Shown here one piece after another: positions 1 through 64,000 of a stretch of 64,000 nt of DNA; the stretch's first letter is position 1, and each line of letters begins with the position of its first letter. The position numbers and the translations under genes were made by a program. The notes under the pieces were generated by a model. It was given only the letters and a program-made list of their open reading frames with translations, made no database searches and was not told where the DNA came from. Location of the stretch: the IMG/VR virus record IMGVR_UViG_3300029305_006219; one strand, given 5' to 3'. This stretch comes from a virus.

Positions 1-306
1 GTTTCTAAAATAATATGCTCAAACTAGTCCCAGCCATATTTATTAATTGCGTGAAAAAAATGAGGACAGTTTTCATATCGTTTTCCATTGTCTCCCCAAC
101 GATATTCAGGTTTCTAATTTGTCTATCCAATATAAACCTTACCATTAACCTTATTTTTGTGCATATAAATACAATAATTATTTGTCATAAATTTTCTCCT
201 TTAATATGTTTATTTAAGCCTTATTGACTTCATTAATATATTATTTTTGTATTAAATAATTTATATAACTTTAACCTGAATTTTTTCACTATTCAACTAC
301 TTTAAA

Positions 307-1128
307 TCAATTATTCTTTTTCTTTTTAATGACAAGATTCTTTTGTTTTAGCTTTTCACTGATATTAAGAACTCGATCACAGATAGAACAATGTTCGCCT
401 TTCATACATTTTCGTCCACAACTTTTACGCAATTGCGCAAACCCTGGTACGATGCGACTAGAGTCAAAAGATAAATCAAAATCAAGAATAATTTGATTTA
501 AATCTCCAAGCCAAACTCCTTTTTTATAGATTCTATATAAAATCTCTTGTCTATTGGTTGGGCCCCAGAATTCAAGAGTCGAAATGCAATCTTCATATTC
601 TACTACATCTTCTGGACGAATAAAGAATTTTTTGAGCGCCGGTCCAGATTGAATGCTTCCTTGAGCTACATTTGGAAATGCTCTAATCTGCACCCCATAA
701 TTGTCACATACCTTCTTTGCGCGCTTCAGATCAAAGCAAATATCTTCTGCAAGATAAACTTCCGAAACACCTTGTTCTACAAGATAATGTAGTTGGTCAA
801 AATTGACTACTGTATCTCCAGTAAAATAAGGTATCTCTAAACTTTGTATACATTCTACCATCATTTCAGACATTACAGTAAAATATCCTACTTCTTTAAA
901 ACATACTGTAAAACCTAGCTCAGGATATTTTTGATGAATTGCATTAAGTTTTTTCCATTCTTTTGCTTCATAGAAATCTTGAAGATTTGTTATCCTTAAA
1001 ATAATTTTCTTGTTTGAATACTTTTGCATAAAAGGAACAAGCTCTTTATCTTGTCTATCATAAAGAATCGCAATTTCATCAAAGGCATTTAAGTTTATTT
1101 TATTGGAAAATAAAGCACAATATTTCAT
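307..1128 (-). CDS. hypothetical protein (273 aa) with a C-terminal Cys cluster (C-x3-C-x5-C-x2-C)
   Basis: Intact ORF in the track with a TGA stop. No motif recognised apart from the Cys cluster. Lies at the left edge of the early leftward region. Confidence 0.5.
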   Translation of the reverse strand: MKYCALFSNKINLNAFDEIAILYDRQDKELVPFMQKYSNKKIILRITNLQDFYEAKEWKKLNAIHQKYPELGFTVCFKEVGYFTVMSEMMVECIQSLEIPYFTGDTVVNFDQLHYLVEQGVSEVYLAEDICFDLKRAKKVCDNYGVQIRAFPNVAQGSIQSGPALKKFFIRPEDVVEYEDCISTLEFWGPTNRQEILYRIYKKGVWLGDLNQIILDFDLSFDSSRIVPGFAQLRKSCGRKCMKGEHCSICDRVLNISEKLKQKNLVIKKKKNN

Positions 1129-1156
1129 ATTATTAATCTCCTTTTACGAGTAAAAA

Positions 1157-1190
1157 ACAGGCGGCGATAATCAATCCCGCCGCCTGTTTT
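1157..1190. terminator. bidirectional intrinsic terminator
   Basis: GC-rich hairpin caggcggcg...cgccgcctg. An A-run precedes it and a T-run follows it. It sits between two minus-strand genes. Confidence 0.6.
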
Positions 1191-1224
1191 AAGTCTTAAG
1201 TTCAAATATTACGTTCTATTGCTA

Positions 1225-1614
1225 TTACTCAGCATCAGTATCAACGGGAAGAGTGTAAGCTGTCTTTGTCTTACCATCCTCAGTCTTTACCTTGCACTTT
1301 GCAATTGCGCCAGACTCAACAAGGTTGTTAAGCTTAGCCTGAATCTTATGAACAGTAAGCTCGCCGCTCTCGTCATTCATTGCAACAAGAATGTCGTCTC
1401 TTGTCTGAGGCTCGTTAGTAATTACTGCAAAGACGTTGCCTTGAAGCTCGTCGCCTTCAGCTCTCTTAGCGGCTGCGCGCTCTCTGTTCTTTGCATTTTT
1501 CTTGTCAAGCTTTGCAAGCTCGTTCTCTGCGTACTCTACGAATTCTGCGTTGTCTGCATAAAGCTCCTTCCACTCGGTGAGCTTCATAGCTGTTGTTCTC
1601 TTTGTGTCTGCCAT
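1225..1614 (-). CDS. small protein, paralog family member 1 (129 aa), possible winged-helix C-terminus
   Basis: Intact ORF with a TAA stop. It shares its architecture with the ORFs at 9817..10227 and 10799..11203: a K/R/A-rich segment in the N-terminal half (KKNAKNRERAAAKRAE in this member) and a conserved C-terminal block ending ..K..Y.L. Confidence 0.55.
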   Translation of the reverse strand: MADTKRTTAMKLTEWKELYADNAEFVEYAENELAKLDKKNAKNRERAAAKRAEGDELQGNVFAVITNEPQTRDDILVAMNDESGELTVHKIQAKLNNLVESGAIAKCKVKTEDGKTKTAYTLPVDTDAE

Positions 1615-1654
1615 TGTTTTTTTCTCCTTAAAAATTAAATTATTTTTTTTATTT

Positions 1655-1795
1655 GGTGTTATTATTATACCAAAAATTTTTTATTTTTTCAACTTTGGGT
1701 ATATTGCCCACGAATAATTTTTATTATTACTCGTTTCTGCTTTTCCCATTCTTTACATTTATATTATACCAAAAATTTTTGGATTTTTCAAGTGA
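1655..1795 (-). promoter_or_regulatory. two tandem leftward sigma-70-like promoters (TTGAAA-N17-TATAAT each)
   Basis: Reverse complement of ggtgttattattatacc..ttcaac and of tacatttatattatacc..tttcaag. Each gives TTGAAA, a 17-nt spacer and TGgTATAAT upstream of the gene starting at 1614. Confidence 0.45.
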
Positions 1796-1987
1796 AGCCT
1801 TTGAACTAACTTTAAATCCTCGTAATACAAGAAATATGAATCCTGTAATTAAACAGCTTGTGATAGTACCTAGAACTGCGATCCCTATACCTGCGGCTAT
1901 TGGCGCAGTAGGAACAGCTATGATACATGCTGCTAGTCCAAGCCAAAACATTGCGATAGTTATTAAATAGATAATTGCAACTGCCAT
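1727..1987 (-). CDS. small hydrophobic/membrane protein (86 aa)
   Basis: Strong RBS (gaaaggaggttaaaaaATG on the minus strand) and a hydrophobic N-terminus. The 3' end of the ORF runs into promoter DNA. Confidence 0.45.
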   Translation of the reverse strand: MAVAIIYLITIAMFWLGLAACIIAVPTAPIAAGIGIAVLGTITSCLITGFIFLVLRGFKVSSKASLEKSKNFWYNINVKNGKSRNE

Positions 1988-2004
1988 TTTTTAACCTCCT
2001 TTCT

Positions 2005-2871
2005 TTACCATTCTCTATATCCAGAGTAATCGAAAAGGATTGGCGCCCCATTAAGATATCCTATATTTGCGGCTCTTAAATCTCCTATTCGATATTCATC
2101 AAGGAAGTCATATAGTCTTTTTAGTTCCTCTTGTCCATAACAAGCAATAAAATCTGCTACCCATATATCGTTAAAAGCGATAATATCTAGCTCCTGACAA
2201 ACTTTATCTGATATTTTCTTTTTCTTTTTATAGTCATCACTATTGTAATCAATTCCCATTTCATCAAGAGGAATACATCTTTGCTGATAATAAATAGGTG
2301 TTTCATCTATCATACCAAGGAAACCTTCTTCAGCGAAATAGGCGCCCAAACCTGCCTCAAGCGCGTGTTCATAAAGTATAGTTTCCAGCGCGCAATAGTT
2401 CCAAGGTTCAATATATTGTTCTTCATCATGAGGCAGTTCGATATCATTTGCGTATTCAAGATCTGTATACCATATCCTATCTCCTTCATCTGGCTCAGGA
2501 TATTTGGTATCATAGTCTTTCATTTTTTCGTCCATTTTTTGACGAGCAAGTTGTATATCACCGTTACATTTGATAAGCATTTGTTGCGCCCATTCTTCAT
2601 AATAGTCATCTCTTGCTGATTCCCAATCACAATAGGCATCGTCATAACTATCCTGCTCAAATACGCAATGAAAAGGAATTTTAATAACATAAGGCTCACC
2701 TTTAATAAGCAATACAGCTTTCGATATTCCTCCATCAAGAGAAAATTCAAAAGGCGGTTGAGCTTCACGTATAGGATCTTCAAGATAAGCCTCTGTATCT
2801 TTTAAGTTAAATCCAGAATCAAGTACTGGGATTGTATTTTTTAAGAAATTTAGTATTTCTTGTTTTGTCAT
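2005..2871 (-). CDS. hypothetical acidic protein (288 aa)
   Basis: Intact ORF with a TAA stop. An upstream extended -10 promoter (TTGATT-N17-TgtTATAAT at about 2885-2925) and a terminator at 2941-2975 bracket it. Confidence 0.55.
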   Translation of the reverse strand: MTKQEILNFLKNTIPVLDSGFNLKDTEAYLEDPIREAQPPFEFSLDGGISKAVLLIKGEPYVIKIPFHCVFEQDSYDDAYCDWESARDDYYEEWAQQMLIKCNGDIQLARQKMDEKMKDYDTKYPEPDEGDRIWYTDLEYANDIELPHDEEQYIEPWNYCALETILYEHALEAGLGAYFAEEGFLGMIDETPIYYQQRCIPLDEMGIDYNSDDYKKKKKISDKVCQELDIIAFNDIWVADFIACYGQEELKRLYDFLDEYRIGDLRAANIGYLNGAPILFDYSGYREW

Positions 2872-2940
2872 TTATATATTTATTTCCTCTCTGATTTTTT
2901 CTTATACTTAATTATAACATAAATTAAATAAAAAATCAAT

Positions 2941-2975
2941 AAAAAACAGAGCGGCGCGAATGCGTCGCTCTGAGA
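2941..2975 (-). terminator. intrinsic terminator for the leftward transcript
   Basis: Hairpin cagagcg..cgctctg followed on the minus strand by TTTTTT. Confidence 0.55.
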
Positions 2976-3010
2976 GGCGTAAAGTGATTATTCGGCGCCG
3001 TCATAAACTG

Positions 3011-3229
3011 TTATCGTTGGTTTATCTTTTTCGATACCTGTTGAATAATATATTCCTGTTCTGATTCAAATCCATCATCGAGCAATCCATACTGCTTCAT
3101 AACCTCGTCAAAAATTTTTTTATCTGCAATATCGACATCATCGTAATATAAATCTACAAGATAATTAATTGCTTTTTCAACATTTTCATAATGCTGAGCT
3201 ATTGCTATATTTAAAGGATTAAAGTTCAT
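3011..3229 (-). CDS. hypothetical small acidic protein (72 aa)
   Basis: ORF from the track. It overlaps the start/stop of 3219..3506, consistent with an operon. Confidence 0.45.
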   Translation of the reverse strand: MNFNPLNIAIAQHYENVEKAINYLVDLYYDDVDIADKKIFDEVMKQYGLLDDGFESEQEYIIQQVSKKINQR

Positions 3230-3506
3230 TAGGCGTAACCTCCTCTATGGTATAATAACAAGCATCATAGATTTCGTCTGAATTCACGTCGGGAAGTTTA
3301 GCAAAAATGACATCTGCGTGCATATCAAGATAAGCTCCAACACACTCTTCTGCGCAGTATTCCATTTCCTCTTTATTTGTAATATCGACGCGGTCACAGA
3401 TAAATTCTTCGATAAGTCCATGTAGATAAGAATTTCCAATAGTAACTTTAATAGCGTTCATTTTATTTCCTCTCTTTTCTTTTTTATTACATATATATTT
3501 TATCAT
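3219..3506 (-). CDS. hypothetical small protein (95 aa)
   Basis: ORF from the track. An upstream promoter TTGATT-N17-TAAAAT lies at about 3515-3545 on the minus strand. Confidence 0.45.
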   Translation of the reverse strand: MIKYICNKKEKRGNKMNAIKVTIGNSYLHGLIEEFICDRVDITNKEEMEYCAEECVGAYLDMHADVIFAKLPDVNSDEIYDACYYTIEEVTPNEL

Positions 3507-3574
3507 ATTTTTTGAAAAAAATCAATTAGAAAGCAAAAGGTGGTGATAATATAGCAGATAAGAAGTTAAATTTG

Positions 3575-3605
3575 ACTTTATTTTAATTTTATATTATAAT
3601 TAATA
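3575..3605 (+). promoter_or_regulatory. rightward promoter TTGACT-N17-TATAAT
   Basis: aaatTTGACTttattttaattttatatTATAAT lies upstream of the RBS aaaggaga and the GTG start at 3636. Confidence 0.5.
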
Positions 3606-3635
3606 TGAATAAAAGAAATAAAAGGAGAAAGATAC

Positions 3636-4115
3636 GTGGAAATAATTGGATTAATTATTTTAATAGCTGGATTAATATTTATTGGATTTGACTATGGACG
3701 TATGTTAATTAAGAATCGGCGCCTATAGGCAAAATTAGGTGATGATTCGGCGCCTTACACACCTACAAGGAATATTATGGTAATGGATGAATATTGCCCT
3801 TATTTAGTTAAATTAACGACACTATGTATTAAAGCTCATGGAGATGCTAATATTAAAATTACAAAATATGATAGTAGTCAAGAGAATGTTGGTGTGATTA
3901 AAGTGTATTTTGATAATGATGATGAACTATTGGTTTATTAGTATGGTAAAGCAAAGATTAAAGAGTTAACAAATAGAGAAAAGAAGAATTATGCTAATAA
4001 AATTTTTCTTGACTATAAGTTACCAGAGGGTGCGGCCGGCGCAGTAATAAAAGATTTAGGATTAATGAATCACATGGTTTATTTCGGCTTTTGTGATGAA
4101 AGGAGTGTAAAATGA
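3636..4115 (+). CDS. membrane protein (about 159 aa, N-terminal TM helix) with 2 in-frame TAG codons
   Basis: GTG start after the RBS AGGAGA. The frame is open to the TGA at 4113-4115 when the two TAGs are read through. The ATGA overlap with the next gene suggests translational coupling. The gene is absent from the ORF track because of the TAGs. Confidence 0.5.
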
Positions 4116-4519
4116 GTAATTGGGCAAAAACAGGTGAAGCTTATTTTGGAGATTCTTTTGATAGAAAAATAACTCTTGGACCTGGGGAATTGAGTTTTAG
4201 CGCTAATAATTGCGTGATAGATCAAGATGCTTTATCTTCTATAGTAGGATATGATAGTGCTAATACTTATGCAATGGCAACTAGTTATGAAAAGCCAATA
4301 AGTATAGGCTACTGTGGAGATATAAGTGCTAAGGCAGATTCTGTTAGCGCTTTACAAGTGGATATTTCAGCAAGAGTAGATCAGCTTGAAGAGAAGCTTG
4401 ATACAGTAATGGCGCGCATTGATGAGTTAAAGCAGTCTGTTTCACGTACTTCAAGATTGCGTTCGTTATTAAGAACGTTGCATTATAATAGCGAAGTTGA
4501 AAGTGGCGCCAACTTTTGA
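4112..4519 (+). CDS. hypothetical coiled-coil protein (135 aa)
   Basis: ORF from the track with an RBS gaaaggag and no in-frame TAG. Confidence 0.55.
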   Translation: MSNWAKTGEAYFGDSFDRKITLGPGELSFSANNCVIDQDALSSIVGYDSANTYAMATSYEKPISIGYCGDISAKADSVSALQVDISARVDQLEEKLDTVMARIDELKQSVSRTSRLRSLLRTLHYNSEVESGANF

Positions 4520-4776
4520 TGTAAGCTGCTAAGGGTGCAGATTGGCGCATGAACCAACACGATTTTGCTACGATTTTAATTGAACTTGCTTTTGATAAAA
4601 GGCGGCATGACAACAGATTGTTGCAAAACTATTAAAGATGATGCGATAAGGAAAATATAGAAAAGAGTATATCGTCGAAAAATTGGCAAATTAAGGTAGT
4701 ATTATGGAAAAAATTTTGGACAAAAATAGATACAATTACTACCTTAATTTTTATATAATAGTGAAAGGAGTTAGTA

Positions 4777-4974
4777 ATGACTCGTGAAGAAATAATATTT
4801 TAGTTAAAGGAGATGCGCGCAAAAGGTTATACGTATAAGTTGATTGCGAAAGAGGCAAAATTAGATAATCCTGATTAGCTTTATAAGTTTATCAATAGAG
4901 ATGCTCCTGCTATTTGGGTGAAGCAGCAATTAGAGAACTATTTGCGCCGAGTAAACGGAAATGGGTCAAATTAA
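4777..4974 (+). CDS. small HTH-like protein (65 aa) with 2 in-frame TAG codons
   Basis: RBS gaaaggag plus ATG at 4777. With TAG read as sense the protein is MTREEIIF(Q)LKEMRAKGYTYKLIAKEAKLDNPD(Q)LYKF..., ending on TAA at 4972-4974. Confidence 0.4.
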
Positions 4975-5162
4975 AGAAAGAGTGATTTACACTCGAAAAA
5001 TGGCGTACGAATTACGCAAGTTGGGTTTTAAGATTATTAGAGTGATACCTGATGAGAAGAAACCTTATTTTGATAATTATGTATTTGAAGATAGTCTTGA
5101 GTTACAAGAGGCTATGCGCAAATTATCTTAGGTTTAAAATAAGGAATCGGAGGTATCGGATA

Positions 5163-5846
5163 ATGATTAAAGAATTTAAGAATAATCCTGTAAGAGATTT
5201 TGGTAACGTATATCAGACTATGTTGTCACAGATAAAAAAGAGATATGAGAAAGATCCTGTACAAGCTGGAGAATTAGCTATTAGTTTTATTGAATATGTA
5301 TTAACAGGTGATATTAGTAGTGACGATGATATTATTGAAGGCTTTGTTGAAGGATATAAGGTTACGACTAAAAAGAATCAAGATAAATATGATGCTAAGG
5401 TCGCTGCAACAAGAGACGCGCTAAAGCCAATTGCAGATATGTATAATAGGGGTATGACACAGGCGGCGATTGCGCGTGAGCTAGGTGTTCAGCCGCCCGC
5501 TATTTCAAAGAAAATGTCTACCATTCGTACACAGTTTCCAGAGTTGTTAGATAATGAAGGAAAATTAAAGAAAGTTTCCGAAAATTCTGGAAATAATGGA
5601 AAGTTTCCAAAAAATGAGGAAAGTATAGAAAAAGTTTCTGAAAATTCTGGAAATATTAAGAAAGAAGAAGAAAGTTTAGAAACGTTTCCAAGTTTCCAAA
5701 GTTTCCACAATAATAATAACTATAATAACAATAATAACTAGAATAATAATAATGAAGTTTCCATTTCGCCTCGCGGCGAGTCAGGGCTTCGCCCCGACAC
5801 CCCTGCGGCTTCGCCGATAAAGAAGATTGGAGGGTTTGAGTTTTGA
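5163..5846 (+). CDS. HTH DNA-binding protein (sigma-70 region-4 / ArpU-RinA-like helix-turn-helix), with a possible C-terminal extension past the TAG at 5739
   Basis: RBS ggaggt plus ATG at 5163. HTH motif GMTQAAIARELGVQPPAISKKMSTIR. The track ORF stops at the TAG at 5739-5741, and the frame then stays open to the TGA at 5844-5846. The 3' end is built from repeated KVSENSGN / GTTTCCA units. Confidence 0.5.
5571..5770. repeat. iteron-like direct repeats (A)AAGTTTCC(A/G)AAA, at least 7 copies including three tandem copies, followed by an AT-rich (AAT)n tract and a GC-rich segment
   Basis: aaagtttccgaaaa, aaagtttccaaaaa, aaagtttctgaaaa, cgtttccaa-gtttccaaa-gtttccacaa and agtttccattt, all inside the 3' end of the HTH gene. 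Confidence 0.5.
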
Positions 5847-6124
5847 GGGGAGTATATGTAATTGCTGATGATATGGGAAGAGTTTACTATGTGGGACAGA
5901 GTGAATAGTTGGAAAATAGAACATGGGGACATTTAGCTAAAATAAAACAAGATGAGAATAAATATAAGAAAAATAAATTATATTGGATATTGGGTAGATT
6001 GAATGATTTAAAAGTTGGGCTTCATTGTTATTTATTAGAAGAGTATCCGTCATGGAATAGAATCGATATTAAGACAAGAGAAAAAGAAAATATTCGATTG
6101 TTAAAACCTGTATTAAATACTTAG
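5843..6124 (+). CDS. small GIY-YIG nuclease (about 93 aa) containing 1 in-frame TAG
   Basis: RBS GGAGGG plus a TTG start. The motif GVYVIADDMGRVYYVGQSE(TAG)LENRTWGHL matches GIY...YIG...R...H. The TAG lies inside the conserved block, at a position that is D/N-like in I-TevI and UvrC. Confidence 0.55.
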
Positions 6125-6315
6125 GTTCCTACTGATTGCATTTGTTATATGAAGAATATTTGGAATGCGGTAACAGCGGCAGTTCAGGCAGATGAAAATG
6201 GAAGATGGGATTTTAAAGGATGTAGGAAAATATGGTGAAGATGTGGAGAAATTATAGTAGAGTGGAGAGTTGTCCTGCGACCGAATCCAGAACCACTTCC
6301 ACTCATCTCTCGTCT

Positions 6316-6350
6316 TCGTTATCCCTATTGATTTATAATAAAATATATGA
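6316..6350 (+). promoter_or_regulatory. promoter TTGATT-N17-TATAAT
   Basis: attgatttataataaaatatatgatataat lies upstream of the RBS and the ATG at 6391. Confidence 0.45.
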
Positions 6351-6390
6351 TATAATAATTATAGAAAATATAAGAAAGGAAATAATACCA

Positions 6391-6762
6391 ATGAATATTG
6401 AAGATATGATCATGAATGGTGCATCTGAAGAAGAGATTGCAGAAGCTATAGACCAGATTCGCGCCAAGAGAACCTTGAAAATGGAAGAAGAGCGTCAGGC
6501 GCGCGAATCTCAAAAGAAGAAAGATGAAGAGCAGACCGCGAAAGAGGCGCTTAAGGCAGAGGCTCGCGCGCATTTCATCAATGCTGTACTTGCATATAGT
6601 GAGGCTTTTGACCTTTTGGAAGAGGGAGAGAGCTGGACTGAAGAAGATCTAAAAGAGGTGGAAGAGTACCTTATTCAGATTGAAGGAATAATTCCTATGT
6701 ATGCTAAGATGATGAAGAAGAAAAAGGAATTCGGATTTGGAGATCTTTTTGGATTGATATAA
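6391..6762 (+). CDS. hypothetical acidic coiled-coil protein (about 123 aa)
   Basis: The most plausible start is the ATG at 6391 (RBS aagaaaggaa) inside track ORF 6232..6762. Confidence 0.5.
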   Translation: MNIEDMIMNGASEEEIAEAIDQIRAKRTLKMEEERQARESQKKKDEEQTAKEALKAEARAHFINAVLAYSEAFDLLEEGESWTEEDLKEVEEYLIQIEGIIPMYAKMMKKKKEFGFGDLFGLI

Positions 6763-6974
6763 GCGCCGGTCCAGGTTATAGAAGTATAAATATAGAGAAT
6801 AGAGCGTTGGGTAAAACCCGGCGCTCTTATTGTTTTACCTCTTGACGCGACGAAGGCGCATTGGCGCCGAGGAGCGAAAGTTAAAAATTTTTCAAAAGTA
6901 GATAATTGTATTACCTTAATTTTAATATAACAATGACAAAGAAATACATTGTCACTAAGAAAGATTGTAACGAA

Positions 6975-7040
6975 TTATTAAACTACTTAATTTTATAGTC
7001 ATTATAAAAGTCATTACAATCTTTCCAATACTAAAAGAAA
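6975..7040 (+). promoter_or_regulatory. structured 5' leader of the HTH regulator gene, with a 10-bp inverted repeat AAGATTGTAA...TTACAATCTT
   Basis: A perfect 10-bp inverted repeat separated by about 50 nt, together with the direct repeat tcattataaaag/tcattacaat, lies immediately upstream of the RBS and the GTG at 7055. Confidence 0.4.
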
Positions 7041-7054
7041 GGAGATGAATTATA

Positions 7055-7762
7055 GTGAAACTTGTTGAAGGTAAAATAACTTTAGCTAATTTGGCTACTT
7101 GGCTAGGAGTATCTGCAGGCACCCTGCGCAATAATAAAAGTAAGTATTTAAATATTTTAGCTCGCTATTGCCGATATCATGAAGAAGGAACTACCAAAAA
7201 GACTCTTTATATTGATGAAGTATACGAAGCAGAATATTCGGCGCTATAGGGTCCAAAACCTTATCAAAGAGTAAAAGAGTTAACAAGAGAGGGTTGGAGC
7301 GCAGAAGGGCTAGATAGTTGTGCTCTTGTTGCAAGTCGTAATTTTCCTATTCTATAGCAAGAGGGATACACAATTACAGAAAATACCAATTATAATTATA
7401 CTTGTTAGAGCAGAACGGAACTTTGGGGCAGTCCTATGAAGCGCACAAATGGTGAGCTTGGCTATTGTCGTTATGAGTATTGTAAAATTGGACCTTAGGG
7501 CAAGCTTGTTCCGCTTAATGAGGAAGAATAGAAGATTAAGCGCTAGATCACAGAGAAATACTTTGGTAATTTAGAAGATTTTACTCTTGGGATAGCTGAT
7601 GATATTAAAACTGGTAAGATTACTGCGGAAGAGGCTGGTATTGCATTAGCTAATTTAGGTAGTCATGGAGAATATTTAGCTTGGAAGAATGAACTTGAGG
7701 CTAGACTAGGTTGTAAGATTTATAAAGGAACAAGAATACATAATGAAGAGAGTGCGTTTTAA
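7055..7762 (+). CDS. Xre-like HTH transcriptional regulator (about 235 aa) with 6 in-frame TAG codons
   Basis: N-terminal HTH motif ITLANLATWLGVSAGTLRNNKSKYL. The track ORF ends at the TAG at 7247. The same frame then continues for about 170 codons with five more TAGs and no TAA/TGA until the TAA at 7760-7762. A terminator follows directly. Confidence 0.55.
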
Positions 7763-7777
7763 TGCGCACTCTTTTTG
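7749..7777 (+). terminator. intrinsic terminator
   Basis: Hairpin agagtgcg-ttttaat-cgcactct followed by TTTTT. Confidence 0.6.
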
Positions 7778-8374
7778 CCGTGTATTTATTTTTACTATGC
7801 ATTTCTAGCAAAAGTACTACACGTAGTAAAATCAATACACGATGAATGTGGTAATTTGCTAAGTTTTTTAATCATACTCAGCCTATACTTCGCTTGATAA
7901 TAAATAATATTAGGTACATTTGCAACCTTTCTGCGTTACCCTTTTTTAAGGCAACGGCAACTATAAGTAAGGAGTATGAGAAGTTGTTGCCTTGTTTTAA
8001 GGTAACAGAAGCGCCTTTCCATTTTATTACATTTTTACCAAATTTTGGTAATACGCATCTATACTACCCTCAAGTCACGGCCTCCCCTTAACTCATTAAC
8101 CAATAGTAGCTCCTTTCTTCTTTACTATTGTCATCTTTTATTCTTTTCACTATAATTATACCATAATTTTCACTAAAATTCAACTTTTTCTCTTGGATCT
8201 AGGCGGCAATCATCATATTTTTCATTTCTGCGACCAAATTTTAGCATTATTGAAAGAACAAAAACAAGGAAAATACATTAGAAATATGAGTTTTTGATAA
8301 AATATTCATATATTATGCGAAAAAATTGATAAAAATGCTAATTATAGGAAAAAATAATGAAAATGAAACAACCA

Positions 8375-8600
8375 AAAATCGCGGGCGTTATAGTGGAAAG
8401 CACTGGACTAGAGCGATGACGGCTCTTTGCGATTGTCCGCGGCCCGAGCATATGCGCGTGCGCGCTATAGAGGTAGAATTAAGGGAAAACAGTGACTGCG
8501 CCAAACAACTATTTTTCGGTCGGTATAATATGGAAGAGATGGTAGATTCTGGAAACGGGGCTAGCCGGTGGCTAGCGACCCGCGCAATTATGAACAAAGT
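8375..8600. other. GC-rich structured island (candidate ncRNA or DNA recognition element)
   Basis: A sharp local rise in GC content. A CGCGGG...CCCGCG helix closes the element. Inside it are the hairpin AGAGCG..GCTCT, the palindrome GCGCGtgCGCGC and a tandem palindromic GGCTAGCC-ggt-GGCTAGC. Track ORF 8326..8604 is unconvincing as protein. Confidence 0.35.
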
Positions 8601-8618
8601 GTGAACAAGGGCGCAGAT

Positions 8619-8655
8619 AAAAAAAACAGAAGGCTTTACCCTCTGTTTTCTTTTA
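8619..8655. terminator. bidirectional intrinsic terminator (ends the leftward early operon)
   Basis: An A8 run, then hairpin acagaagg..cctctgt, then a T-rich run. Confidence 0.6.
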
Positions 8656-8669
8656 GTGACATTTGGCGC

Positions 8670-8912
8670 TCAATCCTCTGTCACCTCTTCCTCTCCGTTT
8701 TTATCATACAATTTTCCGTCTGTACAACAGCCGTCATAGGTCAGGCGCATATATTCTATCCAATGATGACCGCAGTTATGACATCTGCGCTCTATTGAGA
8801 TTATCTCGTATAAGTCACCATTCTGTTCGGTGACATCTATCTCGGGGTCACTTGAATTATAGACCTTTTCAAACTCGCCGCATTTCGGACATTCGTATTC
8901 TCTTGTTTTCAT
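8670..8912 (-). CDS. small zinc-ribbon protein (80 aa)
   Basis: CPKCG...CHNCGH motifs. Intact ORF. Confidence 0.5.
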   Translation of the reverse strand: MKTREYECPKCGEFEKVYNSSDPEIDVTEQNGDLYEIISIERRCHNCGHHWIEYMRLTYDGCCTDGKLYDKNGEEEVTED

Positions 8913-9196
8913 TCTTCTTCCTCGCTTTCTTCGGGAATATCATAAGATAGGATTGTTCCATAGTATATGGCAGTATACAAATTGCGCCATCGTTTTTCGC
9001 AATTAAGACATTGATAAGTTTCCTCAACGAAGCCGTTGTTGTCATTTGGATATTCAAATGGATTTACTCCACTTCCATCATTCCAAACGATATTATCAGA
9101 TTTGCAAAAAGGACACACAATCCCTGCTTTGGGAAGTCTTACCATAGTATTATTGGCGGTATAGTTTCCTGTTTGTAATTTCTTATATATATTCAT
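8909..9196 (-). CDS. small zinc-ribbon protein (95 aa)
   Basis: CPFC...CLNC motifs and a TGA stop. It overlaps the neighbouring genes. Confidence 0.5.
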   Translation of the reverse strand: MNIYKKLQTGNYTANNTMVRLPKAGIVCPFCKSDNIVWNDGSGVNPFEYPNDNNGFVEETYQCLNCEKRWRNLYTAIYYGTILSYDIPEESEEEE

Positions 9197-9232
9197 TCCT
9201 CTTCCTCGCTTTCGTAGTGGGGGTGACTTTCG

Positions 9233-9703
9233 TCACCCCTCGGTAAAGTAGGTGTCAAATTCGCCTTTAGTTTTAAGCGATTCAAGACCTTTCTTCGTGT
9301 ATCTCGTCAAGTCAAGCTTAAAGTATTCACCGCCTTGCTTGAACACTATCATTTTACCCGCCTTGACGATTTTACAGTAGTCTGCATTTTCCGATATAGC
9401 GGTTTCGATTGCTTGGATAATTCCGTTCTTAGTTTTATCCTCTTTCACTACCCTCTCGCGCTGTGTCTTTTGCTTATACTCGGTTGATTTAGCTTTATGA
9501 ACCGTTGCGCTAACTCGATTCTCTTTAGCTTTTGCGGTGAGTGCTTGTTCTTCTTCGTTGTCGATATAATCGTTATCAAAGAGCCAAAGGTCAACCGCCT
9601 CTTGCCGTGAGCATTTAAGCATACGCATATTCAGCTCTATTGCCTCATTCGGTACTCGCACTGTGCGCCCGTTCTCAAGGGTATAAAGGCTATAATCTGC
9701 CAT
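9233..9703 (-). CDS. hypothetical protein (156 aa)
   Basis: Intact ORF with a TGA stop. A class-A promoter lies directly upstream. Confidence 0.55.
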   Translation of the reverse strand: MADYSLYTLENGRTVRVPNEAIELNMRMLKCSRQEAVDLWLFDNDYIDNEEEQALTAKAKENRVSATVHKAKSTEYKQKTQRERVVKEDKTKNGIIQAIETAISENADYCKIVKAGKMIVFKQGGEYFKLDLTRYTKKGLESLKTKGEFDTYFTEG

Positions 9704-9730
9704 TGGTTTTTACCTCTCTTTCTGTCCTCT

Positions 9731-9759
9731 TGACATATATATTATACCACACTCTTGGT
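9731..9759 (-). promoter_or_regulatory. early leftward promoter (class A: TTGACA-N17-TGgTATAAT plus an upstream A/T tract)
   Basis: The reverse complement reads cTTGACAaatgaccaagagtgtggTATAAT. On the minus strand an A-tract aaaaaatttttcaaaaac lies upstream of the -35. Confidence 0.55.
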
Positions 9760-9816
9760 CATTTGTCAAGAGGTTTGGTAAAAGTTTTTGAAAAATTTTT
9801 TTGGTATGAGGGAGAA

Positions 9817-10227
9817 TTACTCTCCCTCTACCTCGTCTACTACCCCGTAATTAAGGGAGTAGTATGCAACTTTCTTTTCAAGGGTGCGCTTAAAGTCTGC
9901 GCTCTTGGACACGATAGCGGTAATCATCTGTGACGATACGTTATCTCCGTTAGCTCTCTTATACTCTTTGATAGAATCGACCTTGAGGAGTGAGCCAACG
10001 GTCATTCCCTTTTCATCTACACACTCGGCGAGAGCGTCCTTGATAAGTTCGGTTACTGCGAGAGCGTCTTTCTGCGCAGGAGTGAGAGAAGCGGACTTTG
10101 AGTTCTTACGGGAGAGAAGCTCTATCTCGTGAGCCATAACATCTGCCCACTCGGTTTTGCCGTTCTCTATGAGGAACGCTTTGATGTTCTCAAAATTCTC
10201 TCTCTTGGTGATTTTCTTTTCTGCCAT
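9817..10227 (-). CDS. small protein, paralog family member 2 (136 aa)
   Basis: Similar in length and blocks to 1225..1614 and 10799..11203, e.g. ...SSQMITAIVSKSADFKRTLEKKVAYYSL. Confidence 0.55.
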   Translation of the reverse strand: MAEKKITKRENFENIKAFLIENGKTEWADVMAHEIELLSRKNSKSASLTPAQKDALAVTELIKDALAECVDEKGMTVGSLLKVDSIKEYKRANGDNVSSQMITAIVSKSADFKRTLEKKVAYYSLNYGVVDEVEGE

Positions 10228-10306
10228 AGTTTTCTACCTTTGCGATCTGTGACCGCCCTTTCAAAATTTTTTATTTCAAGAGGATTTTCCTCTTGATTAC
10301 ATATAT

Positions 10307-10335
10307 ATTATATCACAAGTTTGTGATTTTGTCAA
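10307..10335 (-). promoter_or_regulatory. early leftward promoter (class A)
   Basis: The minus strand reads TTGACA-N17-TATAAT (plus-strand attatatc...ttgtcaagggg). Confidence 0.5.
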
Positions 10336-10429
10336 GGGGTTTTTGAAAAGTTTTTCAAAAATTTTTTATTTTTTTCAGTGGTTGCAACTACGGGACGATG
10401 CCTCGCAAGGTCGTTCTATCCGTCACCGC

Positions 10430-10476
10430 CCCTTGACTACGATAATATTATATCATAAAAAGATAAATTTGTCAAT
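10430..10476 (-). promoter_or_regulatory. early leftward promoter (class B, with upstream TGCACAA operators)
   Basis: The minus strand reads TTGACAaatttatctttttatgaTATAAT. It lies about 80 nt upstream of the class-A promoter, a tandem arrangement. Confidence 0.45.
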
Positions 10477-10491
10477 AGAAAATGGGAAAAT

Positions 10492-10545
10492 AATTTGCAC
10501 AAATTTGAGAGGAATTTTGGTGAGAAAATTGTGCAACTTGCACAA
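10492..10545. promoter_or_regulatory. operator-like palindromes AATTTGCACAAATT and TTGTGCAAcTTGCACAA
   Basis: A perfect 8-1-8 inverted repeat at 10529-10545. The same 17-mer recurs at 12857-12873 and 16958-16974, and related half-sites occur upstream of other class-B promoters. Confidence 0.5.
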
Positions 10546-10557
10546 AAACGCACAAAT

Positions 10558-10625
10558 CGGCCCAGCGGCGGCCGCCGTTGGGCCGGTCAAAAAAAGACCT
10601 CTGCCGTCGCAGAGGTCTATCCTCG
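10558..10625 (-). terminator. tandem terminator: a GC-rich palindrome plus a hairpin with T7
   Basis: ggcccagcggcggccgccgttgggcc, then hairpin agacctctg..cagaggtct followed on the minus strand by T7. Confidence 0.5.
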
Positions 10626-10798
10626 AGGTTGACCATTCTCGCTTTCTCGCCACTCCTTGCGCATAGGGGACTTTGGTTTTAATGGTCTGCAAAGGCGTGT
10701 GATTTGAACACACATCTGTTGGAAACGAAACCAACTGTTCTTCCATTAAACTACCCTTTGTTATGTATGAGGGGCGCATTTGCGCCCCTGTGCCTCAC

Positions 10799-11203
10799 TC
10801 ACGCAAGGCGAAAGTAAGTGACCTTTTTGTCAATGGTCTTGACTACATCACCGCAGTCAACGAGCTTTTTAAGCATAGAGGAAACTCGCTGTGAAGATGT
10901 TTCCTTACCATCTGCCCACTCAAACTCTGCGATACGAGAATCCTTTGCTATCGCACCGCACTGCATACCCTTTACATCGGTTGCTTCTGCGAGAACATCA
11001 TGAATGAGGTCAAGGAAAGTATCAACTTCCTCTGCGCGCTTTGCGCTGACCTTACCACTCTTGCTTTCAAGCTGACCGAGCTTCTTTTCGGCAAACTCGA
11101 TTACTTTATCCATAGGGATTGTGGTCGGCTCTCCGCTTGCCATCTTGATGATTTCCTCATACATCTGCTTCTGTGTGTACTTGATTTCCTTGATTTCTGC
11201 CAT
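10799..11203 (-). CDS. small protein, paralog family member 3 (134 aa)
   Basis: Third member of the family, e.g. ...SSQRVSSMLKKLVDCGDVVKTIDKKVTYFRLA. TGA stop. Confidence 0.55.
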   Translation of the reverse strand: MAEIKEIKYTQKQMYEEIIKMASGEPTTIPMDKVIEFAEKKLGQLESKSGKVSAKRAEEVDTFLDLIHDVLAEATDVKGMQCGAIAKDSRIAEFEWADGKETSSQRVSSMLKKLVDCGDVVKTIDKKVTYFRLA

Positions 11204-11354
11204 AATTTTTTTCCTCTCTTGCTATTAGGTTGCAACCCTTTAATTTTATTTATCAGAGGTATTCCCTCTTGATTACATATATATTATACCATACTTTTTG
11301 GTATTTGTCAATAGGTTTTTGAAAAATTTTTTATTTTTTTTCTTGGGTAGAGGG

Positions 11355-12074
11355 TTATTCACCCTCTACCTCTTTGCGCTTATGAAAGGGATATACCCAT
11401 TCACCCTCTGGAGTTAAGCAACCGAGTTTCGTGCGCTCTTGGAAGATATTACAACCTCTTTTTCCAAGTTCACAAAGAATACGGAGTTCCCATTGAACAT
11501 CGGAAAGTGCGGTATGTTCCTCAACAAAATCTTTATCTTGGTTAAGAAATGCGGTTACACCCTCAACAGAGGTCGGTATATATTTACCACTTGGAGTGCG
11601 GAGTTCGTGTTCGTTGCAAAATGCGATATAATCTGCGGTAGAGCATATGTCGTATTGTGCATTACACCATATATCTATAACCTCGATTTTGTCAAGTGGA
11701 TTCAAAATACCGAGCGCAGTTGCGGTTCTGCGGAATTTGTCCTCGTCAAACTCGGAGTTATAGGCAAAGCCATACTGTATGCCATATCGGTCAATATCTC
11801 TTGCTATTTGCTCAAATATCTGTTTTTCGGTACGGAGTATTGCCGTTCCGTTCTCAACATTCAAGTCAAACTTTGCGAGTTTTTCTGCTTTGACGAACAT
11901 ATCATTCAAGAGCCAAATGCGGTTGTGATAATGTTTGCCTACAAGATAGTCTTTGCCTTTGAGTATCTTATACTTAAAGGTTGTTAAGTCAACATCTGCT
12001 ATACAATAGCCTATGTTAAGTAGTGTTTGGGTACAACACCCTGCGGTTTCGGTATCAAATACCATAATGTTCAT
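11355..12074 (-). CDS. DEDDh-family 3'-5' exonuclease (DnaQ / RNase T-like), 239 aa
   Basis: Exo I motif MVFDTETAG, a later FDxxF block and the Exo III motif H-TALSDVQWE. Intact ORF with a TAA stop. Confidence 0.7.
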   Translation of the reverse strand: MNIMVFDTETAGCCTQTLLNIGYCIADVDLTTFKYKILKGKDYLVGKHYHNRIWLLNDMFVKAEKLAKFDLNVENGTAILRTEKQIFEQIARDIDRYGIQYGFAYNSEFDEDKFRRTATALGILNPLDKIEVIDIWCNAQYDICSTADYIAFCNEHELRTPSGKYIPTSVEGVTAFLNQDKDFVEEHTALSDVQWELRILCELGKRGCNIFQERTKLGCLTPEGEWVYPFHKRKEVEGE

Positions 12075-12159
12075 TTTTTCTTTTCCTCTCTTTCTGTCAT
12101 AGGGAGTAGCCCTCGCTCTCCACTCGACATATATATTATATCACATCTTGACGAATTTG

Positions 12160-12606
12160 TCAAGAGGTTTTACAAAATTTTTTCAAAATTTCAAAAATTT
12201 TTTCGGGCGGAAATGCGTCACCCTTAGTCCACTCAAGGCGGTTGCGCTCTTCATCGTCAAACAGTATGCCCTCACTCTTGGCTACGGACGATTTGGGTGT
12301 GCCATATGGAACGATATGCAATTCATCAAAAATAACGGACTTCAAGTGCTTTTTGAGCCATTTGCGCTTGGCTTTAGTGACCGCCTTGTTATAGTCCTCA
12401 GTTGCGGCTTTAGACAGCCACGATATAACACCTATATGAACGCCATTGCGCTGAGCCTTATTCAATGCTCTTGCAAGTGCAGACATATTGTGCATAGGTC
12501 TTGCTTCTTCATATGGGCGCGTTCGCTTGGCTTCAAGGTCATCGAGCCAGCCTTCGACCGCATAAAGGTCAGCAACGGTGCCGTCAAGGTCTAAATAAAT
12601 TGTCAT
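12160..12606 (-). CDS. HAD-superfamily 5'(3')-deoxyribonucleotidase-like phosphatase (NT5C-like), 148 aa
   Basis: HAD motif I LDLDGTVADL at the N-terminus. Size and layout are typical of phage NT5C-like enzymes. Confidence 0.6.
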   Translation of the reverse strand: MTIYLDLDGTVADLYAVEGWLDDLEAKRTRPYEEARPMHNMSALARALNKAQRNGVHIGVISWLSKAATEDYNKAVTKAKRKWLKKHLKSVIFDELHIVPYGTPKSSVAKSEGILFDDEERNRLEWTKGDAFPPEKIFEILKKFCKTS

Positions 12607-12640
12607 TTGGTTTAGTTCCTTTCTTCCTTACTGCTCTTAT

Positions 12641-12669
12641 ATTATACCATACTTTGAGCGATTTGTCAA
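12641..12669 (-). promoter_or_regulatory. early leftward promoter (class A)
   Basis: Plus-strand attatacc...ttgtcaagggg with a 17-nt spacer. A second, class-B promoter lies at about 12745-12795. Confidence 0.5.
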
Positions 12670-12856
12670 GGGGTTTTTGAAAAATTTTTTCAAAAATTTT
12701 TGAGTGTCCACTGATTAGCAAGTCCATTTCACTGCTTTTGTTTCTCACCCCTTGACTACGATAATATTATACCACAAAGGGCGCAAAAAGTCAAGCGGTT
12801 TTGGGAATTTTCTTTTCGTCAATTTGCACAAACTTTTGGCGAAAAAATGCGTGGAA

Positions 12857-12935
12857 TTGTGCAATTTGCACAAAAACGGCGCCACACCGATCGGTGGCGC
12901 GCCGACCAAAAAGAGGGAGATTAATCTCCCTCTAT
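12857..12935 (-). promoter_or_regulatory. regulatory/insulator cassette: TTGTGCAAtTTGCACAA, then the GC palindrome ggcgccaCACCGATCGGTGgcgcgcc, then a terminator hairpin
   Basis: Same element order as at 10492-10625. The terminator hairpin agagggagattaatctccctct overlaps the TAA stop of gene 12921..13130. Confidence 0.5.
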
Positions 12936-13130
12936 TATGATTTTATTGATAACTTTTGCATAGTCTTCTTGCGCTCTTCGGAATGCTTGTGCCGCAGTAT
13001 GCAAAGGGCATTCTTCGCAATCAATTTCGCCGCACTGTATATGAATGCAGGGGTCAATCATTATAGCTTCAAGAGTGTCGTGCTGTTCTGTTGCGGTTAT
13101 TGTGACTATGATTTTCATATTTACCTCCAA
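12921..13130 (-). CDS. small Cys-containing protein (69 aa)
   Basis: ORF from the track with a TAA stop. Confidence 0.45.
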   Translation of the reverse strand: MEVNMKIIVTITATEQHDTLEAIMIDPCIHIQCGEIDCEECPLHTAAQAFRRAQEDYAKVINKIIIEGD

Positions 13131-13381
13131 ATTAAATTGATAAGATAATAAGTATTCATCGCAAATAATGCGACATTAAGTATTACAAGATTTATGCGCC
13201 TTGCGCTAAAGCAAAATGCGGTTGCGATTGCCGAGCCGATGAAGAATAATACTGTCATATCGGCGCCACACATAACACCTATTGCGCAAGCGGTATAGAT
13301 TAGTGCGGTGATATCGGTGATATCAAATTCATAGGGGCGGTCAAGGCTGAAATAGGTTTTTAGTTTACCAATCAAAGTCAT
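13121..13381 (-). CDS. small membrane protein (86 aa)
   Basis: Two hydrophobic segments. TAA stop. Confidence 0.5.
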   Translation of the reverse strand: MTLIGKLKTYFSLDRPYEFDITDITALIYTACAIGVMCGADMTVLFFIGSAIATAFCFSARRINLVILNVALFAMNTYYLINLIWR

Positions 13382-13553
13382 CTACCTCTTCTTCCTCATA
13401 ATCATTAGTATAATAATATTGCGTGGTTTTGAACTCTTTACCACAACCGCATTTATATTTGCGACTTGCGACAATTTGCTCTCCGTCCTCTTCATATTTT
13501 GCCGATAAATATTTAACTTGGGCGGTGCTACCGCAATTTGGACATTTAATCAT
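13365..13553 (-). CDS. small zinc-ribbon protein (62 aa)
   Basis: CPNCG...CGCGKEF motifs. Confidence 0.5.
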   Translation of the reverse strand: MIKCPNCGSTAQVKYLSAKYEEDGEQIVASRKYKCGCGKEFKTTQYYYTNDYEEEEVDDFDW

Positions 13554-13753
13554 TTTAATTTAAGCTCCTTTCTAATATTGATAATTCCACGAAATTCTGC
13601 GGTATAGATTGCTTCACAGTGAGGGCAACAAACTTTAGCCTCAAAATCTGCTTCATACCCGTCAAAATTCCATATCTTTGCATCCACATCTCCACAGAAC
13701 AAGTCATCTCTGGTTATAAGTTTATCGCAATTTGGGCATTTAATCATTTTCAA
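13550..13753 (-). CDS. small zinc-ribbon protein (67 aa)
   Basis: CPNC...CCPHC motifs. Confidence 0.5.
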   Translation of the reverse strand: MKMIKCPNCDKLITRDDLFCGDVDAKIWNFDGYEADFEAKVCCPHCEAIYTAEFRGIINIRKELKLK

Positions 13754-13945
13754 ATTCTCCTTGATATTCTCTTATTGTGCAATATCCACTCCAACGCCAT
13801 TCAAGGCATTGTTGATTGATATATTCTTGTGCCTGTTCTTGACTATCAAAGATAGGCGGTTTATTATCTCCTATGAATCCTTTATGCAAGAAGCCGTTTG
13901 GACAAGAGCGAGTATGAATATAAATTACATATTGCATAAGTATTA
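13740..13945 (-). CDS. small protein (about 68 aa); the longer track ORF 13740..14273 is rejected because it runs through the tRNA
   Basis: An internal ATG with RBS aagaggtaatacttATG lies just downstream of the tRNA. Upstream of it, the ORF translates tRNA and promoter DNA (..GSIPIRF.. matches the T-arm). Confidence 0.35.
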
Positions 13946-13957
13946 CCTCTCTTTTTT

Positions 13958-14032
13958 TGGTGAAGCGAATGGGAATTGAACCCACAACGCAGTTGAATAG
14001 TGTCAACCTCATTACCTTTGTGATACCGCTTC
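13958..14032 (-). tRNA. tRNA with CTA in the anticodon loop: candidate amber (UAG) suppressor tRNA
   Basis: Minus-strand sequence GAAGCGGTATCACAAAGGTAATGAGGTTGACACTATTCAACTGCGTTGTGGGTTCAATTCCCATTCGCTTCACCA. The 7-bp acceptor stem has one G.U pair. U8, A14 and GG are in the D-loop. The T-arm is GTGGG/CCCAT with loop TTCAATT. CCA is encoded. The anticodon stem GTTGA/TCAAC is perfect but the loop CACTAT has 6 nt, which is atypical, so the fold needs software confirmation. Confidence 0.6.
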
Positions 14033-14045
14033 TTATTACATTTAT

Positions 14046-14074
14046 ATTATACCATATAATCTTGCTTTTGTCAA
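14046..14074 (-). promoter_or_regulatory. consensus promoter driving the tRNA (TTGACA-N17-TGgTATAAT)
   Basis: The reverse complement reads cTTGACAaaagcaagattatatggTATAAT. The predicted transcription start is about 7 nt before the tRNA 5' end. Confidence 0.55.
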
Positions 14075-14217
14075 GAGGTTTTCGAAAAATATTTGCAACT
14101 ATTTTTCTTATCTCCGATACTTTCCTACTCAAAGCTTTCGTGTCCGTTCTCTTGTTGTACACCAAGTTTCTGATTTCCATTCCTTGCAAGTTAATTTCTC
14201 CGCACGAGGTTCCCCCT

Positions 14218-14258
14218 CTTGACATTATTATTATATCATACAATCGGGAAAATGTCAA
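14218..14258 (-). promoter_or_regulatory. second (class-B) promoter upstream of the tRNA
   Basis: The reverse complement reads cTTGACAttttcccgattgtatgaTATAAT. TGCACAA-type sites lie at 14275-14319, a GC palindrome at 14321-14347 and a terminator at about 14350-14385 further upstream. Confidence 0.5.
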
Positions 14259-14461
14259 GTGGTAATGTTGCACAAAGTTTCAACAAAAAAATGGCGGGAA
14301 GTGTACAAAATGCACAAAACGGAACGCGCCGGCCGGGCTCGTTCCGCTCGGATTTCAGGCAAAAAAGAAAAAACCCAGAACTCATGAAAAGCTCTGGAAA
14401 TTTGTTGAGAGGTCTACTTCGTGGAAATTCGGACTTGGCGCGACCGCCTTCGTCCGTCAGC

Positions 14462-14764
14462 TTAATGGCTGAAGTGTTTCAACACGTCTTGTACATTGTA
14501 CTCATTTTCATCATCACTCATAATTATAATTTTATTTTCCCATTCAGCAGGAATGCTTAAAATTTTAAATGTTTCCTTTAAGAATGAAATCATATTCGTA
14601 CAATCATTTTTTTGATTGTCAGAATGAAAGAGAAGGGCGCCCAACTCTTCACAATAAAGTGCATGAAGTGGATAGTCTTGCGCCGAGAGGGTTTCCCAAT
14701 CAAGGGGAGTAAGTGATGATTCAAAAGAAGTGATGACAAGAGCGTGGATGAAGTGATACTTCAT
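14462..14764 (-). CDS. hypothetical protein (100 aa)
   Basis: ORF from the track with a TAA stop. Confidence 0.5.
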   Translation of the reverse strand: MKYHFIHALVITSFESSLTPLDWETLSAQDYPLHALYCEELGALLFHSDNQKNDCTNMISFLKETFKILSIPAEWENKIIIMSDDENEYNVQDVLKHFSH

Positions 14765-14846
14765 ACCGCGTGACCTCCTTGTATCTCTTATTTCTTTTTA
14801 CATTTATATTATAATATAAAATTTTATAAAAATCAATGGGTGTGGA

Positions 14847-15055
14847 TTATTCCACACCCAAGAGTTCCTTTATTTTATTGACTACTTGCTCTTGTGCTTG
14901 TTTCAGAATGTAATAATCACAATTATCAAGTGTTGCAATATAATCATCTACCGCTATGCGGATTTCAATTTCATTACTATTATGATTAAGATCATACTCC
15001 TTAATGATTTCTTTTTCATTGATTTCTACGCCCGTAGTAATCTCTATATACATAT
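14847..15055 (-). CDS. small protein (about 68 aa, starting MYIEITTGVEINEKE)
   Basis: A strong RBS aaaaggagaaaacaatATG lies inside track ORF 14847..15173. A class-A promoter at 15386-15414 serves the operon. Confidence 0.45.
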
Positions 15056-15096
15056 TGTTTTCTCCTTTTGCGAATTTCCAAATTTTTCCAATGCGC

Positions 15097-15354
15097 CTAC
15101 CAAGCGACTCGGATATGATATCTACCTTCAAAAAGGTTTTTTTCAATCTCAGCCTTGTAGCCAAATTTTTCAAGATTCGCTCTTATGAGTTCGACCTCAT
15201 CTTTGGAAACCTCTTTTACTCCACTGAAATAACCTTGTGAAGCCCTTTTTTTGATGAAGCGCAACATCTCTTTCATTGCCCACGAATGCATGAATTGGTT
15301 TTGATTATTTTCTGCCATCTCTCTTGCTTCCTTTGCGGTCATAGGGTTTTTCAT
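15097..15354 (-). CDS. hypothetical protein (85 aa); the only early gene found that ends on TAG
   Basis: The stop codon is cta on the plus strand at 15097-15099, which is TAG on the minus strand. The frame stays open for about 22 more codons. Confidence 0.5.
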   Translation of the reverse strand: MKNPMTAKEAREMAENNQNQFMHSWAMKEMLRFIKKRASQGYFSGVKEVSKDEVELIRANLEKFGYKAEIEKNLFEGRYHIRVAW

Positions 15355-15428
15355 AAGTATTTCCTCTCTTTCTTTTAGTATATATATTATACCATACTTT
15401 TATATATTTGTCAAGTAGTTTTTGAAAA

Positions 15429-15653
15429 TTATTTGAAAAAAATTTCAAGCACAATTACATCGTCGCAACAACCCTCAATAGTTATTTCCATACTATCTAT
15501 CTTGCGGTTAGCATACTCTTTAATATGCTCACATTCTTTAACATACCAATCGATTGATTGAGCACCAAGCCATTGTTCTGCTTTGAGTAAGAAGTTGTCA
15601 TAAATGCGGATTTTATCTATGTTGTAGATAAGCGGAAGTTGTGCAAGTGTCAT
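15429..15653 (-). CDS. hypothetical protein (74 aa)
   Basis: RBS AGAGAGG. A class-B promoter lies at 15686-15714. Confidence 0.5.
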   Translation of the reverse strand: MTLAQLPLIYNIDKIRIYDNFLLKAEQWLGAQSIDWYVKECEHIKEYANRKIDSMEITIEGCCDDVIVLEIFFK

Positions 15654-15832
15654 AAGTCATTTTCCTCTCTTTCTTTTACACTTATATTATACCACAAATA
15701 TCGGGAATTGTCAATAGGTAATAATCAACAAAGTTTTGCGCCGATTTTTGTGCAAAATGCCAGCCCACAGATAAAACGGCTCGGCGCGCCCGATGCCGAG
15801 CCGCCAAAAAACAAAAGAGGGCAATCGCCCTC

Positions 15833-16213
15833 TTAGGTTTGATATTTAGTTATCTCTGTGGAAGAGCTTTGCGCCACCATTAGCGAAATACACCTTTGCA
15901 TTGTATCGAGTTCAACCACTCTGATGACTTTGCCTTTAGCATACGCATATCCGCACTCCCAAGCTGATCCAAGGTCACCATTGGCGCCTTCGCAAAAATA
16001 GAGAATTTCATCACATTCATCTATTGCTTGAACGTCGTGTTGGAATACCTTGCGCGCCCATTCGGAGTTAGGTAAAGCTTTAGCATTAGGTATCTCTAAT
16101 TCGTGGGGAACGTAAACTTTATATCCTAACTGTCGTAAGAGTTTTGCGTGCTTGTTTATTCTGTCCTTTTGGCTTTCGGTAAACATAGCACTTGCTATAT
16201 AAAACTTTTTCAT
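15833..16213 (-). CDS. nucleoside 2-deoxyribosyltransferase-like protein (NDT / Rcl-DNPH1 fold), 126 aa
   Basis: N-terminal FYIASAMFTE and catalytic-region DLGSAWECGYAYAKGKVI match the NDT family pattern (YxAGxxF ... D.G...E.GyA.a.gK). Confidence 0.55.
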   Translation of the reverse strand: MKKFYIASAMFTESQKDRINKHAKLLRQLGYKVYVPHELEIPNAKALPNSEWARKVFQHDVQAIDECDEILYFCEGANGDLGSAWECGYAYAKGKVIRVVELDTMQRCISLMVAQSSSTEITKYQT

Positions 16214-16238
16214 ATCTCACCTCTTGATAGTGGATAGA

Positions 16239-16457
16239 TTATTCATCTATCCACTCTTTTACTTTATAGGCTGTAACCTCGACAATATCAGCGGTGAATT
16301 TTATCTCTCCCGTAAAGTTATAGATTACGTAAGTATTACCTCTGTTATTTGTCGTAAACTCTCTTGCAAACTGAATTGCCATACTAAGATCGTCAAAATC
16401 AGCAATATGTTTGCCGTCCGCATAGACGCCATAGTCAAGAATGTCAAATTTTACCAT
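16239..16457 (-). CDS. hypothetical protein (72 aa)
   Basis: RBS AAGGAAGG. A class-B promoter lies at about 16486-16522, directly preceded by ATTTTGCACAAAATT. Confidence 0.5.
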   Translation of the reverse strand: MVKFDILDYGVYADGKHIADFDDLSMAIQFAREFTTNNRGNTYVIYNFTGEIKFTADIVEVTAYKVKEWIDE

Positions 16458-16555
16458 AATATTAATACCTTCCTTCCTTTACTGTGCCTATATTATATCA
16501 TATTACTTGCCTCTTGTCAATAGGCATTTTGCACAAAATTTTGCGGCGGGTCTTG

Positions 16556-16864
16556 TTAACAATATACAAGACCCATATCACGCCAACGGAGAATAGAAAT
16601 TTGAGAGCAGGCGCGCCCGACCTCAAGCGCTTTTTTCAAGGTACTTTCGCGATGGCTCTTGTCTATGTAATAAACTCCAGAACTATACCATATACCACAG
16701 TTGCCTTCGTATGCCTTAACGGCGTTGATTGCTTCGCGCGGGTCACGGGTTTCGATACCTTCGGTGGCTACTTGGTAGCCTGTTTTGAACGTGACGCGCT
16801 GACCCTTTTTGAGAGTTAAGCCGTCATTATCTTTAAGTTTGAGAATCGAGCGAATGTTAATCAT
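16556..16864 (-). CDS. hypothetical protein (102 aa)
   Basis: A class-B promoter at about 16895-16925, with TTGTGCAAcTTGCACAA at 16958-16974 upstream of it. Confidence 0.5.
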   Translation of the reverse strand: MINIRSILKLKDNDGLTLKKGQRVTFKTGYQVATEGIETRDPREAINAVKAYEGNCGIWYSSGVYYIDKSHRESTLKKALEVGRACSQISILRWRDMGLVYC

Positions 16865-17041
16865 AGGTGTTTCCCCTTCCTTTATCTTACGTACTTATTA
16901 TACCATAAAAGCGGGAATTTGTCAATAGGCAAAAGTAACAAAGTTTTGATAGTAAATTTGTGCAACTTGCACAACTATGCGTAAAGCGTCACGCCGCGGC
17001 CCTTGGCGTGACGGCGAAAAAAAAAGAGGGCGCAAGCGCCC

Positions 17042-17242
17042 TCATATGAAGTCGGCAAATTGGTCTTCCACCCAAGCCATTATAAGAGGATTAAAGGTTT
17101 GTATCTCAACCTCTACGCATGAGGGATGGACTTGGAGAAGAATTGCCTCTCCTGCGTTATTAGCGGCGAGGAATGAGCAGACTTTTTGCACCGCCATACC
17201 GCTTTCAAAAGTTTTATTAAGCATAAAATTCTTATACTGCAT
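17042..17242 (-). CDS. small protein (about 66 aa)
   Basis: RBS ataagaaaggagatatatATG. It is the C-terminal part of track ORF 17042..17443, whose 5' part overlaps gene 17271..17558 out of frame. Confidence 0.4.
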   Translation of the reverse strand: MQYKNFMLNKTFESGMAVQKVCSFLAANNAGEAILLQVHPSCVEVEIQTFNPLIMAWVEDQFADFI

Positions 17243-17270
17243 ATATATCTCCTTTCTTATGGGGATTGCC

Positions 17271-17558
17271 TTAGCAATCCCCCGTATAGCAACCCATATA
17301 GGGGTCAAAGCCGTTTTCATCAGGCTCTTCTTCCTCATAGTCATACCAGTCGTCATTATAATAGAGGGTCTCAGAGCCGTGATGGTAAATGATGCGCGCC
17401 ATATCTGTCGCCTCTGCTTCAGTAAGATAGCCATTAGCAACAAGCTCTATAAGTCTGCCTATTGCAAGAGAATGAGTATCTTCAAGTCCAAATTCCGTAC
17501 AAGCAAGATTGAAGCAAGTCTGCAAGTCGAGTTTTGTGTAATCCATAATGCACCTCAT
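17271..17558 (-). CDS. hypothetical acidic protein (95 aa)
   Basis: ORF from the track. A class-B promoter lies at about 17596-17632. Confidence 0.5.
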   Translation of the reverse strand: MRCIMDYTKLDLQTCFNLACTEFGLEDTHSLAIGRLIELVANGYLTEAEATDMARIIYHHGSETLYYNDDWYDYEEEEPDENGFDPYMGCYTGDC

Positions 17559-17832
17559 AGTATTTATTTGAGAGTCTATTCCCTCTCTTCTTGCCTATAT
17601 TATATCATATATTCTTGCATTTGTCAATGAATAAAATGTAAACAATATATGAATTATGGGACGGGATCCAATCATAGTTTATTCAATCAATTGAAATAAA
17701 AAATTTACAAATTGTTCACAAATTGCTTTAACGGTGCGCGCCGACCGTGCCCGCACCGAGCGATATAAAAAGGCGCGCCAAAGGTCACCCTAAGGCGCGT
17801 TATAGTGTTGATATGAGATGCTAAGGGCGCGC

Positions 17833-18126
17833 TCAGGCGCCCTCATCATCAAGCTGACTCTCTATAAATGGTATGATGATATTGAATATTTCAACTTCTT
17901 TATTGGTTAAGCCTATAATATCGCAATATGCTATTGGCTCTGCTATATCTTTATATACCGTGCGTACTGAGGGGCTTAAATGGTATGGGTCAATATAAGG
18001 GTCGCTATCACTATCACCCCACATTCTGTCACCTTTGACATCGTATATTGCCAATACATCGCCGAAGTAGCGGGCAAGATATTCTGCCCATTGTGTAAAC
18101 TCATTTTGTATGCTTATTCTTTTCAT
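17833..18126 (-). CDS. hypothetical protein (97 aa)
   Basis: ORF from the track. Confidence 0.45.
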   Translation of the reverse strand: MKRISIQNEFTQWAEYLARYFGDVLAIYDVKGDRMWGDSDSDPYIDPYHLSPSVRTVYKDIAEPIAYCDIIGLTNKEVEIFNIIIPFIESQLDDEGA

Positions 18127-18130
18127 TATA

Positions 18131-18346
18131 TTATTCCCCCATTATCTCCGCTATTGTGTTATCATATATTCTTTTTGCTTTAGTAACGCCATATTGAAAC
18201 GATATAATACCCTTACGATAGTCATCTAATATATGCCCTATGGCGATAGTTGTAGGGTGTTCAAGTCCTAACTCTTTACACGCTTTATTAAAGTATCTTC
18301 TTATGCTCATAATATTCTCCCTTCTTGAGAGGTGGATTATCTCCAC
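18131..18346 (-). CDS. hypothetical protein (71 aa)
   Basis: ORF from the track. Confidence 0.45.
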   Translation of the reverse strand: MEIIHLSRRENIMSIRRYFNKACKELGLEHPTTIAIGHILDDYRKGIISFQYGVTKAKRIYDNTIAEIMGE

Positions 18347-18681
18347 CTCTCACCTCTCTCTATATCAAAGTAATATATAATTTCATCAGCGTCAATGAAT
18401 TTATTTAAGTCAAGACCGCTATTGTAAAACAAGTCATTTAATTCATCAAGATTATTATAGTCATAAGGGTCAAACTCATAAAGTTCATCTTCATTATTGC
18501 AAAATGGGCAAGGGTCATTGTATTCCATAGCATACTGAGGAAGAGTCACTTTATGACACTTGCTACAATAAAGTAAATCTGTTAAACGGGCAGGGCGAGT
18601 AACTATTTTGTTATTAAGATAAAACGTCGCAAGATATTTGTTATTGTATTCATTGTGCTTTGTGTTAATAGTAATTTTCAT
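18337..18681 (-). CDS. Cys-containing small protein (114 aa)
   Basis: CSKCHK...CPFC motifs. Confidence 0.45.
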   Translation of the reverse strand: MKITINTKHNEYNNKYLATFYLNNKIVTRPARLTDLLYCSKCHKVTLPQYAMEYNDPCPFCNNEDELYEFDPYDYNNLDELNDLFYNSGLDLNKFIDADEIIYYFDIERGERWR

Positions 18682-19269
18682 TATTATATACCTCTCTTTT
18701 CTTTATCTTGACGGGGCTATTATATAGCCCCGTATAATTTCATAGGGTTACTTATATTGATTTTCTCTTGAGTGTTTTCTAACTGTTGTATTAAAGCTTT
18801 TTCCTCTAACTCTTGTAAAGCAAGTTCAAACTCATACTCTCGACGGTTATCAATGTGCTTGTCGACCACTATTTTATTTTTCATTATCTTCACCCCCTTT
18901 GTCTATAATGGTAATAGCAATTTTTGCAACAAGTGCAATTAAACCTATTACTAACCAAGTGCCAATAAATTCACCTAACATTTTTTTACCTCTCTGTTTT
19001 GATTTTTTGTTTGCGCTCTCTCTCTTGGAGCATACTCATTGTATCACTTCTTTTTGAACTCCAAGTTTCGAAATTATGAACTTTTTGTAAATCCGACGGG
19101 ATTTTTCAAATTTTTTTTGTTAACAACTACACAACAATCTCGACATCTTTTGTTCATAATTTATTCATAACTTTTTTAGTTATTTTCGGGAAAAAAATTA
19201 TTCACAATTTGTTCACAATTCCGCTCACGACATCTCCCTCCTAGAATATTTCTTTTATTTCAAAAAACG

Positions 19270-19310
19270 AACTTCTAACAACAAAAGAGGGATTTTAACA
19301 AATCCCTCTT
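19270..19310 (-). terminator. intrinsic terminator (leftward)
   Basis: Hairpin agagggatt..atccctct followed on the minus strand by TTTTGTTGTT. Confidence 0.5.
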
Positions 19311-19346
19311 TGCTTCTCATATTCAATTGAAAATTACGCACACGTA

Positions 19347-19826
19347 TTATAGTTCCTTAAAACGCTCGTTTTCTATTTCTCCTAGACTCTTTCGAATCTC
19401 TTCAGGATAATGATGTTTTACGCATTTAAAAATATTCTTTTTACCCATTGGATATAATTCGCCAACATGGCGGAAAAAGAAGCATATAGGCGGCAAATGT
19501 GTAACTATATCACTTCCATTTCTAAACATGGTGAAATGTGCCCAGCGCTCTCTTAATTCTTTCTTAACGCGCCAGCCGCCATAGATTCTAGGTCCATCAA
19601 ATCCAATACCGGTTAACCCCTCTGCGCGCAAGTCTTCTCTATGAAACCACACAGCTTCATGACATAATGCGGCAAGAGCTGCGCCATGACTATAACCAAC
19701 TACTACAATACGTTTCCACCTATAATCGCCGCTAAATCCTTTCTCGGTTGCGCGCCTAATAACAATATCTTCTATTGTTTTCCAGCACTTTAAGAAGCCT
19801 CCATGTACCCTATATTTTATCTTCAT
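19347..19826 (-). CDS. class-3 lipase-like alpha/beta-hydrolase fragment (159 aa), possibly N-terminally truncated
   Basis: GxSxG nucleophile elbow GYSHGAALA. The protein is shorter than typical Lipase_3 family members. No start codon is available further upstream in frame. Confidence 0.4.
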   Translation of the reverse strand: MKIKYRVHGGFLKCWKTIEDIVIRRATEKGFSGDYRWKRIVVVGYSHGAALAALCHEAVWFHREDLRAEGLTGIGFDGPRIYGGWRVKKELRERWAHFTMFRNGSDIVTHLPPICFFFRHVGELYPMGKKNIFKCVKHHYPEEIRKSLGEIENERFKEL

Positions 19827-20167
19827 ATCTTTATAGGGGCGGCGCCAGTAGGCGAAGTTAGCGCACCAATCTAGCTTACCGCGACTTGGCTAGAAAAAGA
19901 TGTAAAGTGTCTTATCGCTCTCCAAAAATGCATAATTTACTTTGCCCTCTGCCTCTTGGTACTCAATCCAATTATTGCACCAATTAAATAACTATACTAA
20001 ATTCATGGCGCGCCCACCCTTAGCCGCTTAAGGTAACTGTCTAAGGAAGATATAACCTAGACCGGCGCTCTCTTAAAATAATAATCATCTCTTTTCTCCT
20101 TTCATATGATGATACTATTATTATAACAGATTTTTTTATAAAGTCAAGTACTTATTTCATTAACCTC

Positions 20168-20196
20168 TTGACATAGTAAAAATTTTTTGGTATAAT
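20168..20196 (+). promoter_or_regulatory. consensus sigma-70 promoter at the head of the rightward structural operon (TTGACA-N17-TATAAT)
   Basis: ctcTTGACAtagtaaaaattttttggTATAATttat, then the RBS aaaggag and the ATG at 20227. Confidence 0.6.
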
Positions 20197-20226
20197 TTAT
20201 TTAAAGATAGATGAAAGGAGTTTTGA

Positions 20227-21399
20227 ATGGATACATTACAAACTTTAGACGACCTTTTGTCTGATGAGGATTTAGATATTGAAGACTCTTCTGAACAAGA
20301 GGAAGAAAATATAGAAGAGAAAATTATCACTGAAGATATTGCGCAAACTATAAAATTAGATTATAAGTTAGCTACCTGCGAAGAGCGCTCGGCGTTGGTT
20401 AATAAGATTATAGCCCAAACCCCTGCCGCCTCTTTAACAAATCGTTATTTAGAAATTTTAGGCGATTATATTATGGGAGGTATCACAAAAGAAGAACGTA
20501 AATCGCACCTATACCTTACTGACAATAGAATGATTACTGTTGCAAGGCGCGAAACGTCTTTTGAAGGTTTGGCAGAAAAATTTGAAAATGGAGAAGATGG
20601 TATTTATAATTTAATGACAAATGATAAAAATATTATCTTTGCACCAAAAAATACAATCACTGAAGAAGATATAGAAAATGTTCCTGGTCTTAAGCAATTG
20701 CGCGAGGCTATTATTCAAATTGAAGAGGAGGGGAAACGTGCTATAGGAAAGCGCAAATACCTTCTCAAAAAGCAACTCATAGAAATGCGTAAAGACCAAT
20801 ATATCTTAAAGAATTCATATTAGGCCCCCATGGTTTGCACTCCTTGTGCAAAAGGAGCAAATAAAATTGATTTAAGTGAAAAAAAATATGTAGATGAAAA
20901 TGGAGATCCACAAAGCACAGGTTTAATTTCTTTTTTTAAACCAGAGCATATTCAAGCAATTTTAAATAATTATAATGCTTTAAAAATAGAGACTAAAGGT
21001 AAATATTCTAGTGACTTTTTTTATTTGATGGAAGATTTTGATAAATTATTACATAAGGCATTAGATAATTATCCTATGTATTTTGATATTGTAAAAATGA
21101 AAGTAAATGGAAAAACAAATATTGAAATTCAAAAAATGTTAAAAGAAAAACATAATACAAGTTTTACTGTGTAGTACATTTCCAGTCTATGGTGTAAAAA
21201 AATTCCTAAAATTATAGCTGAGAAAGAACAGCATGACTTCTTAATCTGGTATTATCGTAATGAACAAAAAGGCCCATGGAAGCGTTGCTCTTGTTGTAAA
21301 GAATTTAAACCAGCTAATTCGCGCTTTTTCTCTAAGAATCGCACAAGTAAAGATGGATTTTATAGCATTTGCAAAATGTGCCGCAATAAGAAAAAATAA
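20227..21399 (+). CDS. hypothetical protein (about 390 aa, 2 in-frame TAG) with an acidic N-terminus and a C-terminal CxxC..CxxC motif
   Basis: Track ORFs 20227..20823 and 20830..21174 plus a further segment share frame 1. They are separated only by TAG codons and end on TAA at 21397-21399. Confidence 0.5.
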
Positions 21400-21480
21400 G
21401 GACAAAAATAATTATATATATACGCTTAATTTTATAAATCAATAAAGGCAAGCAAAATATAATTAAGAAAGGAGATTCTA

Positions 21481-22692
21481 ATGGCTAAATATCATTGTAA
21501 TAAATGCAATAAAGAATTAGAAGAAATTAATTTTTATAAGTATAGAGATGGTAGTTATGTAGAACTTTGTAAAAAATGTTTGACAATGCATGTTGATGTT
21601 TTTGATCCTAGCACTTTTACATGGCTATTAGAAAAATTAGACGTTCCTTATATCCCTCAAGAGTGGAACGCAGTAATTGAAAATAAAATGGCGAAAAAGC
21701 CAGATAAGCCTATTTCACATTCTGCTGTATTTGGATCTTATTTATCGAAGACTAAATTAAAACAGTGGAAGGATTATTATTGGGCAGATAATGAGCGTAT
21801 TCAAGAATTATATTATCAACAAAGCGCGCAGGCTTCTGCGGAAAAGGCTGAACTTGATGCGATGTATCAGGAGTAGTTTGAAGCGGGTCAGATTTCAGAA
21901 GCATAGTATAAAACTCTTACCTCCCCAAAGGCGCGCAATGATTCTATGATGGCGGCGCTTAGCGCAGGTGGCCCTTATTTAGGAGAAAATAACTCTTTTA
22001 ATGAGAATGATTTTATTGATGACTCTGCATTACCCGATTTATCTGCGCAAATGACACAAGAAGAAAAGATTACCTATGCAATGAAATGGGGTAAGTTATA
22101 TAAGCCTAGTGAATGGATAGAGCTTGAAACAGATTATCAAAAGATGAAAAAATCATTTGATATTCAAGATGCAGACTCTGAAAATACATTAATTCTTTTA
22201 TGTAAAACAAATTTAAAAGCTAACCAAGCTATTGACTGTGGCGATATCGAAGGCTTTTAGAAATTATCAAAAGTATCTGAATCATTGCGTAAATCAGCTA
22301 AGTTTACAGCAGCGCAAAATAAAGAACAAAAAGATGATTATGTAGATTCTATTGGATAGCTTATCGCTATTTGCGAAAAAGATGGTTTTATTCCAAGGTT
22401 TGCGACAGATATACCTCAAGATAAAGTTGATATGACTTTACGAGATATGAATGAATATGTGCGTAAGCTAGTTACCCAAGATTTAGGCTTTGGACAACAA
22501 ATTGAAGACTCTTTAAAGAAAATTATGATTCAAAATGAAATGAATCGTGAGGCGGAAGCGCGCCAGGCAGAAGAGGGTGATGACTTTGACCCTTATGCGC
22601 CAACGGAACTCGAGGATGAAGATATTGTTGCGCATTATGACAATTTACTAGAGATGAGACAAAAAGATCGAGATTTACTCGAGAAAGAGTGA
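21481..22692 (+). CDS. hypothetical protein (about 403 aa, 4 in-frame TAG) with an N-terminal zinc ribbon; candidate small terminase subunit by position
   Basis: Track ORFs 21481, 21946 and 22432 are all in frame 1 and joined through TAG only. The N-terminus carries CNKCNK...CKKC. The gene lies immediately upstream of the large terminase. Confidence 0.45.
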
Positions 22693-22696
22693 AGCT

Positions 22697-24445
22697 ATGG
22701 CAGTTCAAGATCTAATTAATCTCGCCCTTTGTGGAGACCAGAAAAAAATAGGGTTGTCAAAAGAACGCATTATGAAATAGATACCAATAGTGCGGTAGTA
22801 TGTTGCCTATTGGCGCGAATATCCTGATATGTTTGTAGAATTCTTATGCGGTCCAGAGAACAAAGAAAATTTTTAGTTATTTTTTTATTAGCGTTTATTT
22901 TTACGCGCAGTTATGCGTCATAGATATGCCTATGCAACGTTTCCTCGTGCGTATTCAAAAAGTTTTCTCTCAGTACTTGTATTAATGCTAAGATGTATAC
23001 TATATCCTGGTAGCCATTTATTCGTTACCACAGGGGGTAAAGAGCAAGCGGCAGGTATTGCTAAAGAAAAATCAGACGAGCTTTGCAAATTAATACCTGG
23101 ATTAAAGAATGAGCTCGATATGACAAGAGGTAAGACTAAAACAAGTAAAGATAATATTGAATTAATATTTAAAAATGGTTCAAAATTAGATATTATGGCG
23201 GCGCGCCAGTCGTCTCGTGGTAAACGTGCTACCGGTGGTCTAATGGAAGAGTGTATTCTTATAGACTAGACCTTGCTGAACGAAGTTATTATTCCTACAA
23301 TGAACGTAGATCGAAGATTATCAGACGGTTCCCGCGTAGAGGAGGAAACTGTTAACAAGAGTCAGATTTATGTGACGACCGCAGGATGGAAGAATAGCTT
23401 TGCTTATGAAAAACTTATAGAGTTGCTAATTCGTCAAATTATTTATCCTGATGAAGCAGTTGTTATGGGTGGAACCTGGCGTATTCCAGTTATGGAAAAA
23501 TTACTAAAAAAGAGCTTTATTGAAGAACTAAAATTAGACGGAACTTACAATGATGCTTCCTTTAGTCGAGAATATGAATCAGAATGGAGTGGAGATGCTG
23601 AAAATGCCTTCTTCTCTGCTGAAAAATTTGATAAGCATCGTCAATTATTACAACCAGAATACGAGTATTCCGGACGTACGTCAAAGAGTGGATATTACGT
23701 ACTTGGCGTCGATGTGGGTCGTCTTAAGTGTACAACTGAAGTTTGTATTTTCAAAGTCACTCCTTAGGCGCAAGGCGCAGCTTTAAAATCTTTAGTCAAT
23801 CTCTATTCCTATGAAGCCGAGGACTTTGAAGCACAAGCTATTAAAATTAAAAAGTTATTTTATAAATACAAGGCTCGTATGATCGCAATTGACGCCAATG
23901 GACTTGGAGTTGGTTTAATAGACTTCATGACCAAAGGACAAGAGGATCCAGAAACAGGTGAATATTTGCCGCCTTTTGGAGTTGATGGAGGCACATCTGA
24001 TGAGTTTAATGAGCAGTATAAGAAAGTTAAAGGCGCCGGAGTGGAAGAAAATGCAATGTATTTAATTAAAGCTAATGCGCCTATTAATACAGAAGCTCAT
24101 ACTTACGTACAAACTCAATTGGTTGGAGGTAAAATTAAACTTTTAATTGATGAAACTTAGGCTAAAACAAAATTAATGGCAACAAAGATGGGACAAGAAA
24201 TGGATGCGTCCAAGCGCGCCGATTATTTAATGCCATTTACACAAACTACAATTTTGCGTGAGTAGCTTTTGAATCTTGTAGAAGATAACGAAGGTACAAA
24301 TATTATTCTTAAGCAATCATCTCGCGGGATTCCAAAAGATAAGTTTTCTGCTTTTGAATATGGATTATATTATATTAAGCAAGAAGAAGACCGTAGTCGA
24401 AAACGTAAAAAGAGAAATATATCAGAGATGATGTTCTTCTCTTGA
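22697..24445 (+). CDS. terL: terminase large subunit (about 582 aa) with at least 8 in-frame TAG codons
   Basis: Frame-2 ORFs 22913, 23273 and 23879 and their flanking segments are contiguous through TAG. The N-terminal ATPase-like block is ..ATFPRAYSKSF..VTTGGKEQA... The gene ends with TGA at 24443-24445 followed by TAA. The position before the portal gene supports the call. Confidence 0.6.
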
Positions 24446-24518
24446 TAAAAATTAGGACAATTTTAAATAAATTATAACTTATAATTTTTATATAACAATA
24501 GTAAAGGAGTGAAGAGAT

Positions 24519-24875
24519 ATGAAAGCAAGTCGAGGCGAAATTAAAATTTGTGATATTTTAACCGAGGCTGGCGTCTCTTTTACAGAAGAGTATTCATTTT
24601 CCGATCTTGTTGGTTATACTAAAACCCCTTTAAGATTTGATTTTGCAGTATTAGACGATGATGGAGAGGTTGATTTTTTAATTGAATATTAGGGTATTCA
24701 ACATTATGAACCTAAGTCTAAATTTGGCGGAGTGGCTGGATTGCGCCAATAGCAATACTACGATATGTTAAAAAGGGAGTATTGTAAAAAACATAATATT
24801 CCCTTGGTTTTAATTCCTTATTATGATGAAGGAAGAATAAACTACGATTATATCTTTAAGGCCGCTGGCTATTGA
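24519..24875 (+). CDS. DUF559/Vsr-like PD-(D/E)xK endonuclease (about 118 aa, 2 in-frame TAG), likely a homing endonuclease between terL and the portal gene
   Basis: Motif RFDFAVLDDDGEVDFLIEY(Q)GIQHY matches the DUF559 pattern. An upstream motif-B promoter and the RBS aaaggag are present. TGA stop. Confidence 0.5.
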
Positions 24876-24917
24876 CAAGATTGAAAATTTTGAATATAAT
24901 ATTTAGAGAAAGAAGAG

Positions 24918-26522
24918 GTGCTTAGTTTGGACGAAAGAATAGAGCAAATTCATAAAAAAGGCTTTAACATGAGCACCCCAAGAAGTATCCCAACAGAAGG
25001 GAATGTAATTCCTGAATTAGATTATTCACGAATAAAAATAGGAATTAAGGCGCTTGATGATGCAGTTATAAATCTAGGAGCATATAAAAAACTAAATCCT
25101 AATATGACAAAAGAAAGGATTTAGAAGGCAATTGTAACTGGAGATATAGAATTTATGCGTGAAGCATCTAATTTTTATTTTAAAATAAGTGGTATCTATT
25201 CAAGACTATGTAAACACTTAGCTAATTTTTATAGATATGATTGGTTTATTACTCCTTATGTTAAAAATGCTACTCCAGAAAAGGTTATTGATGGCTTTAA
25301 TAAATGGAATGAGTATTTAGATAATTTTGGAGTAAAAGAGAATTTAGGCGATATAGCTTTGAAAGTATTGCGTAATGGATGCTATTATGGATATATTATA
25401 AAAACAGACAATGGCGCTTACCTTTAGGAGCTATTACCAAAGTATTGCCGCAGCCGCTTTAGTGTCAAAGGGCGCCCGGCGGTTGAATTTAATATGAAAT
25501 TCTTTAATGACTATTATAGAGATGAAGATTATCGTATTCAAGTGTTGAAAATGTTCCCTAAGGACTTTCAAAAAGGTTATACTGCTTTTATAAATGGAAA
25601 GCTGCCACCTGTTGAGCCGGGGGATACTGCGGGATGGTATCTACTTGATCCAGAATGTGCTATTAAGTTTAATATTAATGGCGAAGATTATCCTCCTTTT
25701 ATTTCAGTTATTCCACATATTATTGATTTGGATGCTGCGCAAGAGTTGGATAGAAAGAAAATGGCGCAAAAACTTCTAAAAATTATTATTTAGAAAATGC
25801 CATTAGACAAAAATGGTGATTTAATATTTGATGTTGAGGAAGCACAAGAGCTTCACAATAATGCAGTTAAAATGTTGGGCAAGGCTATTGGTATTGATGT
25901 ATTAACGACTTTTGCAGATGTAGAAGTCGCTGACATGGCTGATAAAAATACTGCTACTACTATTGATGAATTAGAAAAGGTTGAAAGAACCGTGTATAAT
26001 GAGTCAGGTACGGCATAGAATTTATTTAATACTGATGGTAATATTGCTCTTGAAAAAAGTATTCTTGATGACGAAGCTAATTTATATAATCTTATTCTTT
26101 AGTTTCAATCATTTTTGAATTAGCTTATTGAAGATAAGAAAAATAAAAAATTGTATTATAAAGTTCAAATATTACCAACTACAATTTATAATTATAAAGA
26201 TATGTCAAAAATTTATAGAGAGCAAAGCGCGCAAGGAGGTTGTTCTAAGGTTCTTGCAAGTGTTGCACTTGGGCAATCTTATGCTTCAGTAATAGCCACA
26301 GCGAAATTTGAAAATGAAATTCTTGATGTATCTAACCTTTTCCAATCGAAATAGTAGAGGGAAGAGGCAAAAGCAAAAATGAAAACAGATAATAACAAAA
26401 CTACTAATCCTGCAAATAAACAGGAAGAAGTTGTTGTTGAAAAGAAAAAAGTCGGGCGCCAAGAGAAGCCTGATGATCAAAAGTCAGAAAAGACAATTAA
26501 AAATCGCGAAGCCATGAGCTGA
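24918..26522 (+). CDS. portal protein (about 534 aa, about 8 in-frame TAG)
   Basis: Five track ORFs (24918, 25155, 25494, 25797, 26151) are all in frame 0 and joined only through TAG, with a TGA at 26520-26522. The position between terL and the scaffold/capsid genes supports the call. Confidence 0.55.
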
Positions 26523-26539
26523 GGAGAGGAGAAACGGAA

Positions 26540-27901
26540 ATGCACAAATCAGTTGCTACGATAAACTCTCCTGAGTTTATCAATTTAAAACCACTTGATA
26601 TTAATCCTTTAATGTCTGCATGTGAAATTAAAGTTTTGTATGTTGGCGAAAATCGTAATAGGTCATATATAACCAAGGATGTTGCAACCGAAATGGCTAA
26701 GACATTACGAGGTGCGCCTATTGTAGGTTATTATAAAGAAGACATTGGAGACTTTAGAGACCACGGACAAGAAGTTATTATTGATAACGATGGGATTAAA
26801 TTTAATTGCAAAACTGTTCCTTATGGTTTTGTAGCTCCAGATGCAAAGGTATGGTTTAAAGAATTTGAAGATACTAATGACTTTGGAGAAACTATTTTGA
26901 GAGAATATCTTATGACTACAGGATATTTGTGGACTGGCCAATTTGAGGAATGTAAATCTGCTGTTGAGGGCGATGGCAAGCCGCACTCGATGGAATTAGA
27001 TGAAGCAACCGTTAAAGGACATTGGGAAACAAATACCAAAGGCATGGATTTCTTTATTATAAATGACGCAATTTTTTCAAAACTTTGCATTTTGGGCGAC
27101 GATGTTGAACCTTGTTTTGAAGGCTCAAGCATAAAAGCACCAAATGTTAGTGCGTCTTTTACGAAAGTAGATGATACTTTCAGACAAACATTATTTACTA
27201 TGATGCAGGATTTAAAGACTGCATTAGGAGGAGGTCAGCAAATGATAGACGCTATCGTCGATAATGCTGTAGTTGAAGAGCCTATTGTAGCGCCTGCGGC
27301 AGAACCTGCTGCGGAACCTATTATCGAGCCTGAAACTCCAGTAGAACCTTCTTTTGCTGCATCACAAGAGCCAGCTGTTGATACACCTGCAGTGGTTGAA
27401 GAGCCTGCGGCAGAACCTGTCGTAAATCCTGAAGACCCTGCTCCTGTAGATCCTGAACCGGCGCCCGCGCCTTCAATAGAAGAGCAGTTTACTGCACTTC
27501 AGCAGGAACTTGAGGAAGAAAGAACTGCACACTCTGCGCTTGCAGAACAGTATGCGCTACTTCAATCTCAGTATAATACCCTTTCAGCTGAGCACCTAGA
27601 ACTTGTTGAATTTAAAAGACAAAGTGACGATGCAAAGAAAGACGAAATGATTGGAAAATTCTATATGCTTAGCGATGAAGATAAGGCAGAGGTCTTATTT
27701 AATAAAGCTAATTACACTGTAGAAGAAATTGAAGAAAAACTTTCTGTAATTTGTTTCAGAAAAAAGGTCAATTTTGAATTAGAGGATAACTCTAAAAATA
27801 ATAATAAAGTAGAGCAACCACCTGTGACATTTAATATGTCCAACCCTGGTGCTTCAATGCCTGCTTGGTTACAAGCAGTTGAAAATGCAAAAAATAAATA
27901 A
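26540..27901 (+). CDS. scaffolding protein with a P/A/E-rich linker and a coiled coil (453 aa), possibly fused to a prohead protease domain; no in-frame TAG
   Basis: Intact track ORF. The central repeat region is AAEPAAEPIIEPETP..., followed by a C-terminal coiled coil. The position supports the call. Confidence 0.45.
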   Translation: MHKSVATINSPEFINLKPLDINPLMSACEIKVLYVGENRNRSYITKDVATEMAKTLRGAPIVGYYKEDIGDFRDHGQEVIIDNDGIKFNCKTVPYGFVAPDAKVWFKEFEDTNDFGETILREYLMTTGYLWTGQFEECKSAVEGDGKPHSMELDEATVKGHWETNTKGMDFFIINDAIFSKLCILGDDVEPCFEGSSIKAPNVSASFTKVDDTFRQTLFTMMQDLKTALGGGQQMIDAIVDNAVVEEPIVAPAAEPAAEPIIEPETPVEPSFAASQEPAVDTPAVVEEPAAEPVVNPEDPAPVDPEPAPAPSIEEQFTALQQELEEERTAHSALAEQYALLQSQYNTLSAEHLELVEFKRQSDDAKKDEMIGKFYMLSDEDKAEVLFNKANYTVEEIEEKLSVICFRKKVNFELEDNSKNNNKVEQPPVTFNMSNPGASMPAWLQAVENAKNK

Positions 27902-27921
27902 TTTTAAGGAGGACATATAAC

Positions 27922-28446
27922 ATGGCTACTATTAAGCGTGTTGGATTTGGTCAAGTCGAGCCTAATCATCTTTCCGCTCAAAGAAATGGTCAAGTTTACG
28001 CTTCTCTTCCTTGCAATAAGGATATTGCAATCCTTGAAAATGGTCAGTTTGTAAAATATGACTATGCAAAGAATGAAGTTAACTTTACTGGCGAAGGCGA
28101 GTGGATGCTCGTTATGAATGAAGTCAAGCTTTATGATGACTTCTGGAGAGAGTCTTACAAAGATTTTGCTCTTATTAAAGATAATTATAATAATGGTGTT
28201 ATGGCGCCTAGAGTTTTAAAGACTATGCCTGGCGACATTTACACAACAAACTGCCTTGAGGACGCTAATACCTCTGGCAAAGCTACTTTCACTGGCACAG
28301 AGGAAATTGAGGTTGGCACTGAGCTCAAGATCAATGCTAAAGGTTTCCTTTCTACTAATGGAACTAGCGATATTGTATTCCAAGTTGTAAAAGTTTACAC
28401 AATGCCTGATGGCCAATAGGGCGTCAAGGTTATGCGTATTAAATAA
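27922..28446 (+). CDS. head protein, possibly a decoration protein (165 aa, or 174 aa if the terminal TAG is read through)
   Basis: Strong RBS aaggagg. The ORF ends on the TAG at 28417-28419, and a TAA lies in frame 9 codons later. Confidence 0.45.
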
Positions 28447-28464
28447 TAAGGGAGGGATATAGTA

Positions 28465-29517
28465 ATGGCATTAGATAGAAATAGTTTATTTACATTAGGT
28501 CACCGCGTTGCTGACGCTAATCCTTCTGCTCCCGTTGCTTATTCTTTTGAGGATAAGAGTTATAGCTATGCAGATTTAAATAATGCTTTCCGTGCAGAGC
28601 TTAAGGATCTTATTGGTACATATGCTCTTTGGAGAGAGAACCATAATACAGTTTATACTCTTATGGAGGAAATTATCACTGATAAGCTTCCTGCTAAAGT
28701 AATGCAACAATATGGCGCATTTGCTGAAGTTAAGACATATCGTCAAGGCGAAAAGCCTGTATTCGTTCAGAGAATTACCGAGGCTTCCAAGAGACGTGCA
28801 AAGCAGTTTATTGCAATGCCTGCAGGTCTTGCTGGTCGTTATGAGGTCTTTAAGCTTGATGGACGTAGCTACGAAGTAAAGACTTCTGCAATGGGTGCAG
28901 CATGTCAGATCGCTATTGAGGAATTCCTTGATGGTAGAATTGATATGGCTACAGTTCTTGATATTGTTATGGAAGGTATGGATGATAAGATCTATGCTGA
29001 AATCGCAAATGTTCTTATCGCTGCTGTTGAGAATATTCAAGATGCTAACAAGGTTCTTGCTGATAGCTTCGTTGAGGCTGAAATGGACGCTCTTCTTGCA
29101 GTTGCGGACACTTATGGAAACGGTAGATCGACGATTTATTGTACATTTGAGTTTGCTTCTCAAATGCTTCCTGACAATGCTTGGGATCAAGGAAGAATGT
29201 CTGATAGTATGAAGGATGAGTACTGGAGAAATGGTCGTCTTGCAAACTACAAGAACCATCAAGTCATCGTTCTTCGTCAATCTTTTGTTGATGAAACAAA
29301 TACTGAAAAGGTTATCGATCCTTCATATGCTTGGATTATTCCTGGCGGCGCTGAGAAGCCAATCAAGATCGCTTTCGAAGGTGATACAATGATTAAAGAA
29401 GAAGATAATGAAGACTGGTCTAAGAGCATCCACTTCTATAAGAAGGTTGGCGTTGCGGCTATGATCAACAATGATATCTGTGTTTATAAGAACAGATCTC
29501 TTAAGAAAACCAGATAA
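28465..29517 (+). CDS. major capsid protein (350 aa, no in-frame TAG)
   Basis: Strong RBS aagggaggg. Size and position downstream of the scaffold gene fit a major capsid protein. A stem-loop follows at 29535-29569. Confidence 0.55.
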   Translation: MALDRNSLFTLGHRVADANPSAPVAYSFEDKSYSYADLNNAFRAELKDLIGTYALWRENHNTVYTLMEEIITDKLPAKVMQQYGAFAEVKTYRQGEKPVFVQRITEASKRRAKQFIAMPAGLAGRYEVFKLDGRSYEVKTSAMGAACQIAIEEFLDGRIDMATVLDIVMEGMDDKIYAEIANVLIAAVENIQDANKVLADSFVEAEMDALLAVADTYGNGRSTIYCTFEFASQMLPDNAWDQGRMSDSMKDEYWRNGRLANYKNHQVIVLRQSFVDETNTEKVIDPSYAWIIPGGAEKPIKIAFEGDTMIKEEDNEDWSKSIHFYKKVGVAAMINNDICVYKNRSLKKTR

Positions 29518-29603
29518 TTAAACTTGAACTTTCAGAGGGAAGAGAAGAAGGTGGGTCTTCCTTCCCTCTTAAATTCTAAATGGAGATAAAAGGAGATATA
29601 ATT

Positions 29604-30182
29604 ATGTTAAATAATACTGATAAAATCAGAGTAGAAAATCGCGCAAATGCGATTGTTTGTTACAGAGTACCAGAATCTAAGGTTATTAGACGTTTTGAGC
29701 CAAAAGAAACAAAAGAAATTCCTATGGGCGAATTGCGTCAAGCAGTACAAATCCCAGGTACTTATAATCTAATAGCTAGTGATTTGATTCTGCATAGTAA
29801 AGAAGCTGTTGAAGAACTAATTCCAGATGCAGAACCTGAGTATTTTTATGATAAAAATGATGTTCTTTTTCTTCTTGAAAAAGGCACTTTAGATCAACTT
29901 AAAGATGCATTAGATTTTGCGCCTGAGGGTGTTATTGATCTAATTAAAGAAGAGGCTGTTCTTACAGAACTTAACGACATGAAGAAAAGAACTGCAATTT
30001 TTGAAGCTACTAATTTTAATGTAACTAAAGCAATTGAGCTTAGACATGAAGCGCAAAAGGAAACTAAAGTTGAAACTAAGACCAGACGTGCGGCGCCAAT
30101 CGGTGAAGCAGAGACTGAAGAAACAACTCAAGCGCCTGTGCGCAGAACGGCTATGCCCAATAAATACACTATTGTAAAGTAA
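29604..30182 (+). CDS. hypothetical head-completion or connector-region protein (192 aa)
   Basis: RBS aaaggagatataattATG inside track ORF 29580..30182. Confidence 0.45.
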   Translation: MLNNTDKIRVENRANAIVCYRVPESKVIRRFEPKETKEIPMGELRQAVQIPGTYNLIASDLILHSKEAVEELIPDAEPEYFYDKNDVLFLLEKGTLDQLKDALDFAPEGVIDLIKEEAVLTELNDMKKRTAIFEATNFNVTKAIELRHEAQKETKVETKTRRAAPIGEAETEETTQAPVRRTAMPNKYTIVK

Positions 30183-30200
30183 TATTAAGGAGGTGTTCGT

Positions 30201-30677
30201 ATGCCAGTAACATCAACACCTTTTTCCGTAGTGCATGATAGATTTTTATCGAAAATAACTGACGATATGTATATGGAAATTACTCCAGAAGAAACCGCCG
30301 CAGCATTGAATGAGCTTCTTGATAGCGCAATACCGTGGTTTGAATTTCCTAGGGTTAATTTAAACGATAAAACAAATGAAGTATTTAATGCTTCATTAAG
30401 TGATGAAGAAATTAATATTCTTGCTATATATATGATAGTCGAATGGATTGGATATCAATTGGCTAATATTGAATTGATTCGTATGAAGTATAGTGGAAGT
30501 GATTTTAAATTTACTTCTCAAGCTAATCATATGCACAAGCTTAAAGATATGCAAAAGGAATATGAAAGAAAAGGATTCCATTTGCAAAGACTTTATAAAC
30601 GGAGAAAAGCAGATAGTAAAGGTATTATGAAATCTACTTTTGGAAGTATTATGGAATCTTCTTTTAAGGAGGACTAA
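30201..30677 (+). CDS. hypothetical structural protein (158 aa)
   Basis: RBS taaggagg. ORF from the track. Confidence 0.45.
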   Translation: MPVTSTPFSVVHDRFLSKITDDMYMEITPEETAAALNELLDSAIPWFEFPRVNLNDKTNEVFNASLSDEEINILAIYMIVEWIGYQLANIELIRMKYSGSDFKFTSQANHMHKLKDMQKEYERKGFHLQRLYKRRKADSKGIMKSTFGSIMESSFKED

Positions 30678-30679
30678 AT

Positions 30680-30991
30680 ATGCTTTTAAAGTATGATTAT
30701 AATATAGGTAAAGAAGCAATAAAAATTAGTTTTACTCGATTAACTAATTAGATATATAAGCTTCTCCCATTGCGTGAAGAAGGGAGCGATTGGCGCAAAC
30801 CTTTAATCACAATTATGGAAGAGCTTTAGGGTATGAATAGGTTATTTCTCGATCAATAGCCTAATCTATATAAATTACTTTGTAAATTAGAAGGACTATT
30901 TACTCTTGATTCTGAAGAAGATTTTATGACTTATCGTGGAATCATTTTTGAGTGTCTGAGTATTTTAAGTGAATTACAACAATGTCTTTAA
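30680..30991 (+). CDS. hypothetical protein (about 103 aa, 3 in-frame TAG)
   Basis: ATG at 30680. Frame 2 is open through three TAGs to the TAA at 30989-30991. Confidence 0.4.
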
Positions 30992-31971
30992 ATAATTTAA
31001 AAACAAGATTACAATATCATGGCGGCGCCAAGTAGATTGATCGAATGACGGAAGATAAGAAAAGAAGTTTGAATAAAGCTTTATTATATTCTTATTAGTC
31101 AGCTACTGCAATCCTTGAAGATGGGCGCGAATTTAGATGTCTTATTAATCCAAATAAAATTAGTATGGAAGCAGATGATAAAATGTTATCTATTCCATTT
31201 GAAGATATTTGTTTAAATAAAGAAAGGCCAGAAGGAGAAAAAACTTCTGAAGGAAAAGAGATTATTGGAGTTAAAAGTGGAAGTCTTATTCAATGGAAAG
31301 AGAATGGAACCTATTGGTTAGTATATTCACAGTATCTCCAAGAAACTGCTTATTTTAGAGGCTTGATGCGCCAATGTGATGCCGAAGTAGAATGGGAAGA
31401 TGATAATGGTAATAAACATCGTCGTCGAGTATATCTTAAAGGCCCTGATGAAAAAGGTATCGATTGGCAAAAAACTAAGAATTTTATTTTTAACGATTTA
31501 AATTATACTGTAGAAATTTATATTTCTAATATATAGGAAACAAATGAGTTCTTTCATAGATTTAAAAAAGTAAAAATTCAAGGAAGACCATTTGAAGTAC
31601 AAGCAGTCGATGATTTATCAACAGATGGTATCTTGACTGTTTATCTAAAAGAAGACTATACGAATGTCTGGGAAGAGGTTGCGCCCGAGGCTAAAGAAGA
31701 AAATGCTGATGCCTTAAAGGGAAATGATGTAACAACTCCCGTAATCGAAGGTCCTACTGAGGTATATCCATACGATATTGTTGAATATAAGGTGCGCAAT
31801 AGTGCGCCTGGCGCGTGGGTATTGAGTAATCATAGGGCGCAGATTATCGAATCGAATGAGTCTTCTGTTAAAGTTGAAATCACTACAGGTAAAAGTGGTA
31901 GTGTTAGTTTAATATATAAAATTGATGGTATTAATGATATTATTCACAATATCGAGATATTGTCATTATGA
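30982..31971 (+). CDS. structural protein with a C-terminal Ig-like (Big_2-like) domain (about 329 aa, 3 in-frame TAG); candidate major tail or head-tail protein
   Basis: Track ORFs 31165 and 31633 share frame 1 and are joined through TAG. The ATG at 30982 overlaps the end of the previous gene. The C-terminus reads ..VEYKVRNSAPGAWVLSNHRAQIIESNESSVKVEITTGKSGSVSLIYKIDG. Confidence 0.45.
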
Positions 31972-31988
31972 GATAAAAGGAGTACACT

Positions 31989-32579
31989 ATGAAGAGAGAT
32001 ACAATTGCTAAACCTTTAGAATCATCCTTTCTTTCATGTGAACGTGATACGGAAACTATATTAAAAAAATTATTTATTGATAGCCGCCAGCACAGTAAGA
32101 TTTTAAAACGATTACTTGTTGTTACAAATAACGATTGCTTAATTGATACGAGTGCAAAATATCAAGATGCTGAAAATATGAGTATTAAATAGCTTATTGA
32201 TCAAGGATATATTATTACGTCTCCAGTAATAAAGCAAAATGAGCATGAATAGTTAAAGGCGGCATTGGTGATTAGTTTTGACAATTTCTTGCCAAATGGA
32301 ACTAATCCAGAGTTTAGAGATTGCTCAGTAAATATTGATGTATTATGTCCTCTTGATTGTTGGGATTTAACTGATTATCAACAGCGACCTTTTAAAATTG
32401 CGGGTTATGTTGATGGTATTTTAAATAAGGCAAAATTATCTGGAATAGGAGAACTAAATTTCTTGGGCGGCAATGGGCCAATTATAGATGGAAACGTAGG
32501 GATGTTTTCTTTAATCTATCGTGCTGTGCATGGAACCGATGATATCCTTCCAGATGATGAATATCATGGCACTGAATAA
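31989..32579 (+). CDS. hypothetical protein (about 196 aa, 2 in-frame TAG)
   Basis: Track ORFs 31989 and 32265 are in the same frame and joined through TAG. TAA at 32577-32579. Confidence 0.45.
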
Positions 32580-33327
32580 TGAGTTGCTCTTACTCTCTGG
32601 AGCAGATATTCCTTTTGTCGAAGGCACGGTAACAATTCATTAGCCTACGATATATGAAATCTCTTTAATTGGAGAGGAAACATTATTTACTGGTTGTGAG
32701 TTGTTGAGGTTTTCAAAAGATATGTTAAATTCTGAGGACAAAATTAAATTATCTAATTATACTGATTTTAATATATTAATGTCAATAATGAATGATAAAA
32801 GTGGGTCAATGATATTTAATATATCTTGTGCTAAATAGGTGTTAGATTTAATCTTTCCCTTTTATACTGTTGAATTGGCGCCCAATGCGATACTGCTTGT
32901 TGACGCTAATGATAAATTTACACAATGCGGTGAAATTAATGATACTAATTTCCTTGTATTTAAAGATGTTCTGACTCAAATGTTTTGTTTGAAAAGGGCA
33001 TCGTCTACACAAGATTATAATGTGTAGGGTGAGTTAGCGAAGAAAATTGCAGACAAATTTAAACGCAGACAAAAATAGCTTGCCGAACTATCTGCGAAAC
33101 CAAACAAGATTGCAATTTTTAGTAGATATATTTCAATATTAACAGTTGGAGAGCATAAAGATATGAATTCTTTTATGAAATACACTGTTTATCAATTATT
33201 TGATGAGTTTTAGCGCTATGAACTTAAAACGGGATATGATATTTATTTCAAAGCTCGTACGGCTGGCGCTAAAGACATAAAAGAGCCTGAAGATTGGATG
33301 AAAGATCTCCATAATGAAGGCGCTTAA
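32566..33327 (+). CDS. hypothetical protein (about 253 aa, about 5 in-frame TAG)
   Basis: ATG at 32566 in frame 1. The gene contains track ORF 32839..33027 and ends on TAA at 33325-33327. Confidence 0.4.
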
Positions 33328-33362
33328 TAAAAAACTTAAAATATTTTAAGGAGGACAACTCT

Positions 33363-34286
33363 ATGCAATTTGGTATTAGAGAAATATGCGACGTCGTATT
33401 TAAGGCTAAAAATGCTGGAAACCTTGGTTCCTTTAAGTATGTTGCAGGACAGCCTGTTCTTTATATTGACAGCGCAAAAACTTCCACAATGGAAGGCGCA
33501 GCTACCACTGTTTATGCTCAGGGTGGTAAGGGTAATGCGCGTTTGATCGCTTGGGAAGGTGAGAGAACTCTTACTTTCACGGTTGAAGACGCACTTCTTT
33601 CTGAGCTTGGATTTGCTATTCTTTCTGGCGCTGGTCTTTTAAAGGCTGGTGAAAAAGTTGGAGAGAATACTCATGTTGCTCATGTTCATTCTACTTCTAG
33701 AACTGTTATTGGTACAGATGGAAAAATCGATCTTAGTGATGTTCTCGGTGAGAATGAAACTATCGATGAAGCTTCTCCTGTTTTTGTTATGCTAATGGAG
33801 CATGGTTCGCTTAAGAATATTCTTACTGGTTGCACTATTGCAGAAGATGGTAAATCAATTACTGGACCCATCCAAATGGACGGTGAGACGGCGGTTGAAG
33901 CAGATGTCTTTGTTGACTTCTATATTCAAAAGACAGCTGGTGTTACAGAAATGACTATTGATATGGAGAACTTTGCAGGTTATTATTATGTTGAAGCATC
34001 TACTCTCTTTAGACGTCAATCTGACGGTAGAGACTTACCTGCTGAGCTTATTTTCCCGAACGTTAAAATTCAATCTAACTTCACATTCTCAATGGCTTCT
34101 ACTGGTGATCCTTCTACATTTACATTCACAATGGATGCAATGCCTGGATACACTCGTTTTGATCGTTCTAAGAAAGTTCTTTGCGCAATGCAAGTTGTTG
34201 ACGAAGATACTAGCGATGACAAGGATCCTGATAAAGATTCTGCTGATTTGATAGCAGATGCAGAAAAACTTTATCCTATTGCTTAA
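33363..34286 (+). CDS. abundant tail protein (307 aa, no in-frame TAG); candidate tail tube protein
   Basis: Strong RBS taaggagg. Intact ORF followed by a strong terminator. The position upstream of the chaperone/tape-measure genes supports the call. Confidence 0.45.
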   Translation: MQFGIREICDVVFKAKNAGNLGSFKYVAGQPVLYIDSAKTSTMEGAATTVYAQGGKGNARLIAWEGERTLTFTVEDALLSELGFAILSGAGLLKAGEKVGENTHVAHVHSTSRTVIGTDGKIDLSDVLGENETIDEASPVFVMLMEHGSLKNILTGCTIAEDGKSITGPIQMDGETAVEADVFVDFYIQKTAGVTEMTIDMENFAGYYYVEASTLFRRQSDGRDLPAELIFPNVKIQSNFTFSMASTGDPSTFTFTMDAMPGYTRFDRSKKVLCAMQVVDEDTSDDKDPDKDSADLIADAEKLYPIA

Positions 34287-34310
34287 GCAGTAAGTAATTA
34301 AATAGTATTT

Positions 34311-34341
34311 AAAAGGCGGTGGGTGGTCCACCGCCTTTTTA
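34311..34341 (+). terminator. intrinsic terminator
   Basis: Hairpin aaggcggtgg-gtggt-ccaccgcctt followed by TTTTT. Confidence 0.6.
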
Positions 34342-34363
34342 TTATGAGTAAAAGGAGGTATGT

Positions 34364-36124
34364 ATGAGTAAGCTTGGAGATTATATTCATGTTAGCTGGA
34401 AAAATTATCGATTATATGGTACTACTAAACAAGGCCCTAGTAATTTTGATCCTATGATTTTTGCTCATCATAGAACAGAGGTTGCGCGCGAAATTTTAAA
34501 AACTAAAGAAATAAATAATATTGCAAAATTAGAATAGCAATACAATAGTGGAGCAAAAAAGTTAAATTCATTTATATCTAATGTTATTGCACATAAAAAT
34601 GATAATAAAGATTTTTTAACTTAGCTTTTAAGTATTATTAGTAAAAATTATAAATCTATTTCAGATTATATTATAAAAGGATTAAAATGGGATCCTCATA
34701 GAGAATGCATTATTTATGATCCTGAAATTACTACTGAAGCATTAAAAGCGGATGAAGTAAATGCGCAAAAAACAATGCAAAATTTTCAACGACAATCTGG
34801 TATACATATCGACCCATTGGTAACGCATCTATAGTCAATAAAAAGTAAATTATCAAAATTAAATGAAAGTTCTTTAAAAATTGGATTATTAGCTACTTGT
34901 CAAAGTTACATTTTATCTTTGCAACAAGCGAAAGGTGAAGATAGTTTATTAGCAGATTCAATTAGGGTAATTACTCGTGGTAAGGTACAAGGCGGTTTTT
35001 TATCAATAGCAGAAGAAACAAAATAGGGGAAAAAAGGTTTTTTAAATGGATTTTTAGCTGATATTTAGAAGCTAACTGCATAGTCATTGAGCGCAATTAG
35101 AATTTAGAATAATATTGGAGCAGAATTAGCAGAAATTATGGGTACTGTTATTAGTGAAAATCTTAATAATCTTTCTAGAACTGCGCTGGAAGAATATTTT
35201 AAGTCATTCGTTAATTCTAATAAAACTACTATGGGGCGCGCAATGACGAAAGCTTGGACAAAAAAAGTAAATGGAAATATGACGGGCGCAGGTATTGGAT
35301 CTATTGAATTAAATTTAGATAATATTGATTTAGGAACTTTATTTGATGATAAAAACTCTCATAGAAAAGCTATTCAAAAATATGAGTCTAAAAAAACGGG
35401 AGAAATTAGTTACTCAATTGAATCTTTTTCTGATACAGTTTAGCAAAAAGCGGATTTCATTGTTACTTTAAAAGATAATACACAATTTGGAGTGTCTATG
35501 AAAAATTATGATATGTCTGATATTTCAGCTATTGAAACAAAAGTTGGAACAAAAATTCCTAATAGCATTGCTTTACAGGATTCTAGTTTAGCTTTATATC
35601 TAGGAGCATTAGAATTGAAACACAAACCTGGAAACTTAGGCAATCATTATTTATAGATTTTAAGCCAATAGAGAGGATATGAGAATGGAAAATATGCGGC
35701 TGAAATATAGCGAATGCGTACGTAGGCTAATCAAGCTTTATCTTTATATATTTTATGGAGCGCAATGACTGGGCGCGGTCAGGGTAGAGGTTTTAGTAAT
35801 TAGTTTGCTGATATTTTAGCTATTTATGATAAAGCAGATAAATTTGCTGCTATAACTGGTTTTAGAAGAATTCGTTTATATAGCATGAGAGATATTTTAA
35901 AAGATATTATGACTATGACTCAGGATTCTTTTAATTAGGTGGCAATATTTACACCTCGTATTTCTCAAATTCTATTAGATAATAAAAGGGTAGGTGATAA
36001 ACCTGATTTTGCATTGGCAAAAGAGCGTATTTCTAAATTAGTTATTCATGCAAAATCATAGAATATAGCGGTTTCTTTATCTAAAATATATCTTAATACT
36101 ATTGCAGGTATTTCTTATAAATAA
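34364..36124 (+). CDS. hypothetical tail-region protein (about 586 aa, about 17 in-frame TAG)
   Basis: RBS aaaggagg plus ATG at 34364. Frame 2 is open to the TAA at 36122-36124 and contains track ORF 35138..35443. Confidence 0.45.
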
Positions 36125-36133
36125 TATTTAAAC

Positions 36134-36162
36134 TTGACTTTTTAAAAATTTTTTCTTATAAT
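36134..36162 (+). promoter_or_regulatory. internal consensus promoter TTGACT-N17-TATAAT
   Basis: aacTTGACTttttaaaaattttttctTATAAT lies upstream of the chaperone and tape measure genes. Confidence 0.5.
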
Positions 36163-36205
36163 ATATATGTAAGAACTAAGTAAGAGTAAAAGGAGATTAA
36201 AGAAT

Positions 36206-36733
36206 ATGAATTATTCTAATTTTAATATTCATCTTAATAAAGATGTAAAAACTATTGAATATAATAATAATACTATTAATATATTATAGTATCTTCCTAT
36301 TGAAGAAAAAAATAGTATTATTCAACTCGCACTTCAAAATAGTGAAGAAAATGGTATTTATAATGTATTAATGTTAGATATGTATTTTAAACTTTATATT
36401 GTATATTCTTATACAGATATTGAATTTACAGAAGATGAAAAAGATAATCCTGTTAAGCTATATGATGAGTTGTATAGCGAGGGATTAATACAAGCAATTA
36501 TATCGGCGATTCCTATTCATGAATATGAATATCTTTGCGATAACCTTAAACATATGATGGATCTTAAACTTCAATATCGCAATACTATTGCATCTGTAAT
36601 TAATAATTTTGTAGAGAATCTACCTATTAATGCAAATGCGGCAAAGGACATTATTGAGAAGTTTAATCCTGAGGATTTTCAAGAGGTATTAAAGTTTGCA
36701 CAAGCTGCAAATGGCAATCGTCCAATTAATTAA
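36206..36733 (+). CDS. tail assembly chaperone-like protein (about 175 aa, 1 in-frame TAG)
   Basis: RBS aaaggag plus ATG at 36206, in frame with track ORF 36371..36733. The position immediately upstream of the tape measure gene supports the call. Confidence 0.4.
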
Positions 36734-36828
36734 GGTCAAAATAAGATAAATTTAATACCCTAACTATTATATATTAGTAGTATAGGGTATTTTATTTTAC
36801 CTAAAACGAGAAACAAGGAGGATATATA

Positions 36829-39800
36829 ATGGCTAATTAGGAAAGAATTAATTTCTAGGTTGGTTTTAATGTAGATTAGTCTGGTTTAAATTAGTTAAAA
36901 ACAAGTTTATCTAATTTATAGAATATGAAACCAGCGGACTTAACTAATATTAAAAATTTGGCTGAGGCTAAAAAAGAATTATCTATTATTCAACAAGAGG
37001 CTAAGAAAGTATAGAATGCACTTGAAGCTAGTTTTAATCCTACGTTAGGCACGCATAACATTGATATTTTTAAACAAAAATTAATAGAAAATGGTGCTTC
37101 TATTTAGGATATAAAAAATAAATTTGCATCTGCGGGTGCCGAAGGTACAACTGCATTTAGAAATTTAGCAACAGCAATTTCATCAACTAAATTACCGCTT
37201 CAAGAGACACATAATTTATTGCGCTCTATGGGCACTACATTGATGAATACTATTAAATGGTCTATTGCATCTTCAGCTTTATAGACGATCACTTCTTCTG
37301 TTCAATAGGCATGGAATTATACTAAATAGCTAGATAAATCATTAAACAATATTATGCTTGTTACTGATAAAAGCGCAGAGTCAATGGAGAAATTTGCGCG
37401 TCAAGCAAATAAAGCGGCTAGGGAATTAGGTAAAAGTACTAAAGATTATGCCAATGCTGCTTTAATATATTACCAACAAGGTTTATCTGAAGAAGAGGTA
37501 AGAGCTAGAACAGAAACAACGCTGAAAGTTGCAAATGTTACGAAACAAAGCACAGAAATGGTTTCTGAACAATTAACCGCGGTTTGGAATGGTTATAAGG
37601 TATAGGCGCAAGAAGCTGAAGCTTATATCGATAAAATTGCAGTTGTAGCAGCAACAACCGCAGCCGACTTAGAAGAGCTCTCTACTGGTATGTCTAAAGT
37701 TGCTTCTGCGGCTAGCAATATGGGAGTTAATATTGATTAGTTAAATGCAATGTTAGCAACTGTTATTTCCGTTACGCGCCAGGCGCCTGAGTCTGTTGGT
37801 ACAGCATTTAAAACCATTTTTGCTCGTATTAGTGATATTGAAGCGGGCTTAGATGCAGAAGCTACTCTTGGAGAATACACAAAACAAATGTCGCAATTGG
37901 GCTTTGATGTTTTAGATGCGAATAATAAACTACGCGATATGGGTAGCGTTGTTGAGGAAATTGGTAGTAAATGGAATACATTGTCGCGTGAACAATAGAT
38001 TTCATTGGCATAGACAATGGCTGGTACTCGTCAGTATAATAATCTTTTAGCGTTATTTGAAAACTGGAGTATGTATGAGAAGTCTGTACGAGATTCTGCT
38101 ACTGCAACCGGATTTTTACAAGAACAACAAGAAAAATATTTAGATTCTGTTGAAGCTCATTTAGAACAATTAAGCGCGGCAGGTGAGCGTGTATATGATG
38201 CTTTGTTTGATTCAAAAAGTACTAATAATCTTATTGATATTTTAACTGATTTTGTTACATTTTTTGGTAATGCTATTGAATCAATAGGGGGCGGCGGTAC
38301 TTTATTAATGGCTATTTTACCAGTAATGACTAAATTATTTTCTGGTAGTTTAGCATCTGGCATGGCTACATTTGTTACTAACATTCAAAATGCATAGCAG
38401 TCTGCTCAATCGCTGCGTGGATTATTAGAGAATATTAAAGAAATTCGTTTAAATGGGGATACTTTGACTTCTGATTATGATGAAAAAATTAGCGCTTTAA
38501 GAGAAAATTTAGTATTATTAAAGCAATAGGGTATTATTACAAATGAAACTTTTAATAATTTAACAGATACTATTAATGCTTTTGCAAATGCAGCTAATGA
38601 ATACGAGAAATCTATAGAAGCTTATGATCCTACTACAATAGGAGATTAGTATACAAAAATTTTATAGCGTGGCTTTAATATGCCTCCTGCTGGAAGTAAA
38701 TCCTCTGTCACAGAAGAGTCTGCATAGCTTTATATAAATCGTTTATCTGAATATGCTCGTGAAAATCCATTTTCAAATGAAGATTTTATAAGAATGGAAA
38801 ATTCAAGTGTTGAATATATGGATGCTTCTGCTGAAAATTCTTATAAGAGATTATATTTTGAGTTAGAGAATGTTTAGGCTGCATATAACGAAACTATAAA
38901 ACGTGCATAGAATTTAACAAAAATTATTAACAATACATCATGGGATAAATTTAAGCAAGAAGGAAGCCCTGCGGTTAAAAAGTTTAATGACGAACTTCAG
39001 CATACGTTAAATGATGTTAATAAAATTTCATAGTCTGGATTACTTTCTGGATAGGACTTAACTCATTTTAATAAATATGCGTCAGTATTAAAAGGATTTA
39101 ATAAAGATACAAAAATTACTCAAGAATAGTTTGATCAAATATAGACAGCCGTGTCTGAAATTGAGCGTTTAACTAAACGCGCAATGGGCAAGGGCAATAC
39201 AGAAGCTAAAAAGATGTAGCAATCTTTACGTGAGCTTGGCGCAGCGGGGGTTGAGGCAAAATCTACTATGGATTAGTTTGGTGTGGCTGCTGAAATGGCA
39301 TTGCGTAAAGCTAACCTTGAAAAGCAAATTAATTCATTTATTCAATTAACATCTAATATTAGTATGGCAATTTCTGCGTTGACAATATTGTCTAATTTAG
39401 GTTCTATTTGGAAAAATGAAGATTTAACTGTTGGAGAAAAACTGTTATAGACATTATAGAATACTGTTACTACAATATCATTATTAAGTCCATTGATTAC
39501 AGGTCTAATTAAATTATATAGTACCCATAATGCTAAACTTGCAGAAAAAAATATTTAGACTGCTCAAGAAATTGCTTTAACACAAATTTTAACAACATTA
39601 AAAGATAAAGAAGCTAATGCAGAAACTAAACTGTGGGCAGCCAAATGTTTAGTAGATTTAGCCGGGGATGAAATAAATGATGAACTACGCGAAGAAATTA
39701 ATAATCATATTTTAAACGGTGAAGCATTAGATAATGAAACTATAGCAATTTTAAAAAATGCTGCTGCTAAAAAAATTGCTAATAATACTGATAATCCTTC

Positions 39801-42800
39801 TTTTAAAGATACAACGAAAGATATTTTTGATAGTGGGAAAAATAAATTTAAAGATTTTGGTAGTGGATTCAAAGAAGGCTGGAAAGGCACTGATTTAAAA
39901 GGCGTTAAAGGATGGAAAGCAGGTGGCGCAGGAGCCAAGGCAGGCGCAGCAAAAGGTGGCGCTGCTGGTATTGGACAAGCTATTGGAGCGGTGGCGCCTT
40001 ATATTGCAGCATTTGCAGCAGTGGCCGCGATTATTACAGGAACTGCAGCAATCGGCATTGCTGTTTAGAATAAAGAGCAAAAAGCTTTTGAGCAAGCAAC
40101 AGAAGCTGCAAAAGCTCAATAGGCACAATTACAAGCCACACAACAAGAATGGGATAATTTATAGTCTTCTATTTCAAATCTAGAAAATGCTAAAACTGCT
40201 TTAGAAGATTTAACTGAAGGAACGGTTGAATGGAATAAGGCTTTAACAGATATTAATAATCAAGTCTTAGATTTATTAACTAAATATCCTGAATTAGCAT
40301 CATATATGGAGCGCGATCCTATTACTGGAGAATTATCTATTGATCCAGAAGGCTTAGAGCTAATATAGCAGAAATAGTATGAAGAACTACAACGTGCTAC
40401 ATCTCGTACCTTACTTACAGATATGGCTGCCGATCGCAAGGAATATGAGTATGCTCGTAAAGAATATGTAGAAGGTTCTAGTTTTGGAGGTCAAGCAGGT
40501 GCAGATTTAGCAGCGGGAGCAGGTGCCATTGGCGCCACAGCAGGAGCTGGTATTGGCGCAATTTTTGGACCGTTAGGTATGGTTATCGGCGCAGCTATTG
40601 GTGGAGTTGGCGGCTTAATTGTTACAGCGATTACGGATGCAAATGAAGATACTAAAGCTCAAAACTTAGAATCTGATGAATCTTATCGCAAAGCTATGGA
40701 TGCCTATACCGCTGGTAACACAGCTGTTTTTAATTCTTATGAAACATTAGCAAAGGTTTTAGGTAAAACAACGAATGAGTTAACGGATACTGAAAGAGCA
40801 TTGGTTGATAATACTGCAGAGACTAAGGCTTTAGCTGAAGCTTATCGTGCAAATGAAGCAGGAAAATAGGATAAATATATTGAGCTTGGTAAATCTATAT
40901 TAGGAGAAGGCTATTCTTTAGGTGAGTATTATGCAGCAGGAGAAAAGGCTGATACAGAATACTAGGCCTCATTAGAATAGGTTAAATCTCAATATGCTGG
41001 TTTTGATCAAGCAGACAAAAAAGCAGGAATAGATTATTTAAAAACATTAGGGTTAGATGAGAGTAATTTTGTAGGCACTAAAGGTTCTAATAGATTTTAG
41101 TATATCGATGCGGAAGGCAATGAACAAGATATATCGATGACTTAGATATATGCGGCTTTAGCTTCAGATATGGCTTCAGATTTAGCCAAATCGACTAAAG
41201 GCATTACGACAATGGCATTGGCGCCAATTGTAAATAAATTTCAAGATGAAACTGCAAAATCTGCTGTATCATTATTAAGATCTGGTAATGCAAATTATGA
41301 AAAGTTAAATAAGGCTGCCTTAAAAGAATTAACATCAGTTACATTAACCGCCGAAGAATTAACTAAATTAAGTGAAGCAACTGGTAAATCTGCAGATGAT
41401 TTATTGAGTGTTCATGAGGCTGCTGTGACGGCAGCTAACGCCTCATGGGATAAAGTAACTTTAGATATGCCTATTCATATGCAAGCTGCTTTTACTACAT
41501 TAGAAAACTCAATTACAACTGATTTATTAAGTCCTGAGCAGTGGGCTGCATTTAGTGGATATTTTACTGAATTATGGGAGCGCTATGGCGCAGAATCAGC
41601 TAATAAATTTGCTGCCGTATTTACTTCTATGGGTGAAGCATCAGATGATGTTATCGTAGCAATATAGGAAATAGATTGGTCTTCTATTGATAATGTTGAA
41701 AATGAAATTAAGAGAATTTTTACAGATTTAAATGTTACAGTTCCTAATGATGTTTTTGATGATTTTACGGCACAATGGCGTGCTTTGTGGGGCCAGGCCA
41801 TTACTCTTGAAGAGCTTCAAGATAGTTATGCTAATTTTCAATCTATTATGCAAAAAGTTGCAAAAGAGAGTAAGATTGCATAGGATGAATATGATAAGTT
41901 ATCAGATAAACAAAAAGAGTATTTTACCGTTTTAGCTGACGGTACAGCATTATTAATTGGTAATGCTAATGAATTATACTAGCAAGGTAAAAAAGACGAG
42001 AGAGAAAAGTTTTTTAATAGTTTAAATATTAGTCAAGGTAATTTACAAAATTATACATAGAAAAATATTGAAGCAAATAAAGCAAGAGATGACCTAAATA
42101 ACCTTGATAGAGTATCAAAGTTTATTGATGTATCAAATTTAAATATTCCAAACACAATAACAGTTTCAAATATACCTAATTTGACAAGTGGAGAGGCTTC
42201 TTTTGATACAATTGTTGCTGCATTTACAGGAAATAAAACTGGAGATCTAACATGGTCTAAAAATTAGACACAAATTATAAATGCAGCTTGGGAAAAAATA
42301 AATAATGCTTCAGCATCAGATTTATATTATAATAAGGATAAATTTTTACTTTCTGGAGGTTTTGGCCATTGGGGGTAGAGCCGAGTAAAGGAACAAAATG
42401 CCTTACAAGGGTTTAATACTTTATTTTCAGATTATATAGATATATTAATAAAGAAAAAAGTAGCAGCCGGAGATTTAATTGAAAATAAAGATTATGACAC
42501 TTATGAAAAAGAATATAATGAGCTGCAAGGTAAAATTGAAAGTGAAGTAAGTAACACGACTATAAATGAAGAACAAAGAAAGTATGATGGTGTAATGCAT
42601 CAGCTGCTTACTACTTATGATTCTGTCACAGAGCTTGAAAATGCATTAATTAATGGAACAGCAATTAAAGATTTTGTAAAGGGAGATATTTATACTGTTA
42701 CAGAAGACTAGAAAAAATAGGCTATTGAAGCTATTGAACTTCGTACTGTCATTAATTCGTTATAGGGACAAGAAAATGAATTAAATTTAGATAGTTTTAA

Positions 42801-45800
42801 TATTTTTAAAAAGAATTTTTCATCTCAGGAAGAAGCTTTAAAACAGCTAATTTTAGGACATAAAGATTTATCGCATTTAATTACTGATAATACTAATGAA
42901 CTTGAATATTTATAGAAAGCTTATGAGTCTTTAGGTAAAAGTGAATAGCTTGATAATTTAATAAAATAGTCATCTTTATTGTCAAAAAATATTAATTTAA
43001 CTCGGTAGTCATTAGGACGTGATGTTCAGCTTGATAAGACAATTATTGAAGCTAATTTACAAAATGTTGCTACAAATATGCAAGCAACTGGCATTAAAGT
43101 TGACGCAGCTTTGTTTAGAAAAATGTTTGCTGCAGATGGAACTTTTGATGCGAGTAGTTTAGTAGCGTTAGAAACATATTATGCTGAAAATGTATCAGAA
43201 ATTATAAATAATCCTATTTTAAAAGAGAGTTGGAATAATTTATTTGAAGCGATAGAAAAATCATAGTCTAATTATGAAGAAAACTATAATGCATGGCTTG
43301 ATAGTATTTATAATTCATTTGATAAAAATCTTGAAGTATTAGAAATAAAACTAGAATTAGCTTTTGATAAAACAGATTTTGAAAGAGCTTATAATGATTA
43401 TATTAAAACTATTTATGATGATGATTATGTAAAAATAGGAGAAGTTTTATTAGGAGATATTAATACTTATGCAGATGATATTAACAATATTAACGAAGCA
43501 ATTAAGGGCCTCAATGAGGGATTAATAATTTCAGAGGAGACTTTTGAGAAATTTTCATAGCTACCTGCTGAAATTACTTAGGCTACTTATGATGCTATGG
43601 ATGACAGTGCCAAAAAGTTTTATGATGAAGATACCTTAAAACTTCGTACAGACATTTATACGTTAAAAGGTGCTGAAGAGAAAAAATAGGAACTTTTAAA
43701 CCAGTTAATGGAAAAAGGTCTGTCCCTTGAAGAGGCGCGCGCCGCAGTTTATGACCATATTAATTCGTACTTAGATGATGTATCTAGTGCATATGAAACT
43801 TATATTGGATACCTTGAAGATATTTCAGAGATATTGGAACAATAGGTTTCTTTAAATGAATTACTTTATGGAGATAAAGCATTTAAATATTTAGATGGTT
43901 ATTATAAATCTGCTTTAAGCAATCAAACGAAAATAACAGAAAAGCGTAGAGAAGATTATGAGACTTAGCTTAAAGAATATGAATTAGTAAAAGATAGCGA
44001 AGAATTGAGCCCAGAATAGGCTGAAAGATATTTAACTGCTCGCTCTAATTATTTAAGTGAATTGGTTAATAAAGCTACTCTTATTACTGAACAATTTGCA
44101 AATGATGTCAAAGTAACCATTGCAAACTTTGAAGAAGAGGTATTTGGTAATACTGTTGCATCTCTTAAAGAAGAGTGGGAATGGTTCAAAGATATGAGTG
44201 ATGATTATCTGGATTAGATTGATGCTGGCTATGGTATTGATGCTATTGAAATAGCTTTTGAAAAGGCATTATAGTCTACTAAATTATCTGTTAATGCGCA
44301 ACAAAAACTAAATGATTTAAGAAATCTTGAATTAAAGGCTTTGCGCAAAAAGGATAAATTAACTCAATATGATTTAGATAGGGCGCAAAAGCGTTTAGAC
44401 TTATTACAAGCAGAAATTGCTCTTCAAGAAGCTCAAGAAAACAAAACTCAAATGCGCCTAATGCGCGGAGCAGATGGTACTTATAGTTATCAATATGTTG
44501 CTGATTAGAGTAAAATTTTAGAATAGCAAGAAGCTTTAAATAAGGCGCAATAGGAACTAGTTAACTTAGACGAGGAAGAGTTGAAAAAGACTTTGGACAA
44601 TGTAGCTTCTCTTTGGGAAGATTGGCAATAGACTGTCTCTGAAAAGATTACTAGTGGCGAATGGGATAAGGAAGAAGATGCTCAAGAGTATACAGATAAA
44701 TAGTTAGCGCGATTTAAAGATAGTTAGCTTCGAACAAAAGAGTTACTCGATAAGCTTGGCTGGAGTGCAGAAGATGCATAGATTAATTTAGGTTTAGATT
44801 ATGAGTTAAGTGAAATTTTTACCTGGTTATAGTCAGATTGGGCCGAAAGTATGACCACTGCAGAAAGTACTTTTGCAGATAAGTCGCAAGAGATTATAGC
44901 TGAAATTTTTGCATCTAAAAAAGAAGCCGATGAACAACTAAATAATATAAATATGGCTTTTAAAGGTATTTCGGATAATTTATTATCTGACACAGATGGT
45001 ATTTTATCAAAATAGGAATAGGTTATTGAAAAATTAGAGGCAATACGTAAGGGTATATTAGGAGACGGAGAAGAAAAAACTGAAAGTCTACTATCTAGTA
45101 TAAAAGGGTTAGAAGGTGCAATTTCAGAATACACTGGTACAATCGCTCAGACGGTTCAAGGGGCTATTAATAATGGATTAGGACTTTAGGGCGGTGGATC
45201 TCCTGATACCAATCTTAGTCTTAGTAAAAGTGATATTGAAGATGCTCAATATTTTCTTAATAATAAAGGATTTACAGTTACAGATACAGTATCGACTTCT
45301 GGTGGTGCAAAACCTGGAGACACTAGCTTAACAATAACTGGAGAATTGGACTCAGGTACCGAAGAAGCGATTAAAGAGTATTAGCTCCGAATGGGATTAG
45401 CTCCTACTGGTAAATTAGACGCTCAAACTTGGGAGGCAATGAAGAAAGATCCAGAATGGGAAAAATCCAGTGGAATTAATGATGCAGGTTCCGATCATCT
45501 TGATTTTATTGACAATGAATAGAATATAAAAGATTTGGCGCGTACTTTAACTGAGATGGGTCATGGTTTGTTTTACGAGGATTTAACAACATATACGGGC
45601 GCTCTTAGAGACATGGTGGCAAAGATTCAAGAAAGAGCTGGTTTACCTGTCACTGGTTTAATGGATAAAAATACCTAGTAGTTAATTGAAAGAATAGGCT
45701 CTTATTAGACTGCTACTAGATTAAAATAGTATAATGAAATGTTTAATAAGAATTATTCATCATGGGCAGCTCTCAATCAAAGTGGAGATTTATCTAAAAA

Positions 45801-46257
45801 CATAACGCAAAACCAAAACTCAAATGATAGAAGTGGAGTATATTTAGATAATGCTGAAGAGGTTCTCAATTTTACAGAACTTTATAATAATTATAGACGA
45901 TTATCTAAGTTTGATACTGGTGGTTACACAGGAGACTGGGGCGCCGAGGGCCGACTTGCGATGCTTCATGAGAAAGAAATAGTTCTCAATAAACAAGACT
46001 CTTCGAATTTCCTTGATGCACTTGATATTCTCCGCACTTTAAATCTTTCGATGGTTGATTAGATGGCGAATTACAATTTTGGTTTTACGCATTCTCAAGC
46101 GGCATGGGAAGCGCTTAATAGTTCGACTATTGAATAGATTGTTAATATTAATGCGGAGTTCCCGAATGCTACTGACAAGGACGAAATTAAAGAAGCTTTT
46201 GAAGACTTGGTTAATTTAGCATTGTAGTATACAGGTAAGAATTCTCGAGTTAAATAA
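36829..46257 (+). CDS. tail tape measure protein (about 3142 aa, many tens of in-frame TAG codons)
   Basis: Track ORFs 37354, 37750, 38017, 40423, 41170, 43078 and 45739 are all in frame 1. Hand translation of the intervening stretches meets only TAG, never TAA or TGA, until the TAA at 46255-46257. Gly/Ala-rich glycine-zipper TM-like segments (GWKAGGAGAKAGAAKGGAAGIGQAIGA..) are present. The TP901-type region EELSTGMSKVASAASNMGVNID and the C-terminal FDTGGYTGDWG block are recognisable. A hairpin terminator follows at 46261-46295. Confidence 0.6.
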
Positions 46258-46363
46258 AATAAGGCGGCTAAGGGCAACTTTAGCCGCCTTTGGGCATTTC
46301 TATTTAATTTATTTATTATAATTTTTATATTTTTAGAAGAGAAAAAAGGAGGTATAATAATTT

Positions 46364-49300
46364 ATGAGTAATAAATATGCTGATAATTTATTTCAAGCTA
46401 TTGAAAAAATAGCCAATACTAATTCAACTTGGAGAGTTGTTACTGGTGAAATCGTAAATTGCACTGCATATATTGATGGACAATACGTTTATAAAGTGCG
46501 GTATGAAGGAAATATAAGAACCGTTAATACTCCTTTGAGTTTGGCAGAAGGCGATTTAGTTAGACTAGGAGTAGATAATACTAATACAATAAGCGGAGAG
46601 CAATGTTTTATTTTAGAGAAAATTATTTCTAATACATTGACAGAAACTCAAAAAATATCAAAATCATATACTAGAAAAGGAACTGTGCTTTCTATTGATG
46701 AAGAATTTGATTATTCCCCGCAAGAATTAGTATTATATGATATAGAGGTGCCTGATGATTCGATTATTTCTAAAGAAGAAATAAATAATTTAAATGTTAG
46801 TTTAAACGAAGAAGATTTTGACCATATAGTTTTAAGTTTAAATTATACTTCGGCAATAGCTTCTACGAAAAATAGAGCATTGGTGGTTACTATAAAAGAT
46901 GACTCAAAGCCCGCGAAAGAGATTCTAATAACTCTATCATTTTTATAGACTTCTTTAATTCAAAAAGAAGTTGCTTAGGTTAGTGAATTTATAAAAACAG
47001 AAGGTAGAATCTATACTATTACCAAAGTTGTGTTAAAGGGTCTTGAGGAAGGAGACAAAGTATCTAATATCAACATTTATTGCGCCAAAAAGAAAGAAAC
47101 TTCTGATTTGTTTGAGGTTATTATCAAGGCGCGTGATGGGTTAACTTTTGTCTAGAATGATGTTGATTCAATCTAGGTCAGCGCCTATTTATAGTTTAAA
47201 GATGCAGGTTTTAGCTAGGCTTTTGATAATAGTAATGTAACGTATGCACTTTATGCATATAATGGTGCAGACACTTGGATTCAAAAAATAGCTCCAGGTA
47301 CAGAAACTACATTTAGTATTCAACGCGATTGGATTTTTAATCAAACAAGAAAATTTAAAGTTGTTATTAGATACAATGGAGAGGATTTCGAAAAAGAGTT
47401 TACTGTTCGTAATTTAGCGGCGTCAAAGATTGACGTTATTGTTAGCTCTTCTCAATAGAATAAGGATTATTATCTTGATGATAATGTTATATTAATAGGT
47501 AGTCCTGGAGAGGGTTATACTTACTCTTGGTATAAAGCCGATACATTAGGTGGAGAATGGAGCGAATAGTTTGGTAAGACGGATGCTTCACTTATAGTTC
47601 AGAATGCAGATATTGTGGATCAAGATGAGTATTTATTTGTCGTTTATAAGAATGTTGAATATGTGGGTGAAGCTTCGATATCAGTCTTTAACAAGTAGGC
47701 GCTTGAAAAAAGTATGATTTCTTTTAGTATTTAGTATTTATCTTCAAAAAAAGAGCCTAAAGAAGATACTGACGGTTGGCAAAATGAAATGCCAGAAAAA
47801 GAAAATGATAAATATATTTGGCAAAAAATAGAGCGAATTTATATTAACGGATTAAAGTTGGTTTCTATTATTAATATAAGTGGCGCAGACGGAACACCTG
47901 GCGCGCCGGCGATTTCAATACAATCTAATGTTGAGACTTTAACTTTTATTAAGTCAAGCATTGGCAATATAAGTCCTGCCTCAATAGGCTCTATTATAAT
48001 TACAGTCAATAAAGGCGGGGTTGCAGATACAGTCACAAATTATTTTTGTAAATGGTATAAAGGTACTGATTCTAATATAATAAATTCTAATTTATCTTCT
48101 AATAAGAATATTGAAAATGGTATATTTACTTTGGATATTGAAAATATGGCTATTGGATAGGTTGTTTATAAAGTTGAGGTTTATCAAGGTGAAACCACCG
48201 CTACAGATCCTCCATTGATAGGAACTAAAACTATTACAATAATTTGTAATGCAGCTCAAGTTAGTTATACTTTAGTTCCTGATAAGAAATAGATTACTAT
48301 TACTTCTGAAATGCTAATTGATTCGTCTAAACTTCCAAAAGTGCGTTTAGACGTTTATAAAAATGAAGCCGGAATATCAACTCCTATTTTAATACAAGAT
48401 ATCAATAACTCAAAGATAGCGCCTAGTATCGAAATAAATGGTAGTAGAACAATAACATCATTAGTCGAGGGTGAAACAGACTAGACTAAAATACGTTATT
48501 TTCAATACTCTATTACAGAAAATGATTTGAAAACTGCCGAAAATATAATCTTTACTTTAAAAGTAGCTGACCAATTAAATACAACTGCTAAAGAATGGGA
48601 TACCGAAACTTTAAGTTTTATTATTACAGTTGATAAAATAGAGCCATAGTACGCAGGAACTTTAACTTCAGCTTAGCCGGATATAGAATCAGATGCTATT
48701 GAGAACAGTGAGACAGAAAAGAGTTTAGTTCCAGGTGGTTGGTCTACATCTCTTGATAAAGTCGTTCAACTTTCAGGTATTTTATATATTTGGTATCGAG
48801 AAAAAATATATTTTAGTAATGGAACATATGATTTTACCGATCCAAGAGTTGATAGTTCTGAAATGGCTTTAAGAGACTGGGCAGTAAGTGAAAATAAAAC
48901 TTTAATTGATGGTTCAAAAATTTATACTGGATCCATTAGCGCTGATAAAATAAATGTTGATAATCTTAATGCGCTTGCCGCCGAAATTGGCGGTTGGAGT
49001 ATAAATGACTATGGCATTTACAAAGACGATGGAGATAGTAAATCAGCAATGGTTTCTACCTCTGGAGAATAGCGTTTTGCTTCTGGAGGTACTATAGCTT
49101 GGGAAAATATTATAAGTGGAATAGAGTGGGATAGCGATAGGGAAAATGTTATTATTACAACAGACGATACTCATAAATTTAAATTTTCTTTTAGATTTAA
49201 AGGTAGACCATATTCAATGCCTTATGAAGGTAAAATTGGAGAATAGGTGTTTTCTTATACTAATTTTCAAACTTGGTTATCTAACGTGTTTAATCCATAG

Positions 49301-51328
49301 TTAACACTATATTATAAATAGATTAATATTAATAATGGTGAACAAGAAGCTTCTTGGTAGTTATTAAATAAAAATGTATATAGCTTTGAATGGAAAGAGC
49401 CAAAACAAAATAAAATTGAATGCACTGGTTAGATAAATAATACAGCTGGTTTAAGCGGCGGTCTGATTTTAAAAGTAGTAGTCATATATAAGAATTATGA
49501 TTTCTCTGGAATGACAAAGCCTACGTATGAAGTAACAGCAGATGGTAGTATGTCAGCAAAGTTAGGCTATATTGGTGGTTGGAAAATTGATGAAAATAGT
49601 ATTAGTGTTGAGAATGAGAGTTTCTCCCTTATATCAGACGATAGTAGTATGGGAATATCACTTTTAGGTGGAGGAAACTCACCGCACCGTATAGTTGTAG
49701 GCGGAAGCGGTGGAGGTGGCAGCGGTGATGGTGATAATAGCGGTGGCGATGATAATGGTGGTAGTGGAGATTCTACTACTATAACAGTTTTAGTTTCGAA
49801 AGAGAAAAGCATAACTCTGTCAGCTTAGAAGACTGAAGCAAAACAATTTTTACATGAAGGTGTAGATAGTACGTTTATATTAAACTCAATAGAAGGAGAA
49901 GGGGGTTCTTATATTACTTCTATTGAATATAATCCTGATACTAAGTAGATTACTGTCTATTATAGTAATCCAACCTCTTCAGATGCTTAGATAACTATTG
50001 GATATACTGTTCATACTTATTAGACTATACCAAATACAACTACGAGTAGTGCTAATTTAACTGCAAGTAGTAGTACTAGCTCAAGCAACTATACTTTTTA
50101 GTTATTAGCAGACGGTAGCCTGTATGCGAGCGCCGTAGATATTAAAGGTACTATTACTACAGAAAATGGATATATTGGTGGTTGGAATATCGGTCCAAAT
50201 GGATTATACAGTCCCAAATTAGCATCTGGCTCAATATTTAGTTTAAATAGTACTGGCATTGGTAGTTATGATTATCCTTTATTATAGTTACTTAGCTCTT
50301 TTAATATTCCTTCAGATATTAAAGATAGCATAAAATTAGAAGATTTGGGAGTACTTATAGAAAAGGAAGAATATATGTTAAAAGCATCAGCAAGATTTTC
50401 GTTCAATGGTCTTTCGGTAGACGAGTTTAATGCGCAGTATGGTTACAATTTTACAGTTAGTATACGTAATGAAGGAGATTTTTAGTATATAACATTTACA
50501 TATGGAGCGGAACTAAATGTTAAAACAGTAAAAATTGACATATTTGTTGATAATGTTTTTTCTACTTATTCTTTTGCCGTACTTCCTCGACATTTATATT
50601 ATTCTACTGGAAATTTATCTGGTGACATCTACTATGGTGACTGGATTATATTCGATGGCTTATATTTTCAAAACGGTTCTGACAATGGCGCGACTCCCTT
50701 TGGTACAAGTTTAAAATATATTGAAAGTGGTTATCCAACCATATTTTCTACAGCTACTGCTTTAAAAGAAGATCCTAACAGTGGAAATATAATAATATAG
50801 CCAGGGGAATATTTTACAGTTATTCTTAATCAAACAGTTTATTCTTCATGGTCATGGACGCTTATTAAAAGGAAAGCTGATGAAAAGACAGTTTTTTTAC
50901 TTACAGGTTCAAATGGCGATCCTCTTGCCTTTTTAGACTATAATGGTAATTTATTTGCTCAAACTGTAAATTCAACAGGTAGTGACTAGAGAATAAAAAA
51001 TTCGATTCAAGCTATTCCTTTTTAGTACGAAGAAGCTTATGATAATTTTGAACCTGTTATTTATAAATATAATGATGGAACCTCAGACAGATATCATACT
51101 GGTTTTATTGCACAACCAATGGCACAGGCGATCGAAGATGCAGGCTTAACATTGCAAGATTTTGCTGCAGTATGCAAGCCAGCCTATGACGGTGGTACTT
51201 GGGGTATTCGTTATGGAGAAATTGTTTCGCTGAATACATGGCAAATTCAAAAAGCTAAAAAACGTATCACGGCACTTGAACAAGAAGTTTAGAATTTAAA
51301 AGATATAATTACTTCATTGGTTAAATAA
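46364..51328 (+). CDS. giant tail fibre / host-specificity protein (about 1654 aa, many in-frame TAG) with a C-terminal peptidase S74 intramolecular-chaperone domain
   Basis: Track ORFs 46364, 47789, 48863 and 49511 are all in frame 2 and joined through TAG. A Gly-rich linker GGSGGGGSGDGDNSGG is present. The C-terminus SD(TAG)RIKNSIQAIPF...HTGFIAQPMAQAIEDAG...YGEIVSLNTWQIQKAKKRITALEQEV matches the auto-cleaving chaperone domain of phage tailspikes and fibres. TAA at 51326-51328. Confidence 0.55.
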
Positions 51329-51362
51329 CCAATGAAGTAATTATCTGAAAGGAGAATTAATA

Positions 51363-51650
51363 ATGGCTTTACAAAAACCAATAATTTAGCAGAATGGAGT
51401 AGTAACGCACTATCATCGTATTAGTAATTTGCATTTAAGCTCATAGGAAGAAAAACAGCATATTTTTTCTGTAGTTGTTGATTCCTATCTCTCAGAAGAG
51501 TCGCGTCGAGCAGATATTCATGATATATATGCAAGTGCTAGTTTTATTATTTAGGCTGAATGGTATGAAGTTGACCATTATGGCGCCTTAATTCTCATTT
51601 ATCAAAAGTTAAAAGAACTTAAATTCTTTGAAGGCGCTACAGATTGCTGA
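51363..51650 (+). CDS. small protein (about 95 aa, 4 in-frame TAG)
   Basis: RBS gaaaggag plus ATG at 51363. TGA at 51648-51650. A hairpin terminator follows at about 51710-51745. Confidence 0.4.
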
Positions 51651-51765
51651 TTAAAATTCTTATCAAAATGATTTAATCGAATTATTTTAGTTTTTATATA
51701 TTTATAGACAAAGAGAGAAATAATTTATTTCTCTCTTTGAATTTTAAGATAGGAGGTTATTGAAT

Positions 51766-52098
51766 ATGGTTATTCAACAAAATTGTAATTTTATTGAAAA
51801 TGCCAGTGCTCCTATTGTATCAAAAACATTTTCTAATGCGGCAAGCGACACCTTAACGCTGCAAATAAGTGGCGCTAATGGTAAGTATTATCTTGAAGGA
51901 CGCAATAATTCTATGGGTGACTGGTTTGCGCTCGCAGGTATTAGCTTAAGTGACTTCTCTGCCCACCGAGGAGTGTTTACAAAAGCTGGTATCTATGAGA
52001 TTGGCGTAGTCGGTATTCGTGAAGTACGCGTACGAATAGAATCAGTAGAAGGAAATGTTTCTATTTTTGGACAAATGATAAGCACGGAGGAGACGTAA
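51766..52098 (+). CDS. hypothetical structural protein (about 110 aa)
   Basis: RBS ataggagg plus ATG at 51766, inside track ORF 51760..52098. Confidence 0.45.
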   Translation: MVIQQNCNFIENASAPIVSKTFSNAASDTLTLQISGANGKYYLEGRNNSMGDWFALAGISLSDFSAHRGVFTKAGIYEIGVVGIREVRVRIESVEGNVSIFGQMISTEET

Positions 52099-52099
52099 G

Positions 52100-52987
52100 A
52101 TGGCGATAGATATTATTGCAAGAGGTCTTGCGACTTCGCTTATTGGTTCAGATGGACGAATTTCTTCAGATAAACTACCTGTGATGGGCGCAGTCCCAGA
52201 AGGCGCGACATTTTATCCAGTTGGCGCCATTACGGACCCTAAGCAGCTTGAAGGCAAAACATCTGAAGAGATTCTTTTAATGATGCTTTACGGCGTAGTA
52301 AGTCCCACCCTTACGAATCCTAGTTTAGCAGTTGAAGTTACCTCAGGATTAACAGCTGTTGCTGGAAAACCCGTTACTATTAATGGAACTCTAGTTTTTG
52401 ATCGAGGCGCAATATCGCCTGCCTATGGTACCTCAGGGTATCGCGCGGGCGCCCCATTATCATATACAATAAATGATATTGAAGTCCCTTCTGCTACTTT
52501 CACCATTGATTTAATACCTATTGCAGGTGAAAATATAATAAACTGCACTGTTTATTATGCAGAAGGAGAACAGCCATTAAACAGTATTGGATAGCCTTTT
52601 GATTTACCTTTATCTGCAGGTTATTTAACGACAAGCTTTACTATTGTCGGTACCCATCAAATATATACTGCTGATGGTAAAGAGTTAGATTTTACTTGGT
52701 TTGAAGATGAAAATGGCGCCGGATACGAAGTTGAATTATTAATAGAAACAGGAAATACAAAGCAATCTTTTGCAGTTAATGCTAATTTAAAAGTTATTGG
52801 TATTAAACAATTTGAGACAATGACTCAAACATGGCAATGGATTGGAGGTAGTCCTGAAGCATCATTAGCTACTTTTGATACATCTTTAATTGAAGGAGAC
52901 TCCTTAGATTAGTCTGATGACTATATGGTATATACTCATAATGGTTCTAAGACTGGTAATAGAGAATTGCGTATTTACGTAGAGTGA
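52100..52987 (+). CDS. hypothetical tail protein (about 295 aa, 2 in-frame TAG)
   Basis: Track ORF 52100..52594 continues in frame past the TAG to the TGA at 52985-52987. Confidence 0.45.
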
Positions 52988-53005
52988 AAGGGGTATAGAT
53001 AAGAT

Positions 53006-53872
53006 ATGGCAAGAGAAAAAGGTACATTTCTAGTCTCAGCTAATTATGAGCCGCAAAAAGCTGCCCCATTCGATGCGCGGGCTTTGGTTGAAACTAAAGC
53101 AGATTTATTTGCGGCAAATACATGGGCTATAAATAACGAATTGTGGATTTATAAAGGTATGATAGTTGCAGTTGCAACTGACATTGAGCCTAAAAACAAT
53201 GGTATTTATATGCTCTTAGACGATGTAAATTATTTTAATGAAGATGCTTGGCTTAAAATGTCTGACTCAACCATGGACGGCGAGTCTGCTGGTGAGGTTC
53301 TAGGTCAATTAAATTCTTATAAAGAGACTAACGATGCGGTAGTTGCTGCTATCAATGGTAAGATTGGAACTCCTGGTGAGGGACAAAATGATGAAGGCGA
53401 TACGCTTTATAGCTTAATTGCAGAAGCGCAAACTCAGGCTAATAAAGGTGTTGCCGATGCGAAGACAGCGAATGACGCAATTGCAGCGTTAACCAATGGC
53501 GCAATTGCTACTAATACATCTGACATTAGCGCAATTAAAGGTAGACTTACTACTCTTGAGACAGAAGTTCTTCCTATTATCAATAAGCATAGTGATATTC
53601 TTGCAGGCATTGGCGGCGATGGTGAAAAAGCAACAGTTAAGGCATATGTTGATGATGCTATTGCAGCAATTCCTACTTATGAACTTCCTGCAGCTACTGC
53701 TGAAACTCTTGGTGGAGTTAAGTCTGCGGCTGATGTTGACGGGAAAGCAGTTACAAATGCAGTTTATGTTGATGCAACTAGCAATGTTGGTAGTGTAAAA
53801 ACTATAAGCACAGATATATTAGTCCAAGGGGTCGAAGAGCTTATTCTTAATGGCGGTAGCGCCAAGGCTTAA
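53006..53872 (+). CDS. fibre-like structural protein (288 aa, no TAG)
   Basis: Intact ORF with an Ala/Thr-rich repetitive C-terminus. A GC hairpin at 53903-53926 carries the same 23-mer as 17775-17797, in inverted orientation. Confidence 0.45.
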   Translation: MAREKGTFLVSANYEPQKAAPFDARALVETKADLFAANTWAINNELWIYKGMIVAVATDIEPKNNGIYMLLDDVNYFNEDAWLKMSDSTMDGESAGEVLGQLNSYKETNDAVVAAINGKIGTPGEGQNDEGDTLYSLIAEAQTQANKGVADAKTANDAIAALTNGAIATNTSDISAIKGRLTTLETEVLPIINKHSDILAGIGGDGEKATVKAYVDDAIAAIPTYELPAATAETLGGVKSAADVDGKAVTNAVYVDATSNVGSVKTISTDILVQGVEELILNGGSAKA

Positions 53873-53966
53873 TTATAAGCCACTTAATATATAAAATATA
53901 AGACGCCTTAGGGTGACCTTTGGCGCCGATTAAATAAATTCATAATTTAAAGGAGATTTTAAAATT

Positions 53967-55481
53967 ATGGCGAAACAAATTAATACTCGTATCATGCTTA
54001 AGCATGATAGCTTAACTAATTGGAATGAATCCTCTATAGTTCTTAAGCCAGGTGAAGTTGGTATAGCATATGTAGATGTTACAACCACTGATGCCAAGGG
54101 CAATATTATTCATGTTCCTACTGCTCTTTTAAAAGTAGGTGAAAATGTAGAGAATTCTACCAAAACTTTTAAAGAGCTTCCCTTTATGTCTGCTATTGCA
54201 GCTGATGTTTATGCATGGGCAAAGAAGAGCGGAATTGAAGTAGTAGACGAAGGAGAGGGAGAGGTTCTTTCTGATGTAACTTGGGAGAATGACAAACTCG
54301 TTCTTCATAGATTAGATGTTGTAACTCCAGCAGAACTTACAACGGCTCTTGGAAGTTACTATACAAAAGATGAAATTGATGGCAAGATTGAGGAAATCAG
54401 TCAGTCTATTTCGGACCTTGACGTATCTGCTCTTGAAGGTAGAGTTGATGCAGTAGAGACTGCTGTCGAAACAACACTCCCTGGTCAAATCAGCGCAGTA
54501 GATGCAAAATTTGCAAGCTATACAACAACAGCTGCGCAACAAGCAATTGATGCGGAACAGGATCGTAGACTTGGCGTTATCGAGGGTGATTATGTAAAAT
54601 CTGCTGATATTGCCAACTTTGAAACAAAAGAGAATGTTCAGAAGGTTGCAAACGATCTTGCAGGATATCAAACTTCTAATGACGCAGCTCTTGCAGCAGT
54701 AAAAGCAACAGCTGATGCGGCTGCAGTTAAGACTGAGGTTGAGACAGCTCTTGCTGATAGATATACTAAAACCGAGGCAGATGCTGCTTTTGATGCAAAA
54801 GGCAGTGCTGATCAAGCATTAACCGATGCTAAGGACTATACTGATACCCAAATTCAAGCTATCATGGGTGGAGAAGTCGATGAAGCTTATAACTCTTTCT
54901 TAGAGATTCAGAATTTCTTAAAGGCTGATGAAACTGCTACTGCTCAGCTTGTTGAAAAGGTAAATGCGAATGAGGCGGCCGCAGCTGCAGCTCAGGCAAA
55001 GGCTGATGCTGCACTTCCTACAGCTACCGCGGAGGCAGATTACTTAAAGAAAACAGATGCATCTACCATTTACGAGCCTATTGGTGCACAAGCTGCTGCA
55101 GAGGCTACTGCTAAAGGTTATACCGATACAGAGATTGCAAAGCTTAGCAATGTTTATGATGCTAAGGGTGCTGCTGCTGATGCACAGGCGGCTGCTATCG
55201 CAGATGCTGCGGGCAAGTATGAGACAAAAGGTACTGCTCAAGGTATTGTTGACGCTTTAAACCTTGCTCAAACTTATGAGCCTATTGGCGCAGAAGGTAG
55301 AGCTATTGCTGCGGCAAAGACTGAAACTGAGAACCAGATTGCAGCTCTTGGTATTGAAGATTATGCAAAGAGCGCAGATGTGGCTACTACATATCGCGCA
55401 AAGGCAGATAAGATTACTTCTGATGATCTCTCTGACGAAGTTTTCATCTTTAATTGCGGAACAGCATCTACTGTTATATAA
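53967..55481 (+). CDS. coiled-coil, alanine-rich tail fibre protein (504 aa, no TAG)
   Basis: Strong RBS taaaggag. Long Ala/Glu/Thr-rich repeats are typical of fibre shafts. A strong terminator follows. Confidence 0.5.
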   Translation: MAKQINTRIMLKHDSLTNWNESSIVLKPGEVGIAYVDVTTTDAKGNIIHVPTALLKVGENVENSTKTFKELPFMSAIAADVYAWAKKSGIEVVDEGEGEVLSDVTWENDKLVLHRLDVVTPAELTTALGSYYTKDEIDGKIEEISQSISDLDVSALEGRVDAVETAVETTLPGQISAVDAKFASYTTTAAQQAIDAEQDRRLGVIEGDYVKSADIANFETKENVQKVANDLAGYQTSNDAALAAVKATADAAAVKTEVETALADRYTKTEADAAFDAKGSADQALTDAKDYTDTQIQAIMGGEVDEAYNSFLEIQNFLKADETATAQLVEKVNANEAAAAAAQAKADAALPTATAEADYLKKTDASTIYEPIGAQAAAEATAKGYTDTEIAKLSNVYDAKGAAADAQAAAIADAAGKYETKGTAQGIVDALNLAQTYEPIGAEGRAIAAAKTETENQIAALGIEDYAKSADVATTYRAKADKITSDDLSDEVFIFNCGTASTVI

Positions 55482-55500
55482 TAAATTAAACAGATATTTG

Positions 55501-55534
55501 AAAGGCGCTAATAGTTAGCGCCTTTCTTTTTTTG
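55501..55534 (+). terminator. intrinsic terminator
   Basis: Hairpin aaaggcgctaa-tag-ttagcgccttt followed by T8. Confidence 0.65.
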
Positions 55535-55609
55535 GTCATTTTAAGTTAATCTCATTTAATGAATTTTAATATATAATTAGAGAATTACTGGGAAAGGAGG
55601 AATTCCTAC

Positions 55610-56116
55610 ATGGCTGAATTAATTGGAACATTTGGTGCTGGTACTGTAATTATTATTTTATTAATTGCGATTCCAGCCATTGTTAATTTTATCTCTTGGT
55701 GTAAAAAAATATGGTCTACAAGAGAGAAGTTTAAAGAAGAAAATATCCAAAAAGGTAAAAAGATAGAAGCGGAAACTGAGCAAAAAGAGGCGCGTCTCGT
55801 GAAGCATGAAGACAGAATTAAGTTATTAGAAGATAACTTAATTGAAATGAAAAAAATTAATGAAGCGCAAAGTAAAGAGTTAACTCGTTTGCGTAAATCT
55901 GATAGATTAGCAATCAAAACATGGATAAAAGAATAGCATGAAAAGTGGATTAGATTAGGATGTATTGATAACTACACTTTAGATTTACTTGAAGAAAGAT
56001 ATGCTATTTATAAAGAAGAAGGCGGCAACAGTTGGGCTAAGAAGCTTATGGACGAGCTTCGCGCCCTTCCCACAGTAACCGTAGTTGCTATATCAGATAT
56101 TCATGAATAGGAATAA
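55610..56116 (+). CDS. membrane-anchored coiled-coil protein (about 168 aa, 2 in-frame TAG); possible holin or lysis-associated protein
   Basis: An N-terminal TM helix GAGTVIIILLIAIPAIVNFISW is followed by a coiled coil. Track ORF 55610..55936 continues through the TAG to the TAA at 56114-56116. Confidence 0.35.
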
Positions 56117-56146
56117 GATATATGGAGATAAAAGGAGAAAAAGATT

Positions 56147-57502
56147 ATGGCAACACAAACACTTTATCCACCTATTATTGATACTGCAAAAGGAACAGTT
56201 TTCACTAATTAGGGTATAACTGTTTATTTTAATTTAATAAACAAAATAATCTCTAACAAAGATAAAATTTTAATAAAACAAGAAGACATTGAAACTGGCA
56301 ACATAGATTGGCAACTTTTAACCAGTTCTAATAATAGTATTAAAGCTAATTATATAGATGGTTTTAAAGATATACTTATTTATCTATATTTAATAGACAC
56401 TTCTGTTTCTACTACTCCTGTAGAAGGATGGAAGGATTGGTTAAAAAATACTAATAATAAATCTTTACACTCAGAAGCGAGTACTGGAGTGAGATTTAAT
56501 TATTTGACTCAAATTCCTAGTTTAGATATAAGTTGGACGAATATTGGTCGTAATAATACAATATCTATAACAGGACAAGATAGTTTATCTGAGGAAGATT
56601 TTATTACTTATTTTGCATTTACTTGTGCGGGAAAAACTTAGGAATTTTATTCTTCTCTACCTACAGATTTTAAGTTTATTTTATCATATAATTTAGTTGG
56701 AACCGCTATTAATTATCAATATACTTATAAAACTTTTAAAGGATATGTATATTCTGGATCTGGCTTAAGAGAATGGACGGCATCAAACGAATCTTTGGCG
56801 CCCATTACTTATTCTTTTGAAAAAGAATATAGTATTAAAATATCTAATCCTAATGGTTATGAGATATATAAGAAAATAGACGAACAAGAACACAGTTTAG
56901 GCACTGATACTGATATAACCGATTATCTTTTAGAAGGTTCTCATGATGTTTATTACTATAATAACCCTGATGCCTCTGTTATAAATGAACCTCATATCGT
57001 GATAAATAAAGTCTTTGATGATATGTTTTTATTGTCTAAAAATAAAACATTACGTATTAGATTTAATCCAGATATATCTAGCTATAAACGCAACGTAGCA
57101 GATGTAATCACTGCCACATTAGGGGGCGCCTATCCATTTGTAAGACGCAACGGCGCACAAAAATATCGCACTTTTACTATTAATGGTATGATTTCCTACG
57201 AAGGCGAAGATTTAACTGATGATAGATCTTTACTTAATGAAATTACATTATTATCCGATGATTCATATGATAATCATGTAATTAATGAACGTAAATATCG
57301 CGATAAGGTTTTAGACTTTCTTTATACACCAGATATTAAATTGTTTAAATCAACTCAAGAGGGTAATATTTTTGTTTATTTATCTAACATTTCATTGACC
57401 CCTGAGAAGACGCTTTGGCGCTCAATTTACTCCTTTTCTTGCACTGCGACAGAAGTTGCTCCTTAGTATGACATGTTTAAGTTGGAGTCAATAGGAGGTT
57501 GA
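56147..57502 (+). CDS. hypothetical structural protein (about 451 aa, 3 in-frame TAG)
   Basis: RBS aaaggag plus ATG at 56147, in frame with track ORF 56795..57466. TGA at 57500-57502. Confidence 0.45.
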
Positions 57503-57504
57503 TT

Positions 57505-59715
57505 ATGGCAAAATATAGCTACTTATCTAATCCTTAGATATTAAGATATGTTGATAATTTAATAGTAAAAGAACAATATGTTAAAATTATTTTATTCAAC
57601 ATGAATGACGAACCTCTTGAATCTATTGAAGGGTTTGCCACTACCGGTAGTATTTCAGTAAATGGTTAGTCTTCAATGCGTAGAACTGGCTCTTTAACAA
57701 TGTTAACTTATACGGATAAAGATATTTGTAAAAATCCTAATTTTATAATGAATAAAGTAACTGATATTAATAATAAATTATCAATGAATAAAAAGATTGA
57801 AATTGAAGTTGGTATTAAAAATACTGGCGCATAGTATTTAGAATATTCTATCTTTTGGTTCCCTGTTGGAGTTTATGGAATTACAGATGCTTCTGTGAGT
57901 TCAAATAATTCGGGTATTCAAATATCTTTAAAATTTAATGATAAAATGGCATTTTTGAATGGCTCTTTAGGAGGTACTTTTTCAGTTAAGACAACGCATT
58001 CTCCTATTTATGTAGAGGGCGGTGATCCTGAGCCTGTTTTAAATCGTAAATTAATTGAATCTCTGGTACATGATGCAGGTGGTATTCCTAAAGAAAAAAT
58101 TATTATTGAAGATGTTCCCTTTTAGATTAAAAATGCAATTCGATGGACATCAAATTATCCAGCTTATTTAAAGCATATAGATGGTAACAAATATGAGTTA
58201 ACATTAGGATAGGCGCCAAATGATGGAGCTATTGATGAATATATTTTTGGAGATGCTATTGGATATCAAATGACTAATTTTACTTATGGCGCAGGTGATA
58301 GTCAAGCAGAGTTAACTTCTAATGCAGGTGAAACTATTGAATCTGTCTTAAACAAGATAAAAAATACTATGGGTAATTATGAGTTTTTCTTTGATTTAGA
58401 TGGGAACTTTAGATTTAGAGAAATTAAAAATTATCTTAATGAAGGTAGTGCTATTAACAATCTTGTAGATGCTATTAATGATAAATATTTTATTAATTAG
58501 TCGCGAGGTAAATCAATCTACTCTTTTGATAATACTAATTGTACTGTTTCCTATTCTAATAATCCACGTTATAGTGAAATTAAAAATGATATTATTGTAT
58601 GGGGGTAGACTGCTAAAAATAAAACCCCAATTTGTTATCATTTAATTATTGACACACCGCCTTAGTCTGGTAACGAATACTGGGTTGTGTTTTAGATGGA
58701 TGCAGATGGTACATAGAGAGCTAAAGCAGTATGGGATGTGTAGCCTGAGAATGATAAACTTAGTGCAAAAAAAGTAAGGACTTAGGACTGGCGCCAAGAA
58801 CTCTATATGTAGTATATTAGAGATGGAGTTCAAACTCCTTTGGCTAAAGAGTTAATTTAGAATTTGCCTTTGATTTATAATGTTCAATATGGAATAGAAG
58901 CCGATAATATTAAGCCTGGTGATAACGGCTTCTTTTATGATAATTAGCCTGATGCAACACCTTATTTTATAGATATGATAGACCCTAATCTTTTTGGCGG
59001 AGATAATATTATACCAATTTTAGCCAAAAAAACAGCAACGGTAATTATACCTGCCACATAGAGCGGAACGGAAAAAATTCCATATGAAGGGATGGATAGT
59101 ATACTTAAATTACATTCTATTGAAGGCGAAGAAACAGCTTGCATTACTTCTATTGAACATGATGCTAATTATATTATTATAAAATATAACAACACAACCG
59201 ATACATTACTTTCTATAATTATTAATTATTCTGTTGTTACTGGTTATTAGACTATACAATCAAATACAATAGGTGTTACAGGTTTAGAATCAATAAAATA
59301 GTTTGGAGTTTAGACTATAGGCCGCCGACAAAAAGTTATTAATGATTCAAAAGTAAACTGTGTCTTTGCGCCAGTGCTAAAAGATATTTTATATGTTGAA
59401 AAAGCAGAAGATGCATCTGCTAATCAAAAGTATATTATTGCAGATACTTCGATTCAATCAGCTATTGGAATAGGCGTAGCAACTAATTCAGCATATGATT
59501 TAGTACGCAGTGCATTACATTAGTACACTAGTTACAATAATAGTATTAGTTTATCTTGTATGCCTATTTATCATTTAGAGCCAAATACTCGTATTACAGT
59601 AAATGATGATGATAGTGATATTCATGGAGACTATATTATAAATAGTTTAACAGTTCCACTTACAGCGAATGGAACAATGAGTATAAGCGCAAGTCGTGCG
59701 ATTGAAAGAATATAA
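57505..59715 (+). CDS. hypothetical large structural protein (about 736 aa, many in-frame TAG)
   Basis: Frame 1 contains track ORFs 57895 and 58270 and is joined through TAG. TAA at 59713-59715. Two tandem terminators follow at 59723-59751 and 59802-59829. Confidence 0.45.
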
Positions 59716-59930
59716 TAAAAATAAAGGAACTCATTTTGAGTTCCTTTTTTATTGAAAGAAATAATTTAATACGATTTTAATTGATTACTGTTAAAATGAT
59801 TTCCTCATCATATGGATGAGGATTTTTTTATTCTCCTGTTAAATTTCAAAATTTATATCAAAATTTATTAAAGCGATTAAGTAAATTTTAATATAAATTT
59901 GAACAAGAGTGAAAGGAGAAATAAACTCGA

Positions 59931-60416
59931 ATGAATATGTATAATAATCTAACTCAACAGACACCCTATATGTATGGATATGGGATGCAACCACAGTATC
60001 AGAGAATGATGCAGACTCAACAGACAGATTAGAGTGCGCCTAGCGTTGCTCCATAGCAGCAATATACCGCGCCTATAATGATGTCACAAGGCAATTACAT
60101 TAAAGGTCGTCCAGTAGTCTCGATTGATGAAGCAAGAGCTAGTCAAATCGATTTAGATGGATCGCTCTATGTTTTCCCAGACTTAGGAAATAAGAAGATT
60201 TATACCAAACAGATTAACATGGATGGCACTGCCGCTTTTAATGTATTTGAATTAAGCACTCCAAGTGAAGCTGCGCCGGCGCCGGTGTATGTTACTAAGG
60301 ATGAGCTTGATGAAATTTTGGCAAGTTTTAAGGCAAGTTTGGTTTAGGAAAAATCACAAGAACCTGGACCGGCGCGCAATGTAAAAGCGCAAGTAAATGC
60401 GCCATTTAATCTATAA
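59931..60416 (+). CDS. hypothetical protein with a Q/M/Y-rich N-terminus (about 161 aa, 4 in-frame TAG)
   Basis: RBS gaaaggag plus ATG at 59931. Track ORF 60078..60347 is in the same frame. TAA at 60414-60416. Confidence 0.45.
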
Positions 60417-60427
60417 GGAGGTAAAAT

Positions 60428-60676
60428 ATGGCTTACAATGTAGACCCCGCATATTTATTAATGCAAATGCGTTAGGGCAAAAATCCAGAACAATTAATGA
60501 TTGATATTCTTGAAGGAGAAGCGTCACAAAATCCTATTATGGGTAATCTCTTGTCAATGGCAAAAGATAATCGTACAGCAGATATTGAAAAATTCGCACG
60601 TAATCTTGCCAAAGAACAAGGAATTGATTTTGATAAAGAGTTCAGTAGGTTCAAAAAGCAGTATTTTGGACTCTGA
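60428..60676 (+). CDS. small protein (about 82 aa, 1 in-frame TAG)
   Basis: RBS ggaggt plus ATG at 60428. TGA at 60674-60676. Confidence 0.4.
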
Positions 60677-60709
60677 ATCTAAATATATTTTTATAAAGGA
60701 GGACATAAT

Positions 60710-61159
60710 ATGTTCAACACTTCAAATGGATATTCTTTATCCGACATCGCCGCAGTAACAGGCGGCAACAGAGGAAATGGAGGTTTCGGTGACGGCTTTG
60801 GTGAGAACGGTTGGTGGATCATCTTATTGTTTCTTTTCACTGGATGGGGAAGAAATGGTTGGGGCAACAACGGAGGCTCTGAAGGAGGCGCAGGTTACAT
60901 TTTAAATCCTTACTTCTATGGAGCTAACTTTGGTGGATCAGCTTGTGCAACTAAAGATGATGTTCGCGCTGCAGTCGATCAGCAAACTTTAATTTCTAAA
61001 CTTGATAACCAAACTTATGGTTTAGCTGATAGCACATACGCATTAAGTAATGCTATCACAACAGGATTCCACGGAGTAGATAACGCTATCTGTACTCTTG
61101 GATATCAAAACCAAGCTGGATTTACAGCCCTTGGTAACCAGATCGCAGAATGCTGCTAA
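60710..61159 (+). CDS. glycine-rich membrane protein (149 aa) with a YjcZ-like Gly/Trp-flanked hydrophobic core
   Basis: Strong RBS aaaggagg. Core GGNRGNGGFGDGFGENGWWIILLFLFTGWGRNGWGNNGG. No TAG. Confidence 0.5.
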   Translation: MFNTSNGYSLSDIAAVTGGNRGNGGFGDGFGENGWWIILLFLFTGWGRNGWGNNGGSEGGAGYILNPYFYGANFGGSACATKDDVRAAVDQQTLISKLDNQTYGLADSTYALSNAITTGFHGVDNAICTLGYQNQAGFTALGNQIAECC

Positions 61160-61335
61160 AGTCATTGGCAGCCTAATAGGTAACTATTAGAAAACAATTC
61201 GGAGAATTGCTGGAAGGCTAATTTCACAAAATAAAAAATTAAGGACAAAAATTATTCATCCATTAAACTCAATTTTAAATATATATTGAACAATGAAGTT
61301 CATAATTCAATATAGAATAATAAAGGAGATTAAAA

Positions 61336-62136
61336 ATGGAAGAAAATAAGTTTTATGTATATGAATGGTATAATGTTGATACCAATTATGTCTTTTATGT
61401 AGGCAAAGGCTGCGGGAAACGATATCGAGAGATGGCGCGCAGAAATCAATTATTCAAATAGTATTGTATGGATTATAATGTAGATTCAAGAATTGTTAAA
61501 GATCAGCTCACAGAAGAACAAGCTTTTAAATATGAAGCAGAGTTAACTTATTACTACAAAGAAAAAGGTGAATGTCATTGTAGTTTAGCTAAACCTGGAA
61601 CTGGAGGCTACTCTTTTGTATGGACAGAGGATATGAAACAATATTGGTCTAAATATAACCCAATGAAAGCTCAAGAATAGAGAGAAAGAATGTCTAAGAA
61701 TAATCCTATGAAAAATCCAGAATTTGCAAAAAAAGCTGGAGATAAACATAAGCGACCTATTATAATAAACAAAACCCGATATGATGGTCTAGTTGATGCA
61801 GCAAGAGCATATGGAGTAGCAGAGACAACTGTCGTAGGATGGTGTAAAAAAGGAGGCAATCCTCAAGGAGAATTATGTTATTATGAGGATGAAGGACCCA
61901 AACCATTCACTCCTAGTTTAAGTACAAAAGTTCCTATTATTGTAAATGGAATATGGTATGAGAGCAAAGGAGCCGCAGCGAAAGCTATTGGTGCGCCAAA
62001 TGGTTCTTGTTTCAATAGCGCGTTAAAAAATGGGATTTTATATAAAGGACAATATAAATGTGAATATGCTAATCAGCAGCCGAGCCAAGGGAATTCCAAT
62101 AACAGTACCTTGGAAGGTTCAACGACTAACGAGTGA
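61336..62136 (+). CDS. GIY-YIG homing endonuclease with NUMOD-like C-terminal repeats (about 266 aa, 2 in-frame TAG)
   Basis: RBS aaaggag plus ATG at 61336. GIY-YIG motif FYVYEWYNVDTNYVFYVGKGCGKRYREMARRN. Track ORFs 61468 and 61690 are in the same frame. The C-terminus repeats NPMK... Confidence 0.55.
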
Positions 62137-62366
62137 GGATGGATACCAATAATCTCGACACGAGTACCGAACTCCTATTTAGATAGGATGAAGATATAGT
62201 CTGATCTTATAGGAAACTATAAGAAATACAAGATAAAGAGCTTGTATGATAACATAATGGTGACACTCGCGCCGCAATTGCTGATGTAAAAACTCAAGGC
62301 GTTATAAATACTAACGCTCTTGCTTCACAATTAGCTGCTTGCTGCTGCGACATTGAGAAGGCTAAC

Positions 62367-62687
62367 ATGGAAAATCGTTTTGCCGCTCAAACTTATAACT
62401 GCAATACGCTTCAAGCTATTGACAAACTTGGTGATAGAATCATCGATTTCATGACGCAAGATAAGATCGCTTCTCTTACTGCAGAGAATCAGTCTCTTAA
62501 ATTCGCGGCATCACAAGCAAATCAAAATGCATTTATCACTGCAAATCAAGAAGCTCAGACTGCAGAACTTATTCGCAGACTTTCGACTCCATGTCCCGTT
62601 CCTGCGTATGTAGTTCCTAACCCCAACTGCTGCTACGATTATCAAGTAACTCGTAACTGCGGTTGCGGTAATTGCGTAAGCTTCTAA
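62367..62687 (+). CDS. small protein with a Cys-rich C-terminus (106 aa)
   Basis: ORF from the track. The C-terminus is CPVPAYVVPNPNCCYDYQVTRNCGCGNCVSF. Confidence 0.45.
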   Translation: MENRFAAQTYNCNTLQAIDKLGDRIIDFMTQDKIASLTAENQSLKFAASQANQNAFITANQEAQTAELIRRLSTPCPVPAYVVPNPNCCYDYQVTRNCGCGNCVSF

Positions 62688-62715
62688 TTAATTTTAAACG
62701 GAGGCTTAGATAAGA

Positions 62716-63135
62716 ATGGAAATTACAGCAAATGCTCTGCAGACGGTAGAGCTTAATCAAAATGTTCAGTTTACCGACACTGCGGTTTGCGGCAGCTGCT
62801 CCATTATGCATCGTGATGGTAGTGGTTTAGTAACTCTTCGTGGTCTTACTAACCAATGTCGTGCGAGATTTAAGGCGTTCTTCAGCGGGAATATAGCCAT
62901 TCCCGCTGACGGAACTGTTGAAGCGATCTCTCTTGCGATTGCTATTAACGGAGAGGCTGTGGCTACAACCACAATGATCCAAACTCCAGCGGCAGTAGAA
63001 GAATTCGCTAATGTAGCTAGCGCAGTATATATTGACGTTCCTGCTAATTGCTGCATCACAGTTAGCGTAAGAAATACTAGTACGCAAGCTATTGATGTTC
63101 AAAATGCAAACTTAATTATAGAAAGGGTGGCGTAA
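62716..63135 (+). CDS. BclA-C-terminal / C1q-TNF-like jelly-roll domain protein (139 aa)
   Basis: The pattern ..LAIAINGEAVA....SAVYIDVPANCCITVSVRNTSTQAIDVQNANLIIERV resembles the exosporium BclA C-terminal domain and phage receptor-binding C1q-like domains. RBS acggagg. Confidence 0.4.
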   Translation: MEITANALQTVELNQNVQFTDTAVCGSCSIMHRDGSGLVTLRGLTNQCRARFKAFFSGNIAIPADGTVEAISLAIAINGEAVATTTMIQTPAAVEEFANVASAVYIDVPANCCITVSVRNTSTQAIDVQNANLIIERVA

Positions 63136-63136
63136 T

Positions 63137-63856
63137 ATGGAAAAATTAAAATAGATGAAAGAGGCGCTCGTCGGTTGTGTTCAAGGCCAGGTCTATGGCA
63201 ACATGGAGAAGGTCGACGCTCAAGAGCTTGGCGCCGCCATTGATATGATTAAGGATCTTAGTGAAGCTATCTATTATTGTACAATTACTGAGGCTATGGA
63301 GGAAGAAGGCGAAGATAAAGAAGGTAAAGGCAAGCACGGAATGATGTATTATTCTCGTACAACTCCTATGTATCATATGCCTTATCCTGTTGAGATGTAT
63401 GACCCTCGCAATAGAGAAAGATATTATTCACCAATGTATGCGCAAAGTGGCGAAAATAGTGGTGGCTATTCTAGCTCGTCTAATGGCAATAGTTCGAACT
63501 CCTCAGGTGGTAATGATGCGCGCGGAGGCGGCACTCGTGGCTACCATGAGGGAATGATTCCAGGTGAACATTATCCAATGTATAACGATGGTATGTATTC
63601 AATGTACGAACGCGGCGGTAATCGAGGATATATGGAAGCTATGAGTCGTGACCCTAAAGAAGGAAGAAGCGGCGAACGCCGCAAGATGTATATGGACGGT
63701 AAAGGTATGAAAGATAAAGCTCATCAAATGAAAGAGCTTGAATCTTATATGCAAGAACTTTCCAGTGATCTCACAGAGATGATTCAAGACGCATCTCCTG
63801 AAGAAAAACAACTTCTACAACAAAAGATAAGCATGCTCGCTACTAAAATTAAATAA
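63137..63856 (+). CDS. Tyr/Met/Gly-rich low-complexity protein (about 239 aa, 1 in-frame TAG near the N-terminus)
   Basis: RBS gggtgg plus ATG at 63137, in frame with track ORF 63155..63856. Repeats MYxxMY, GYSSSSNGNSS and GGNRGYMEAM are present. Confidence 0.45.
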
Positions 63857-64000
63857 TGTTTACCATTAATGGAGAACAATGGTGGATTGTTTTAGTTATG
63901 CCATACGACGTTGCGCTTTTAATGCCTGACGGTAACTTTGCTATTGGGGCGTGTAATGATGCAACTAAAACTATCTATATTAGTAACGAACTTTATGGTG
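63856..64000 (+). CDS. partial ORF (5' end only) running off the window
   Basis: ATG at 63856 overlaps the previous stop. The frame is open to the end of the window. Confidence 0.3.
   Translation, partial: MFTINGEQWWIVLVMPYDVALLMPDGNFAIGACNDATKTIYISNELYG

Follow-up and report, generated by a model that had tools for sequence, protein, structure and literature searches.

A predicted group I intron in a conserved gene of a widespread late operon of gut phages

Mobile phage introns and C1q-like jelly rolls

Phages carry mobile group IA introns with GIY-YIG endonucleases, T4 td/I-TevI for example, in nucleotide-metabolism, polymerase, lysin and terminase genes. Phage group I introns with GIY-YIG endonucleases have been reviewed (PMC3984707), and related mobile phage introns include those of Bastillevirinae (PMC11878797) and the nrdF intron of the B. 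cereus group, which has an unconventional GIY-YIG enzyme (PMC2248736). The intron predicted here, found in a window of 64,000 nt (the whole stretch of viral DNA that was analyzed), shares with the T4-type introns the P1 U·G wobble, P10, P7, P7.1 and the 3'-terminal G, as well as the J8/7-P7 sequence GAUAUAGUC, common to this intron and mobile phage group IA introns. As in these introns, the endonuclease ORF is looped out of the ribozyme, the insertion falls in a strongly conserved coding motif, and presence among close relatives is sporadic. Still, its host is an uncharacterised gut-phage gene, the ORF begins after P2, extends by approximately 110 nt into P3-P7 and contains TAG sense codons, and its splicing is predicted from the sequence.

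A recoded endonuclease of a group I intron has been described in TGA-recoded "Agate" gut phages (Borges et al., bioRxiv 10.1101/2021.08.26.457843). There, as in the present case, reassigned stop codons lie in frame within the homing endonuclease gene of the intron; being written in the alternative code of the phage, the enzyme can be made only after the code switch, so that homing would be gated by this switch, while the intron RNA could splice at any time. The two cases differ in the reassigned codon (TGA to Trp in Agate, TAG to Gln here) and in the host gene (early in Agate, on the late strand here), and recoded codons here are only two.

For the gene downstream of the split one, g139, the nearest known systems are the BclA C-terminal domain (CTD), F-BclA at the tip of F-ENA fibres and ExsFA/BxpB of the Bacillus exosporium (PDB 1wck, 9h38, 7r1m). 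Like g139, ExsFA consists of a stand-alone domain and occurs in the context of Cys-rich proteins. Unlike BclA, g139 has neither a collagen-like region nor an N-terminal targeting region, and does not belong to the sequence family; unlike both BclA and ExsFA, it is encoded by lytic phages, one of them infecting a non-sporulating host, and is always paired with the sp291 gene. Knobs of the C1q/TNF type are also known in phages, for example in the tail fibres of cyanophages A4 and A-1(L), the TM4 gp23 receptor-binding domain, PRD1 P5 and the Sf6 needle knob. Each of these knobs is the C-terminal domain of a long fibre protein and varies with the host range, whereas g139 is a separate, unusually conserved polypeptide. 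Literature searches for C1q-like phage decoration proteins found nothing relevant.

The split gene sp291, its intron and the endonuclease

The initial annotation listed four consecutive small genes, with a GIY-YIG homing endonuclease gene interrupting the cluster. Our analysis identifies the first two, ORFs 60710-61159 and 62367-62687, as exons of a single 291-aa gene, sp291, split by a predicted group I intron (Table 1). The GIY-YIG-like ORF does lie between them, but inside a gene-splitting intron rather than as a mere interruption of the cluster.

When T61157 is joined to G62260, a frame of 291 aa stays open across the junction AECC-C-DTRA, where the ligated exons would read GAATGCTGCT followed by GTGACACTCG. 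The intronless homologues P0001 and P0002, also of 291 aa, are 93% identical to the spliced product at 100% coverage, and the junction is crossed without interruption by thousands of homologues of about 285 aa (the best of them 93% identical). Nine phage records match spliced sp291 in one tblastn piece, phrog_16490 matches it with E 2e-49, and the MAFFT alignment with the intronless relative L003 has a gap at exactly 61158-62259. The insertion site is the codon of the third Cys (Cys150) of the CCCD motif, in which C148-C150 and D151 are invariant among homologues. A search of viral contigs with the exact 21-mer of the exon-intron junction gave 0 matches, and one with a 38-mer of the intron core found matches.

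Table 1. Coordinates of the operon genes, of the predicted intron and of its structural elements in the window.
Feature	Position	Strand	Remarks
Two terminator-like hairpins	59723-59747, 59802-59822	+	5' of the operon
up161	59931..60416	+	First operon gene; phrog_21718, unknown function; 3 TAG
up82	60428..60676	+	Small Met/Gln-rich helical protein; 1 TAG
sp291 exon 1	60710..61157	+	Codons 1-149 and first base of Cys150
Predicted group I intron	61158..62259	+	1,102 nt; Rfam, RNAfold, exact alignment gap, covariation
Intron P1	61152-61159 with 61165-61172	+	U61157·G61167 at splice site
Intron P10 guide	61161-65 with exon 2 62260-64	+	
Intron P2	61173-61190	+	
Putative intron-encoded homing endonuclease	61336..62136	+	266 aa; phrog_314, GIY-YIG-like N-terminus
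Intron P5	62085-62113	+	
Intron P7	62124-28 with 62197-62201	+	
Intron P7.1	62130-57	+	
Intron P8	62173-88	+	
Intron P9	62205-24	+	
Intron P9.1	62226-47	+	
Intron ωG	62259	+	Terminal G
sp291 exon 2	62260..62687	+	Completes Cys150, up to residue 291
g139	62716..63135	+	Stand-alone C1q/TNF/BclA-CTD-like jelly roll; phrog_20016, structure model
g239	63137..63856 (alternative start 63155)	+	Helical conserved termini, low-complexity core
d106, 5' part	63856..64000	+	Small HExxH (SprT-like) metallopeptidase, last operon gene; cut by window end

The Rfam family RF00028 (Intron_gpI) matches positions 62027-62223 with 45.8 bits (E 1.3e-9), the gathering score of the family being 50. The score is lowered because the ORF separates the real P1 and P2 from the core; as these elements lie 850 nt upstream of it, the model was forced into a false local P1/P2. 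The real P1 and P2 were found by RNAfold, while RNAalifold recovers P5, P7, P7.1, P8, P9 and P9.1, with compensatory changes in six core pairs. Further copies of the intron are present in diverged sp291 genes (L067, L130 and L081), where the guide sequences co-vary with the exons. In particular, in P1 exonic GCUGCU (61152-57) faces GGCAGC (61167-72) here, the corresponding pair in L067 being AGUGUU/GACACU; in P10 the pairs are GUCAU:GUGAC here, ACAAU:GUUGU in L067 and UUCAU:GUGAA in L130.

It could be supposed that there is no intron, and that separate genes of 149 and 106 aa flank a free-standing, possibly decaying endonuclease gene. Indeed, on public contigs of this same phage standard-code callers report five ORFs (149, 41, 70, 148 and 106 aa) in place of this single conserved gene, the Rfam score is slightly below the gathering threshold, and the second ORF has an ATG preceded by a weak GAGAAGG. 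However, this ribosome-binding site, initially considered the ORF's own, and the ATG are internal to the spliced gene, the ATG corresponding to Met186, and the 35 codons preceding it are open as well. The uninterrupted homologues crossing the junction and the exactness of the alignment gap also speak against two genes, as do the presence of P1, P10 and ωG, the co-variation of core pairs in three to four independent copies, and the fact that both "stops" of the endonuclease are TAG, which encodes Gln in this phage. We thus regard the two-gene interpretation as hardly credible. Once the intron and the TAG recoding are recognised, the true products emerge as a 291-aa protein and a 266-aa endonuclease.

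The sequence of the intron ORF identifies its product as a putative homing endonuclease of the GIY-YIG type. Its N-terminus reads FYVYEW-x-FYVGKG (YVY-x11-YVG), residues R29, R36, E60 and E67 are invariant in 18 homologues, and phrog_314 ("homing endonuclease") matches it with E 9e-8. Among its 1,126 homologues some carry PF07453 (NUMOD1), PF22083 (I-HmuI-NUMOD) or PF01541 (GIY-YIG). PF01541 gave no direct match to this endonuclease or to the L067 copy, and a precomputed match exists in P0479, a 49% identical homologue; the L067 copy matches HTH_psq, HTH_28 and NUMOD1. The frame contains two in-frame TAG codons (61459-61 and 61678-80), the second of which aligns with Gln in 17/17 homologues, and its last 35 codons or so overlap the ribozyme core. 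By analogy with established group I biology, the intron would self-splice from the mRNA, restoring the sp291 frame, and the endonuclease would cut intronless alleles in co-infecting relatives, leading to homing into the TGY-TGY-TGY site. The locus is a clear example of a predicted mobile intron whose endonuclease is written in the alternative code of the phage.

The spliced protein consists of a Gly-rich N-terminus, a 12-residue Trp-flanked hydrophobic segment, about 175 residues of predicted helix and a Pro/Cys-rich tail. As had been noted, the first ORF is Gly/Trp-rich, with 28% Gly in the N-terminal region and the short segment WWIILLFLF (residues 35-46, exon 1), and the second ends with CC..C.C..C, which is the exon 2 tail. 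As a bilayer span, the hydrophobic segment would be short. The long helical region begins in exon 1 and has two CCC motifs, the second, CCCD, in exon 2. The suggested similarity to YjcZ found no support: the Gly/Trp-rich segment has no NCBIfam or Pfam match to this family at E<=1, and it is the N-terminus of a 291-aa protein, whereas YjcZ is a single-TM protein of about 50 aa. More generally, no significant matches were found in Pfam, NCBIfam and PADLOC for sp291, g139, g239, up161 and up82, and searches of PDB sequences with the sp291 profile, the g139 profile and the endonuclease produced only chance-level matches. The AF2 monomer model of the homologue P0001 is poor (pLDDT 50, pTM 0.19).

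Composition and distribution of the operon

The operon comprises six genes, up161, up82, sp291, g139, g239 and the SprT-like peptidase gene d106, and follows the tail genes and two terminator-like hairpins, the latter located in a gap of 215 nt, the largest intergenic gap of the late strand. The ORFs of the originally delineated cluster (60710-63856) are present, but its boundaries have to be revised, since the operon starts at 59931 and continues past 63856 into the peptidase gene, whose ATG overlaps the g239 stop codon. up161 combines a Q/M/Y-rich N-terminus with a conserved domain and is syntenic in the relatives L003, L004, L008, L016, L059 and L061, as well as in CPD1 and Ceridwen. The Tyr/Met/Gly-rich low-complexity character ascribed to g239 agrees with its Gly/Tyr/Ser/Met/Arg-rich core (18% Gly, 12% Tyr, 10% Met), which is framed by conserved helical N- and C-termini. 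Pfam gave no support for a ferritin-like domain suspected in CPD1_043 and L002_next332, nor for up82 being STI1-like.

The annotated BclA-C-terminal/C1q-like jelly roll of g139 agrees with the structure model: the predicted structure of this 139-aa protein is a single all-beta domain, and the fold search places it closest to the exosporium/ENA proteins F-BclA CTD, BclA CTD and ExsFA. There is no match of g139 to the BclA C-terminal families in Pfam/NCBIfam, no PDB sequence match above chance level, and neither a collagen-like GXX region nor an N-terminal targeting region in its sequence. Among the best 150 of 759 representatives of the family in the profile search, the length is 61-196 aa with the domain filling nearly the whole protein, and none is fused to a stalk or a fibre. 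In 41 loci the gene directly 3' of sp291 is g139, and in 13 more this slot is taken by a second family (B, CPD1_040-like). The gene after sp291 nearly always encodes a Cys-containing beta protein of 125-155 aa; hhalign indicates no relationship between the two partner families (probability 0.7%). The link between sp291 and g139 is one of adjacency, not of fusion or a known complex.

As a late operon, the gene set is widespread among gut phages, those of non-sporulating bacteria included. It occurs in thousands of contigs of gut Clostridia phages, and for the very abundant sp291-g139 pair the searches returned more than 8,000 sp291 matches and about 8,000 g139 matches. Close relatives are phages of 66-176 kb that encode PolIIIα, NrdD and dUTPase, and in these large relatives the surroundings of the module showed neither an integrase nor a repressor gene; megablast of the 52-64 kb region against INPHARED gave no match. 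Many of the predicted hosts are Clostridia. The Butyrivibrio phage Ceridwen, observed only in lytic growth on Butyrivibrio fibrisolvens, carries up161-like, up82-like, sp291, g139 and g239-like genes; B. fibrisolvens is a non-spore-forming bacterium. Homologues of sp291 are found in C. perfringens phages, a Bacteroides uniformis phage and crAss-like phages. Cultivable systems exist both for the pair (Ceridwen) and for sp291 (C. perfringens CPD1-type phages and the Bacteroides phage C3_41T2LP).

The position of the module is variable. It follows the tail genes here and the lysis cassette (holin/endolysin) in CPD1, XP41-N3, Ceridwen and bajarodcaudo virus 5; it is near a LysB/FtsL-like gene in cr52_1, and in C3_41T2LP sp291 lies among recombination genes. 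Because of this variability, it is difficult to assign one common role to a particular time.

The cluster had been characterized as mostly TAG-free, and three of its ORFs indeed contain no TAG. However, this is not a special status, since about ten late genes, capsid-type genes included, also have none, and in related phages TAG does occur in the orthologues of sp291 and g139. Moreover, the first two operon genes contain TAG (Table 1), and the g239 start at 63137 takes in one more (63152-54), aligned with Gln in L003. Horizontal acquisition may account for the TAG-freeness and the higher GC3, although the module is only modestly more conserved with respect to L003 (80% nucleotide identity) than the adjacent replication genes (71%).

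Possible roles of the gene set

Overall, we consider it likely that sp291 is a single intron-split gene within a six-gene phage operon. With low confidence, a stalk-and-knob assembly can be proposed: sp291 would form an oligomeric coiled-coil stalk, with its hydrophobic segment as the anchor and its Cys-rich tail as the docking site of g139 trimers, and the assembly would serve the lytic cycle, on the virion or at the cell envelope, rather than spore formation.

The last point differs from the initial annotation, which suggested spore coat- or exosporium-like morons expressed from a prophage in a spore-former and decorating or modifying spores. The fold of g139, nearest to F-BclA CTD, BclA CTD and ExsFA, would agree with this proposal, as would the Cys-rich or Tyr/Gly-rich composition of the proteins and their lack of signal peptides, features of coat proteins that assemble in the mother cell, the many clostridial hosts (C. 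perfringens phages with sp291 homologues among the evidence), and the organization of the operon as its own transcription unit with few TAG codons. However, a BclA-like fold by itself is no proof of spore biology and often occurs at the tips of phage fibres, g139 lacks both a collagen-like region and a targeting motif, and HMMs of YjcZ, BclA_C or coat families gave no matches. The gene pair or the operon is found in large phages that carry replication genes of their own and showed neither integrase nor repressor genes close to the module, most of the operon is carried by the lytic Ceridwen, and sp291 homologues extend to Bacteroides and crAss-like phages; the module is conserved and syntenic rather than sporadic as morons would be, and its first gene, up161, needs three TAG read-throughs. 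A role in spores thus appears quite improbable.

Two rival explanations place the proteins differently. In one of them, to which we attach some but limited weight, sp291 is the trimeric coiled-coil shaft and g139 the distal C1q-like knob of a head or tail fibre or a receptor-binding accessory, with g239 and the peptidase possibly acting as assembly factors; a virion-surface or receptor-binding accessory was also the alternative named in the initial annotation. In this lineage the operon directly follows the baseplate/fibre genes on the same strand, C1q/TNF-like knobs cap phage fibres (9k09, 8ke9, 9n6a, PRD1 P5, the receptor-binding protein of Bacillus phage Sam46), the crAss and Bacteroides homologues are annotated as "spike/viral fiber", the absence of signal peptides and the company of capsid-type genes among the TAG-free, higher-GC ones are in line with virion proteins, and introns and homing endonuclease genes typically reside in conserved, important genes. 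On the other hand, g139 is 70-95% identical across relatives, compared to 25-50% for the neighbouring tail-fibre genes, while receptor-binding tips usually show the reverse; two terminators separate the operon from the tail genes here, the module is outside the structural block in the phages where it follows holin/endolysin genes or, in C3_41T2LP, is surrounded by recombination genes, and a hydrophobic Gly/Trp-flanked segment is unusual for a fibre. The other version, slightly more doubtful, makes sp291 a membrane-anchored cell-envelope factor with a large C-terminal domain and g139 or the family B protein its soluble partner, perhaps in lysis timing, envelope remodelling or superinfection exclusion. 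The topology of sp291 would resemble that of T4 holin T, phi29 p16.7 or i-spanins, and its long helical region with conserved Cys may resemble i-spanin/holin-T ectodomains. Among the Clostridia, Bacteroides and crAss homologues no architectural feature is more constant than the Trp-flanked segment, which lies about 35 residues from the N-terminus, and the module directly follows the lysis cassette in several small phages or, in cr52_1, neighbours the LysB/FtsL-like gene. At the same time, the hydrophobic core is only about 12 residues long, no holin, spanin or PADLOC family matches were found, the small phages with the module already have annotated holins, and, as the partner proteins lack signal peptides, an extracytoplasmic complex would need another export route.

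It is conceivable, though tentative, that sp291, its C1q-like or family B partner, up161, up82, g239 and the metallopeptidase form a previously unrecognised, widespread apparatus of gut phages. It would be a Cys- or metal-cross-linked, hydrophobically anchored coiled-coil stalk with trimeric heads, acting at the envelope of the infected cell or on the virion in phages of both monoderm Clostridia and diderm Bacteroidota, with sp291 conserved enough to be a recurrent target of homing endonucleases. The endonucleases associated with sp291 are an intron-borne GIY-YIG-type one here and free-standing HNH or I-HmuI-like genes elsewhere.

A mobile group I intron within a single gene

The cluster at 60710-63856, described in the initial annotation as four genes, is real but was mis-parsed. 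All four ORFs are present with the described compositions, but the first two are exons of a single gene, sp291 (291 aa), and our analysis firmly establishes that a mobile group I intron interrupts this gene. The first ORF ends with …NQIAECC-stop, and the frame of the second (62367-62687) is open 35 codons further upstream, to 62260. Joining T61157 to G62260 produces a single 291-aa ORF (…AECC-C-DTRAAIADVK…; predicted ligated junction GCAGAATGCTGCT|GTGACACTCGCGCC), recreating a CCCD motif, whose second copy lies 29 residues on. For the spliced protein, phrog_16490 gives a match (E 2e-49) and tblastn a single piece in each of nine phage records; its database homologues number more than 8,000. 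The best of these are exactly 291 aa long, with 93% identity at 100% coverage; residues C148, C149, C150 and D151 are invariant. The nucleotide alignment with the intronless locus L003 (site sequence …AACTGCTGCTGCGATACC…) has a single gap, exactly 61158-62259. Thus, the open frame, the homologues of the joined protein and the exact gap identify both ORFs as exons. Public annotation holds the same mis-parse, as on contigs identical to the window (L146-L149, from JGI metagenomes 3300024272, 3300024269, 3300018475, 3300023371) standard-code calls split sp291 and the intron endonuclease into ORFs of 149, 41, 70, 148 and 106 aa.

In the Rfam scan of 59.5-64 kb, the group I intron model has a hit at 62027-62223, scoring 45.8 bits against a gathering score of 50 (E 1.3e-9); the helices of the intron are listed in the table. 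Searching public collections with core sequences yielded further copies of this intron in diverged sp291 genes (L067 from IMG/VR, L130 and fragment L081), the spliced protein of L067 having only ~40% local identity to sp291. Guide sequences change in step with the exons (P1 AGUGUU/GACACU in L067; P10 ACAAU:GUUGU in L067 and UUCAU:GUGAA in L130), and compensatory double changes are observed among copies at six core base pairs. In every copy the insertion site is a TGY-TGY-TGY (CCC) motif, the L067 site being one codon upstream.

The 30-nt element J8/7-P7-P9, ATATAGTCTGATCTTATAGGAAACTATAAG, is found exactly in 78 metagenome contigs (L068-L145) from many biomes (marine, freshwater, rumen, gut), mostly in different introns of other genes, and hence the sp291 intron belongs to a large phage intron family, apparently a very widespread one. 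The intron is absent from the close relatives L003, L004, L059 and L061, a sporadic pattern typical of mobile elements. L061, whose sp291 is intronless, has a copy of the intron 3' core with 81% identity (13359-13431, strand opposite to the module) in a different, replication-block gene, so, in this phage lineage, the family has moved from one gene to another.

Coordinates of the features (window positions unless a locus is named)
Feature	Position	Remarks
Terminator hairpins	59723-47 and 59802-22	two, strong; largest intergenic gap of late strand
up161	59931-60416	first gene after terminators; 3 TAG
up82	60428-60676	1 TAG
sp291	60710-62687	intron included; TAG 0/17 Gln-type codons
g139	62716-63135	TAG 0/7
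g239	63137-63856	TAG 1/11
d106	start 63856	HExxH SprT-like peptidase; complete on identical public contigs
P1	61152-57 : 61167-72	exon GCUGCU : GGCAGC; canonical U·G at splice site
P10	61161-65	GUCAU, able to pair with first five bases of exon 2, GUGAC
P2	61173-90	after P1
Intron endonuclease	61336-62136 (+)	single 266-aa frame with TAG as Gln
P7	62124-28 : 62197-201	GACUA : UAGUC
P5, P7.1, P8, P9, P9.1		other core helices
ωG	62259	G, terminal base of intron
sp291 N-terminal part	residues 1-78	28% Gly; 12-residue hydrophobic stretch (WWIILLFLF) with Trp/Gly on both sides
sp291 middle part	residues 79-258	long helices (predicted); two CCCD motifs
sp291 tail	residues 259-291	18% Cys, 15% Pro
HNH/I-HmuI-like gene, CPD1 (CPD1_038)	L001 6185-6808	near sp291 homologue
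HNH/I-HmuI-like gene, Ceridwen	L066 8512-9306	near sp291 homologue
HNH/I-HmuI-like gene, C3_41T2LP	L063 3802-4422	near sp291 homologue
HNH/I-HmuI-like gene, cr52_1 (gp26)	L064 6829-7407	near sp291 homologue
Family B	L001 7517-7894; L002 7860-8279	also in 11 other loci

TAG decoding and the intron endonuclease

Judging from the sequence, the phage decodes TAG as a sense codon, Gln. Plus-strand ORFs that are broken up under the standard code extend to as much as 3,142 aa, with 82 in-frame TAGs, if TAG is read through. TAG codons, both here and in the relatives, align with Gln encoded by CAA/CAG in orthologues. In particular, codon 6 of g239 is TAG in the window and Gln in L003, and TAGs in sp291 of L003 and L059 align with CAA/CAG here. 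Despite this decoding, no CUA (TAG-suppressor) tRNA is found within the 64-kb window, the sole tRNA being at 10689-10760 (minus strand; Rfam tRNA, 44.6 bits), with an 8-nt anticodon loop and the four-base anticodon 'tcgt' according to ARAGORN.

The suggestion that genes of the cluster are translatable without the suppressor holds for sp291 and g139 in this genome, but the feature is neither specific nor conserved. TAG comprises 34% of Gln-type codons in late genes, but is also absent from the capsid-type genes at 26540, 28465 and 29580, the tube-like gene at 33363 and the Ala-rich fibre genes at 53006 and 53967 (0/19); it is present in sp291 and g139 orthologues of L003, L004, L016 and L059, and its frequency decreases with gene GC (Spearman -0.53, p 0.002). 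The two Ala-rich genes (53006-55481, plus strand; 288 and 504 aa) are GC-richer, fibre-like and coiled-coil in sequence, and unmatched in PHROG; with the capsid-type genes they form a TAG-free class among late genes.

Recoding of the intron endonuclease is likewise firmly established: three standard-code fragments lie in one frame, both interruptions are TAG, and the second TAG corresponds to Gln in 17/17 homologues. The protein matches phrog_314 (homing endonuclease), and its N-terminus has a YVY-x11-YVG motif along with invariant Arg and Glu. Its full-length homologues number over 1,100, and Pfam detects NUMOD1, I-HmuI-NUMOD or GIY-YIG in some of them; the protein is probably of the GIY-YIG type, although it has no direct match to Pfam GIY-YIG itself. 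The near-invariant C-terminus (CEYANQQPSQ…STTNE) is explained by overlap of the last ~35 codons with the ribozyme core, P3-P7.1. Agate phages likewise have a recoded intron endonuclease, and its stops were proposed to keep the enzyme from being made before the code switch (bioRxiv 10.1101/2021.08.26.457843). By analogy, the TAG codons would have the same effect here, though the reassigned codon of Agate phages is TGA.

Four unrelated phages, cultured or reference, have free-standing HNH or I-HmuI-like genes 0-2 genes from their sp291 homologue (see the table). Together with the intron, they mark the sp291 locus as a homing-endonuclease hot spot, a recurrent neighbour or target, which fits the view of nuclease genes as markers of exchange boundaries in phages (PMC10448857). 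A second homing-type nuclease of this genome, a free-standing GIY-YIG ORF at 5843-6238 (plus strand; PF01541, E 1e-6; two TAG codons), is non-intronic.

The sp291-g139 pair and its operon

The conserved pairing of sp291 with g139, in an operon that is itself conserved, is firmly established. The order of the six operon genes, up161 to d106 in the table, is kept in L003, L004, L008, L016, L059 and L061. Close relatives in public assemblies are contigs of 66-176 kb, in which the cluster is followed directly, on the opposite strand, by genes for PolIIIα, NrdD, dUTPase and guanylate kinase; MAG bins with homologues are assigned to Acutalibacteraceae, Oscillospiraceae, Lachnospiraceae and other Clostridia. 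In Butyrivibrio phage Ceridwen, the endolysin gene is followed by up161-like, up82-like, sp291, g139, HNH and g239-like genes. In Clostridium perfringens phages CPD1 and XP41-N3 the module comes after the amidase and holin genes, and sp291 is directly preceded by an HNH-like gene; in Bacteroides uniformis phage C3_41T2LP the sp291 homologue has an I-HmuI-like gene before it and a PolyVal metallopeptidase gene after it; in crAss-like cr52_1 it is gp23. The pair corresponds to QHJ73768 and QHJ73769 in Ceridwen, and to CPD1_039 and CPD1_040 in CPD1.

Immediately after sp291, g139 is found in 41 of 55 genome-collection loci. Family B fills its slot in another 13 loci, two of which are cultured-phage loci that were added separately; these are Cys-rich beta proteins of 125-155 aa typified by CPD1_040, with N-terminal C-x3-C-x2-C and 'IRTRTRY' motifs and no relationship to g139 detectable by hhalign (probability 0.7%). 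In L058 (6592-7467) and L048 (6844-7665) g139 has a tandem duplicate, or a further domain in frame after TAG; these post-TAG domains may be read-through extensions.

The jelly roll proposed for g139 is borne out, its BclA-CTD/C1q-like fold being firmly established. At the sequence level, BclA, YjcZ and the other curated families give no match. The nearest BFVD neighbours of g139 are stand-alone phage proteins of 130-142 aa. The profile search against 1.84 billion representatives yielded 759 family clusters, the best 150 of which are all 61-196 aa long and contain no collagen-like or fibre-stalk fusion. The AF2 monomer model of sp291 is unreliable (pLDDT 50), as expected of an oligomeric coiled coil. 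The g239 protein has conserved helical ends and a Gly/Tyr/Ser/Met/Arg-rich core, with an equivalent in Ceridwen.

Possible roles of the pair

The initial proposal of spore-surface morons of a prophage is unlikely, since the module is stable and syntenic in large phages with replication genes and in phages seen only in lytic growth. Among the latter is Ceridwen, whose host, Butyrivibrio, is a non-sporulating genus, and sp291 homologues reach phages of Bacteroidota. We infer instead that sp291 oligomers might form a coiled-coil stalk held by the hydrophobic N-terminal segment, with a small Cys-bearing beta protein (g139 here) capping the Cys/Pro-rich tail, and disulfides or metal sites would lock the assembly.

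Such an assembly may belong to the virion: the module follows tail genes, the fold is fibre-like and signal peptides are absent. Arguing against this, g139 is very highly conserved, and in small phages the module has a post-lysis or early-region location. Alternatively, it may act at the infected-cell envelope, as suggested by the constant hydrophobic anchor and the lysis cassette close by. Two features stand out: a mobile intron of textbook quality in a phage that uses an alternative code, and a gene pair that is very abundant in gut phages.

Elsewhere in the window, a class-3 lipase domain protein (19347-20006, minus strand; PF01764, E 9e-14; two TAG codons) is encoded at the junction of two divergent gene blocks and could be a lysis or envelope-degrading accessory. 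Among the fibre genes, a TAG-free ORF of 112 aa (51760-52098, plus strand; L146 77-409) has a precomputed Pfam match to XepA, a PBSX lytic-cassette protein family, on the identical public contig.
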